Source: Christensenellales bacterium
GTDB lineage: Bacteria; Bacillota; Clostridia; Christensenellales; CAG-138
Assembly: GCA_048421225.1 (NCBI GenBank)
Contig: DBFNRV010000056.1
Span: 1-48,538, forward strand
Direction: 5' to 3'
DNA length: 48,538 bases
The notes beneath the pieces were generated by a model, which was given only the letters and a program-made list of their open reading frames with translations, ran no database searches and was not told the origin of the DNA. Numbering within the stretch: position 1 is the stretch's first letter; every line of letters starts with the position of its first letter. The translations under genes were made by a program, and so were the position numbers. Below are positions 1 through 48,538 of the stretch, one piece after another.

Positions 1-168
1 CAAGCTGATGTGCCAAGCGCCCAATATAATGGTTTAACTGCAAATGAAAATGTCAAATGCTTGCAAAGAAAAAGCCCACGTCAGACCAATTACTCCCTTT
101 ATTATATTAAAATAAGTGCAGATGTCAGAGTTAATTACTCTCTAACAACTACACTTTTATGGCACTAA
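1..168 (+). CDS. 3' end of an unidentified protein (partial, runs off window)
   Basis: Frame 1 is open from the window edge to TAA at 166-168 (55 codons, ends ...NYSLYYIKISADVRVNYSLTTTLLWH). A hairpin follows directly. The ORF is below the ORF-track length cutoff and no family was recognised. Confidence 0.3.
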   Translation, partial: QADVPSAQYNGLTANENVKCLQRKSPRQTNYSLYYIKISADVRVNYSLTTTLLWH

Positions 169-192
169 AAAGCCCCTTTGAAAGCGGCTTTT
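167..192. terminator. Weak bidirectional hairpin between convergent genes
   Basis: AAAAGCC (168-174) pairs with GGCTTTT (186-192). A/T runs lie on both sides. It sits between the partial plus-strand ORF and the minus-strand XRE gene. Confidence 0.4.
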
Positions 193-218
193 AGAGATTA
201 TATATTCACGTGCCCCAT

Positions 219-812
219 TTATATCAGCTGATAAAACAACCCTGCGTTTGTGCTGTACCAAATCAGCGAGCCATGGCCGCGCTTTTGAAAGCGGCACTGC
301 AAATCCCATTCCGGATACTGCTTTACAAACTGAATCCTGTCGCTGTTGACAAGGGCCAAAAATGATATATAGTTATCCTTTCGCATCGGGTGGCCGCTTG
401 TAACGTACCAATCGTCCTCCACGGACTCAACGGTTAACCTCTGATCCTGAACCGCTTTTTTGGGTTCAAGCGGCTCGAGCATCCTGCCGCAGCATGATAT
501 CTGCGCGTTGCCTGTACATATGCTTACATTTGCGCATATTGGACAGACATAAAACTTTGATTTCTTCATATTTCCTCCTTCAAAGCTGTTTTCATCAAGC
601 CCTCCCTTCAACATATCCTTTATGTTGACCCCAAGGATATCTGAAAGACCCGTGATCAGCGAAACGTCGGGAAGCCCCAAACCGCGCTCCCACTTTGATA
701 TGGTCTTATCGCTTAACCCCAGCATGCCTGCCAGCTGCTTTTGCGTCAAATGCTTTTCATTCCTCAGGGTTCGGATTAGCATTCCGATCCTTGCGTAATC
801 CATCGTCGTCAC
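219..812 (-). CDS. XRE-family HTH regulator fused to a desulforedoxin-like Cys4 motif and a degenerate SOR-like domain
   Basis: The N-terminus LTQKQLAGMLGLSDKTISKWERG is a classic XRE HTH. It is followed by YVCPIC...x14...CCG, the CxxC...CC pattern of the desulfoferrodoxin N-terminal domain. The C-terminal region resembles neelaredoxin, but the HPM...H and CN.H ligands are replaced (HPMRKDNY, GHGSLIW). Confidence 0.75.
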   Translation of the reverse strand: MTTMDYARIGMLIRTLRNEKHLTQKQLAGMLGLSDKTISKWERGLGLPDVSLITGLSDILGVNIKDMLKGGLDENSFEGGNMKKSKFYVCPICANVSICTGNAQISCCGRMLEPLEPKKAVQDQRLTVESVEDDWYVTSGHPMRKDNYISFLALVNSDRIQFVKQYPEWDLQCRFQKRGHGSLIWYSTNAGLFYQLI

Positions 813-1494
813 CTCCTTATATCATTCTAGCAGAGAACGCATACAAAACAATAAACGCTCCGTAGAGTCCTTTAATTATATACAGATATTGTGTGATTAA
901 TCTTGCCGCTTGTCATTAACGGAATTTTAGCTGTTTTGCTCCCCCTATAACAATACGCTAGCATTATATTGAAAACAGCTCGGCTCTCTAGCCGTATATC
1001 CTTTGTTCATGTTGATTTTATCGTCGGAATCGCCCTCATTTATATTATGACGTAGCTATTATAGCCGCATTTTTAGATAAATATTTAAGTGAACTAATGT
1101 ATAACATATATTTGTTGGTGAATAGGCCCTTAAACATTATAGGTCCCAAAATTATGTCTAAGTTGACACCAATTATGAACGCAAATATTGCGGCATATCA
1201 GCAATAGCCGGCAATTAATCCCCAGTTTTATAGGGCCGCTTATAATAGGCCCTATCCTTTCGGTTTAAGTTTGCAGGGTTTCATGCTTTTTTAAACAGGG
1301 TGTATGATTACACAATTATGAGCTTTAGCGCCATCGGCCCCACCATGATTGCATAGCCTAGTGCGGTATCGCAGTTTTTGATAAATATTAAGGTGCTTAA
1401 TTTCTCAAGAACTTTTGCTTCCAAAGAACTGCAAAAAAGGAACAGAATCAAAGTAAGAGTGCGCCTGCAAAGGCGGGCCCCGAGTCAGGTTTTA

Positions 1495-1932
1495 CTATAA
1501 CGACAATTCTATCTCATCAATTCCGTTTGGAACGTGCTTTCTGTTTCCTGTCGATGAAAAACCATTTTTTTGATAGAGTGCCAATACTGCGGTGTTATTC
1601 TCCAAAATCCACAGCGTCGGTTTCCCTGAACACTGATTTATCGCAAATTGCAGCAATTGCGTGCCATAGCCTTTATGCTGCTGTTCTGGTAAAACATACA
1701 GGTCTTCAATCAGACAATCCCTTATGGAAACGATTCCGACCGGGATGTCCTGAACCAACATATATACGTTACTTCCTTCCGCGATTTTCCCGCGAAGGTA
1801 TTCTGTCTGACGCTGGGCCGTGTGCCGCGCTATAAACTCAGGGCTGCAAAACGCTTTGTGCGATTCTTTCCACGATGCAGCGTGAATCGCTCCGGCAATG
1901 GAAATATTTCTATCGTCTATCTGAATAACCAT
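1495..1932 (-). CDS. GNAT family N-acetyltransferase
   Basis: 145 aa with the acetyl-CoA motif A QQHKGYGTQLLQFAI. The plus-strand ORFs overlapping it are antisense shadows. Confidence 0.85.
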   Translation of the reverse strand: MVIQIDDRNISIAGAIHAASWKESHKAFCSPEFIARHTAQRQTEYLRGKIAEGSNVYMLVQDIPVGIVSIRDCLIEDLYVLPEQQHKGYGTQLLQFAINQCSGKPTLWILENNTAVLALYQKNGFSSTGNRKHVPNGIDEIELSL

Positions 1933-2123
1933 TTTTCCGTTTACCCTCTAATGAATTTTCAAACCTATTATAATGCTTTATTGAGCTTGACTCCAGTGGT
2001 TAAAGCAAACATACAAAGAAAAAGCCGTAGGCCGCCCGGGTTCGTTTTACACATGTTCGTGTTCCGGTACCGCGCCTCACTTGAAGTGGATTTCGAATGC
2101 CATTACCGCATCCTTGAAAGCAT

Positions 2124-2167
2124 AAAAGAAGCCTCTCTTGTCTTGGTAGACAAAAGAGGTTTCTTTC
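2124..2167 (-). terminator. Rho-independent terminator downstream of the AraC-family gene
   Basis: CCTCTCTTGTC (2132-2142) pairs with GACAAAAGAGG (2149-2159) in 10 of 11 positions, with a 6-nt loop. T-rich tracts follow on both strands. Confidence 0.5.
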
Positions 2168-2276
2168 ATTAAAATAGACGCCTGCTTTGATGCCAAAGGG
2201 ACATAGCGCCGACTTTTCGTTAAATGGTTTATGAATAATTAAAGTGTGAACATGACCAGCTCACCGATACTTGATA

Positions 2277-3149
2277 TTACTTATTTTTCAGCTCAACGGG
2301 TATCCAAACTTCGTAATACCGCTTTTTCTGGCGTAGGCTGCGATCCGTCCACAGATGCGGCACCTCGATTGCAAGGGGGCACTTCTGCCTATACGCAGAT
2401 GCCGGAATCCAGGAGTCGGATATCAGTTCAAACAATTTGGGAAATTCCTCCCAAGCGAGTCCGACGCATTCCGTTTTGAAAGCCGCATATGTACCGGCAG
2501 GAATTATTCGCATCTTAAATGCGGTGTCCTTAACATCTGCCCTTTCACGGGCGATCATATACTTGCCGTCCTGCCATACGCCATACCAAACGCCATCGTA
2601 GGATGTACTTCCCAAATGATCCCAGCTACCTTCGCAGAGCTGAGCCGGAACGTCATCGCAATCATCCGCCCACATTGAATGGCGAAGTTCTTCGGGGGTT
2701 TTATATCCCTGTCCTTCGTACTGCTTTGATGCTCCGTAAACCTTGATGTCAGGCAGCTCGATAGTTCTAAAATCCATTTCTTTTTCTCCTTTGATCATGA
2801 TGTGAAGGGAAGCAGGTGGATATACTTTGATTGAACCTCCGTTTTTTCGATAGGCGGACGGTGTAATACCGTGTTGCTTCGCAAATGCTCTTGAGAAGGC
2901 TGCAGCACTGTCGTATCCATATTTTATGGCGATGTCGATGATATAATCATTGCTGTGCTGTAAATTCTGCGCTGCGAGAGTTAAGCGTCTGCGCCGTACA
3001 TATTCAGTCAGCGTCATGCCAGTCATATAACTAAAGAACCGAATAAAACTGTCTGCTGTTACGCGGGCCAATCGGGCAGCTTCACCGATATCGAACCCTG
3101 TGCACAAATTCGTCTCAATAATGGCAAAGGCCGATAACAGGAAGCCCAT
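2277..3149 (-). CDS. AraC-family transcriptional regulator with GyrI-like effector-binding domain
   Basis: The N-terminal double HTH (IDIAIKYGYDSAAAFSRAFAKQHGITPSAYR) is typical of AraC. The ~150-aa C-terminus (IELPDIKVYG...YEVWIPV) is typical of GyrI-like/SOUL small-molecule binding domains. Confidence 0.85.
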   Translation of the reverse strand: MGFLLSAFAIIETNLCTGFDIGEAARLARVTADSFIRFFSYMTGMTLTEYVRRRRLTLAAQNLQHSNDYIIDIAIKYGYDSAAAFSRAFAKQHGITPSAYRKNGGSIKVYPPASLHIMIKGEKEMDFRTIELPDIKVYGASKQYEGQGYKTPEELRHSMWADDCDDVPAQLCEGSWDHLGSTSYDGVWYGVWQDGKYMIARERADVKDTAFKMRIIPAGTYAAFKTECVGLAWEEFPKLFELISDSWIPASAYRQKCPLAIEVPHLWTDRSLRQKKRYYEVWIPVELKNK

Positions 3150-3369
3150 AATACATAAAACTGGACACCCACTCTGATACCCACTGTATCAAAATTGACG
3201 TCCAGTATGGTCCGAGTGGAATTATAGGACCTGGAGAAGCCCAGTCATATCCATGGTTTGTAGGCAATCGGCAAGCTATATTTGCTCACATGTGTCGCTT
3301 ATCTATCATATGATGACAGGGAGGCAGACGCAGGCTGTTTCTTAAATTTTGGAGAAAGAAGAGTATTAT

Positions 3370-3735
3370 ATGGACTATATGCAATCAGGTAACTGTGAGT
3401 GCCGGCCAGACCGGCCCATGGAGCAGACCCATGTTCATGAGGTGCTGGGCAGCGTTCAAATTGCTGAAGCCAAAACAGACCCTCACAATCATAGGTTTGC
3501 AGTTGTATCCGGCGAGGTAATTCCTATCGGAATGGGCGACCATGTCCATCAAGTGAAATTTAGAACGGATTTTTATGAGGATCATTTCCACGAATTCTGT
3601 GGCAGGACGCGGGGAGCCATCCCAGTCGGAGATGGTCGACATGTCCATTTTTTGGATTCCATCACTGAGCAAAGTGAAGGTCACAGGCATAAATTCAGGG
3701 TTTCCACTTTGATTAATGATCCTATTGGGGAGTAA
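3370..3735 (+). CDS. YmaF family protein
   Basis: Repeated His motifs HVHEVLG, HNHRFAV, HVHQV, HFHEF, HVHF and HRHKF match the YmaF repeat pattern. ATG at 3370 is preferred over the TTG at 3349 used in the ORF track, because a GAAGAG purine tract lies 6 nt upstream. Confidence 0.7.
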   Translation: MDYMQSGNCECRPDRPMEQTHVHEVLGSVQIAEAKTDPHNHRFAVVSGEVIPIGMGDHVHQVKFRTDFYEDHFHEFCGRTRGAIPVGDGRHVHFLDSITEQSEGHRHKFRVSTLINDPIGE

Positions 3736-3825
3736 GTTCCAAATATCATAAAAGCTTTATCAGCATAAAAAGAATCAGATAGCCAATCATTTTGTGTTTG
3801 TAGAGCAGTTTACAAAGCCGCTTTT

Positions 3826-3865
3826 AGAAAACTGTCAAGGCCGTCGACAAAAGCCGACGGCCTTG
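3826..3865 (-). terminator. Rho-independent terminator after tRNA-Leu
   Basis: An 11-bp perfect stem, CAAGGCCGTCG (3836-3846) with CGACGGCCTTG (3855-3865), and an 8-nt loop. TTTTCT follows on the minus strand. Confidence 0.65.
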
Positions 3866-3871
3866 ACCAAG

Positions 3872-3954
3872 TGGTGCGGTCGATGGGACTTGAACCCATA
3901 CGGTCTCCCATACGCCCCTCAAACGTACGCGTCTGCCTGTTCCGCCACGACCGC
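3872..3954 (-). tRNA. tRNA-Leu (anticodon GAG), CCA encoded
   Basis: The reverse complement reads GCGGTCGTGGCGGAAC...TACGT-TTGAGGG-GCGTA..., then a long variable arm, then GGGTTCAAGTCCCATCGACCGCACCA. This gives a 7-bp acceptor stem, a type II variable arm and a T-loop GTTCAAG. Confidence 0.9.
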
Positions 3955-3977
3955 AGATCAATTTGCCTGCGAAACAT

Positions 3978-4006
3978 ATTATAATGTCTGACCGATTCAT
4001 TGTCAA
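3978..4006 (-). promoter_or_regulatory. Consensus sigma-A promoter for tRNA-Leu
   Basis: The minus strand reads TTGACA, a 17-nt spacer, then TATAAT. The -10 box ends about 23 nt upstream of the tRNA 5' end. Confidence 0.6.
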
Positions 4007-4119
4007 TATTAATTTTAGATATTACAAATATTTGTGAAACCACTTGCGAACCCGCTCCACTTGCTGCTATGCTGTTCTTGAATTTTGCATAAAGTAGAAT
4101 CTACGCGGGAGGAAACGCT

Positions 4120-4410
4120 ATGATTAAGCACATTGTATGCTATAAGCTTAAAGACGGCAGCAGGCCGGCTGCCGAAAAGGTGCGTCGGGTCCTTATGTCC
4201 ATGGATGGGAGGGTTCCGATGATACGCGGCATTAACGTTGGCATCGACCTTATCCATTCTGAACGTTCATATGATTTAGTGCTAGAAGTGATTTTAGACA
4301 ATCTCGAGGCGCTTGAAGCATACCAGGAAAATCCCTATCACAAGAACACTGTCAAGCCGTTTATGCATAACGTGCGCGAAAGCAGCGTTTCAGTTGACTA
4401 TATTATTTGA
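4120..4410 (+). CDS. Dabb (stress-responsive A/B barrel) family protein
   Basis: 96 aa, MIKHIVCYKLKD...NPYHKNTVKPF, typical of the Dabb fold. An RBS GGGAGG lies 7 nt upstream. Confidence 0.8.
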   Translation: MIKHIVCYKLKDGSRPAAEKVRRVLMSMDGRVPMIRGINVGIDLIHSERSYDLVLEVILDNLEALEAYQENPYHKNTVKPFMHNVRESSVSVDYII

Positions 4411-4491
4411 TGTCAAGCCGCCCAGCTAACAGTGTAGCAACCTGTGCATAATATCCCCTAAAATGGGAATTATATCCTATGGGGTGATAAT

Positions 4492-5337
4492 ATGAACAAC
4501 CGTATTCTTCTAAAACGATATTATAAGAACAGGCTGTATAAAAACCGAACGGTTTTTGCACGCGCTCTGGATTTTATAGTACTCAGGCTAATTATATTCG
4601 CAGCCTTGTACCTGTGGTTCAAATCGAACAATACGCCCAGCGGTCTGTCCGTAACGCTGTCAGTTATCGTTACGCTCATGTGCTCTGTGGCCATTGAGCT
4701 GATAAAGAGCATGCGTCTTGACAGATTTATAAAAAAGGAGCGCATCCGGCTTAAGCGCGAGCACGCCCTTCAGACGCTTCTAGTATTGGACAGGAGCGAA
4801 TTTGCCCGCATGGCCAGGTTTTGCTTTGAACGCGCAGAGGACGAGGGCTTGCTCTTTGCTGTGCAAAAGGCCGCCCCTCTTGACCCCGACGACGTACTTC
4901 GCGCGTATAGAATGGCAAAGCAAAAGCAGGTTGACACTATACACGTTTTCTCCGCTACAAGCGCAAGCGATAGTGCGGTAAAGATGGCAGGACGGTTTAA
5001 CGATATTGATGTTAACCTGCACGGACCCGACGACATTTTGGAGTATGCTGACGAACTTGGCCTGTATGTTGATGAGGAAACGCTTGAAGCGGCCCTGATA
5101 GATGGCATGATTGAAGAAAAGCGAAACAGAAGAAAGAAAAAAATGGTGGTATTTACCTCGGCAAGGGCAAGGAATTACCTTTTGATAGCTCTAGGGCTTA
5201 TAGCATTGTCCTTTACCACCCGCTTTGCTCTGTATTACAGGCTTATGGCCGGCATATGCATAACCTTCGCCGGACTGTCATGGTGGACGGATCACGCTTT
5301 GGTCTCAAAAGGCGACGAAAACGCCTCCGCAGGTTAA
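4492..5337 (+). CDS. Membrane protein with a central cytoplasmic domain (possible Mrr-like PD-QxK fold)
   Basis: Two hydrophobic helices lie near the N-terminus and two near the C-terminus. The central block AEDEGLLFAVQKAAP...TIHVFSATSASDSAVKMA loosely resembles the D...QxK core of Mrr-type restriction endonuclease-like domains. The family is not firmly recognised. Confidence 0.55.
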   Translation: MNNRILLKRYYKNRLYKNRTVFARALDFIVLRLIIFAALYLWFKSNNTPSGLSVTLSVIVTLMCSVAIELIKSMRLDRFIKKERIRLKREHALQTLLVLDRSEFARMARFCFERAEDEGLLFAVQKAAPLDPDDVLRAYRMAKQKQVDTIHVFSATSASDSAVKMAGRFNDIDVNLHGPDDILEYADELGLYVDEETLEAALIDGMIEEKRNRRKKKMVVFTSARARNYLLIALGLIALSFTTRFALYYRLMAGICITFAGLSWWTDHALVSKGDENASAG

Positions 5338-5354
5338 ATCCTTATAGAAATAAT

Positions 5355-5398
5355 AAAAAGGGCCGGCGTAGTTGTATACATCCGCGGCCCCTTTTTTA
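5355..5398. terminator. Bidirectional terminator between convergent genes
   Basis: The sequence is AAAAAGGGCCG...CGGCCCCTTTTTT. A GC stem is flanked by an A-run and a T-run. Confidence 0.55.
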
Positions 5399-5409
5399 TT
5401 TTAGCTGGG

Positions 5410-5703
5410 CTAGTCAAGCTCGATATGCTTTCCTTCCCTTGACCGCCTGTATATTACAAATTTGCGTCCGATGCACTGCACCGGCTCAGCGCGCAGCCTC
5501 TCAGCGAGTACTTCGCACAGCTCCCTCACGTCCTCAGAACAGGTTTCGAGTACGGATATCTTAATTAGCTCCCGCGCTTCCAATACGTTGTCCAATTCAT
5601 CCGTTATAACGGGGGTAAGCCCTCCCTTTCCTATTTGAAATACGGGCTGCATCCCATTCGACATAGCGCGGAGACGCGCTCTTTCCTTACTTGTAATCTT
5701 CAT
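5410..5703 (-). CDS. yhbY: YhbY family RNA-binding protein (CRM domain)
   Basis: 97 aa with LRAMSNGMQPVFQIGKGGLT...ELIKISVL...GRKFVIYR, the canonical YhbY/CRS1 signature. It lies directly downstream of obg, as in many Firmicutes. Confidence 0.85.
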   Translation of the reverse strand: MKITSKERARLRAMSNGMQPVFQIGKGGLTPVITDELDNVLEARELIKISVLETCSEDVRELCEVLAERLRAEPVQCIGRKFVIYRRSREGKHIELD

Positions 5704-5716
5704 ATCGTCATACCCC

Positions 5717-6985
5717 CTATTCTACAAAATCAAATTCCCATTCGCCCATTCGCACAGTGCTGTTTTCTCTAGCCCCTGCCTCCCTCAGGGCGTTGATTAT
5801 ACCCTCGCGTATGAGGTACTGCTGAAAACGCCTCATGGATTCCTCATCGTCGGCATTCGTGGTATCAAGTATATATTCCACTGTGCCGCCCTCTACAACA
5901 TAGACATCCCCGTCCCTGCTGATTTCAAAACCCTTTTCATACCGGTCTGCGGCGGTTATCTCTTCCTCTTCAAACTCGTAAGTTTTTGGAAGCTTATCAA
6001 GCGTTTTTACAATCTCGTCCAATAAGGGTTCAAAGCCCTGCGCCGTGGCGGCGGATACGGGAAAAATCTTGACATTTCTGTCCTTAAGCTCTTCTCTAAA
6101 AAGCTCTAGGTAAACGTCAGCGCCAGTTATATCCATCTTATTTGCCGCCACAATCTGCACAAGCTCATACAGGCGATCGCTGTACCGCTTTAATTCGTCA
6201 TTTATTCTGTAATAGTCCTCTATCGGGTCCCTTTCCTCTGAACCGGAAATATCAAGGACATGCACAAGCATTCTGGTTCTCTCTATATGCCTTAAAAAAT
6301 CGTGGCCCAATCCCGCGCCTTCCGCCGCGCCTTCAATAAGACCCGGTATATCCGCAAGTACGAACGTGCGGTCATAGCGCTTAACTACGCCAAGATTTGG
6401 CGTTAAAGTTGTAAAATGATAGTTCGCGATTTTGGGCCTTGCGCTTGTAAGCACCGATAATATGGTTGACTTTCCCACGTTTGGAAGCCCTATGAGTCCT
6501 ACGTCGGCAATCGTCTTGAGCTCAAGCTCAATCTCCCTGTCAAGCGTTTTTATGCCTGGCTGCGCAAACCTCGGAGCCTGCCTGGTAGGTGTTGCAAACC
6601 TGGCGTTGCCCTTGCCTCCCCTTCCCCCTTTAAGTACTTCGCGCCTTCTATTTGGTCTGTTCATGTCGGCGATGATCTTTCCGCTCTCAACATCGCGCAC
6701 GAGCGTGCCTACAGGCACCTTTATGATCAGATCTTCGCCGTTTTTTCCGCGCTGAAGCTGAGACCTGCCGTTTTCCCCCTTCTGTGCGCGGTAATGGCGC
6801 ATAAATTTAAAATCAAGCAGGGTATTCATTCCCTCGTCGGCTTCAAATATTACGCTCCCTCCGCTGCCGCCGTCGCCGCCGTCCGGCCCTCCGCGCTGCA
6901 CATACTTTTCGCGGTGGAACGAGGCGCATCCGTCGCCGCCGTCACCGGACTTTATTATAATTTTGGCTTTATCTACAAATTGCAT
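5717..6985 (-). CDS. obg: GTPase Obg/CgtA
   Basis: MQFVDKAKIIIKSGDGGDGCASFHREKY is the Gly-rich Obg fold. G motifs GLPNVGKST, DIPGLIEGA and NKMD are present. The start was moved to ATG 6985 (MQFVDK), 2 nt after the nth stop; the longer ORF-track start would overlap nth. Confidence 0.95.
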   Translation of the reverse strand: MQFVDKAKIIIKSGDGGDGCASFHREKYVQRGGPDGGDGGSGGSVIFEADEGMNTLLDFKFMRHYRAQKGENGRSQLQRGKNGEDLIIKVPVGTLVRDVESGKIIADMNRPNRRREVLKGGRGGKGNARFATPTRQAPRFAQPGIKTLDREIELELKTIADVGLIGLPNVGKSTILSVLTSARPKIANYHFTTLTPNLGVVKRYDRTFVLADIPGLIEGAAEGAGLGHDFLRHIERTRMLVHVLDISGSEERDPIEDYYRINDELKRYSDRLYELVQIVAANKMDITGADVYLELFREELKDRNVKIFPVSAATAQGFEPLLDEIVKTLDKLPKTYEFEEEEITAADRYEKGFEISRDGDVYVVEGGTVEYILDTTNADDEESMRRFQQYLIREGIINALREAGARENSTVRMGEWEFDFVE

Positions 6986-6987
6986 CT

Positions 6988-7665
6988 TTACAGGGCGCTC
7001 GGCTCGCCGGCCGCTTCCGCCCGTACCTCCGTTCTTTCCGCATAGTGCCTGCAAACGCTTTTAAGCGTGCATTCGTCGCATTTTGGCTTTTTTGACGAGC
7101 ATACGCGCCTTCCGTGAAATATAAGCCAATGGTGCGCTATCGACCACTTATCCTCCGGTATGTTTTCCATAAGCTGCTTCTCTATTTTCAGCACATCGGT
7201 TGAGTCGGCAAGCCCCAGCCTGTTGCTGACCCTTGCCACATGCGTATCAACAGCTATGGCCGGCTTTTTAAAGGCGTTTGACAGCACCACGTTGGCGGTC
7301 TTCCTGCCCACTCCGGGGAGGGACACAAGTTCATCCATTGTTTGGGGAACCTCGCCGCCATAGCTTGAAACCAGTATATTGCAGGTTGCAAGTATATTCT
7401 TCCCCTTTGTGTTGAAAAATCCGCATGGCCTTATATATTGGCTCAACTCATCCTGCGACAGCCTAGCCATGCTTTCCGCGTCGGGATAGTCCCTAAACAG
7501 CGCCTCGGTACACCTGTTGACCTGCTTGTCCGTACACTGGGCGCTTAAAATAGTTGCAATAAGCAATTCAAAAGGGTTTTTGAATTTTAGTTCCGGCGCC
7601 GCGTCAGGGTGAGCCTCACCAAGCAGCCGTAAAACCTCGTTGCAATGTTGCGTATCGTAATGCAT
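6988..7665 (-). CDS. nth: Endonuclease III
   Basis: It has the helix-hairpin-helix LPGVGRKTANVVL, a catalytic-region DTHV, and the C-terminal 4Fe-4S cluster CxxxxxxCxxC...C. The start at ATG 7665 (MHYDT) is preceded by GGAGGA. Confidence 0.9.
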   Translation of the reverse strand: MHYDTQHCNEVLRLLGEAHPDAAPELKFKNPFELLIATILSAQCTDKQVNRCTEALFRDYPDAESMARLSQDELSQYIRPCGFFNTKGKNILATCNILVSSYGGEVPQTMDELVSLPGVGRKTANVVLSNAFKKPAIAVDTHVARVSNRLGLADSTDVLKIEKQLMENIPEDKWSIAHHWLIFHGRRVCSSKKPKCDECTLKSVCRHYAERTEVRAEAAGEPSAL

Positions 7666-7805
7666 ATTATCCTCCAATGCTTTTCCCATTTGATTATATA
7701 CGCTTCCTGTCAAATTCACAAGCATTCTAATTAAGACAAGAAACACGCCCGGCGCGCTTGCCGGGCATGTCGTTTTCTGGAGGATATTACTATAAATAAT
7801 GTATG

Positions 7806-8240
7806 CTATTTTCCGCGCTTCATCCCGTTCATCATCTGCATCAGCATCATTGGGTCAAACCCTCCTCCGTTTCCCGCTCCCATCCCCTTTTGCCCTAGCA
7901 TTGAGCTTAGAAGTGACATAGGGTTGCCCTGGCTTTGCCCCATCATAGGAGTGCTTGGAATATTGGGCGTTCCCGTCCCTGCCGATGGCTTTGCCGCCTC
8001 GGGTTCAGCCCTTGGACTGGGAGGATTGAGCCGCACCCCCATTGACTCGGCTATTTTCATCCTCTCCGCTGGCGCTACAAAGGGCTCCATTGAGTTTAGG
8101 AACCGTTTCAGCTGCTCCACGCCCTGTTCTGAACGTATCCTTCTGGCCATCAAAAGTGCGGGCGAAGCTTCTTCGATGATATCCGGTTTGACTGGCATAG
8201 GCTTTGAAGCCGGTACGCTGTTAGGTGCCATCCTCTGCAT
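7806..8240 (-). CDS. Hypothetical protein with low-complexity Met/Gly/Pro-rich C-terminus
   Basis: 144-aa ORF with RBS GGAGAC 5 nt upstream. No family was recognised. Confidence 0.5.
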   Translation of the reverse strand: MQRMAPNSVPASKPMPVKPDIIEEASPALLMARRIRSEQGVEQLKRFLNSMEPFVAPAERMKIAESMGVRLNPPSPRAEPEAAKPSAGTGTPNIPSTPMMGQSQGNPMSLLSSMLGQKGMGAGNGGGFDPMMLMQMMNGMKRGK

Positions 8241-8360
8241 TGTAGTCTCCTGTCCGTGCTGAGCACGATGTAATGTTATGCTTTATTATATGCGGTATTT
8301 TTTGATAAGTTCGCACAGCACGGAGATCTGCGCGCATATTATTGTCAAAGAGGTGATTTT

Positions 8361-8639
8361 ATGAAACGCAGTCTTAGGAACATGGGTAATAATAATGATC
8401 CCGTTACACAGCAGCATGATACTGGCAATCAGGACATTCAGGGCATTACCGACGTAATCAACCGCTATTCGGACAACTCGCCAGACGAGTTGATCGGAGA
8501 ATTGATGAACGCAAAGCAGTCTGGGCAAATCAACGACGCCGATATGCAGAACTTTCTGAATACGGTTGCTCCCATGCTGTCCAGTCAGCAGCTTGCAAAG
8601 CTCAATGAGGTAATAAAGCAGCTGTATCAGGGACAATAG
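8361..8639 (+). CDS. Hypothetical small protein
   Basis: 92 aa, with RBS AGAGGTGA 4 nt upstream. It is preferred over the overlapping minus-strand ORF 8286-8636, which has no RBS and an odd composition. Confidence 0.5.
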   Translation: MKRSLRNMGNNNDPVTQQHDTGNQDIQGITDVINRYSDNSPDELIGELMNAKQSGQINDADMQNFLNTVAPMLSSQQLAKLNEVIKQLYQGQ

Positions 8640-8723
8640 TTGCGTTATTAGTCAAAGAATCCGGAATATAGCCGGCGCTTCCAGCATAAGCATATTCCAA
8701 AAGGGACGGGGAGCGTATGATAT

Positions 8724-9122
8724 ATGAGAGGCACAAAATCCTCCAATGAAACCGGCGGCAGCATAATACCTCAGCTGATAAAGGCTGGTCTTATAGCCTC
8801 TGTACTCAGCATAGCGCTGATAGTACTTTTTGCGGTAGCGCTGCAGCAATCGTGGCTGGGCGACGGCAGCATAGCGGTGGTAACATCGGTTATAAAGGTC
8901 CTTGGCGCCGCGCTTGCTTCGTTCGTAATAACAAGAAAGTGTAAAAGCCGCGCATGGGTATACGGGGCGCTCGCGGGCATTGTCTATGCCCTGATGGCCT
9001 TCGCAATCTTTTCAGCGCTATCGGGTACGTTTTCCATCACTCTAGCGCTGCTGTGCGATATGGCCATAGGCGCTTTGGCGGGAATGCTTACGGCCATGAT
9101 AATAAAAGCATTGGGTGGATAA
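8724..9122 (+). CDS. Small 4-TM membrane protein (TIGR04086/YrzE-like)
   Basis: 132 aa with four hydrophobic Gly/Ala-rich helices. The layout resembles the TIGR04086 family. The assignment is from memory only. Confidence 0.5.
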   Translation: MRGTKSSNETGGSIIPQLIKAGLIASVLSIALIVLFAVALQQSWLGDGSIAVVTSVIKVLGAALASFVITRKCKSRAWVYGALAGIVYALMAFAIFSALSGTFSITLALLCDMAIGALAGMLTAMIIKALGG

Positions 9123-9169
9123 GCCTGTTGCGCGTTACATTTACCCGGCTTTTTAACGTGTGAAAATTT

Positions 9170-9201
9170 AAAGGAGCCGAGTTGCATCCCAGCTCCTTTT
9201 T
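9170..9201. terminator. Bidirectional terminator
   Basis: AAAGGAGC (9170-9177) pairs with GCTCCTTT (9192-9199). T-runs follow on both strands. It lies between convergent genes. Confidence 0.6.
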
Positions 9202-9208
9202 GCATCTT

Positions 9209-9958
9209 TCATTCTTCGTCTTCCTCTTCGGGAAGCACCGCGTTATGATAGACCTCCTGAACGTCTTCATTGTCTTCAAGCCTTTCAAGCAGGCGCTCCA
9301 CCTTCTGCACCATTTCAGGGTCTGAGGATATGTCAACCGTGTTTTGGGGTATCATGCTCAGCTCAGCCGAAAGGAATCCATATCCGGCGGATTCGAGGGC
9401 CTCTCTCACCGCTGAGAAGTCTGACACGGAAGTATATACCTCGTATACGTCGTCCTGGGGTATAAAGTCCTCTGCTCCTGCTTCAATCGCGGCCATCATA
9501 AGCTCGTCTTCATCTATTGACGCGCTTCTTTCAATTATCATTACTCCACGCTTATCAAACATCCAGCCTACGCACCCCGACGAGCCCATGGAGCCGCCGT
9601 TTTTATCAAATATATGGCGCACGTCCGCGGCCGCGCGGTTCCTGTTGTCCGTGACCACCTCTACGATTACAGCTGTCCCTCCAGGGCCGTAACCCTCGTA
9701 GGTTATCTCCTCGTAATTCACGTTGCCAAGCTCGCCCGCCGCCTTTTTAATCGAACGGGAAATATTGTCGTTTGGCATATTGCTTGCTTTTGCCTTTGCA
9801 ATTACATCCCTAAGCTTGGAGTTGTTTGACGGGTCTGAACCGCCTTCTTTGACCGCAATGGCAATTTCACGGCCAATCTTTGTAAAGATTTTGCCGCGCT
9901 GAGCGTCGGTCTTCTCCTTTTTATTTTTAATATTAGCCCACTTGGAATGACCCGACAT
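9209..9958 (-). CDS. yebC: YebC/PmpR family DNA-binding transcriptional regulator
   Basis: [32 protein letters not shown] is the invariant YebC N-terminus. Confidence 0.95.
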
Positions 9959-10097
9959 TATGCTACCTCCTAATTATATATCTATAAAGCGCCTTGACGC
10001 CCAATAATTATATACCACATTATTAATTTACACAACAATAAGTTAAGCGGCAAGTCATTAAGCCGCGAGAACCGGCCCGCCCGCATGTATTGCCCAT

Positions 10098-10691
10098 TTA
10101 TGGCTCGCCGGCCGGCAGCGTAGCCAACTCCTCAAGCTTTGCCCTTACCGATTGAAGATCCTCCCATGACTCCCTCTTTTTTGCCGGGTCCCTGAGAAGC
10201 GCCGCCGGATGATAGGTTGGGATTATGTATACGCCCTTGCTTTGCTTCCATACGCCGCGGTCGCGGGTGATCTTTATCTGTGGGTCATATATGTATTTCG
10301 ACGCTACCGCGCCCAGGCACACTATAATCTTGGGGTTTACAAGCGCAACCTGGGCCCTCAAGTATGGCAAACAGGCCGCCGCCTCGTCATCGTTCGGATT
10401 CCGGTTGTTCGGGGGACGGCACTTGACAATATTCGCAATGTACGCGTTGTCCCTGCTAAGGCCAATAGCATCAAGCATTTTGTCAAGCAGCTTTCCAGCG
10501 GCGCCAACAAACGGAAGCCCCTGCAGGTCCTCGTCGCGCCCTGGCCCTTCACCGATGAACATTACCGGAGCGCGGGGGTTTCCGTCGCCTATTACCACGT
10601 TGTTTCGTCCTTCGTGCAATCCGCACTTCTTACAATCCTTCAGACTCGAATATAAATCAGACCAAGCATACCTCATGTGTAACACCGCCAT
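10098..10691 (-). CDS. Uracil-DNA glycosylase, family 4
   Basis: Motifs [33 protein letters not shown] and HPAALLR are family-4 UDG signatures, with an N-terminal Cys pair. The start is uncertain (M1 or M6). Confidence 0.85.
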
Positions 10692-10965
10692 ATAAAAGTG
10701 TAATTAAATTTAACGATAATACATGATATCATACGCAGCCTTGGATTTAAAGCTGTTGATCAAGCTATCATCAAACGTTTTTGCTTAATCCGAATTGACT
10801 TCGCGCTCTATTAGCTACATAATATAAGTGAAAGGAACTTTTATGTACTCTACACTTTTATATAACAACAATAGGATCCGCTGAAAGCTATGGTCCACAC
10901 TTTCGGCCTGGTAAAACCAGGTCTGCTTTATCTGCAAATCAGTTAATATATAAGGAGTGTTAGAC

Positions 10966-11616
10966 GTGAAAATTGAAAATAATGTACTCACGGAAGGTTT
11001 AAAAAATGTTCTATTCATAAGCGGCGGCGCGTATGGCGGAAAGACGACGACGGCTAAAAAGCTTCAGCAAAAGTATGGATTTGTCCGTTACCGCGAGGGC
11101 AACATGTGGGACGGGCACATGACATATGCGCAGCCCTCCTCCCAGCCCGCAATGTGCCACGACAGAAGCCTAGACTGGAATGGTTTTTATAACCAGCCTG
11201 CGGACAGACATCACCAATGGCTGGACGCCACCGTAAGGGAGGAGGCCGAGATGGCAATTATAGACCTCATAAAACTTTCCCATTCGCGGCGGGTCGTAGC
11301 CGATGTGCTGATTCCCCCCGATATGCTTAAGGAAATAGCCGGCTACCGCCAGGTTGCGCTCCTGTTTGCTCCCGTTGAAATGAAGCGGGCACATTACTTT
11401 GACAGGGAGGACAAAAGGCCTATGTTGAACCACATAATGTCCATGCCCAATCCGGAACAAACGCTGGAAAACGTGCTTGACGCCCTGACGTATGAAGGCG
11501 AAAAGGAGCTACGGTCGTTTTACAACAGCGGCTTTAAGTGCATAATGAGATCCCCCGACAGGCCGGTCGATGAAACGTTCAATGAAATCGAGCGGCATTT
11601 CGGGCTATTGAGCTAA
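10966..11616 (+). CDS. P-loop NTPase / kinase-like hypothetical protein
   Basis: A Walker A-like GGAYGGKTT lies near the N-terminus. GTG at 10966, 8 nt after AAGGAG, is preferred over the GTG at 10957 that overlaps the RBS. Confidence 0.55.
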   Translation: MKIENNVLTEGLKNVLFISGGAYGGKTTTAKKLQQKYGFVRYREGNMWDGHMTYAQPSSQPAMCHDRSLDWNGFYNQPADRHHQWLDATVREEAEMAIIDLIKLSHSRRVVADVLIPPDMLKEIAGYRQVALLFAPVEMKRAHYFDREDKRPMLNHIMSMPNPEQTLENVLDALTYEGEKELRSFYNSGFKCIMRSPDRPVDETFNEIERHFGLLS

Positions 11617-11629
11617 TATTCGCCAACAT

Positions 11630-11655
11630 GGGGAGCCTGGCTTAACAGGCTCCCC
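11630..11655. terminator. Strong hairpin between convergent genes
   Basis: GGGGAGCC (11630-11637) pairs with GGCTCCCC (11648-11655), with a 10-nt loop. There is no clear U-tract on either strand. Confidence 0.4.
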
Positions 11656-11688
11656 ATTGATATACCCTGTAAAATTAGAACACTTGGA

Positions 11689-11994
11689 TTATACGTAAAT
11701 CCTCAGCATCGAATTCATCTCGTAATGGGTAGGCTTATAGTTGCGCTTGACATACCTCGCCTTTTCATCGCTGTTTTTGAGCGGCCCGTCGTTAAGCCAG
11801 TCTACGAACGCGTCGCCCTCGAAGTCAAGAATTCTGCTCCCTTCCTCGTCAATAATCCAGTAACCATGGTCGTTCTCCGGATTGTATATCCATTTTACAA
11901 ATTCATCGTTATAATATGAGTAGTTATCCACTATTAAATCGGGGCACTCTATAATATCCGTGGTATTGTCAGAGAACAGCAAAAACCGTTTCAT
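11689..11994 (-). CDS. Small cytosolic protein, paralog B of the cassette
   Basis: 101 aa, with RBS GGAGGG 7 nt upstream. It shares DI[IV]ECP, EF..W, GY.I.DEE and FVDWLN..PLK...KAR.VKR.Y.P blocks with the adjacent ORF 12032-12340. Confidence 0.6.
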   Translation of the reverse strand: MKRFLLFSDNTTDIIECPDLIVDNYSYYNDEFVKWIYNPENDHGYWIIDEEGSRILDFEGDAFVDWLNDGPLKNSDEKARYVKRNYKPTHYEMNSMLRIYV

Positions 11995-12031
11995 TAATAT
12001 CCCTCCAAAGTTTTTTAATTATAAACACAGG

Positions 12032-12340
12032 CTAAAAGTTTATCTTCGGCATATTCTTCACCTCAGATGGCAATGGATAATAATCGCGTTTGACAATCCG
12101 CGCCTTATCCTTACCGCCTTTAAGCGGAACCGCGTTGAGCCAGTCAACAAATGTGTCCGCGTTAAAGGAAATCCCTAGCTCGGCCTCTTCGTCAGAAATA
12201 TGATAACCGCTAGCTTTCCTGCGGCACTCTACCCTCCATGCATCGAATTCCCTCTGGTAATGCGCAAGGTTTTCCGCAATAGACTCGGGGCACTCGACTA
12301 TATCGGCATCATAGCCCCAATAAAGCATAATCCTCGTCAT
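12032..12340 (-). CDS. Small cytosolic protein, paralog A of the cassette
   Basis: 102 aa, with RBS AGGAGGG upstream. Its ATG overlaps the TGA of the upstream S8-like gene (ATGA). It is paralogous to 11689-11994. Confidence 0.6.
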   Translation of the reverse strand: MTRIMLYWGYDADIVECPESIAENLAHYQREFDAWRVECRRKASGYHISDEEAELGISFNADTFVDWLNAVPLKGGKDKARIVKRDYYPLPSEVKNMPKINF

Positions 12341-13080
12341 GGGCGTTCCCTCCTTTCCTTTTCGTTTATGTCTTTAATCATAGTAACTATGTTTAAGTAG
12401 GAATTGCCGCTATACATGCTAATCCCCTCCTGATTAAAAACGAGAATCTGTGATGAAGTATATGAAGTATCTGTGGGTTTATATTCTATCCTGCGGTCAC
12501 TCCCGCTGGCATATACGCCTTCGTACATGGCCGGATAGTCGGCAATGCTACTGAAGCGATTGTTATAACTGGCGTATATTTTGATATCAGGATGGTTCAA
12601 AACCCACTCCCTTAACTCCTCGCTATAGTATGGCGAACTTAAGCTAAGGCATACATAACCTATCCCATTAACGGCCATCCAGTCCAGCGCTTCTATTATG
12701 GCTGACGAGCTTATCATACCGTCCTCATCTGCCGCGCAGTAGTAGTATAGCTTTTTATAATAGCATAAATCGCCAAGAAAGTTAAGCATATCGTCGCCAT
12801 GCGTAGTCGCGCCGGCTCTGTTGGCGGCATTTCCAGCCAACACTACCTCGTCGCCATAGGTACCATTGAGCCAAGTATCTATAACTCCAATCTCACCATG
12901 TATCTCTGTCCTATCAGTTATGATAACGTAACTCCGCGTTATCGCAACAGAAAGTATTCCTACTAATAGAATTATGCCAGTACCTATAGCAATAACAAGC
13001 TTATACGATTTTTTGTTTCCAGACTGAATGCTCTTTTCCATAAAAACAATCAAACATCGTAGTAGGGCAATCCATACCAT
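12337..13080 (-). CDS. Membrane-anchored compact S8 (subtilisin-like) serine peptidase homolog
   Basis: One N-terminal TM helix (LVIAIGTGIILLVGILSVAI). Blocks then align in order to subtilisin: IGVIDTW (Asp), ATTHGDDM (His), VCLSLSS, IYASYNN (oxyanion Asn), DYPAMYEGVYASGS and YSGNSYLN (Ser). The alternative start is ATG 13041 (MEKS...). Confidence 0.65.
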   Translation of the reverse strand: MVWIALLRCLIVFMEKSIQSGNKKSYKLVIAIGTGIILLVGILSVAITRSYVIITDRTEIHGEIGVIDTWLNGTYGDEVVLAGNAANRAGATTHGDDMLNFLGDLCYYKKLYYYCAADEDGMISSSAIIEALDWMAVNGIGYVCLSLSSPYYSEELREWVLNHPDIKIYASYNNRFSSIADYPAMYEGVYASGSDRRIEYKPTDTSYTSSQILVFNQEGISMYSGNSYLNIVTMIKDINEKERRERP

Positions 13081-13883
13081 GCATGAGCGCCGTTCCTGTT
13101 TGCCGTATGATAATGATTAAAAGTAAAATGTTTTGGCTTACGGTGTGCTTCATCATGCGTATAACCTAGGCCTGTATTGCTTACTGCCGATCTTGCATTT
13201 GACTTGTAGAATGTATAAATGCTTTGACCAGAAGCTACTCTATTTGTAGCGGACGTTTTTGAAATGCTATGGTACAATGCCACAAATATTGTCTTACTGC
13301 CCAAATATGCCCTGTAGTATTTTGATATATACGAATTCTCCTTTATCTTTTCAATCACCCTGGGCACGGCGTAATATACGATTCCTCCGATGATGACTGT
13401 CAGAACCAATCCAAGTAAAATCTTCAGTAACAAAAGCAGACTTATGCCGCCTCCAATAACTATTGACGCTTGGCCTGTGTATACGTCCGGTACTATATCC
13501 TGATACGAAGTATATGTTTCTACTTTTGCCCCATTTTCATTCCATACTTCAACATTGACCTTTTCCTCATATAAATCGGATATTTCCAATACGTAATTTT
13601 CTTTGCGTTTATTATCATTATTATATGCGTAGGCGCTGCAGGTGCCGTCACTATTCAAGGTAAGCTTGCCATCGTAGCCTCCCTCAGCTTCTATGGTTAT
13701 AGTTCCATTATCCGACATCTTTACTGAAAAATCAATTCCTTCATATGTTACTACTTCATTATAAATATAAGATTTATTGTCACCCGACAAATCCTCAATT
13801 ATTTCGGTAGCATTAGTTGACGTTATAAATATTGATAATGCCAATACTAACGCTACAATTACAATTAGTCTTTTAGCTTTCAT
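13050..13883 (-). CDS. Signal-peptide protein with one TM segment and a His-rich C-terminal domain
   Basis: MKAKRLIVIVALVLALSIFITSTNA is signal-peptide-like. It is followed by a ~115-aa beta-rich domain, a 33-aa hydrophobic segment, and a ~100-aa tail ending THDEAHRKPKHFTFNHYHTANRNGAHAWYGLPYYDV. RBS AGGAGA lies 7 nt upstream. Confidence 0.65.
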   Translation of the reverse strand: MKAKRLIVIVALVLALSIFITSTNATEIIEDLSGDNKSYIYNEVVTYEGIDFSVKMSDNGTITIEAEGGYDGKLTLNSDGTCSAYAYNNDNKRKENYVLEISDLYEEKVNVEVWNENGAKVETYTSYQDIVPDVYTGQASIVIGGGISLLLLLKILLGLVLTVIIGGIVYYAVPRVIEKIKENSYISKYYRAYLGSKTIFVALYHSISKTSATNRVASGQSIYTFYKSNARSAVSNTGLGYTHDEAHRKPKHFTFNHYHTANRNGAHAWYGLPYYDV

Positions 13884-13918
13884 TTTTTTATCTCCTATTT
13901 CGATATATTACTATTTCA

Positions 13919-13947
13919 AGTCTATAAAATAGTGCGACTTATGTCAA
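13919..13947 (-). promoter_or_regulatory. Candidate promoter of the four-gene cassette
   Basis: The minus strand reads TTGACA, a 17-nt spacer, then TAGACT, in an AT-rich intergenic region about 35 nt upstream of the ATG. Confidence 0.35.
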
Positions 13948-14005
13948 TATTATTTATTATTATTTGTAATGTAATTTGTCATTTTAAGCTTAATTTATCT
14001 TATGT

Positions 14006-14038
14006 AAAAAGGAGCCGGCTCCAAATCTGAGCGGCTCC
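14006..14038 (-). terminator. Terminator downstream of asnS
   Basis: GGAGCCG (14011-14017) pairs with CGGCTCC (14032-14038). TTTTT follows on the minus strand. Confidence 0.5.
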
Positions 14039-14061
14039 CCCTGCCAGTTTCAATTAAATTG

Positions 14062-15444
14062 TTACATAACCAGGCTTCCGGCTGTGCGCGGGAAGGGAAG
14101 GACGTCCCTGATGTTTGTAATTCCGGTTACATACATCACCATGCGTTCAAAGCCAAGGCCGTAGCCCGCGTGTTCTACCCCGCCGTATTTACGCAGCTCC
14201 AGATACCAGTCATACGCCTCCTTATTGAGATTAAGCTCATCCATCCTATAGTTCAGGACGTCCAGCCGCTCCTCGCGCTGGCTCCCGCCTATCAGCTCCC
14301 CAATGCCAGGAACCAATAGGTCTACGGCGGCCACCGTCTTTCCATCGTCGTTTAGGCGCATGTAAAACGCCTTTATCTCCTTAGGGTAATTGGTGACAAA
14401 CACCGGCCTCTTATATACCTGCTCGGTAAGATAGCGCTCATGCTCGGTCTGCAGGTCGCAACCATAGTAGACCGGATATGCAAATTCCACCTTGGATTCC
14501 TCAAGCAGCTTTACGGCGTCCGTATACGTTATTCTAGCGAATGAGGATTCTACGACGTTGTTCAGCCTGCTTACAAGCTCTTTATCAACAAAACTGTTGA
14601 AGAACTCGATCTCATCCGGACAGCGCTCCATAACCGTACTTATTATATATTTGATCATGTCTTCGGCCACGTCCATATCGCCGTTTAAGTCGCAAAACGC
14701 CATCTCCGGCTCAATCATCCAAAACTCAGCGGCATGGCGGGCGGTATTCGAGTTTTCAGCCCTAAACGTGGGTCCAAACGTATAAATGTCCCGGAACGCA
14801 AGCGCGAACGCCTCGCCGTATAGCTGGCCGCTCACGGTGAGGTTGGACTGGGTTGCGAAAAAATCCTTCGAATAATCGGGCTTGCCATCCTTGGTCAGGG
14901 GCGGCGTAACCGGATCCATCGTCGTTACCCTGAACATCTCCCCCGCACCTTCGCAATCGCTTGCCGTAAGTATCGGGGTGTGTACGTAAACGAAACCCCG
15001 CTCATCAAAAAACCTGTGAATCGCCTGCGCTACAACGCTGCGAACGCGGAACACCGCCTGAAAGGTATTGGTTCTCGGCCTAAGATGCTGTATTGTCCTA
15101 AGAAACTCAAGCGAGTGCCGCTTTTTTTGAAGCGGATACGAACTATCGCACTCCCCTATTACCTCTAGCACGGATGCGTGTATTTCAAAGGGCTGCTTTG
15201 CGTCCGGCGTAAGAACTAGCTCCCCCTTTGCCGATATAGCGCAGCCAGTATTGATATTTTTTAAAAGTTCCTGGGGGAACCTATCGCATTCATAAACAAT
15301 CTGAACCGTACGGAATGATGTGCCGTCAGTAATTTCAATAAATCCAACGGATTTACTCTGGCGCTCTGTCTTTACCCAGCCCTCAACGGCAATGCTGCCC
15401 GCATATGCCTCGGGCCTGGCGTGTATTTCGCTTAATTTTGCCAT
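14062..15444 (-). CDS. asnS: Asparagine--tRNA ligase
   Basis: Class IIb motifs [21 protein letters not shown] and GGSQREER, plus the C-terminal [13 protein letters not shown]...IRDVLPFPR. The start at ATG 15444 (MAKL) lies 8 nt after GGAGG. Confidence 0.95.
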
Positions 15445-15477
15445 TATCAATACCTCCGCAAACTAAGGATTCCCGAC

Positions 15478-15506
15478 ATTATATCACGCTATCCCACGCC
15501 AGGCAA
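15478..15506 (-). promoter_or_regulatory. Candidate asnS promoter with extended -10
   Basis: The minus strand reads TTGCCT, a 17-nt spacer ending in TGA, then TATAAT. Confidence 0.45.
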
Positions 15507-15643
15507 GTTCTAAGAGCCCCAAACGCGCAATGATAAGCCAGGCGTGGCTTTTATAATTTTTTAACGATCTTTATATAATCATGCTGGACTTGACGCCCAT
15601 GCCATTTTATAATTAACCGTTACCAGTAAACGCGGGAGGAATT

Positions 15644-16563
15644 ATGAGAAACATCATTGAAGTAAGCGGGCTAAAAAAGAGCTATGGCAGCGTCAGGGCG
15701 GTAAATGGCATCGACTTTTCTGTGGATAGGGGAACATTGTTTGCCTTCCTCGGTCCAAACGGCGCCGGAAAGTCGACCCAATCGATATGGTTTGCACGCT
15801 GCTTGCCCCTGACTCAGGCACAGTTGTTGTTGACGGCTGCGTGCTTGGCAGGGACGACGCAGCCATCAGGGCTATAATCGGCGTTGTGTTTCAGGATCAT
15901 GTCCTGGATCCGCTCCTTACCGTGCGGGAAAATCTGTTAACAAGAGCGCGCTTTTACGGCACAACCGGAGGCAAGGCCAAGGAGGCCGCGAATGCCGCCG
16001 CCGAGGCGGCGGGCGCGGCGGAATTCGCGGACCGGCGATATGGAAAGCTATCCGGAGGCCAGAAACGCCGCGCAGATATTGCCAGGGCGCTCGTCAACAC
16101 GCCAAAGATCCTGTTCTTAGATGAACCTACCACCGGCCTCGATCCAAAAACCAAAGGAGACGTATGGCGCACAATAACGGAGTTGCAGCGTGAAACCGGC
16201 ATGACCGTATTCCTTACAACTCATTATATGGAAGAAGCCGCAGCCGCCGATTATATTACTATAATCGATAACGGTGAAATCGCCGTCCACGGCGCCCCAT
16301 ATGAGCTTGAGGAACGCTACAGCACGGATACAATGCGTTTGAAGCCAAAGAACAGGAAAAATTTAATCTCATATCTTCAGTCCCACAGTATCGAATATAA
16401 GGAGAAAAATGGCATCCTTTCCTTGGCCATGGACGATTCATTGTCAGCTATTCCGCTGCTGAATTCCATCGCCGCCATGATAGAGGGTTTTGAAGTCGTC
16501 CATGGTACTATGGAGGACGTTTTCATTCGGGTAACCGGCAAGGAGGCTGAAGACTATGCTTAA
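15644..16563 (+). pseudogene. ABC transporter ATP-binding protein with a 1-nt frameshift after Walker A
   Basis: ORF 15644-15877 ends its conserved part at [12 protein letters not shown] 15787-16563, in the +1 frame, continues as (P)[13 protein letters not shown]...LSGGQKRR...LFLDEPTTGLD. Only 2 nt (15779-15780) are left for the one residue expected between GKST and IDM. Confidence 0.8.
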
Positions 16564-17425
16564 TCTTACGCAAAGAAACCTTAAGATGTTTTTCCGGCAG
16601 AAATCGGCCGTGTTCTTCTCCCTGCTCTCGGTCATCATTATCATTGCGCTTTACCTGCTGTATTTAGGCGACGTATGGCGGGAAAGCTTTGGCGATATCC
16701 CTGGAGTCGCCTTCCTGATGGACAGCTGGATAATGGCGGGGACGCTTGCGGTAACATCGATTACAACCACCATGGGCGCGTTTGGAACGATGATAAACGA
16801 TATCGAAACCCGAGTAATAAAGGATTTTAAATCGGCGCCGCTGAAGCGTTATCAGATAGCTGGCGGATACCTGGTCTCGGCCTACGTTATAGGGCTTATA
16901 ATGAGCCTGGCGACTTTGATACTTGCAGAGGTCTATATACTGATAGGCGGCGGCGAGCTCCTTCCCTTTGGAGCTATGATTAAGGTTCTTGGCGTGCTTC
17001 TTGTTTCCGTTATGGCGTCAAGCTCCATGACTTTTTTTCTGGTCAGCTTTTTTAACAACAGTAATACCTTTGGCACCGCAAGCACCGTTATCGGTACGAT
17101 GATAGGCTTTCTTACCGGAGTTTATCTTCCAATAGGCACGCTTCCCTCAGCGATGCAATGGGTGATAAAGCTATTCCCTGTTTCCCATTCGGCCGCGCTC
17201 ATTAAACAGATATTCCTTGAGGCGCCCATTCAGCAGAGTTTTGCCGGAGCGCCCGCCGCGGCGGTTTCCGACTTTAACGAGTTTATGGGGGTTACATTCA
17301 GCTTTGGCGGCTATACAATGACTCCTACCGTCCATCTAATCGTTCTTGTTGCGGTATCAGCGCTATTCTTTGCGCTTACAGTCCTCAATATTTCCCGCAA
17401 AAATACTGACGGCAATATACGGTAA
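16556..17425 (+). CDS. ABC-2 type transporter permease
   Basis: 289 aa with six hydrophobic segments. It overlaps the ATPase gene stop by 8 nt (ATGCTTAA). Confidence 0.8.
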   Translation: MLNLTQRNLKMFFRQKSAVFFSLLSVIIIIALYLLYLGDVWRESFGDIPGVAFLMDSWIMAGTLAVTSITTTMGAFGTMINDIETRVIKDFKSAPLKRYQIAGGYLVSAYVIGLIMSLATLILAEVYILIGGGELLPFGAMIKVLGVLLVSVMASSSMTFFLVSFFNNSNTFGTASTVIGTMIGFLTGVYLPIGTLPSAMQWVIKLFPVSHSAALIKQIFLEAPIQQSFAGAPAAAVSDFNEFMGVTFSFGGYTMTPTVHLIVLVAVSALFFALTVLNISRKNTDGNIR

Positions 17426-17881
17426 TCATGTGGCCTGGCCTTTGAGTAGGCGCGCGCAGTCCAAATGAAAAGAGCTTTGGCGCCAAGCGCCCTTGTCATA
17501 TCCATCGGCCAGCTTCTAAGGACATACCTTCAGCTTTTTTGGAAAATAAGAGCGCGACTTTCGGCGGGCGGGGGCTTACGTATGTAAAAAATGCGGGTTA
17601 TATTTCATACTGGAAGCTTCGGATGCGGTTATCACGCCGCTGTTGGACATCCGGATATCGCGCTCTATTGAAAAAATTTGATTTTAATGTCTTCAAAAAA
17701 GCGTTTAGGCGGCTTATATCAGTATTTTGGCTTTTAAGCCGAATGACAGGCAGACCCGAAGTTTCAATAACGAATTGACATTGCGGTTTCGTGGCGGGGA
17801 AAAACCCGCCGGAAAGGTAATATACGCCGTCAGGCTTCTCCCGTTTTTATATTTGCTGGAATTGCATCCGGTGAGCCGTCA

Positions 17882-18715
17882 CTATTCCACGCATTGGGAG
17901 CTTTTATTATGTGATTCCTTTTGCCCGATGTACATCGCGTGCTCAGCATACCCCAAAAACTCGTCCCTCTCACACAGTTTCTGTGATACATCAAGCCATC
18001 TGTCAACGACTTCGCGCGGCTGCTTGAGAAGGTTATCTTCGCATGGGGACATTATTCCCTCCTGTCCGAACAAGTTAAGCTTTTTTAAGGGAAAGCGCTC
18101 CATAAAGGGCATTATTCCCTTCTAGTCTATAAAAAACGCCTTTGTAAACGCATCCCCGCCGTATGAATTTCCTTTAATGACGCTGTCAATAAACGGGCCC
18201 TCAGCCTCGCCCATTATCATCTCCGGCTTATACTTCATCGAATAAATCATGCCGGAAAAAATCAATATAAAGGAAACATACAGTTTGCCGCCGTCCTTTA
18301 AAAGCGCCAGCGCCGAGTTTATTGCCCTGATCCTGTCGCGCTCGTCCAGCAGGTGATACATCGGACCCATTATAAAGACATGGTCGAACAGACCGTTTAC
18401 CAGCACGTTAGCCTCCCTCGCGTCGCCTGCTATTCCATCAAGCTTCACGTTCAATTCCTCCGCCTTTTTCAAAGCAAAGTTTACATTTGAGCTTGAAAGG
18501 TCAAAGAGCGTTACGTCGCAACCCCTGCCGGCATAGTAAAGCGAATACCTGCCCGGGCCGCCGCCTATGTCCAATATGCTGTCCCCAGGTTTTATATACC
18601 TGTTCATCATTCTCACCGTCAGTTCAAACTCAAACGGATGCTCTCCCAGACGGTTCCACTCCATTAGCACATCGCTGTCATAATAATCCCTGACTATATT
18701 TATATGGTCTTCCAC
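17882..18715 (-). pseudogene. Class I SAM-dependent methyltransferase interrupted by one in-frame TAG
   Basis: ILDIGGGPGRYS is SAM motif I. The reading frame runs ...AFFID-TAG(18122-18124)-KGIMPFMERFPLKKLNLFGQEGI... in the same frame down to 17882. The start is GTG 18715, 7 nt after AAAGGAGG. The total is 276 sense codons if read through. Confidence 0.7.
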
Positions 18716-18842
18716 TTTTATGCCTCCTTTGCCGGCATGCCTCAAGTTCAAACATGGTAATATAAATTGATAGGGCACTTCGACGTGCCCTACCATGAAT
18801 TTTCACCATTTTTTGTCCGGTTATATGCCGGTAATTTGTTTT

Positions 18843-18916
18843 TGGAGGCACCACCCGGAATCGAACCGGGGATGGCGATTTTGCAGACCGCTGCCTTACC
18901 GCTTGGCTATGGTGCC
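18843..18916 (-). tRNA. tRNA-Cys (GCA), CCA encoded
   Basis: The reverse complement reads GGCACCATAGCCAAGCGGTAAGGCAGCGGTCTGCAAAATCGCCATCCCCGGTTCGATTCCGGGTGGTGCCTCCA. Confidence 0.9.
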
Positions 18917-18992
18917 ATATCAATCCCCTTATATGCCCATGTAAAACTCAGGATGCCTCTTTAATATTTTTATTCCATATCCGCTTAAAAAA

Positions 18993-19068
18993 TGGAGCGG
19001 GAGACGGGGCTCGAACCCGCCACCTCCGCCTTGGCAAGGCGGCGCTCTACCAAATGAGCTACTCCCGC
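18993..19068 (-). tRNA. tRNA-Gly (GCC), CCA encoded
   Basis: The reverse complement reads GCGGGAGTAGCTCATTTGGTAGAGCGCCGCCTTGCCAAGGCGGAGGTGGCGGGTTCGAGCCCCGTCTCCCGCTCCA. Confidence 0.9.
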
Positions 19069-19070
19069 AA

Positions 19071-19146
19071 TGGTGCCTCAGAGTGGACTTGAACCACCGA
19101 CACAGGGATTTTCAGTCCCTTGCTCTACCAACTGAGCTACCGAGGC
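19071..19146 (-). tRNA. tRNA-Phe (GAA), CCA encoded
   Basis: The reverse complement reads GCCTCGGTAGCTCAGTTGGTAGAGCAAGGGACTGAAAATCCCTGTGTCGGTGGTTCAAGTCCACTCTGAGGCACCA. Confidence 0.9.
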
Positions 19147-19151
19147 GTTTA

Positions 19152-19228
19152 TGGCGACCCGGAGGGGGCTCGAACCCCTGACCTCCAGCGTGACAGGCTG
19201 GCATTCTAACCATCTGAACTACCGGGCC
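19152..19228 (-). tRNA. tRNA-Asp (GTC), CCA encoded
   Basis: The reverse complement reads GGCCCGGTAGTTCAGATGGTTAGAATGCCAGCCTGTCACGCTGGAGGTCAGGGGTTCGAGCCCCCTCCGGGTCGCCA. Confidence 0.9.
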
Positions 19229-19249
19229 GTTTTGCTAATCAAAAGCGGA

Positions 19250-19325
19250 TGGTGGGAGCAACAGGGCTCGAACCTGTGACCCCTTGCTTGTAAGGCAAGT
19301 GCTCTCCCAGCTGAGCTATGCTCCC
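19250..19325 (-). tRNA. tRNA-Val (TAC), CCA encoded
   Basis: The reverse complement reads GGGAGCATAGCTCAGCTGGGAGAGCACTTGCCTTACAAGCAAGGGGTCACAGGTTCGAGCCCTGTTGCTCCCACCA. Confidence 0.9.
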
Positions 19326-19350
19326 TCGCCATTCCGCGTCGACAGACGTT

Positions 19351-19379
19351 ATTATAACTTATGCCTGTGCGCTTGTCAA
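19351..19379 (-). promoter_or_regulatory. Consensus sigma-A promoter of the Val-Asp-Phe-Gly-Cys tRNA operon
   Basis: The minus strand reads TTGACA (19379-19374), exactly 17 nt, then TATAAT (19356-19351). The -10 box lies 25 nt upstream of the tRNA-Val 5' end. Confidence 0.65.
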
Positions 19380-19578
19380 TGCGGTTTTTTTATTTTTTAT
19401 GAAATTAATGTAAACTGCAAATAGCCCTTTTACTATGTAGCTTTAAGCCCTATTGCGATGCAATGCGCCTTTATATATTCCTTGCCCTCACTTCTCGGCA
19501 AATGCGAAATATGTTAAGATTAAGTTCAGTATGTAACACTATAGAAGAAACGTAAAACTACTCGCTTTGGAGGTGCCG

Positions 19579-21315
19579 ATGGATATATTCGACGTGTTTA
19601 TGCTTTTGGGAGGCTTGGTTCTTTTTCTCTATGGAATGAACGTTTTGGGAAGCGGCCTTGAAAAGCTGTCTGGCAGCAAGCTTGAACGGATACTTGAAAA
19701 CCTGACAAACAACCCTCTAAAGGGGGTGCTCGTAGGCGCCGGCGTTACCGCTATCATACAGTCCTCGTCCGCCACTACGGTAATGGTGGTTGGATTCGTA
19801 AACTCTGGGATTATGAAGCTTAAGCAGGCCATCGGCATAATTATGGGCGCCAATATCGGCACCACGGTAACGGCATGGATTTTGAGCCTTACCGGCATAC
19901 AGGGCGACAGCATATGGATTAACATGCTAAAGCCCACGTCCTTTGCCCCAATACTGGCCGTAATAGGAATGGCCGTGATTATGTTTTCCAAAAGCGGACG
20001 TAAGCGGGATCTGGGTTCAATACTTGTCGGCTTTTTTATGCTGATGTTCGGCATGTCGGCCATGAGCGACGCGGTGGCTCCACTTGCCAACAGCGAAGCG
20101 TTTACATCCATTCTGCTCCTGTTTACAAATCCTCTGTTCGGCGTTTTGGCGGGAACGGTTCTTACAGCTATCATACAGAGTTCGTCGGCGTCGGTTGGAA
20201 TACTGCAGGCGCTCGCTACAACTGGAAGCATAACGTATGGAATGGCAATACCTATAATCATGGGACAGAATATAGGCACATGCGCCACCGCCCTCATATC
20301 CTGTATAGGCGCCAATAAGAATGCAAAGCGCGCGGCAATGGTCCATTTTTACTTCAACATTATCGGAACGGTTATCTTCTTAGCGTTATTTTATATTCTT
20401 GACGCTATAATAGGGTTTAGCTTTACGGCCACAAGCATTAACGCGGCTGAAATCGCTATGATACATACGGTATTTAACCTGACCTCCACAGCTATCATGC
20501 TCCCGTTTAGCAATCAGCTTGGAAAACTTGCCACGCTTACGATCCGCGAGGGAAGCAAGGAGGAAGTTCTGCTCGACGAAAGACTGCTCAACGTGCCTTC
20601 CTTCGCTATAGAGCAATGCAAAAACGTAACTGAGGAGATGGCGGTACTTGCCAGGAACACCCTGAATATGTCATTGGCTATGGTTGACAAGTACGACGCG
20701 AAAACGGTCAAGCATATTATTGAAAACGAGGATAAAATAGATAAATACGAGGATGTGCTTGGCACATACCTTGTAAAGCTGAGCGCGCGTGAGTTATCTG
20801 AGGAGGATAGCAACGAGGTGTCAAAGCTTCTGCATATAATTGGGGACTTCGAGCGGATAGGCGATCATTGCGTCAATATAGTCGAATCCGTCGAGGAGAT
20901 GGCTAATAAAGGGATTGCCTTCTCAAGCGTAGCAAAGGGCGAACTCGGAGTTATGGGTTCCGCTATATCCGAAATTGTAGGTTTCGCAACCGATATCGTT
21001 GCCACGGAGGATCTGAAGCTGGCCTCAAAGGTCGAGCCCCTTGAGGAGGTAATCGACGGTCTTGAAACGGAACTGAAAATGCGGCATGTCAAGCGTCTTA
21101 AGGATGGGAACTGTACTATCGAGCTTGGCTTTATCTTCTCAGACCTGATTACCAACTATGAGAGGGTTGCCGACCATTGCTCCAATATCGCCGCATGCAT
21201 AATACAGATCAGCGTCGCCTCCTTCGACATGCACGAATACTTAAGCATTGTAAAGTCCGAAACGCCCTTTGCCGAGCAGTACAATGTGTTCAAGGAGAAA
21301 TATACCATCAATTAG
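19579..21315 (+). CDS. Na/Pi cotransporter family protein with C-terminal PhoU-like repeats
   Basis: Duplicated QSSSATT / QSSSASV motifs are characteristic of NptA-type Na/Pi symporters. The C-terminal helical repeats ending ERIGDHCVNI and ERVADHCSNI are PhoU-like. ATG 19579 lies 5 nt after GGAGG. Confidence 0.9.
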   Translation: MDIFDVFMLLGGLVLFLYGMNVLGSGLEKLSGSKLERILENLTNNPLKGVLVGAGVTAIIQSSSATTVMVVGFVNSGIMKLKQAIGIIMGANIGTTVTAWILSLTGIQGDSIWINMLKPTSFAPILAVIGMAVIMFSKSGRKRDLGSILVGFFMLMFGMSAMSDAVAPLANSEAFTSILLLFTNPLFGVLAGTVLTAIIQSSSASVGILQALATTGSITYGMAIPIIMGQNIGTCATALISCIGANKNAKRAAMVHFYFNIIGTVIFLALFYILDAIIGFSFTATSINAAEIAMIHTVFNLTSTAIMLPFSNQLGKLATLTIREGSKEEVLLDERLLNVPSFAIEQCKNVTEEMAVLARNTLNMSLAMVDKYDAKTVKHIIENEDKIDKYEDVLGTYLVKLSARELSEEDSNEVSKLLHIIGDFERIGDHCVNIVESVEEMANKGIAFSSVAKGELGVMGSAISEIVGFATDIVATEDLKLASKVEPLEEVIDGLETELKMRHVKRLKDGNCTIELGFIFSDLITNYERVADHCSNIAACIIQISVASFDMHEYLSIVKSETPFAEQYNVFKEKYTIN

Positions 21316-21325
21316 GAGGAATTAT

Positions 21326-22090
21326 ATGAAAACCGAGTTTCAGGGAATAGCCGCTGAACTGTACGAACTGCTCCACAGCGGTAATACCGACTGTAAGGTC
21401 TATCCCCAGCTGATAAAGCGGCACTTCGGTACGGACGTGCTGGAGCTCGGATGCGGGTCTGGAAGGCTGGCGATCCCCCTTGCTCAAAACGGCTGCAGCG
21501 TAACCGGCATTGAATACGAGAAGGACATGATCAGCCTTCTTTTGAACAAAGATTATCCCAAGGACAGGTTGTCTGTGATACAGGGCGACGCGCGCAGCTT
21601 TGATATAGGAAAAAAGTTCGACGTTGTATTGCTTGCGTGCAATTTTCTGAATATGTTTATCGATCCGTCGGACGTTGTGGCGATCCTTACAAACTCAAAG
21701 CGTCACCTAAGGGCCGGAGGATCCATTATAATCGACAGTTCGGCTCCTGATTTGGCAAGCATGGCGGAGGAAAACGGAGCGACCTTCGTAAGTGAATTTA
21801 AAACTTCAAGGGGGACGACGCTGCGCGATACCTTTACTCCGCGCTACGATTTTATAAGCCAGCTTGAAACCGATGAGATATTGATACAGGAGTTCGACGA
21901 AGCCGATAACCTATTAAGGCAAGAAGCGATTGTAACCCGGCTCACTTACTACCTGCCAAGGGAGATAAGAATGCTTGCACGCGAAGCGGGATTGGCTGTA
22001 TCGATGGAATGCGGACGCTTGACTTGCCCCTTATCAGAGGATCGCATAGGGGACAATAGCCCCGATATGATATTTGTTTTAAAGGCGTAA
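21326..22090 (+). CDS. Class I SAM-dependent methyltransferase
   Basis: VLELGCGSGRLAIPLA is motif I. RBS AGGAGG lies 6 nt before ATG 21326. The upstream extension in the ORF track overlaps the transporter gene and was rejected. Confidence 0.8.
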   Translation: MKTEFQGIAAELYELLHSGNTDCKVYPQLIKRHFGTDVLELGCGSGRLAIPLAQNGCSVTGIEYEKDMISLLLNKDYPKDRLSVIQGDARSFDIGKKFDVVLLACNFLNMFIDPSDVVAILTNSKRHLRAGGSIIIDSSAPDLASMAEENGATFVSEFKTSRGTTLRDTFTPRYDFISQLETDEILIQEFDEADNLLRQEAIVTRLTYYLPREIRMLAREAGLAVSMECGRLTCPLSEDRIGDNSPDMIFVLKA

Positions 22091-22378
22091 TCGCTAACCA
22101 GCGCATCTTAGAATGCCTTTAATTATTCTTTTACTTGGAGCATGCACAGCTTCTCAATATTCCTTATAGCCTATACCTTGGAGCTCATAGACATCTTAAG
22201 CGGTATAACCAAAGCTTTCTTGCGCAGGGGCAAGGGACGACGGCTGTACCTGTATAAGTCTTTTTGCCGAATTTAGGAAATCGTATGTGTAAACAGGTCT
22301 TATTTTGTATTGTATTGCCGTTTTCTAAAAATTGAGGTAATATTAATCAATAATGAGTCTAATGCTTGGAGTTTGATT

Positions 22379-23116
22379 ATGCAGGCTTATGGTAAATTTG
22401 CGTATGTCTACGACCAGCTTATGCGGGACGTTGGATACGATGGTTGGGCAAAATATTTATCGTATCTGCTGGGAGATGCAAAAACGGTTATAGAATGCGG
22501 CTGCGGAACCGGCGAGCTCACAATGCGCCTTGCAAAGATGGGCTTTATAATTACGGGACTAGACATATCTGAGGATATGCTGGGCGTTGCATCGGATAAG
22601 CTAAGGAAAAGAGGGCTTATGGTTCCTCTCATCCGCATGGATATGGCGGAGTTTTTAGTTCACAATCCGGCGGATGCGATATTATGCGCGTGCGATGGGG
22701 TAAACTACCTTACATCGGTTAATCGGGCTAAGGCTTTTTTCTCATCATCGTTTCGCGCGCTTAAGCCCGGAGGAACGTTGTTGTTCGATATATCCACCAG
22801 GTATAAACTTGAACGGATTATAGGAAACAACACGTTTGCCTCGGACGAGGGCGACGCTGCCTATATATGGGAAAACAGCTATGACGGCGCCCGATCCCTG
22901 TGTGAGATGAGGCTTGCTTTTTTCTCCCGTAAAGGCCGGCTATACGAAAGATTTGAGGAAACTCACGTGCAGCGTGCGCATACGGAACAGGAGCTGCGCA
23001 CGGCCTTGGCTGAAACGGGGTTTGCCTATGTCAGGGTGTATGACGCATTTACTCTTGAACCGCCAAAGCCCGAAAGCGAACGGCTGCAGTTTTACGCAAA
23101 AAAGGATAATACGTAA
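22379..23116 (+). CDS. Class I SAM-dependent methyltransferase
   Basis: VIECGCGTGELTMRLA is motif I, and LKPGGTLLFD is the post-II motif. The start at ATG 22379 (MQAYGKF) follows TTGGAG. Confidence 0.8.
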   Translation: MQAYGKFAYVYDQLMRDVGYDGWAKYLSYLLGDAKTVIECGCGTGELTMRLAKMGFIITGLDISEDMLGVASDKLRKRGLMVPLIRMDMAEFLVHNPADAILCACDGVNYLTSVNRAKAFFSSSFRALKPGGTLLFDISTRYKLERIIGNNTFASDEGDAAYIWENSYDGARSLCEMRLAFFSRKGRLYERFEETHVQRAHTEQELRTALAETGFAYVRVYDAFTLEPPKPESERLQFYAKKDNT

Positions 23117-23130
23117 CCGGAGGTTAAAAA

Positions 23131-24042
23131 ATGGCCGATAGGATAATTAAGGGACTGCTTTTTGACGGGAACGTCAATCTGATCGTCATCAACGGCACCG
23201 AACTTACAAGGGACGCAAAAACCAGGCACGGGTTATCACGGGTGTGTACCGCTGCGCTTGGCCGAACGCTTATGATAACGTCTGTTATGGGAGCGCTGTT
23301 AAAAAATGATACCGACCGCATATCAACCATAATCAACGGCGGCGGCCCCGCGGGGCGGATAATTTGCACTGCCAGAAGGGGCGGGATTGTTAAAGGCTAT
23401 ATTGAAAACCCTGCTATTGAGCTTCCGCCGACGCCGGAGGGCAAGCTTGACGTGGCTGAAGCGGTTGGCAAGAAGGGCGATCTTACCGTTATTCGTGATC
23501 TTTCGCTTAAGGATCCTTATATAGGGAAGAGCGAAATTATCTCGGGCGAGATAGCTGAGGACTTTGCAAACTATTTCGCATTAAGCGAGCAACAGCCTTC
23601 ACTTCTTTATCTTGGGGTTAGGGTAGCGACAGCTACGGGTGATGTGCTTGCGGCCAGCGGGCTATTGGCTCAACCGCTCCCCCAATGTCCGGATGAGTAT
23701 GTATCCGCGCTGGAGAGCAGCGTCGGCACAATACGGGAGCTTACGGAGATGGTTGAAAAAAGCGGTGATTTCGAGGGTTCTCTCGACAAACTGTTTGCCG
23801 GTATGGACCTAGTGATTACGGAGAGGTTTGAACCCGTTTTTCAATGCGACTGTGATAGGGCAAGGCTTGAGTCAATACTCGAATCGCTGGGCGAAAAGGA
23901 GCTGACGGAAATGCTGGAAGAAGACGGCTGCGCTGAAATTACCTGCCGTTTCTGCAATTCAGCCTATAGGTTTGATGCGAGTGATTTAGAAAAAATTATC
24001 AGGAGGTGCGCCGCAACCGGCGCCGCAGGCGATGTCGAGTGA
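23131..24042 (+). CDS. hslO: Hsp33 family redox-regulated chaperone
   Basis: The Hsp33 fold N-terminus is present. The C-terminal zinc switch is CDCD...x27...CRFC (FQCDCDRARL...ITCRFCNSAYRF). Confidence 0.9.
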   Translation: MADRIIKGLLFDGNVNLIVINGTELTRDAKTRHGLSRVCTAALGRTLMITSVMGALLKNDTDRISTIINGGGPAGRIICTARRGGIVKGYIENPAIELPPTPEGKLDVAEAVGKKGDLTVIRDLSLKDPYIGKSEIISGEIAEDFANYFALSEQQPSLLYLGVRVATATGDVLAASGLLAQPLPQCPDEYVSALESSVGTIRELTEMVEKSGDFEGSLDKLFAGMDLVITERFEPVFQCDCDRARLESILESLGEKELTEMLEEDGCAEITCRFCNSAYRFDASDLEKIIRRCAATGAAGDVE

Positions 24043-25744
24043 CCGCGTAAAAATACGTTCAAAGGGTAAACTGCTGACCTTTGAGCGCCCCGCCGAGTAC
24101 CATATTGCACAGGGCAAACGCAAGGAGACCTTTGGCGATATGCCCGGAGCCATGCTGTGTTACCGCAGGGCTTTAAAGGCGCAACCATATGACCCTGATA
24201 TCGTTTTAACAATGGCCTCATTGCTTACAAAGATGCAGCGGTTTGAAGAAGCAAACAGGTTATATATCATGAACCTGGCTAGTAAAGAATATCGGGCAAA
24301 GAGTTATATTGGGCTGGCATTTAACCTGATAAACATGAACTGCTTTAGCCTAGCTGAAGAGTATCTCAATATGTGTCTGGATGAGGACGACAACAATGAG
24401 CTTTATCAAAGGGTTATGTTTCTGACCGATGTCGTCAAAAACTATGGAGCAGACGAGCCGAGTATACTCTTACATGATGTGGATGGCGTTTCAAAGTCCG
24501 ATTTAATGCAAATACAGGGTTTTATCCAAAACGGCGACCCCAATATGGCAATCTCCCTGTTAAAGGACATATCCTGCAAAAACCCAAATCATATCGGCAT
24601 AAAGAACAATCTGGCTGTTATGCTGTTTGAGGCAAAGCGCTTGGACGAGGCCATTGAGCAGGTTAAAGATATCGCCCGTAACCTTCCCGACAATATCCTT
24701 ATAAAGTGCAACCTTGTGATATTCCTAATGGCCGCCGGAAAAACAAGCGAAGCCTATGATATACTCAAAGAGCTGTCGCCGCGTACTCCCGATGACATCC
24801 ACGAGGCTCTTCAGCTTGCAATACTGCTGGTAGAAAACGGGTTTACGGAGGATGCGCTGCGCATTTACAACAGGTTGTATTCCGAACTCCCTTACAGCCC
24901 GCCCGTATGCCATGGGCTTGCCTTATGCTGCTTTCATAAGGGAGATTATGGCGGCGCGATCAGGCACTACAATAAACTGCTTAAAATCGACCCGGTTGAT
25001 AGCGTGGCGCTTTATTACAGAAAGATTTGCTCCGACGCGCTTATTGGTAAGAAAACCACCTTTAGGTTCATGGGCGGTTATACGGTTCCGGTAGCGGAGG
25101 CGGTAAGGCGGCTTTCTCTATTAAAGGAGATGCTTGATAAGGAAGATGATTATATTATATCCCTATGGAACGAGGATAATGATCTGGAGTCCGTCCTTCG
25201 CTGGACCTTAATGACTCAATCGCTACAGATTCAAAAGTCCGCCGTTATCCTTCTGGGCCGGATCGGCGGCGCAAGGGCGGAATACCTGCTTCGCGAATGC
25301 CTTGCAGACTTCTCCCAGCCTGACGAACTTAAGCTTGTCATATTCAGCGTGCTTGGGACCATCGGCGCCAGTATGCCTTATATTTCATGTATATCCGGAA
25401 GGCCCGTGTCCGCTCCCGAACCCGCTCTGTCAAAGGTTCCTGACAGCCTGCCATATCCCTACTACGCAATACTGGAAGGGCTTATGGACGGCCTGAGGGA
25501 TCGCAGGGGCGGAACCGTTGCCGATACGGCCGCAGAACTCGTATTTGAATTTTACGGCGCGCTGCACGACTATCCGTATTTAAATCAGGATAAACGGGCG
25601 GCTCTGTCCGCGGCGTTTGAATACGAGGCCTGCAGGCGCCTTGATATAGAGGTTACGCCCGAGGAGATAGCGAAGATACGCAATGTTACCGTAAGGCGCA
25701 TTAAAAACGCGTTGAAGACAATTCAACGTACGATGGAGGGTTAA
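24032..25744 (+). CDS. TPR-repeat protein with a possible C-terminal HTH-like tail
   Basis: 570 aa with multiple 34-aa TPR-like repeats (AMLCYRRALKAQPYDPD, AIRHYNKLLKIDPVD). The C-terminus TPEEIAKIRNVTVRRIKNALKTI resembles a sigma region-4-like HTH. It overlaps hslO by 11 nt. Confidence 0.65.
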   Translation: MSSDRVKIRSKGKLLTFERPAEYHIAQGKRKETFGDMPGAMLCYRRALKAQPYDPDIVLTMASLLTKMQRFEEANRLYIMNLASKEYRAKSYIGLAFNLINMNCFSLAEEYLNMCLDEDDNNELYQRVMFLTDVVKNYGADEPSILLHDVDGVSKSDLMQIQGFIQNGDPNMAISLLKDISCKNPNHIGIKNNLAVMLFEAKRLDEAIEQVKDIARNLPDNILIKCNLVIFLMAAGKTSEAYDILKELSPRTPDDIHEALQLAILLVENGFTEDALRIYNRLYSELPYSPPVCHGLALCCFHKGDYGGAIRHYNKLLKIDPVDSVALYYRKICSDALIGKKTTFRFMGGYTVPVAEAVRRLSLLKEMLDKEDDYIISLWNEDNDLESVLRWTLMTQSLQIQKSAVILLGRIGGARAEYLLRECLADFSQPDELKLVIFSVLGTIGASMPYISCISGRPVSAPEPALSKVPDSLPYPYYAILEGLMDGLRDRRGGTVADTAAELVFEFYGALHDYPYLNQDKRAALSAAFEYEACRRLDIEVTPEEIAKIRNVTVRRIKNALKTIQRTMEG

Positions 25745-26845
25745 ATGCTATTCATAGCCACATGCAAGATGGGAGTCGAATCAATTACCGCACATGAGCT
25801 GCACGCGCTTGGTATTGAAGTGGTTGCGGTTCATGACGCCCGCGTTATATTCAAAGGCGGATTCGAGAGCATGGCCAGGGCCTGCCTGTGGCTTAGGACT
25901 GCCGAACGGGTGCTTATGGAAGTGGGATCCTTCACAGCTACAACGTTTGACGATCTGTTCAATGGAGTAATAGCTATAAATTGGGAGGATTACCTTGCTA
26001 AAGACACCTTCATACATGTTAATGGTAAGAGTGCGAAAAGTACCCTGTTCAGCGTATCGGACTGCCAGAGCATAACTAAAAAGGCCATAGTGGAAAATTT
26101 AAAGGCCGCCTACCGCACCCATACCATTCCCGAAACGGGGAAACGCGTTATCGTTGAGGTCGGTTTATTGAAGGATAGGGTCACGCTGGCGCTGGATTGC
26201 TGCGGAGCCGGTCTTTCAAGGCGAGGGTACCGCACTTTCAACGTCGACGCCCCCATCTCCGAAACTCTAGGCGCCTCAATCGTAATCCTTTCAGGCTACA
26301 AGCCCCACATACCCTTATATGATCCCATGTGCGGCTCGGGAACAATGCCAATAGAGGCCGCGATGATCGCGACAAACCGCGCCCCAGGCCTGAACAGGGA
26401 CTTTGCCGCTGAGGAGTGGCATTTTCTTGACGGAATGTATTTTGAAAAGGCCCGCAGTGAAGCGAGGGACGCAATAACTAGTGCTCCATTCAAAGTTTTT
26501 GGCAGCGATATAGACCCAAGGTGCATTGACATTTGCAAGCGCCATGCTAAGAAAGCTGGCGTAATGCTCGATTGGGCTGTCGGCCCGATCAAGGATTTTG
26601 CCCCATCGTCGGACGGGATAATAGTATGCAATCCGCCCTATGGCGAGAGGCTTCTTAATAAGCATGATATAAAAAAATTATACATGGAGATGCGGGATAA
26701 GTTTAACGAGTATCCCCGCTGCTCAAAACATATTGTAACTTCAAACCTAGATTTTGAGCGGATATATGGCCGCCGCGCGGACAAACGCAGGAACCTGAGT
26801 AACGGCGGTATAAAATGCACGCTATACAGTTACTTCAAATGTTAA
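25745..26845 (+). CDS. THUMP domain-containing class I SAM-dependent RNA methyltransferase (YpsC/RlmL-like)
   Basis: It has an N-terminal ferredoxin-like/THUMP region, DPMCGSGTMPIEAA as SAM motif I, and the catalytic motif VCNPPYGERL. Its ATG directly abuts the TAA of the previous gene. Confidence 0.85.
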   Translation: MLFIATCKMGVESITAHELHALGIEVVAVHDARVIFKGGFESMARACLWLRTAERVLMEVGSFTATTFDDLFNGVIAINWEDYLAKDTFIHVNGKSAKSTLFSVSDCQSITKKAIVENLKAAYRTHTIPETGKRVIVEVGLLKDRVTLALDCCGAGLSRRGYRTFNVDAPISETLGASIVILSGYKPHIPLYDPMCGSGTMPIEAAMIATNRAPGLNRDFAAEEWHFLDGMYFEKARSEARDAITSAPFKVFGSDIDPRCIDICKRHAKKAGVMLDWAVGPIKDFAPSSDGIIVCNPPYGERLLNKHDIKKLYMEMRDKFNEYPRCSKHIVTSNLDFERIYGRRADKRRNLSNGGIKCTLYSYFKC

Positions 26846-27027
26846 CGTTTTAATGCGGCGGGCGTCACGTAACCATATTCACATACCGCCGCGTTCAATA
26901 AATTTTGTTCGCTATGGCTTCATATTCATATCATATTGTCATGCAATAATTGAATTATAAGCTTGGATGTAGCGCTATAATATTCCATATGCTATAATTA
27001 AGCAATATACTTAACGGTGGTAATACG

Positions 27028-27894
27028 ATGTTTGGTTACGTTGGCCCCCTGACATGCGAGCTTAAAATCAAGGATAAGACGCTGTACGACGCGTATTACT
27101 GCGGAGTATGCAGGGAGATAGGCAAAAACTTCGGCCAGTCTCCGCGCGCCGCGCTGAGCTATGACTGCACCTTTTTAGCATTGCTTATCGCAAGCGTGAA
27201 AAGGCCTGTTCCGCCAGAAATGCACCGGTGCGGCTTTAAGCCGCTTTCAAAAAAGCGCGCGATGATGCCCTCTTCTGAGGCGATTCAATTTTCGGCCAAC
27301 GTAAATATAATCCTTACATGGTACAAGCTGCGGGACGACTGGAGCGACGAACGCAAAGCTTCTGCCTTGGCGCTAAGACCGCTTCTCTCATCTTCCGCCA
27401 AAAAGGCGTTTAAGGCCTGTCCTATGGCGGCCGGCGCCGTTGAAAGCGGACTTGCCGAACTGTCGGCACTGGAGAGGGCTAATTGCCCCGATATAGACGC
27501 CCCCTGCGATGCCTTTGCTAGGATGATGAGAGAAATAATGCTGACGGCTCCTTCTGTGGATAGGCGAACGCTGGAAGCAATGGCCCATATGTCGTATCAT
27601 ATGGGGAGGTGGATATATCTGGCGGACGCTTGGGACGACCGTGCCAAGGACGAAAAGAGCGGAGCTTACAATCCTTTCACAGCCTCCGGAGCCGGAAAGG
27701 ACAGGGCAGGGTTCTTGATGAATATTTCGCTGACCGAGGCGGTAAAGGCGTACGATCTTATTAATGTAATTGCCAATAAGGGTATACTGGACAATATAAT
27801 CCGCCTTGGCTGTTACGAACGTACCTGCAGGCTGTTAAATCCCGTATGCGACGGAACCGTCGCCAATCAAAGCGCAAAAACGGAACCGCAATAG
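27028..27894 (+). CDS. DUF5685-like protein
   Basis: The N-terminus MFGYVGPLTCELKIKDKTLYDAYYCGVCREIGKNFG matches my memory of the DUF5685 family signature (MFGYV...Y..YCG.C). The function is unknown. Confidence 0.55.
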   Translation: MFGYVGPLTCELKIKDKTLYDAYYCGVCREIGKNFGQSPRAALSYDCTFLALLIASVKRPVPPEMHRCGFKPLSKKRAMMPSSEAIQFSANVNIILTWYKLRDDWSDERKASALALRPLLSSSAKKAFKACPMAAGAVESGLAELSALERANCPDIDAPCDAFARMMREIMLTAPSVDRRTLEAMAHMSYHMGRWIYLADAWDDRAKDEKSGAYNPFTASGAGKDRAGFLMNISLTEAVKAYDLINVIANKGILDNIIRLGCYERTCRLLNPVCDGTVANQSAKTEPQ

Positions 27895-27990
27895 CCTGCT
27901 TACATACGGTATTTTCGGATAATTACAGCTATATGGTTAGCTATGGTTAAAACCTGTTTCTATCCCTTTAATCTCATGGAGGTATTCTGA

Positions 27991-28647
27991 ATGAACCCCT
28001 ACAAGGTATTAGGAGTAAGCGAGACGGCCACTCCTGAGGAAATAAGGCAGGCTTATCTGGAGTTGGTAAAAAAGTATCATCCGGATAAGTATACAGATAA
28101 TCCTCTTAAAGAGCTTGCCAACGAAAAGCTTAAGGAAATAAACGAGGCATACGATACGCTGACAAAAAAGGAGAAATCCTCGTCCGCTTCGTCATCCGGC
28201 AGGTACTCGGGCTATTCTGGAGGCGCAGACAGCTCATATACGGGAAGCGGCACCTACTCCGGCCCGGAATCGCAGGAGTTTTCAAGAGCGCGGGCATTTA
28301 TATCCCAGGGAAACCTCCAGGCGGCCAAGTTGGTGCTTGACGCAATAAAAACACATAATGCCGAGTGGTATTTTTTATACGGCATAATATACCTAAGGCA
28401 GGGGTGGTATGATAAGGCAAACGAGTTTATAACCAGGGCCTATCAAATGGATCCCAACAATGCCGAATACAGGAATGTATATTCAACGCTGAAGAGTTCC
28501 GGTTCGCCCTATGGAAACGGAGGCGGCTTCAACCGCACAGGCGGGTCTTCATGCAGCTCCTGTGATATCTGTTCAGGCTTGATTTGCGCTGATTGCTGCT
28601 GTGAAGCCTGCGGCGGTAATCTTATCCCCTGCTGCGGATGCAGGTAG
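27991..28647 (+). CDS. J domain protein with TPR-like middle and Cys-rich tail
   Basis: NPYKVLGV...YHPDKY is a J domain with the HPD motif. The last 33 residues, CSSCDICSGLICADCCCEACGGNLIPCCGCR, contain 12 Cys. Confidence 0.85.
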   Translation: MNPYKVLGVSETATPEEIRQAYLELVKKYHPDKYTDNPLKELANEKLKEINEAYDTLTKKEKSSSASSSGRYSGYSGGADSSYTGSGTYSGPESQEFSRARAFISQGNLQAAKLVLDAIKTHNAEWYFLYGIIYLRQGWYDKANEFITRAYQMDPNNAEYRNVYSTLKSSGSPYGNGGGFNRTGGSSCSSCDICSGLICADCCCEACGGNLIPCCGCR

Positions 28648-29201
28648 TAAAAGGGGGCTGTAGCTTGTATAAATTAACGCCTACCTTGAGAATTACGCTG
28701 AGCGCGATGACCGTAGCGCTTACCACGCTCTTTCTGTTTGCTGCCGCTACCCTTCCCACGGGAAGGCTTGTGTGCTATCTTTTGGCGTCCGTGTTCGTAT
28801 TTGCGCTGACAAATGAGGGAATGTACCTTGGCGCTGTTTTGTCCTTTATAGCGACCTCAGCGCTTTGCTGGCTGATAATTCCCGGCAAGCTCGCGGTGGC
28901 GCCATATGTAATAATACTTGGCCATTACTGTATTTTTAAGGATTTTCTTAAAAACCGCATTGGAGATCGGGTCGTCGGGTTCGCGTTGAGGCTGTTATAC
29001 TGCAATCTGTTTACCGGAGCGGGAATTGCGCTCGCGATCTATGTCTTCAATCTGGATTTGGCTGCGCTTATGCCTGGAATGCCCCTTTGGCTGATAGTAG
29101 CCGCGCTTGAAGTTGGGTTTATAGGCCTTGATATTCTTACCACAATGTGCCGTACGATCTATATAAACAGAATCCGCAATTCCCTTATTAAGCGAAAGTA
29201 A
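28638..29201 (+). CDS. Polytopic membrane protein, unknown function
   Basis: About 5 hydrophobic helices. It overlaps the J-protein stop. The likelier start is TTG 28665, 7 nt after AGGGGG. Confidence 0.55.
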   Translation: MQVVKGGCSLYKLTPTLRITLSAMTVALTTLFLFAAATLPTGRLVCYLLASVFVFALTNEGMYLGAVLSFIATSALCWLIIPGKLAVAPYVIILGHYCIFKDFLKNRIGDRVVGFALRLLYCNLFTGAGIALAIYVFNLDLAALMPGMPLWLIVAALEVGFIGLDILTTMCRTIYINRIRNSLIKRK

Positions 29202-29300
29202 GCCCGTCTGCAGCTATATTCGGTTAATAGGGAGCCTCAATACGTGTTAGTTGGTAGGAGAGCGATTTTCAAGCATGCGTTTTAATTTCTTAAAATATTG

Positions 29301-29340
29301 AAACCCCCGAAAGCGTCCGTCTATATCGGGGGTTTGATTT
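29301..29340. terminator. Bidirectional terminator
   Basis: AAACCCCCGA (29301-29310) pairs with TCGGGGGTTT (29326-29335). A T-rich tail follows. Confidence 0.6.
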
Positions 29341-29393
29341 ATACTAAATGTATGCGTGCTGATAAGGCGTATATATTTAGAAGCACTGTTAAA

Positions 29394-30887
29394 CTAACAT
29401 ATATCTCTCAATGGCGCGAGATCAAGACCGTTGAATTGATTTAAAAACTCCGCCACCTCTCCCGCAATCATCCTGACGCCCCCTGGCATATCGCTTTCTA
29501 TGTTTAGTGGGATAAGCGGATCATGGAGCGACATTCTTATTAAGAACCATCCTCCCGCCCCGTGAACGTTCACCCTTACGCCCTCATAGTTATCCTTTTC
29601 CACCCTCCAGCCGCTTCTTTCCGCCGCATATTCATCCATTTTTTTAAGTACAAGGCCTCCATAGGCGGAAAAATCGGGGGCGGTTATCCTCAGCCTGAAT
29701 TCTTTGGCCTCCATGGGCTCCTCCAGTCCATCTATGAGGCTTTCAAGGCGTGATCCATCCTGAGTTCCCCGTGCTATTTCAATCAGCAGTATTGCAATGA
29801 GATACGCCCCGTCATCTAGGAAGTAATTATCCCTAAACGCGCCGTGGCCCGATGTTTCCATTGCAAGGGGGCAGTCCACCCCCTGAGAATTCAACCGCTT
29901 AGCCTCATTTATCACATTGCGGTATCCGCGCTTAAAACGCCTGTGTACCCCTCCTCTTTTCTCTATGAAGGATTTCAGTCCCACGGATGTAATTGAATCT
30001 GTTACTATCGTGGCATTTGGATGCTCCCTAAGCTCTATCGCGGCCATCATGGCGATAAGCCCGTTTCGGTTGAGGCCGCGCCCCCCCTCAAGCACCGCCG
30101 CCGCCCTGTCAACATCCGCGTCGAATATAATCCCAAAGTCAGCGTTGTTTTTAATTACAGCGTCTCGAACGCTCGCCATGGCGGCGGGATCCTCGGGATT
30201 TGGCGAATGGTTTGGGAAACGTCCGTCCGGTTCTAAAAATACGCTTCCGCTTATATCGGCGCCCAATGGTTTGAGCACGTTTTCAGCAAAAAACCCTCCC
30301 GCGCCGTTTCCCGCGTCTACAACTATGCGCTTGTCCCTGAGCGGACGCAAATAATCGCTGGCATTTGCCCTCCGCCTTACCATTTCAACCATATCGTCGG
30401 CGTAAACGGATAAAAAATCCTCATGGACAACCTCCGTTTCATCCGGTAAGCCTAGCGCCGGACATTCTTGCGCGGCCCTCAATATATCAATGATATCACT
30501 CTTTTCAAGGCCTCCTTCACGTGTGAAGAATTTAAACCCGTTCCTGTCCATCGGCAGATGGCTGGCAGTAACCATTACCGCGCCGTCATACATGAACCCT
30601 TCCCTCACCGTGCTCATATACATGGCCGGCGTGCTGGCAAGGCCGAAGTCCGCCACTATCCTTATTCCGCTTGAGGCAAGGCCTTGGGCAAAATAATATG
30701 ACAGCTCGCGGCCGGTCACTCTGGAGTCGCGTCCTACGGCAATTCCGGCGCCGTTTCCGGCCCGCGCTTTCACCCATCTGCCGAACGACCAGCCGATCCT
30801 TCTGACGGAATCGGGAGTAAGCGCGGCATGTTCTCCCATGGCAACGCCCCTTATATCGCTTCCATTTTGTAAACTTAACAATTCCAT
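29394..30887 (-). CDS. Phosphomannomutase/phosphoglucomutase (alpha-D-phosphohexomutase family)
   Basis: The active-site loop is VMVTASHLPMDRNGFKF, the Mg loop is FDADVDR, and the sugar-binding loop is METSGH. Confidence 0.9.
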   Translation of the reverse strand: MELLSLQNGSDIRGVAMGEHAALTPDSVRRIGWSFGRWVKARAGNGAGIAVGRDSRVTGRELSYYFAQGLASSGIRIVADFGLASTPAMYMSTVREGFMYDGAVMVTASHLPMDRNGFKFFTREGGLEKSDIIDILRAAQECPALGLPDETEVVHEDFLSVYADDMVEMVRRRANASDYLRPLRDKRIVVDAGNGAGGFFAENVLKPLGADISGSVFLEPDGRFPNHSPNPEDPAAMASVRDAVIKNNADFGIIFDADVDRAAAVLEGGRGLNRNGLIAMMAAIELREHPNATIVTDSITSVGLKSFIEKRGGVHRRFKRGYRNVINEAKRLNSQGVDCPLAMETSGHGAFRDNYFLDDGAYLIAILLIEIARGTQDGSRLESLIDGLEEPMEAKEFRLRITAPDFSAYGGLVLKKMDEYAAERSGWRVEKDNYEGVRVNVHGAGGWFLIRMSLHDPLIPLNIESDMPGGVRMIAGEVAEFLNQFNGLDLAPLRDIC

Positions 30888-31155
30888 TGTTTAATCCTCT
30901 GCAAAATAATATGGCCTGTTATGCTAATCGTTTTAGGTTAACTCAAAGCTTTAATCAACAGCGCCCCACGCAGGGCGTCGACCCGTCCGGGTCCGCCGCG
31001 TTTTTACGTAAAACCTAATTTAAGCAATCCGCCTAAAAAAGCGCCTATGACGCCATTTTAAACCGCTTTAACCCTGCAATCGGGCAAGACCACGCGCAGA
31101 ACAGCACCCGCCGTCCCGCGCCAGCCTTTACTCCGTGCGGCGCTGAGGCTCCATG

Positions 31156-32499
31156 TCACTCCATGAAGGATCCGCCATACTCGTTGTTGTAAATCTCGTT
31201 TCCGATTAAGTTAAGGTCGCCTATCTCCAAATCGCATTCAAAGTAACTCCCCGAACGCCATACCTTTAAATGCATCTTATCGCCTACCCCCTTGCTTTGT
31301 ATCTTGGCAAGGAAGCCCTCCTGCGTTGGAGCGGTTATTTCGTCGCATTCCACTATTATATCATCGGCTCTTAGACCTGCCTTATACCCTGGTCCGTCAG
31401 TTATAACCGTATACACAAGCAGTCCCTGAGGCCTTCCATACGCTTCTGAATAGACCTCGTCAATATGTATTACGGAAACGCCTATGCCCGGACGCTCCAT
31501 ATGCCCCTGAGTGATTAGCGCAGTTATAATCTCAACCGCTCCGTTTATGGGGATTGCAAAGCCTAAGCCTTCCGCTGAGATTGCATTCCCATTGTCGTCA
31601 AAGCCGGCTGTGATGGTCTTTGCGCTGGTAATGCCTATGACCTCACCGCGCATGTTAAGCAGAGGCCCTCCGCTGTTGCCGGGATTGATGGCGGCGTCCG
31701 TCTGGATATACGTGTTGGTCTTTCCGTCGATATTCACATCCCTGGACGTAGAGCTGATTATCCCAAAGGTTGGAGTGCCGGCCAGGTTTGCCCCTGTAGG
31801 ATCGCCGATTGCCACTACAAACTCCCCGATTCTCGCGTTGCCTGAATCGCCAAGCTTAAGCGCGCTAAGGCTGGTCGCGTTAACCTTTAAAACCGCGACG
31901 TCAGCCGTATAATCAGCTCCCAGCACCTCCGCGTCAAGTTCCATTCCGTTGTTAAGCGTTGCCGTTACCCTATCAGCCCCCTCAATGACATGAGCGTTGG
32001 TTACGATATAGCCGCTGCTGGATATTATAAAGCCTGAACCGGTGCCCTGAATTCCCTCTGTAAACAGGGTTCCCAGCCTGTAATCCCCTACATAATTCGT
32101 TATGCTGACAACGCCCGATGAAACCGCTTCTACTATCTCTGGTATTGGGTTTGTAGTATCGGCTATCTCCGGCGCTACTCCGTCAAGGGCGGCCATAGGC
32201 CGCTGAGTCGTATCGGGATACGGCGTGACGTCAGTATCCCCGCCTGGATCTTCCGTTTGAAAAGGGCTGGGCGGCGTAAGGGATCCTGGTCTTGTCGGAG
32301 TGGGGGCGACGATTCCCGGATTAGGCCTCTGGCTGTCCGGAATAAAGATCGAAATGATCAAAATCCCCAATATCACCACTATAAGGACAATCGCCAAAAT
32401 AGTGCCAAAGCCGCCCTTTTTGTTCGGCGGCTGCGGCTCTCCTGTAAATTCATTAAATCCTGTATAACTACTGTTATCGGAATTGGTGTTAAAGCTCAT
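31156..32499 (-). CDS. HtrA/DegP-like S1C serine protease with N-terminal TM anchor and C-terminal PDZ domain
   Basis: It has TNAHVI (His), the Asp region DVAVLKV, and the GNSGGPLLN Ser motif. The PDZ-like C-terminus includes GLRADDIIVE. Confidence 0.9.
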   Translation of the reverse strand: MSFNTNSDNSSYTGFNEFTGEPQPPNKKGGFGTILAIVLIVVILGILIISIFIPDSQRPNPGIVAPTPTRPGSLTPPSPFQTEDPGGDTDVTPYPDTTQRPMAALDGVAPEIADTTNPIPEIVEAVSSGVVSITNYVGDYRLGTLFTEGIQGTGSGFIISSSGYIVTNAHVIEGADRVTATLNNGMELDAEVLGADYTADVAVLKVNATSLSALKLGDSGNARIGEFVVAIGDPTGANLAGTPTFGIISSTSRDVNIDGKTNTYIQTDAAINPGNSGGPLLNMRGEVIGITSAKTITAGFDDNGNAISAEGLGFAIPINGAVEIITALITQGHMERPGIGVSVIHIDEVYSEAYGRPQGLLVYTVITDGPGYKAGLRADDIIVECDEITAPTQEGFLAKIQSKGVGDKMHLKVWRSGSYFECDLEIGDLNLIGNEIYNNEYGGSFME

Positions 32500-32564
32500 G
32501 GATGCACCTCCTGTTATGATTATACCCTATAATCGACGTTGTTCCAACTTTAAATTGGTATATA

Positions 32565-34064
32565 TCAATTTTTATCGCCATTAAGCGCGTCCCTCGGCGC
32601 CTGCTGTGCGTTAGCCCGCTTCTTGACCTGTGCGGCGCGCTTCAGGGTGAAGGTAAAGCAGGCGCCTTCACCTACGCTGGACTCGGCGAATATATCCTGG
32701 CCATGCTGTTCCAAAATGCGCCTGACTATTGATAATCCAAGGCCTGTACCGGACGTGTTTGACGGCGTATGCGCTTTTTCCGCCTTATAAAACCTGTCAA
32801 AGACATAGGGCAGATCCTCTTTGGAAATTCCCGCTCCATTGTCCTTTACGCTGACATAACAGGTGTCGCCGTTAAACCTAGTCTTTACAGTAAGAACGCC
32901 TCCATCGGGGGAAAACTTTATCGCATTGTCGACAAGGTTTCTTATAACCTGGGTTATTCTGTCCCTGTCGGCCTTTACCCCGCTGTGGCTTTTGGCAAGC
33001 TCAAGCCGCATGTCGATGTTTTTAGCGTTTATCTGCGCCTCAAATGTTATCAGCGTCCTAACAAGAAGCTCGTTTATGTCGAATACAGTTATATTCAATG
33101 CGCTTTGGCCCGATTCTATGCGCGCAAGATCCAGCAGGTCGTTTACCATAGACGTCATGCGTCTGTTCTCGGACAATACAATATTAAGGTATTTACCGTA
33201 TTCCTCCTGCGGGATCGTACCGTCGCTCATTGCCTCGAGAAACCCTCTCATTGAGGTCAAGGGGGACCTCAGCTCGTGTGAAACGTTGGCTACAAAGCTG
33301 CGCCGCGCCTGCTCCAGCGTGTTGAGTTCATCCGCCATATGGTTAAAACTGCGCCCTAGCTGGCTAACCTCATCCTGTCCACGCATATCAACCCTCGCGT
33401 CAAAGTCGCCGTGGGAAAACCGCATTACCGTATTGTTCATCAGTTTGATGGGACGCGTAATTATGTTGGTTATGTAAAAAACGGCAAGCGTCGCAAAAAA
33501 TACAGCAATCAGCGCCGACAATAAAATATCCATATATACCTGGGTAATCGACTCATACAAACCCGTCATATCGATATGCATAAAGATTACCCCCAGAGCA
33601 TTGCCATCGTCGTCCTTTATGGTTTGAAACACAGTCATGGTAGGAAAAGAAACCAGATTTGAGAACATGTCCATAACTATTGAAGTTCCGCCCGAGGCCA
33701 TAATCGTTTCAGTTTCCTTGCTCAGATCCACTTCGTCGCATGACGCCCATTTGTTTCGGGAGTCCTCGTCAAAAAAAGAAACCTTCCCCAGCGAGGGGTC
33801 GGTAAATCTGAGCTGAATAAACGAATTATACTGCCGCGCGCTGTTAGTAAGCTGCTCCACCGCAACCGCGCGCCTCTCCTCGTTTGCATAACGGGACGCT
33901 ACAACCGTGGCAAGCGCGCTGCATTCGCGCCGCATCTCCATTTCCCTTTCTGAAACGTACCGCCCGCGGAAAATGCCCGCCATCGTTACGCCCAGCACAA
34001 TAAGCATGCCGAGGGCAAGGGCGAGATATATCGTGAGCATTTTGGAAAAAAGCGTCTTAAACAT
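32565..34064 (-). CDS. Sensor histidine kinase (TM-sensor-TM-HAMP-HisKA-HATPase)
   Basis: H-box FVANVSHELRSPLTSM, N-box RNLVDNAIKFSP, and G-boxes DNGAGI and GTGLGLSI. Confidence 0.9.
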   Translation of the reverse strand: MFKTLFSKMLTIYLALALGMLIVLGVTMAGIFRGRYVSEREMEMRRECSALATVVASRYANEERRAVAVEQLTNSARQYNSFIQLRFTDPSLGKVSFFDEDSRNKWASCDEVDLSKETETIMASGGTSIVMDMFSNLVSFPTMTVFQTIKDDDGNALGVIFMHIDMTGLYESITQVYMDILLSALIAVFFATLAVFYITNIITRPIKLMNNTVMRFSHGDFDARVDMRGQDEVSQLGRSFNHMADELNTLEQARRSFVANVSHELRSPLTSMRGFLEAMSDGTIPQEEYGKYLNIVLSENRRMTSMVNDLLDLARIESGQSALNITVFDINELLVRTLITFEAQINAKNIDMRLELAKSHSGVKADRDRITQVIRNLVDNAIKFSPDGGVLTVKTRFNGDTCYVSVKDNGAGISKEDLPYVFDRFYKAEKAHTPSNTSGTGLGLSIVRRILEQHGQDIFAESSVGEGACFTFTLKRAAQVKKRANAQQAPRDALNGDKN

Positions 34065-34095
34065 TAATTCGTCTCATACAAAATGGAGCGCTAAT

Positions 34096-34782
34096 TCAGC
34101 CTTCATCCTTTGAAGCCTCAAACTTATAGCCTACGCTCCATATCGTTTTTATCTCCCAGCCCTTTGCATCGGCTAGCTTTTCACGAATTCTCTTTATATG
34201 CACGTCTATGGTCCTTGAATCCCCATAGTAGTCAAAGCCCCATACCTGCTCCAAAAGCTGCTCCCTGGTAAACACCTTTCCCTCGTGCGCAGCCAGAAAG
34301 TGAAGCACTTCCAGCTCCTTTGGAGGCATTTCTACGCGCTTTCCATTGAGCCTGACCTCATATGTTTCAAGTGAAACGGAAAGGTTGCCGTATGCAATAT
34401 TGTGATCCTGTTCGTTTCCAGACGACCGGCGCAGCACCGCTTTTACCCTTGCGATCAGCTCTTTAGCGTCAAAAGGCTTGACAATATAATCGTCGGCGCC
34501 CTGTTCCAGGCCCTGTATCCTATCCATAGTATCGCCCTTTGCGGTAAGCATGATTACCGGAACGTCGCTATGTTTCCGGAGTTCTGAAAGCACCTCCCAC
34601 CCGTCCTTGCCCGGAAGCATTACGTCAAGGATTACCATAGCGGGGTTGCATGAGGCGAACGCCTCCGCGGCAAGGTCGCCGCGCTCACACGTATGGACAG
34701 TAAATCCAGCCTTTGTGAGATACATCTCAATGATGGCCAGTATATTTTTATCATCGTCTATAACAAGTATAATGTTTTCCAT
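34096..34782 (-). CDS. OmpR/PhoB-family response regulator
   Basis: The receiver domain has DD...D (ILDVMLPGKDG) and K (VKPF). The winged-helix C-terminus includes IKTIWSVGYKF. Confidence 0.95.
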   Translation of the reverse strand: MENIILVIDDDKNILAIIEMYLTKAGFTVHTCERGDLAAEAFASCNPAMVILDVMLPGKDGWEVLSELRKHSDVPVIMLTAKGDTMDRIQGLEQGADDYIVKPFDAKELIARVKAVLRRSSGNEQDHNIAYGNLSVSLETYEVRLNGKRVEMPPKELEVLHFLAAHEGKVFTREQLLEQVWGFDYYGDSRTIDVHIKRIREKLADAKGWEIKTIWSVGYKFEASKDEG

Positions 34783-34838
34783 GGCGCCTCTCTATTTTTA
34801 ATATTTTTCAGTTGCCCGATTAATTAACGTATCCATAG

Positions 34839-35273
34839 CTAAACGGGTTTTACCTCTATGCCTTCCCTTTTAAGCAGCGCGGCGGTAACCCCGTCGCCTT
34901 CCCGTAGCGTACCGGTAAAACTGCCGTCGTATATTTCCCCGGCCCCACAGGAAGGACTTTTCGACTTCAGCAGCGCGGTCCTGGCTCCAGCGGACTTTGC
35001 CATTTCAAGCGCGGCGTATGCCCCTTGAAGGAATTGTTCCGTTACATCCCTGCCGCGCAAATCCTTCACTCTGGCATGGCCGTTTAATACGTCTTCCCCG
35101 TCCCCCTCCGATATCTCTGCCGGAGGACGTGGGATTTCAAGCCCTCCGAGGCATTCGGGACATATCTCCACGAAATCATCGGCCTCGAGCAACTTTATAA
35201 CCTCTCGGTTGGGCTTAGAGCCGCCGTCATATCTGCACTTATGCCCCAACAGGCATCTGGATACAATTATCAT
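34839..35273 (-). CDS. DUF523 domain-containing protein
   Basis: The N-terminus VSRCLLGHKCRYDGG is the DUF523 signature. Confidence 0.8.
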   Translation of the reverse strand: MIIVSRCLLGHKCRYDGGSKPNREVIKLLEADDFVEICPECLGGLEIPRPPAEISEGDGEDVLNGHARVKDLRGRDVTEQFLQGAYAALEMAKSAGARTALLKSKSPSCGAGEIYDGSFTGTLREGDGVTAALLKREGIEVKPV

Positions 35274-35391
35274 ATATCTTTACCCCAGCGATATACAAGC
35301 TATATCGAATTAATTCAAAAAGTTTTTACATATGTGCGTCTTTTTCGCCTTATTCAATGCGCATATTTAAATCACCCCTAACCCCGCATCC

Positions 35392-37737
35392 TTACTTTTT
35401 CAACACAACGGCAGTTACGCCGGCGTCGCCCTCGCCATACGCTCCCTGCCTGTAGCTATCGACAAGCCTGTGGGTGCGTAGATAGTTCTGAACGCCTGTC
35501 CTAAGCGCCCCCGTACCCTTTCCATGGATAATCGTTACCTCGTTTAACCCGTTCATAGCGGCGTTTTCAAGATAGCGGTCAACCTCAATAAGGGCCTCGT
35601 CAACCAGCATTCCCCTTACATCAAGGGTTAGGCCTACAGGCTGTTTTTCAAGCGTTATCTTTTGCTTGACCGTATCCTTCCTCTCGGGCTTTGCCATTCG
35701 AAGATCGCTCAGCTTGACGTTGAGCTTCATTATGCCCACCTGAACCTGAATTTCCCCCTTTGTATCGACTGAAAGCACGGTGCCCCGCTTATCAAGGCTT
35801 ACTATCAAAACATCGTCGCCCGGTTTAACCGATTTTGGCGGTTCGCCCAAGTCCTTGGGTTTGCTTTCCTCCACATCAAGCAGCTTGCCCTCCTGCCTGC
35901 GCATCTCATCCCTGCTATCCTGTATTATCCTGTCCGCTGCGCTTTGGTCGATGGCCTTTATCGACCGTATGTTGGCGATCAGCTTTTCCATCTCACGCCT
36001 TGTGTCCTGAACCAGCCGCTTCGCCTCCTCGCGCGCCTTTGCCTGATAGCCGCGTTTCGCGTCGTCGAGCTTTCTTCTCTCCTTCTCCGCCTCATCCCTC
36101 AGCGCGTCCAGCTCGGCCCGCGCCTGTTCGGCAAGCCTTCTCTCCTGCTCCGCTATCCTGCGCTGAGACTCGGCGCCCGATATTACATCTTCAAAGCGTA
36201 TATCCTCACTTTTGAGGAATTTCCTTGCCCTCTCAATTACAAATTCATCAAGCCCCAACCGCTTCGATATCTCAAAGGCGTTGGATTTTCCAGGTATGCC
36301 TATGAATAGTCTGTATGTCGGACAAAGCCTGTCTATATCAAACTCCATGGAGGCGTTTTCCATGCCCGCGCGCGCAAGGGCGAACGCCTTGATTTCGCTG
36401 TAGTGTGTGGTTGCAAGGGTTACAGTACCCCTTTCATGCAGCGATTCAAGAATGCTCATGGCCAACGCGGCGCCCTCAACAGGGTCGGTTCCCGCCCCCA
36501 GCTCGTCCAGCAGCGCCAGAGAACCGGAATCAGCATTGTTCAATATATCGACAAGCCTCGTCATATGGGATGAAAACGTTGAAAGCGACTGCTCTATCGA
36601 CTGCTCGTCTCCTATATCGGCGTATACATTGCTAAACACCGCAAGCTCTGTGCCCACATCGGCTGGAACGAACATCCCCGATTGGGCCATCAGCGTAAAC
36701 AGCCCTACGGTCTTGAGTGTAACGGTTTTTCCGCCGGTATTGGGCCCCGTTATAATTAGGGTCTTAAAGTCCCGCCCAAGCCATATATCTATTGGCACCG
36801 CAGTTTCCTTAGGCAGCAGCGGATGCCTTGCGCGCACTATCCTTATGCTCCCCTCGCCGTTCATCTCAGGCCGTACCGCCCTCATATCCCTGGCAAGCGC
36901 CGCCTTGGCGAACCTTAGGTCTATTTCCCCGATCAGGATGAGCGCCTCGTAGATATCGTTTCCATATGGGGCAACCATTGCCGTAAGCTCTGTTAAAATT
37001 CGTTCCACCTCATCCCGCTCCTCGGCCATGAGACGCTTATACGAATTTCCGAGTTCCACTACGGCTGACGGTTCGATAAAAAGGGTTTGGCCGCTTCCGG
37101 ACCTGTCATGCACAAGGCCCGGAATCTGCCGCTGGTTCTCCTGCTTTACAGGTATGACAAACCGTCCGTTGCGCATCGTAATGATAGGCTCCTGCAGATA
37201 TTTTTGGTATGTCGACGATCTGATCATGCTGTTTAGCTTTTCGCGAACGCGCTCATTTACCACCTTTATCTCCCGCCTAATCCTGGAAAGCGCGGGAGAA
37301 GCCCCATCAAACATTTCTTCCTCGTTGAGTATGCATCTCTTTATCTCGTCCTCAATGAACAGGTATGACGGCAGATTTACCGCCATCGCTTGCAGCCTGG
37401 GCTGCGCATCCTCCTTTGTCAGCGACGTTTTTGCTACGCGTATAGCTCTCAAGCATGAGGCTATGCACAGCAGCTCATGCATGGACAGGCACGCCACCGC
37501 GCGGATACGTTTAAGCGCGTCGCGCATATCCGGAAAATCGTCTATCGGCGAATGGCCAAGCTTATACAGCAGCGCCTCAGCCTCCGCCGTCAGCTCCAGT
37601 TCGCCGCGAATCTCGTTTTTATCGCTAGATGGACGCAGCTTTGCCGCGTTTTCCTTCCCCACGCAGCATTTGGCGTGCGCGCCCAGCATCGAGAGTATTT
37701 TGTCGTATTCCAGTGTTTCAAGCAATCTTTTATTCAT
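35392..37737 (-). CDS. mutS2: Endonuclease MutS2 (MutS domain + C-terminal Smr)
   Basis: It has the Walker A ITGPNTGGKT, DELGAGTDP, a long coiled-coil, and the C-terminal Smr LDVRGMLVDEAL...IIHGKGTGALR. Confidence 0.95.
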   Translation of the reverse strand: MNKRLLETLEYDKILSMLGAHAKCCVGKENAAKLRPSSDKNEIRGELELTAEAEALLYKLGHSPIDDFPDMRDALKRIRAVACLSMHELLCIASCLRAIRVAKTSLTKEDAQPRLQAMAVNLPSYLFIEDEIKRCILNEEEMFDGASPALSRIRREIKVVNERVREKLNSMIRSSTYQKYLQEPIITMRNGRFVIPVKQENQRQIPGLVHDRSGSGQTLFIEPSAVVELGNSYKRLMAEERDEVERILTELTAMVAPYGNDIYEALILIGEIDLRFAKAALARDMRAVRPEMNGEGSIRIVRARHPLLPKETAVPIDIWLGRDFKTLIITGPNTGGKTVTLKTVGLFTLMAQSGMFVPADVGTELAVFSNVYADIGDEQSIEQSLSTFSSHMTRLVDILNNADSGSLALLDELGAGTDPVEGAALAMSILESLHERGTVTLATTHYSEIKAFALARAGMENASMEFDIDRLCPTYRLFIGIPGKSNAFEISKRLGLDEFVIERARKFLKSEDIRFEDVISGAESQRRIAEQERRLAEQARAELDALRDEAEKERRKLDDAKRGYQAKAREEAKRLVQDTRREMEKLIANIRSIKAIDQSAADRIIQDSRDEMRRQEGKLLDVEESKPKDLGEPPKSVKPGDDVLIVSLDKRGTVLSVDTKGEIQVQVGIMKLNVKLSDLRMAKPERKDTVKQKITLEKQPVGLTLDVRGMLVDEALIEVDRYLENAAMNGLNEVTIIHGKGTGALRTGVQNYLRTHRLVDSYRQGAYGEGDAGVTAVVLKK

Positions 37738-37760
37738 TCCTGCCTCCTTGGCCGGTATGG

Positions 37761-39854
37761 TTAAAGTACATTTCTCTGCCAGTGTCCGCGTGTCGCTCCC
37801 TTCGGCGCTTCAATATTGCCGGTTTCCCCGTTGCGCGCCCTGGCAGCGTCGCTTATGATCTTTGATACAAGCCCCGGACTTTCATCATAAAATGAAAGGA
37901 CCCACGCGCCAACTCCCCTCAGTTCCGTCGCCCTGTCAATAATATATGTAGGGTTACAGTTCAGCATCCTTACGACGCAGCCCCCGCCCAAGGCTGTATT
38001 TATCAGCGGAAACCGCCTTCCGTCGCCGTCCGTAACCTCTCCCGCTATGCCGCCGCAGCCCAGGCAGCCCTTATGCTCCTTAACAGGGCAATGGGAAAGA
38101 TGCATGAGCACGGTTCTCCCATATACGAAAACCGCCGCCGGCATCCTTTTCAAAATATCGCGCAGCTGCGGCCTAGACAGCTCCTGAGAAAGCGTTGAGC
38201 GATCCACACCCATACTCTCCATCAATTTCAATGAGCTTATATTGAACAGGTTCATACCCGCGCCAGCCATACAAAAACCGCTTTTTTTGGCCATATCAAG
38301 CTGACCTAAGTTGTTTATCTCAATTCCATCGAGTTTTTTCGGATCAATAAGCCTCTCTATGCCGTTATAATCATTCTCATTCAGCGTCACCGCGGGCAGC
38401 GCCAGCAGGAGCTTCTTGCCCTTCTCCCTGATAAACTGCAGCTGCTCTATAGCTTGTATCCCATATTTAATGGGATCAATTATTATTTCATCGGCTCCGG
38501 CCTCATCCGCCGCTTCCGCCTGATCGGCATTAATTATTCTGGCGGCGATCTTAGGCGGCAAATCATACATGTTCACCCCGTCATATTCGGGGATGGATAT
38601 TTCCGGCGCCTTTCTTTTTAGGCAAAGCGGCTTTTTCAGCAGTTCGCAAGCCTCCCGCCTCATCGCATTTATTTCAGACGCGGGCATAAAGGCGCTGTCG
38701 TCCATGTCAACTGCAATGGATTCGGCATAAAACGGCGTATCCCCTAGCCTGTCCAGCCGCTGGATGTAAGCCTCACGCTTTTTGGGATTAATGGCGGTCT
38801 GAACGGGGTTCCCAGTCACATTCACCGACGCTTTAGCCCCAGCGGCAACTATAAGGCCCGCCGGCATGCCTATGCGCATTGACAACCGCATGGACACTCC
38901 AGTCCTTCTCCGCTCTCCCGAATAGGTGGATTTTACTCTTTTAAGCAATGCATTCCCAGGCTCAGCGGCGTTTTTGGCTCCGGTTATAACACCGTCGCCG
39001 TAATAATAGCCTGTGGTATGCCCCCTGCTGAATATTCCCTCAACGTCTTTTAAAAGATCGATTAATCCCTCTTTTGTGGTCCCGTCAATAGCGGCCCTGT
39101 ACGCCCGTGTTACGGACGCCACATACTCCGGTCGCTTCATCCTGCCCTCCAGCTTTATGCAGCGCGCTCCCGCTTCAATTAGATCCTTAACCCGCATAAG
39201 CATGCATAGGTCCGCGGGGCTGAGACAGCAATCGGTTTGACGCGGATATCCCGCAACCGACGCCGGTTTTCGGCAGGGCTGTGCGCACATGCCCCTGTTG
39301 CCGCTACGCTCTCCAGCCATCGAGGAATAGAGGCAGCCCCCTGAAAAGCTCATGCAAAGCGCTCCATGGGCAAAGGCCTCTATCTCCACTCCCGTTTCCG
39401 CATTGCTGAGCCCGCGCAGCCCATCCAGGCTCACTTCCCGTGAGATTACCGCCCGCCGCAATCCCAGCCTGCGGCACGCCCTAAGCCCGCCTTCAGTATG
39501 CACGCCCATCTGCGTGCTCGCATGAAGCTCCAACTCCGGAATACGCCTACTAAGCTCTGATATCAGGCCCATGTCCTGTACAATCAGAGCATCCGCGCCG
39601 GTCCGGTATAAAAACTCGGCATATCTCAAAGCGCTTGCCATCTCGCGGTCAAACACCAGCGTATTCATCGTGACATATGCGCGCGCGCTCCTGATATGGC
39701 AGTAATCTATGGCGCGTTCCAATTCGGCGTCGTCGAAATTTTTTGCGTTCCTTCTAGCATTAAACATGGTCCCGCCCATGTAAACGGAATCCGCGCCGTT
39801 TTGAACGGCGGCAACCATGCTTTCATAACTCCCGGCGGGCGACAGCAGCTCCAT
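37761..39854 (-). CDS. U32 family peptidase
   Basis: The N-terminus MELLSPAGSYESMVAAVQNGADSVYMGG, and E..AHGALCMSFSGGCLYS, are U32 signatures. Confidence 0.9.
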   Translation of the reverse strand: MELLSPAGSYESMVAAVQNGADSVYMGGTMFNARRNAKNFDDAELERAIDYCHIRSARAYVTMNTLVFDREMASALRYAEFLYRTGADALIVQDMGLISELSRRIPELELHASTQMGVHTEGGLRACRRLGLRRAVISREVSLDGLRGLSNAETGVEIEAFAHGALCMSFSGGCLYSSMAGERSGNRGMCAQPCRKPASVAGYPRQTDCCLSPADLCMLMRVKDLIEAGARCIKLEGRMKRPEYVASVTRAYRAAIDGTTKEGLIDLLKDVEGIFSRGHTTGYYYGDGVITGAKNAAEPGNALLKRVKSTYSGERRRTGVSMRLSMRIGMPAGLIVAAGAKASVNVTGNPVQTAINPKKREAYIQRLDRLGDTPFYAESIAVDMDDSAFMPASEINAMRREACELLKKPLCLKRKAPEISIPEYDGVNMYDLPPKIAARIINADQAEAADEAGADEIIIDPIKYGIQAIEQLQFIREKGKKLLLALPAVTLNENDYNGIERLIDPKKLDGIEINNLGQLDMAKKSGFCMAGAGMNLFNISSLKLMESMGVDRSTLSQELSRPQLRDILKRMPAAVFVYGRTVLMHLSHCPVKEHKGCLGCGGIAGEVTDGDGRRFPLINTALGGGCVVRMLNCNPTYIIDRATELRGVGAWVLSFYDESPGLVSKIISDAARARNGETGNIEAPKGATRGHWQRNVL

Positions 39855-39859
39855 TGTTC

Positions 39860-40801
39860 TTATCCTTCCGAGTCCTCGTTGTCCGGAAGCGTAAAAAGCC
39901 CATGCCTTTCAATCATGCTCTTAAGCTCCCCGCTTTCCATCATGTCATATATCATCATGTCGGCAATCTGTACGAGCGCCGGAGAATCCGTGCTGCTTGC
40001 GATTGCGTAGTTTACCGTTCCAAGCGTCGTACCCTGCATGTTCAGGCCGTGTTCTTCCCTGTACCTTATATAGTGGGCTCCCGTAAGGGATATCCCCTCA
40101 ACAACTCCTTTGTCAAGGGCTTCGAGCATATCCGGATACGATGCAAAAGCGCTTATGGAAATCCCCCTATCGCGATTAGCCTCGGTATATGCTTTAAGGG
40201 CCGTTTCGCCCGGCGTTCCCTTTACATAGCCAATGGACATGCCGTCGATTGACCGGCCTTCCTCTCCTGCCTTTACCGCAACCCAAACCGGATCAACATA
40301 GTAGGTCCCCGAATAGACGCAGCTTGAATATCCATCCTTGCGCATCATGCAAATTGCCACGTCGATTGAACCGTCGTCCAGCTTGGCCGTAACCGTTTTG
40401 GCCGTTACCGGAACCAGCTCAAGGGCGGAGGCCAAATCCCAATCCGGCAATATATACGATACGAGCCTGTTGGCCAGTTCGACCTCAAGTCCCTCCCCAT
40501 CAAAGCCCAGGCCGGGCATATCGGTACGCACCCCCACCCTTAATACGCCCCGATTTTCAATAGACTTTATCTCCGCGGATTCAAGAAGCATGGGCTCGGG
40601 GTTGAAAACCAAAACGGCCAGCGCTATCGCCGCCAAAACCACAGCGCACCCGACAACGATTTTTGCGCGCCGTTTGCCCTTATCCCCTTTAAAAAAATAC
40701 GGTATGCGCCGTTTCAACATCATGAATGTAAACCTCATAGGCAGGGCAAACGCGTATATTTCAAAGTCGCGTTTTGCCCCTATAACCATGAATTTTCCCA
40801 A
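39860..40801 (-). CDS. Membrane-anchored solute-binding protein (SBP_bac_3-like)
   Basis: One TM helix is followed by LRVGVRTDMPGLGF...DVAICMM.....Y, typical of type 3 amino-acid-binding SBPs. The start codon is uncertain (several in-frame Met). Confidence 0.65.
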   Translation of the reverse strand: MGKFMVIGAKRDFEIYAFALPMRFTFMMLKRRIPYFFKGDKGKRRAKIVVGCAVVLAAIALAVLVFNPEPMLLESAEIKSIENRGVLRVGVRTDMPGLGFDGEGLEVELANRLVSYILPDWDLASALELVPVTAKTVTAKLDDGSIDVAICMMRKDGYSSCVYSGTYYVDPVWVAVKAGEEGRSIDGMSIGYVKGTPGETALKAYTEANRDRGISISAFASYPDMLEALDKGVVEGISLTGAHYIRYREEHGLNMQGTTLGTVNYAIASSTDSPALVQIADMMIYDMMESGELKSMIERHGLFTLPDNEDSEG

Positions 40802-40898
40802 TGCTTCATTATATCAGCAGCATGGCGCATTGACAAGGCGCACAGCGCTAAGGTATAATTTTTCGGATTGACAGATATATAAAGAGGTATTGTACGAC

Positions 40899-42692
40899 AT
40901 GAAAAAGCTAACGTCCAATGAGCTGCGAGAGCTTTATCTCGAGTTTTTCCGGCAAAAGGGGCATACCATTATCCCCTCATCGTCGCTTATACCGGAGAAT
41001 GACCCCTCCGTTTTGTTTACTACGGCCGGCATGCATCCGCTGGTGCCATATCTTCTAGGCGAGAAACACCCTGCGGGAACCAGGCTGGCAGACGTTCAAA
41101 AATGTATTAGAACGGGAGATATCGACGAGGTTGGCGATACATCGCACCTCACGTTCTTTGAAATGCTAGGAAACTGGTCGCTTGGCGAGTATTTCAAGCA
41201 TGACGCCATAGCGTGGTCCTGGGAATTCCTCACAGATGAAAAGTGGCTGGGAATCGACAGGGACAAACTCTATTTCACATGCTTCAGAGGCGATGGAAAC
41301 GCACCGCGGGATACCGAGGCGTATGACCGTTGGATCGACATGGGCGTGGATCCTTCCCATATATTCTATCTGGATAAAAAGCATAACTGGTGGGGGCCGG
41401 CCGGCGTAACCGGACCATGCGGGCCGGATACCGAGATGTTTTATGACACGGGAAAGCCCCCCTGCTCAGCGGAATGCGACCCGTCGTGTTCCTGCGGCAA
41501 GTACCTTGAGATATGGAATAATGTGTTCATGCAGTACAATAAAACCGCGGACGGCGCCTTCGAGCCGCTTGACAAGAAAAACGTGGATACTGGCATGGGC
41601 CTTGAACGCGTAGTATGCGTTCTTCAGGGAGTAAGCAGCGTGTACGATACCGATTTGTTTTCGGAAATTATTAAGCGCATATCCGAAATAAGCGGCGCTG
41701 TTTACGGAGAATCAGAGCAAACCACGAGAGCGTTCAGAATCGTTGCCGATCATGTACGCTCCGCGGCGTTTATGATAGGCGATCAGCGCGGGGTGTCCCC
41801 TTCAAACGTAGACCAGGGCTATATACTTCGCAGGCTTATCAGACGGGCGCTTAGGTTTGCGATGAAGCTTGGCATGCCGGACAGGTCGCTGTCCATGGTA
41901 GCGGAAGCCGTCGTAGAAAAGTTCGGCGAGCTTTATCCTGAGTTAGCCGCCAATCGTCAGCGTATAATCAGCGAACTCGATACGGAAGAGGAGCGCTTTA
42001 AGCGCACGCTGAGCAACGGTATGCGTGAATTTGACCGCATTAAGGACAGGTTTGCCAACGGGGTTATAGATGGAAAGAGCGCTTTCAGGCTATACGATAC
42101 GTTCGGATTCCCGATTGAGTTCACACAGGAGATGGCGCGTGAGAACGGCCTTTTAGTTGATACTGAAGGGTTCAACGCTGCCTTCGAGGAACATCAGAAA
42201 AAGTCGCAGGCGGGAGCGGAACAGCGCTTTAAAGGCGGTCTCGCCGACGCCTCCGAACAGACTGCCAGGCTGCACACGGCTACGCATCTTTTGCAGGCGG
42301 CGCTGAGAAAGGTGCTTGATGAAAGCGTATCGCAAAAGGGCTCCAACATCACCGCGGAACGCCTCAGGTTCGATTTCTCATTCCCGCGCAAGGTAACGCG
42401 CGAGGAATTGAATGCTATAGAGGCGCTGGTTAACGAATACATCCAGGCGGACTATCCAATAGCGTGTGAGGAGATGAGCGTGGACGAGGCGAAGGCCCAA
42501 GGGGCGATCGGCCTGTTTGAAAGCAAGTATGACGCCAGGGTAAAGGTATATACCATGGGCGACGCCAGCAAGGAAATCTGCGGCGGCCCCCATGCGTCTA
42601 GGACAGGGGAACTCGGACGTTTCAAGATAAGCAAGGAGGAGGCCTCAAGCGCCGGGGTCAGGCGGATTAAGGCCGTACTTGTCGAAGGTTAA
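40899..42692 (+). CDS. alaS: Alanine--tRNA ligase, short form lacking the C-Ala domain
   Basis: The AlaRS catalytic core is present: FFRQKGHTIIPSSSLIP.NDPSVLFTTAGM, FFEMLGNWSLGEYFK and EIWNNVFMQYN. The editing-site metal motifs HTATHLL and CGGPH are also present. The protein ends about 25 aa after the editing core, at 597 aa. Confidence 0.85.
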   Translation: MKKLTSNELRELYLEFFRQKGHTIIPSSSLIPENDPSVLFTTAGMHPLVPYLLGEKHPAGTRLADVQKCIRTGDIDEVGDTSHLTFFEMLGNWSLGEYFKHDAIAWSWEFLTDEKWLGIDRDKLYFTCFRGDGNAPRDTEAYDRWIDMGVDPSHIFYLDKKHNWWGPAGVTGPCGPDTEMFYDTGKPPCSAECDPSCSCGKYLEIWNNVFMQYNKTADGAFEPLDKKNVDTGMGLERVVCVLQGVSSVYDTDLFSEIIKRISEISGAVYGESEQTTRAFRIVADHVRSAAFMIGDQRGVSPSNVDQGYILRRLIRRALRFAMKLGMPDRSLSMVAEAVVEKFGELYPELAANRQRIISELDTEEERFKRTLSNGMREFDRIKDRFANGVIDGKSAFRLYDTFGFPIEFTQEMARENGLLVDTEGFNAAFEEHQKKSQAGAEQRFKGGLADASEQTARLHTATHLLQAALRKVLDESVSQKGSNITAERLRFDFSFPRKVTREELNAIEALVNEYIQADYPIACEEMSVDEAKAQGAIGLFESKYDARVKVYTMGDASKEICGGPHASRTGELGRFKISKEEASSAGVRRIKAVLVEG

Positions 42693-42763
42693 GGGCGAAC
42701 GGGCCGTTTATTAAGCGTTAGCGTTTAAAGCAGCGGCCCGTCATTATTCGTTTGGAGGCTTTT

Positions 42764-43504
42764 ATGAATCTTCCGTGTTCATGGCTTGAGTATGACTGGC
42801 AAATCGAGCGCCAGGCCGCAGTGTTTGGAGTGGATACAGGATTATATAGGGACGCCCCGACGCCTGCTCGGGGAATTTTGTTTTATGTCCACTGCATGCC
42901 CTCGGATAAAAAACATCCTGAGATGAATGAGAGATTGATAAAGCGAAGCGATTCCGCTGTACGGCGTAAGGTTGAGCAGCTTTCGTTTACGCTTGCGGGG
43001 ATGATAAGAACCGCCGATCAGCTTCAATACTATTATTATGGCTCGTCGCTGGAACAGCTGGACATTCTTGAATCGTGCATAGGAACCGAAAAAAAGCTTA
43101 TAATACGCTGCGGAGGGCAGCCCGAGCCTCAATGGCAGACCTATTTTAAGCTTTTATACCCTGACAGGGCTAAACTTCAAACCATTGAAAACAGAAAAAC
43201 CATTGCGCTGCTTAAAAAGCACGGGGACAGCATAGCGCCTGCCAGAAGGATAAACCTTCACGTGTTTTTCCCTACGGAACCTCTGCGCATTGCCTTTGAG
43301 GAGCATGCGCGCCTGGTTGGCTTTGCCGTAGGTAATGCGGAATTTGATGATGAAAGCGAACTGCCCTACGGCGTAGTGCTGCATAAAATCTCATCCCTTG
43401 ACAAGCGGGATATAGACGCATTGACCACCAGAGCGATACATACCGCGGAAAAATATAGCGGAGCGCTTGTTTATTGGGACTGCGCCATAGCGGCCAGGAT
43501 GTGA
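42764..43504 (+). CDS. DUF695 / RraB-like two-domain protein
   Basis: The N-terminal half (W..Y...I..QAAVFGVD.GL) resembles DUF695. The C-terminal half (IENRKTIALLKKHGDSIAPARRINLHVFF...GFAV) resembles the RraB regulator-of-RNase-E family. ATG 42764 lies 5 nt after GGAGG. Confidence 0.55.
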   Translation: MNLPCSWLEYDWQIERQAAVFGVDTGLYRDAPTPARGILFYVHCMPSDKKHPEMNERLIKRSDSAVRRKVEQLSFTLAGMIRTADQLQYYYYGSSLEQLDILESCIGTEKKLIIRCGGQPEPQWQTYFKLLYPDRAKLQTIENRKTIALLKKHGDSIAPARRINLHVFFPTEPLRIAFEEHARLVGFAVGNAEFDDESELPYGVVLHKISSLDKRDIDALTTRAIHTAEKYSGALVYWDCAIAARM

Positions 43505-43663
43505 AAACGGCCCGAAGTATCAGGCCGAGGTTATCCAATAAAAAGTTAATATATGTTGCCGATTGTTCTATTCGGCCTTTAAGTCCCGTAGCGTTTAGCG
43601 CTTTTACAGTATAGCCTTAGAGAAAACCATGCTTAAAGAGGTTACCTTAAGGATTGGAAAGCT

Positions 43664-44389
43664 CTATACGGCCAGCAACCCAGGATTATGTCTGCCCACA
43701 TAATCTAAAGCCGCCTTAAATATCAACTCCTGCCCCTTCTCATTGGGATGTATGCCGTCGTTGCAGATATAATCGCGGTAATTCGGTGTGCACAACAGGG
43801 CGTATCGTATGTTTATAAGCGCTGTAGACGTAATTTCCGCCACATATTCAAGCGCCGAATTGTATCTTTCGTGCCACCAGTATATGCGGCCAACCTGGCC
43901 AAGCCACTTAAGGACGCTTTTCCCCATCTCAACGCTTCCTTTCGTAAAAAACCTGAAGTAGCGGTCAGCGTCTATTGGCGGCAGGTTTATAAGAACCGGT
44001 TTTACGCCAAGCCCCCGCACGCTGGCCACTATCCCCTGCAACGTTTCGATGTATGCATGAAGCGGCGTTTTGGGCTGATGGTCAAAGTCCGGACGCATAG
44101 CTATCTTTTCCCAGTCAAAATCGCTGTCATTGCCGCCCACCTCTATCGCTACTATATCCGGCCTCGCTTCGCCCCGTGCGAATATCTTATTAAATCTTTC
44201 ATTGAGCGCCTCTTTTAATTCGGACACGCTCCAGCCAAGCTTAGCAATCTGCTCAACCTCTACGTTAAGCGCGCTCCTTATCCCCTCTCCAAAGCCATCC
44301 CTGTTGACACGCACATAACGCCCCCTGTCCGAGTCAAAGATTATACCTTTGGCTATAGAATCTCCAGCCAGTATCAGCCTATCTTTCAT
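43664..44389 (-). CDS. SGNH/GDSL hydrolase family protein
   Basis: Block I is LILAGDSIAKG, block III is VGGNDS, and block V is DGIHPN. ATG 44389 lies 9 nt after GGAGG. Confidence 0.8.
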   Translation of the reverse strand: MKDRLILAGDSIAKGIIFDSDRGRYVRVNRDGFGEGIRSALNVEVEQIAKLGWSVSELKEALNERFNKIFARGEARPDIVAIEVGGNDSDFDWEKIAMRPDFDHQPKTPLHAYIETLQGIVASVRGLGVKPVLINLPPIDADRYFRFFTKGSVEMGKSVLKWLGQVGRIYWWHERYNSALEYVAEITSTALINIRYALLCTPNYRDYICNDGIHPNEKGQELIFKAALDYVGRHNPGLLAV

Positions 44390-44457
44390 AGATACCAACC
44401 TCCAATATTATATAATGTGCTTTGCATCATAATTTAATATTTCCATATTAAGGGCCG

Positions 44458-45030
44458 TCAATCCAGCTCGCCGAGAATAAGCCCAATAAGCGTTTCACCC
44501 GAAAGCCCGCCTACGCCCAGATTGTTCTGCAATATAAAACCGTCGATCATTGCCAGGAAGGTCTGCGAAAGCTTCCTTAGCCTTTCAGAAGCGGGAGACG
44601 CCAGTTTTAGCGAACCAACCTCTATCATTACGGTCCACTCCCTGTATTTTGCCGCCAGTTTTTTTTGCAGCGAGGTATTTCCCAGCATGGCTTCAAGGCA
44701 TAGCGCCATATGCAGCTTGTAAATGTTCTCATCCTCAGTAAATGCTTCAAATATAACTGTCAGAGCGTCCTTTGGCTCCGTGTCCCTGTCCAAAGTCTCT
44801 ATCCAAACAAAGATCATATCGGTTATGCGGCCAAAGTGATAGTCCGATATGTCGCTTATAAGATGATCCTTTGACGGATAATAATAATATAAAGTTCCTT
44901 TGCTCAGTTTCGCGTCCTTAGCAATATCGGCCAGGCTTGCCTCGTGGACGCCCCTGCTGGTAAAAAGCTTTGCGGCGGTTTCAAGTATCGCCGCCCTCAC
45001 GCTTTCAAATTCGCCATGCTGCTTGGCCAT
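44458..45030 (-). CDS. TetR/AcrR family transcriptional regulator
   Basis: The N-terminal HTH is FTSRGVHEASLADIAKDAKLSKGTLYYYYPSKDHL. Confidence 0.85.
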   Translation of the reverse strand: MAKQHGEFESVRAAILETAAKLFTSRGVHEASLADIAKDAKLSKGTLYYYYPSKDHLISDISDYHFGRITDMIFVWIETLDRDTEPKDALTVIFEAFTEDENIYKLHMALCLEAMLGNTSLQKKLAAKYREWTVMIEVGSLKLASPASERLRKLSQTFLAMIDGFILQNNLGVGGLSGETLIGLILGELD

Positions 45031-45172
45031 ATGTACCTCCGGATAAAGCCGCTATCCAATTATCGGTCGTTCAGCCGATAATATTAGTATAAGACCGCCG
45101 CTCTCAAATAGCAAGCGTGTCATTGTGAACTATTCGTGTATTGATGTTTTGATTTATAATAGCCCCGAGCGT

Positions 45173-45682
45173 TTAGAGACGTCCCGGGTTTATAATCGTT
45201 ACGGCCAGCCCGCGCTTACGGGCATAATCCAGCGTATATCTTGTCCCTCCCGCTCCACCGCCGTATATAGCGATCAGATGCGTTGAAACATCCACCATAT
45301 ATCTGTTGCGCTGGTGCATACAGCCAGATGTATATTCCTTGCCTATTAACACAACGTCGTCGGCGGCATCAAGGATTGAAAAGTAACGGTTTTTATAGCT
45401 GGCGTCCCACCTTGACGCCTGTCCGGCATATGGTATCACGGCAATCAGCTTAATATTAAGTTCCGGTCTGCGTGTTCTATATTCGGCCACCGCCTCGGCG
45501 CACCATATATCCGCGCCCTGCGCCATACCGCTTATAAAACTCCTTACACCCAATTCAATATGCCTTTCAATTTCAATATAAATCCTGTCCTTGATCGATT
45601 TGCACAGTCGGCTTTCTTCATCATATCCAAACGGCATTCCTTTAGGCCTGTGCCCTGTAAAACAACAAGTAAAATAATCCAT
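45173..45682 (-). CDS. SLOG family protein (DUF1273/YpsA-like)
   Basis: CCFTGHRP, ISGMAQGADIWCAE, RN..MVD and GGT.YT..YA blocks match the DUF1273 pattern. Confidence 0.75.
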   Translation of the reverse strand: MDYFTCCFTGHRPKGMPFGYDEESRLCKSIKDRIYIEIERHIELGVRSFISGMAQGADIWCAEAVAEYRTRRPELNIKLIAVIPYAGQASRWDASYKNRYFSILDAADDVVLIGKEYTSGCMHQRNRYMVDVSTHLIAIYGGGAGGTRYTLDYARKRGLAVTIINPGRL

Positions 45683-45864
45683 AAAAAACTCCCGGCTCTG
45701 ATATTTTTATAAATTGCGGTGTTAAAAAAACGTGAAGTTATCATCCAAAAACTAATCTTTGCAATAAAACGGCTGTTTTATTTTATGTTATCATTTAAGC
45801 TAAATCGAATCAAGAATAAAAAATAGTTATCTTTCCAGCCGGTTGAGGTACTCTTTTTAACCAC

Positions 45865-45893
45865 AAACGCGCATGGTCACTGGGTTTTTGATG
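45865..45893. repeat. 29-nt repeat copy 1
   Basis: AAACGCGCATGGTCACTGGGTTTTTGATG matches 47117-47145 in 25 of 29 positions, in direct orientation. Patchy similarity extends into the flanks. Confidence 0.5.
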
Positions 45894-46080
45894 GAATGAC
45901 CCATGTATAAAATTAAAAAATGGCGCCTGAATTGGCGTCCAAATAAAAATGGCGATTTACAAGAACCGCTAAAATGTTATGCGGCTATATTTGACAGATA
46001 CGCGATGAAATAATAGAATTAAAGTATGATCGTCTTAGGTGGATAAGGGCATTTAGTAAGCTGAAATTTTGAGGTGAAGA

Positions 46081-46755
46081 ATGGCCGATATAATTCAAAA
46101 CATCTTTAGAAATAAAAAAGCGAGTCCATCCAAACTTGCTCTTTTTGGATTTAAACAAGAAGATTCTTGCTATATCTATCACAAAGCCCTTTGCGATAGC
46201 GGATTTATGTTAACCATTTACATCACGGCAGAGGGAGAAATAGCAACAGAGGTTATTGATCCTACGCTTAATGAACCCTACACGCTACACCTCGCTGATG
46301 GCGCTGCGGGAAGCTTTGTAGGTAAAATCAAAGGCCAATACGAAGAAACCCTTTTAGAAATTGCTAACAAATGCTTTGAGTCCAATGTTTTCAAATCTAA
46401 ACAGGCGGAGGAAGTGATTGCCTATGTCAGAAATATATATGGGGATGAACTTGAATTCCTATGGCGGAAATTTCCGGATAATGCGGTCTGGCGCAGACAA
46501 GACACAAAAAAGTGGTATGGGGCGTTACTCACCGTATCCAAACGTAAGTTAGGCGCCAAATCCGATGAGACGGTGGAAATAATCGATCTGCGTATTCGAC
46601 CGGAAGATTTGGAAGCCCTGATCGATAACGAAAAATACTTTCCCGGTTATCACATGAACAAAGAACATTGGTATACGATCATCCTTGATGATTCCGTCCC
46701 GCTTGAGGAAATCTGCCGCAGAATAGACGGCAGCTACCTGTTGGCGGTCAAGTAA
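46081..46755 (+). CDS. MmcQ/YjbR family DNA-binding protein with N-terminal extension
   Basis: The C-terminal half, FPDNAVWRRQDTKKWYGALL...YFPGYHMNKEHWYTIILD, is the MmcQ/YjbR signature. Confidence 0.8.
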   Translation: MADIIQNIFRNKKASPSKLALFGFKQEDSCYIYHKALCDSGFMLTIYITAEGEIATEVIDPTLNEPYTLHLADGAAGSFVGKIKGQYEETLLEIANKCFESNVFKSKQAEEVIAYVRNIYGDELEFLWRKFPDNAVWRRQDTKKWYGALLTVSKRKLGAKSDETVEIIDLRIRPEDLEALIDNEKYFPGYHMNKEHWYTIILDDSVPLEEICRRIDGSYLLAVK

Positions 46756-47116
46756 ACAATTTTTATCTGTCAAGAAATATGCAAGTTTACATTGTTAGGC
46801 TTATTGGGAACGGTCGTCTTTGGAGAAAAAGGTAGATACGAATACCAGCAATAGAATAGCTGCAAGCAGCGTTTGAGCGTACACACATCACTCAAACCGC
46901 TTGTTCATCCCCAAGCCCTTGGAACAACCCCTGATAGGGCGGCCACGCTCCTTTCAGGAGCTGAACAATGGGTGATGCCGACTTTAGGCCGCCCGGAATG
47001 GAGCGCATGGGCCTGTTTGAGAATACGGAAAAGGCATAACCATATCTTTACACCACAGGTTTCAGGTAATAAAAATAGTGTTGTTTTTGAGTGTACAGAA
47101 AATTGTGGACTCCTGT

Positions 47117-47145
47117 AAACTCGCATGGTTACTAAGTTTTTGATG
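47117..47145. repeat. 29-nt repeat copy 2
   Basis: AAACTCGCATGGTTACTAAGTTTTTGATG is a direct repeat of 45865-45893, located 1252 nt downstream. Confidence 0.5.
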
Positions 47146-47520
47146 TGTCAGATGTATGTTATGTATGGTTGAAACGGAAATGGTGCGCTGCCGCCTTTTG
47201 GGCTCCCGAACCCTATGAAAGCTTATAAAAAGCGGTGGAAAGATATCATACAAACGTCGTTTCATAGATTGATAGCTATCCTCATTTGGAGACAAAAGCA
47301 GAACAGCACATTCTTTTCCGGTACGTTTTTACAGAGTAGAAACTTCCGTAAAACTGCTTGTTGGGAAGTATTGTCAAGCCCCTTGCCTATTTCTCTAATG
47401 AGTACCATTTTAGTTGGTAGAAGTCTTGCTGTTATTATGATAAAATGCAAGATAAGCAAAGTCTGTGCTTGTAAGGTTAAACTAGCGGCTAATTTATATT
47501 CTGCACAAAGGAGGGTTGTG

Positions 47521-48285
47521 ATGAGATCGTATTCAATCGTTGATTATTTTGGTTATAATCTATCGCCGCAGGAAAGAATGAATATTATAAAAGAGGCGGG
47601 ATTTTCCGGTGTTATTTTGTTGTGGACTAACCAATTTGACAGCGACTATAGAGATTTTCCTAAATATGCAGAAAAAGCGGGGCTATATGTAGAAAATACC
47701 CACGCCCCTTATTTGCAAGCCAACTCACTGTGGATAGATAGCCTAAACGGGCAAGAATATGCTGATGTCCTTATTGGATGTATTAAGGACTGTGCGGTAT
47801 ATAGCATTCCTACACTGGTTATGCATCCGACAAACGGAAAAACTCCTTTACCGACAAGTGATATTGGCATTGAACGACTTAAACGAATTGTTGGCGAAGC
47901 AGAAAAATTAAACATAAATTTAGCAATAGAAAATATCGAAACTCCGAAATATCTTGAATATATTTTCAGCAAAATCCAGTCCGAAAAATTAGGCTTTTGT
48001 TTTGATAGCGGACACCATAATTTTTATTCTCCAGAGCTCAATTTGCTCGATTTATACGGCGATAAACTTATGGCGCTACATTTGCACGACAACAATGGCA
48101 AAGAAGATATGCACGCGCTTCCATATTCGGGAAGTATCGATTGGAAAAAGATCTCATCAAAACTTATCGCCCTCGATTATCGAGGCGCTATTGCTCTGGA
48201 AACATTAAATAAAGGATTTGAAAAAATTAAATCTCCATTAGAATTTCTAAAGGTTGCAATAGATAGAGCAAGACAAATTTTATAG
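47521..48285 (+). CDS. Sugar phosphate isomerase/epimerase (xylose isomerase-like TIM barrel)
   Basis: The motif order LVMHP, LAIEN, FCFDSGHHN, HLHDN and ALE matches the AP-endonuclease-2/xylose-isomerase-like TIM barrel metal ligands. ATG 47521 follows AAAGGAGGG. The long upstream extension in the ORF track is not credible. Confidence 0.85.
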   Translation: MRSYSIVDYFGYNLSPQERMNIIKEAGFSGVILLWTNQFDSDYRDFPKYAEKAGLYVENTHAPYLQANSLWIDSLNGQEYADVLIGCIKDCAVYSIPTLVMHPTNGKTPLPTSDIGIERLKRIVGEAEKLNINLAIENIETPKYLEYIFSKIQSEKLGFCFDSGHHNFYSPELNLLDLYGDKLMALHLHDNNGKEDMHALPYSGSIDWKKISSKLIALDYRGAIALETLNKGFEKIKSPLEFLKVAIDRARQIL

Positions 48286-48365
48286 TTTCCTATCTATATA
48301 CGCTATCGTTAGCAACGAAAATCTTTTGATTGTTATCTGCGTCAATGTATACGCCTATATTTGTA

Positions 48366-48397
48366 AACAAAAAAAGTCCGAAAGCATCTCGCTTTCG
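48366..48397 (-). terminator. Rho-independent terminator after tRNA-Asn
   Basis: CGAAAGC (48379-48385) pairs with GCTTTCG (48391-48397), with a 5-nt loop. TTTTTTT follows on the minus strand. Confidence 0.7.
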
Positions 48398-48407
48398 AAC
48401 TTCTCTC

Positions 48408-48483
48408 TGGCTCCCCCTGTTGGACTCGAACCAACGACACTGCGGTTAACAGCCGCATGCTCTACCGACTGAGCTAAGGAGGA
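48408..48483 (-). tRNA. tRNA-Asn (GTT), CCA encoded
   Basis: The reverse complement reads TCCTCCTTAGCTCAGTCGGTAGAGCATGCGGCTGTTAACCGCAGTGTCGTTGGTTCGAGTCCAACAGGGGGAGCCA. Confidence 0.9.
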
Positions 48484-48510
48484 ATATGTCCGCAGTATCG
48501 CTACTGCGGG

Positions 48511-48538
48511 TGTCGGCATCAACCTATTTTCCCGGGCC
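48511..48538 (-). rRNA. rrf: Probable 3' end of a 5S rRNA (partial, runs off window)
   Basis: The reverse complement GGCCCGGGAAAATAGGTTGATGCCGACA resembles the conserved ...CCTGGGAGAGTAGGTCGCTGCC... 3' region of Firmicutes 5S rRNA. An 8-bp hairpin (48490-48509) separates it from tRNA-Asn. Only 28 nt are visible. Confidence 0.4.

Follow-up and report, generated by a model that had tools for sequence, protein, structure and literature searches.

A probable S8 peptidase-associated polymorphic toxin system in a Clostridial genome

S8 peptidase-associated polymorphic toxin systems (S8-PTS), with their three-component layout, were described in 2022 by Li, Tan & Zhang (PMC9424270). The toxin consists of a signal peptide, an acidic domain of ~120 aa made of a β-sheet plus a helix, a stretch of basic residues, and a variable toxin domain; its operon also encodes an S8 peptidase and one or more downstream immunity genes (PMC9424270). 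The published range comprises Bacillales and Actinobacteria, with Clostridia unmentioned (PMC9424270). Experiments by Mwangi et al. (bioRxiv 10.1101/2025.07.24.666436; mBio 2026, PMC13556192) have demonstrated the S8-Ntox35 system of S. aureus: the S8 peptidase cleaves the N-terminal domain extracellularly, between β-sheet and helix, and toxicity depends on this cut. The toxin in that study carries an Ntox35 domain and an amphipathic helix (PMC13556192).

Here we describe a four-gene cassette (g1 to g4) that is, in our judgment, probably a Clostridial member of S8-PTS, serving in bacterial competition. As far as sequence can tell, it combines a co-operonic S8 peptidase bearing an export signal, variable toxin tails, and adjacent candidate immunity genes that covary with the toxin domain. 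It further resembles S8-PTS in that the predicted exported peptidase is small and stands alone, the toxin has a Sec signal, a basic patch lies behind the helix, the swappable toxin domain is common to RHS proteins, and each genome has one locus, in a chromosomal context that varies. It differs from the published systems in that its family is found here in gut and anaerobic Clostridia, outside the Bacillales and Actinobacteria known so far from the literature; the N-terminal domain of g1 has diverged beyond the reach of the SAR2788 model; the g1 helix is strongly hydrophobic (Kyte-Doolittle 2.9), not cationic-amphipathic; the candidate immunity genes are a tandem pair that we could not place among the 20 published families; and g2 lies between toxin and immunity genes, whereas the published peptidase gene is mostly upstream of the toxin. 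The original prediction had held the organization to be a new arrangement; this is ruled out by the 2022 publication of the three-component layout (PMC9424270). The novelty is modest: an extension to Clostridia, an immunity family that has no name yet, and alleles that keep only the immunity genes. Our findings leave the basic picture of S8-PTS as it was.

Layout and boundaries of the cassette

The window (the whole 48,538-nt stretch of DNA analyzed) carries four ORFs on the minus strand: g1, encoding the 277-aa pre-toxin (13050..13883); g2, encoding a 234-aa mini-subtilase (12337..13041); and the paralogous immunity candidates g3 (12032..12340; 102 aa) and g4 (11689..11994; 101 aa). Annotation pipelines currently name the cassette genes "hypothetical." The longest g2 ORF would begin at 13080, within g1; the ATG at 13041 is the likelier start, because gene callers chose it in orthologous loci and because divergent homologs start just 5' of the hydrophobic segment. 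Thus, of the overlap and the short gap that had both been proposed for this junction, the gap is favored, with 8 nt between the g1 stop and the g2 ATG. The g2 stop and g3 ATG share the sequence ATGA, such that g3 is translationally coupled to g2; g4 follows g3 after 37 nt and has a GGAGGG ribosome-binding site at its 5' side.

A consensus scan placed a candidate sigma-70-type promoter (TTGACA-17-TAGACT; 13919..13947, minus strand) in the interval that separates the asnS terminator from the ribosome-binding site of g1; purely as a consensus match (10/12), it is among the best in the region. Two hairpins, both much more stable than shuffled sequence, flank the cassette. The first (11630..11655, strand unassigned) is GC-rich and lies 3' of g4 (−25 kcal/mol, z = −4.6, with 0/200 shuffles as stable); it is likely a terminator common to g4 and the convergent gene at 10957-11616. 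The second (14006..14038, minus strand; −21.8 kcal/mol, z = −3.6) is followed by TTTTT, and is the asnS terminator and the upstream cassette boundary. ORF listing, folding against shuffles, and the consensus scan therefore bear out the previously predicted set of four same-strand genes with their overlaps, flanking hairpins, and promoter candidate.

Low G+C content had also been predicted, and is indeed a property of the cassette as a whole (40.7%, compared to 48.3% for the window and 51% for asnS), which falls within the lowest 2.2% of equal-sized windows; individual genes have 37.5% (g1), 42.7% (g2), 47.9% (g3), and 42.8% (g4). Together with unrelated chromosomal contexts in other taxa, and with presence or absence of genes in one genome background (see below), this dip supports the suggestion that the cassette was acquired.

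The pre-toxin and its peptidase

From N to C terminus, g1 runs through a signal peptide, a β-rich domain of acidic character, a long helix of hydrophobic residues, and a basic linker into a C-terminal domain in which Glu and His residues are conserved; of these, the signal peptide, β-rich ectodomain, hydrophobic segment, and His-dense tail had been predicted originally. Residues 1-25 (13809..13883, minus strand), read by eye, look like a Sec signal peptide (MKAKR, a hydrophobic core, and TNA↓TE). Residues 26-138 (13470..13808, minus strand) make up the acidic β-rich domain (113 aa; net charge, −15), the sheet part of a BetaH-like domain, in which AF2 places eight β-strands at low confidence. 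The domain closes with D-x-Y-x-G-Q, whose D133, Y135, G137, and Q138 are invariant in five homologs; the extended motif D-x-Y-x-G-Q↓A-S is invariant at the sheet/helix junction, and [YFW]xGQ is present in 65 of 116 full-length g1-family members. Residues 139-174 (13362..13469, minus strand) form a 36-residue, Gly-rich helix by hydropathy (Kyte-Doolittle 2.88 over 19 residues; uncharged run of ~35 residues), with basic residues on its C-terminal side (linker RVIEKIK). This segment, originally called transmembrane, is probably the counterpart of the helix that ends the published BetaH domain, and is kept across the g1 family, SAR2788-family members included.

We place g1 provisionally among BetaH proteins by its layout and by homology via helix and tail. 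Its β-domain matches SAR2788-like β-domains weakly (hhalign probability, 30%), and iterated searches seeded with a SAR2788-like β-domain alone did not reach g1; g1 itself matched no Pfam, PHROGs, or PADLOC model, nor NF038340 (SAR2788_fam) at E ≤ 1. Its relatives do provide a connection. A full-length g1 profile retrieved 408 clusters at 50% identity, almost all of 260-300 aa and with the same layout, making the Clostridial toxin family a large one. Among 149 family members, 12 match NF038340 in the N-terminal domain (E ≤ 0.01), and four, scanned individually, exceed its curated cutoff of 50 bits: P0121 (118.6 bits), P0163 (104.8), P0160 (77), and P0118 (74.3). Like g1, each of these four has a signal peptide followed by an acidic domain, a helix of hydrophobic character, a basic patch, and a tail with the His motif; P0163 (WP_044892886.1) bears the NCBI name "SAR2788 family putative toxin," and Bacillales proteins that pass the SAR2788 cutoff are laid out like g1. 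The hosts found here include Oscillospiraceae, Christensenellales, Lachnospiraceae, Clostridium, and Alkaliphilus, all of them gut or anaerobic Clostridia; S8-PTS, known from Bacillales and Actinobacteria, would thereby reach strict anaerobes among the Clostridia of gut and environment.

The C-terminal toxin domain (residues 188-277; 13053..13322, minus strand) is VOC-like by AF2, Foldseek, and conservation. Its AF2 model, built from a 54-sequence alignment (pLDDT 94, pTM 0.86), has one copy of a βαβββ-type core, extended at its N terminus; the top Foldseek matches are nearly all from the VOC superfamily but nonsignificant (E = 0.2-2, TM about 0.33), weak neighbors being structures of glyoxalase, extradiol dioxygenase, and methylmalonyl-CoA epimerase, with 1HAN and 3HPV among them. 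Six His lie within the last 38 residues of g1. The conserved motif, E-x-H, H-x-H, H on β-strands, comprises invariant H257, H259, and H267 and a ≥90% conserved E245; these His and Glu probably form a metal site. Published S8-VOC1 domains have a single-copy VOC fold that is extended N-terminally and four conserved His that cluster on the β-sheet (1HAN and 3HPV are named there too) and are partnered with ferredoxin-like immunity proteins (PMC9424270). The g1 motif fits this "four His" description, the modeled core, N-terminal extension, and His-bearing strands resemble it, and the domain occurs on SAR2788/BetaH-type toxins; g1 probably carries S8-VOC1, as compared by description. It differs at the fourth His: at position 247, His alternates with Asp, and many Clostridial relatives have Asp. 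The expectation that no part of the cassette other than the protease would belong to a named family must be tempered for g1, on account of both the SAR2788 name of its relatives and the S8-VOC1 fit of its tail; it still stands for g3 and g4.

The helix and VOC-like module also occur together as the C-terminal payload of RHS/YD-repeat proteins. In P0088, helix and tail directly follow the RHS core, which ends exactly where the helix begins, and a 1,883-aa RHS protein (locus L012) ends in a tail with the same motif. RHS repeats are confined to these two proteins and one other family member. Unlike RHS toxins, g1 has no RHS repeats or self-cleaving core; its release would depend on the separately encoded S8 peptidase.

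The prediction that g2 is S8-like was correct, and its catalytic residues are conserved: Asp55, His81, Asn161, and Ser214 are invariant across eight divergent homologs, and the triad keeps the order and spacing of subtilisin. A g2 family profile matched subtilisin BPN' (E = 3.9e-9), with Asp, His, and Asn aligning to D32, H64, and N155 and the Ser region falling outside the HMMER alignment; g2 also matched the NCBIfam QhpE subtilisin-like model (4e-8). The window g2 had no Pfam match at E ≤ 1, and homologs scored 24.1 (locus L004), 21.0, and 15.9 bits against PF00082 (Peptidase_S8), of which the first passes the gathering threshold of 21.8 bits. The N-terminal "anchor" of the original prediction may just as well be a Sec signal peptide that is cleaved off, possibly at SVA↓I. 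Like the S8 processing peptidases QhpE, lantibiotic leader peptidases, and mycosins, g2 combines Asp, His, Asn, and Ser with a predicted role dedicated to a co-encoded substrate; its catalytic domain differs in being only about 180 residues long, with no I9 prodomain or C-terminal extension. By analogy, g2 would be the processing peptidase of the toxin system; the S. aureus S8 peptidase is similar in size (triad D33-H62-S205; PMC13556192). The window and L001, L002, L004-7, L009, L011, L015, L016, L018, and L019 each carry a gene of the toxin family together with one of the S8 family; this linkage spans at least 10 divergent loci, with identity down to 26-39% and variable gene order.

Mode of action

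Our proposed mechanism follows the published system in four respects: the toxin is secreted, cleaved outside the cell, and targeted to membranes, and immunity proteins act by binding it. Sec would carry g1 out as an inactive pre-toxin, in which the acidic β-sheet domain would shield the hydrophobic helix and a basic linker would join the helix to the ~90-residue toxin domain. Co-transcribed, exported g2 would then, as in S. aureus, cut g1 extracellularly where sheet meets helix, near D-x-Y-x-G-Q↓A-S, and free helix plus toxin. The helix may drive association with the target membrane and then entry; the VOC-like domain would damage a cytoplasmic target, and cytoplasmic g3 and g4 would bind and neutralize the toxin in producers and kin. 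One of the originally suggested functions, a proteolysis-gated module, is half retained: an extracytoplasmic protease acting on the g1 ectodomain matches the S. aureus mechanism (PMC13556192), but a signaling-type module is without support.

By standard rules, the g1 helix would be a stop-transfer anchor that leaves the toxin domain in the producer cytoplasm. The toxin might accordingly be membrane embedded and curbed from the cytoplasmic side by g3 and g4, with the S8 cut of the ectodomain controlling delivery (for instance by vesicles or contact) or else a response turned on the producer itself (growth arrest or an abortive response). The high hydropathy, long uncharged run, and C-terminal basic residues of the helix suit such topology, as do its family-wide conservation and the absence of export signals from g3 and g4 (as judged by their ORF translations); moreover, the S. 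aureus evidence comes from an Ntox35 toxin with an amphipathic helix, and not from the VOC-tail subtype (PMC13556192). We nonetheless consider it quite unlikely. The helix-plus-toxin module is the payload of RHS proteins, which are delivered toxins, and one family member (L021/P0131) has no hydrophobic segment beyond the first, which must leave its toxin domain extracellular. The four cassette proteins matched no PADLOC-DB defense model at E ≤ 1, and, as for self-directed action, the immunity-only alleles described below fit instead a toxin that arrives from outside.

A broader version, which we regard as unlikely, has the VOC-tail branch diverging from the diffusible S. aureus system: the helix anchors the pre-toxin with its toxin domain facing the cytoplasm, and the S8 cut frees a membrane-embedded helix-toxin unit that reaches other cells via vesicles, contact, or membrane exchange, or that hits the producer; RHS toxins would reuse the same membrane-inserting module, and dominance of the immunity-only form in gut populations would reflect an ongoing producer-versus-cheater dynamic in human-gut Clostridia. 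Under the S8-PTS reading that we prefer, the cassette raises a mechanistic question: how a toxin behind a very hydrophobic, RHS-shared helix exits its producer and enters its target.

Immunity candidates and immunity-only alleles

The predicted paralogy of g3 and g4 was borne out (42% identity, E = 3e-26), and two or three such paralogs are present according to strain. Their family is as yet unnamed. We read them as immunity proteins because a distant homolog adjoins an RHS toxin with the same domain: P0017 (profile E = 4.5e-10) is encoded 25 nt 3' of the L012 toxin gene, whose product has the same tail motif. Partner genes also change with the tail: loci with a different tail subtype carry an unrelated 165-173-aa protein in place of g3/g4, and in L004, whose toxin fits the N-terminal-module HMM only (E = 2e-11, residues 1-192), the unrelated tail is paired with another downstream gene, which encodes 91 aa. 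Among the functions first considered was a toxin-like effector whose immunity partners are duplicated; it fits the RHS-adjacent homolog, the copy number of two or three, and the existence of immunity-only alleles. Toxin, protease, and immunity genes constitute a concrete set with which to study competition among human-gut Firmicutes.

Low G+C, degraded toxin genes in one locus (L010), and loss of toxin and protease from the prevalent immunity-only allele might suggest that the cassette is a decaying or inert remnant of mobile DNA whose genes are nonfunctional. This is very unlikely: none of the four ORFs is disrupted, and ribosome-binding sites and coupled junctions are in place; catalytic and toxin-motif residues are intact as well; and orthologs at 89-95% identity retain all four ORFs. 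Least likely is signaling by regulated proteolysis, with g1 as a type I membrane receptor whose ectodomain is shed by g2 and whose cytoplasmic, His-rich output domain is partnered by g3/g4, since, for all that the predicted topology (signal peptide, ectodomain, hydrophobic segment, and tail) and a co-encoded exported protease would suit it, the tail recurs at RHS toxin C termini followed by a g3/g4 homolog, the N-terminal module bears an unrelated tail in L004, relatives belong to the SAR2788 putative toxin family, Pfam and NCBIfam searches of the cassette turned up neither a DNA-binding protein nor a kinase nor a sigma/anti-sigma factor, and strains with g3/g4 paralogs alone would have partners without a receptor.

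Returning to the cassette as a polymorphic toxin system, loci L102-L109 carry three immunity paralogs without g1 and g2. As had been proposed for a comparison of close relatives, presence and absence can be read against a nearly identical background: a 4.7-kb stretch reaching as far as the end of asnS is 98.1% identical between L001 and L102. This amounts to a natural experiment, in which one species backbone bears either toxin, protease, and two immunities or three immunities only. In the 90%-identity cluster of g4, members have recorded contig counts of 285, 223, and 121; g1 and g2 are missing next to the 285-contig member (P0173) in 8 of the 8 places shown, and the immunity-only form is found on more contigs than the toxin-bearing form.

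Anatomy, setting, and homologs of the cassette

The cassette comprises four minus-strand genes. The first, g1 (13050-13883), is an ORF of 277 aa encoding the candidate pre-toxin. The mini-subtilase gene, g2, spans 12337-13080 as its longest ORF; its more probable start, the ATG at 13041 (234 aa, 8 nt past the g1 stop), was the one chosen by gene callers in orthologous loci, and divergent homologs start shortly before the hydrophobic segment. The ATG of g3 (12032-12340, 102 aa) overlaps the g2 stop as ATGA, and g4 (11689-11994, 101 aa) follows 37 nt beyond g3 with GGAGGG upstream. At 42% identity (E = 3e-26), g3 and g4 are paralogs. A minus-strand TTGACA-17-TAGACT sequence (13947-13919) ranks with the best promoter-like matches. 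The two flanking hairpins are far more stable than shuffled controls, with z values of −4.6 and −3.6; the upstream one has a T run after it and is the terminator of asnS. G+C content is 37.5% in g1, 40.7% in the cassette (within the lowest 2.2% of equal-sized windows), 48.3% in the window, and 51% in asnS. Thus, the gene anatomy, overlaps, promoter candidate, hairpins, and low G+C of the original prediction were borne out by ORF, folding, and composition checks.

The neighbors are housekeeping genes (Obg, HhH-GPD glycosylase, YebC, UDG, asnS, an ABC-2 transporter, and a tRNA cluster), and we found no flanking repeats around the window cassette. Five tRNA genes cluster on the minus strand at 18846-19325; 3875-3954 and 48411-48483 each hold a further single tRNA gene. 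Convergent with g4 is a 219-aa ORF (10957-11616) that contains GGAYGGKTT, a P-loop-like motif, and has no Pfam match at 1e-5.

Scans of the four proteins against Pfam, NCBIfam, PADLOC, and PHROGs gave only weak protease matches, all to g2 (QhpE at 4e-8 and one PHROG protease). Asp55, His81, Asn161, and Ser214 are invariant in the g2 family, whose profile matches subtilisin BPN' (E = 3.9e-9) in an alignment that pairs the Asp, His, and Asn positions, and one g2 ortholog exceeds the Pfam Peptidase_S8 threshold. Word-index searches returned 5 to 7 clusters per gene, so that the families seemed tiny; for g1 this was corrected by an exhaustive profile search, which yielded 408 clusters (at 50% identity), almost all 260 to 300 aa long and laid out like g1. 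Homologs of g1 and g2 adjoin at 89 to 95% identity in sister genomes (loci L001, L009, and L015) and at 26 to 40% identity in distant loci (L002, L011, L016, L018, and L019), where gene order varies. Co-occurrence of the g1 family with a short S8 gene, a check that the original prediction proposed, is seen in both sister and distant loci.

Relationship to published S8 peptidase-associated toxin systems

The S8 peptidase-associated polymorphic toxin system (S8-PTS) was defined by three components (Li, Tan & Zhang 2022, PMC9424270): an operonic S8 peptidase carrying a signal peptide; a toxin that combines its signal peptide with an acidic BetaH domain of ∼120 aa and one of 16 C-terminal toxin domains; and one of 20 immunity families. 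In BetaH, a β-sheet wraps around the C-terminal helix, and basic residues come next. A single-copy VOC fold was described for two of the toxin domains; one of them, S8-VOC1, is extended at its N terminus and carries four conserved His residues, and 3HPV and 1HAN are cited as its relatives (PMC9424270). Mwangi et al. (bioRxiv 2025; mBio 2026, PMC13556192) tested the S8-Ntox35 locus of Staphylococcus aureus: the peptidase (triad D33-H62-S205) cuts extracellularly, at S146|A147 in the loop that joins the sheet of BetaH to its helix, freeing the previously caged helix and attached toxin. Killing of Listeria depends on this cleavage, and entry needs the target ABC transporter AnrAB (PMC13556192).

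When 149 g1-family members were scanned against NCBIfam, 12 matched NF038340 ("SAR2788 family putative toxin"), and four passed its 50-bit cutoff over the N-terminal domain: P0121 (118.6 bits), P0163 (104.8), P0160 (77), and P0118 (74.3). P0163 (WP_044892886.1, Aeribacillus) and a P0121 relative (Bacillus cereus/mycoides) bear that name at NCBI. The Bacillales proteins that pass share with g1 a signal peptide, an acidic β-domain, a basic patch, and a His-motif tail, as well as a hydrophobic helix of roughly 38 residues; because these relatives share it, the helix is a feature of the toxin subtype rather than a peculiarity of the window. The g1 protein is itself too divergent to match NF038340. 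Its β-domain aligned weakly with SAR2788-like β-domains (hhalign probability 30%), and an iterated search from the β-domain alone of P0110, a SAR2788-matching protein, converged on nine proteins that did not include g1.

Four grounds lead us to file the cassette as an S8-PTS: its architecture, the gene linkage, the polymorphism, and the homology that runs through helix and tail. Set against the published descriptions, the N-terminal domain of g1 is probably BetaH and its tail (residues 188 to 277) probably S8-VOC1. The finding is real and coherent and belongs to a known kind; the suggestion that it represents a new arrangement does not stand, since the S8-PTS literature already describes the system (PMC9424270, PMC13556192). 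What is new includes its Clostridial range and a large family still annotated as hypothetical.

An ABC-2-type transporter pair (15787-17425), divergently oriented, adjoins asnS in the window. Its position is notable because Listeria intoxication by an S8-PTS needs an ABC transporter. A transporter pair also lies beside locus L004, with ATPases only 31% identical to those of the window pair; judging by sequence, this likeness appears merely generic, and we treat the shared location as coincidence.

Putative toxin domain, module swapping, and proposed mechanism

An AlphaFold model of the tail alone, built from 54 diverse sequences, was confident (pLDDT 94, pTM 0.86), with the order β-β-α-β-α-β-β-β. 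H257, H259, and H267 do not vary, and E245 is ≥90% conserved; the strand assignments of the model and the H-x-H spacing place the three His residues on neighboring predicted strands. Foldseek found no significant match for the tail model in the PDB (E = 0.2 to 2, TM about 0.33); VOC-superfamily enzymes filled nearly all the top places of this nonsignificant list (methylmalonyl-CoA epimerase, glyoxalases, and extradiol dioxygenases, 1HAN and 3HPV among them). A sequence-profile search of solved structures returned no relatives of the tail. An HNH or BECR nuclease, suggested by the H-x-H pattern, was rejected because the tail matched no library model and its closest neighbors in structure were VOC enzymes. 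The full-length g1 AF2 model was set aside: its overall pLDDT was 52, and the β-sheet matches that Foldseek gave it, to OspA and WD40 proteins, carry no meaning.

The same toxin module occurs on other carriers. P0088, an RHS/YD-repeat fragment retrieved by the g1 profile search, continues after its core motif (...NPINYVDPTGH) with exactly the hydrophobic helix, basic patch, and g1-type tail. P0017, a distant g3/g4 homolog (profile E = 4.5e-10), has its gene 25 nt downstream of the one for a 1883-aa RHS protein, the classic toxin/immunity position. That RHS protein terminates in ...GPEIHLNRPNPFEHIHVGPVNH and g1 relatives terminate in, for example, ...SPEIHLRKGTFSFYHYHTANRNGAH; both share an E-x-H, F-x-H-x-H, H motif. 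A helix-plus-VOC-like module common to the cassette and RHS toxins is new. In that 1883-aa protein (L012:5500-5976), the RHS core is followed by a Gly-rich hydrophobic segment, several tandem "FVEQMPV"-like repeats, and then the related toxin domain. In a Eubacteriaceae MAG, L021:5485-6297 (P0131) joins an N-terminal signal anchor to the same toxin domain, without the second hydrophobic helix; neither an S8 gene nor an obvious immunity gene lies in its vicinity.

Conversely, the N-terminal module occurs with other tails. At L004-L007 (annotated as a Lachnospiraceae MAG), a 287-aa protein precedes the S8 homolog and has the signal peptide, acidic β-domain, Y-x-G-Q, hydrophobic helix, and a long basic linker; its C-terminal domain is completely unlike the g1 tail, and a different 91-aa gene comes next. 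From 80 family members trimmed of their tails we built an HMM for the N-terminal module alone; it hit this protein (E = 2e-11) and, across about 100 loci, no unrelated ORF. Modules are thus swappable in the manner of polymorphic toxins. The last ∼90 residues of the variant toxin (L004:4850-5713; ...LYSKNGKKLYQRRFYDRKGKVFLDIDFSHGGNHIFPHAHYWIWY) lack a Pfam match, as does the adjoining 91-aa gene; together they may be a further toxin/immunity pair outside current libraries.

Candidate immunity genes also vary. The tandem g3/g4 family of candidate immunity proteins is new and has no name; its profile matched no solved structure. At loci with the tail subtype ENHxxWxKxG, an unrelated 165- to 173-aa protein replaces g3/g4 at the same place. 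It has an invariant DPxYDQYD motif and no Pfam match (four loci) and is a candidate alternative immunity family; the idea that g3/g4 represent half of it was rejected (hhalign probability 0.5%). Its gene lies between the toxin and S8 genes (L016:3754-4251, L017:5186-5677, L018:6779-7288, and L019:7001-7522), with no S8 gene seen near L017 (Clostridium prolinivorans) itself.

We propose that g1 is exported by Sec and that g2 would cut it at the sheet/helix junction, as in the S. aureus system. An invariant D-x-Y-x-G-Q|A-S motif lies exactly at this junction in the g1 family, and the RHS core of P0088 stops at the same point, which suggests that the helix and toxin are the released unit. By analogy with S. 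aureus, the helix (residues 139 to 174) would bring about target-membrane association and entry; the VOC-like domain would then act in the target cytoplasm through a putative metal site formed by its conserved His and Glu residues, and g3 and g4 would neutralize it. Since the helix scores 2.9 on the Kyte-Doolittle scale across 19 residues, is uncharged for about 35 residues, and has basic residues after it, it should, from its sequence, act as a stop-transfer anchor, and this predicted character leaves a membrane-embedded toxin as a less probable rival reading. The reading of g1 as a type I membrane receptor subject to regulated intramembrane proteolysis was dropped once the tail was seen on RHS proteins and the S8-PTS literature was considered.

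Toxin-bearing and immunity-only alleles

The g4 90%-identity cluster contains sequences with recorded contig counts of 285, 223, and 121; the counts for g1 and g2 are far lower. P0173 is 97% identical to g4, and all eight places shown for it have asnS, about 500 nt, and three small paralogs, with both the toxin and protease genes absent. The original prediction had called for a presence/absence check in sister strains, and such a pair exists: L001, with the full cassette, and L102 are 98.1% identical over 4.7 kb up to the asnS end, where L102 lacks the g1 and g2 segment and homology picks up again at the small genes. This immunity-only allele (L102-L109, e.g., L102:4720-6306 versus L001:4840-6496) carries three tandem g3/g4-type paralogs without toxin or S8 genes and, among the contigs seen, is on more than the toxin-bearing allele. 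Immunity-only alleles in the same background are what is expected if the toxin arrives from neighboring cells, and this natural polymorphism is new. In metagenomes, the cassette was present in none of 80 asnS neighborhoods; since asnS is ≤74% identical in all 80, they are uninformative on sister strains. Immunity-only loci keep just a C-terminal fragment-like match to the 219-aa ORF convergent with g4 (73% identity, 70 aa). L015:7544-8621 (UMGS946, "Clostridiales") has the toxin and S8 genes with three small paralogs rather than two, the extra one being 83% identical to g3.

In other taxa, the cassette occurs in unrelated chromosomal contexts. At L004 it lies between direct repeats of 173 nt and 91% identity (L004:4490-4662 and L004:7241-7413), suggesting that this variant toxin-S8-immunity cassette inserted or recombined as a unit. 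At L010:2177-2766, an L004-type toxin gene survives as two pieces, of 106 and 44 aa, beside an intact S8 gene (2870-3502). We regard the unrelated contexts, the L004 repeats, and the degraded L010 toxin as signs of mobility or decay. The L004 repeats overlap small repeated ORFs.
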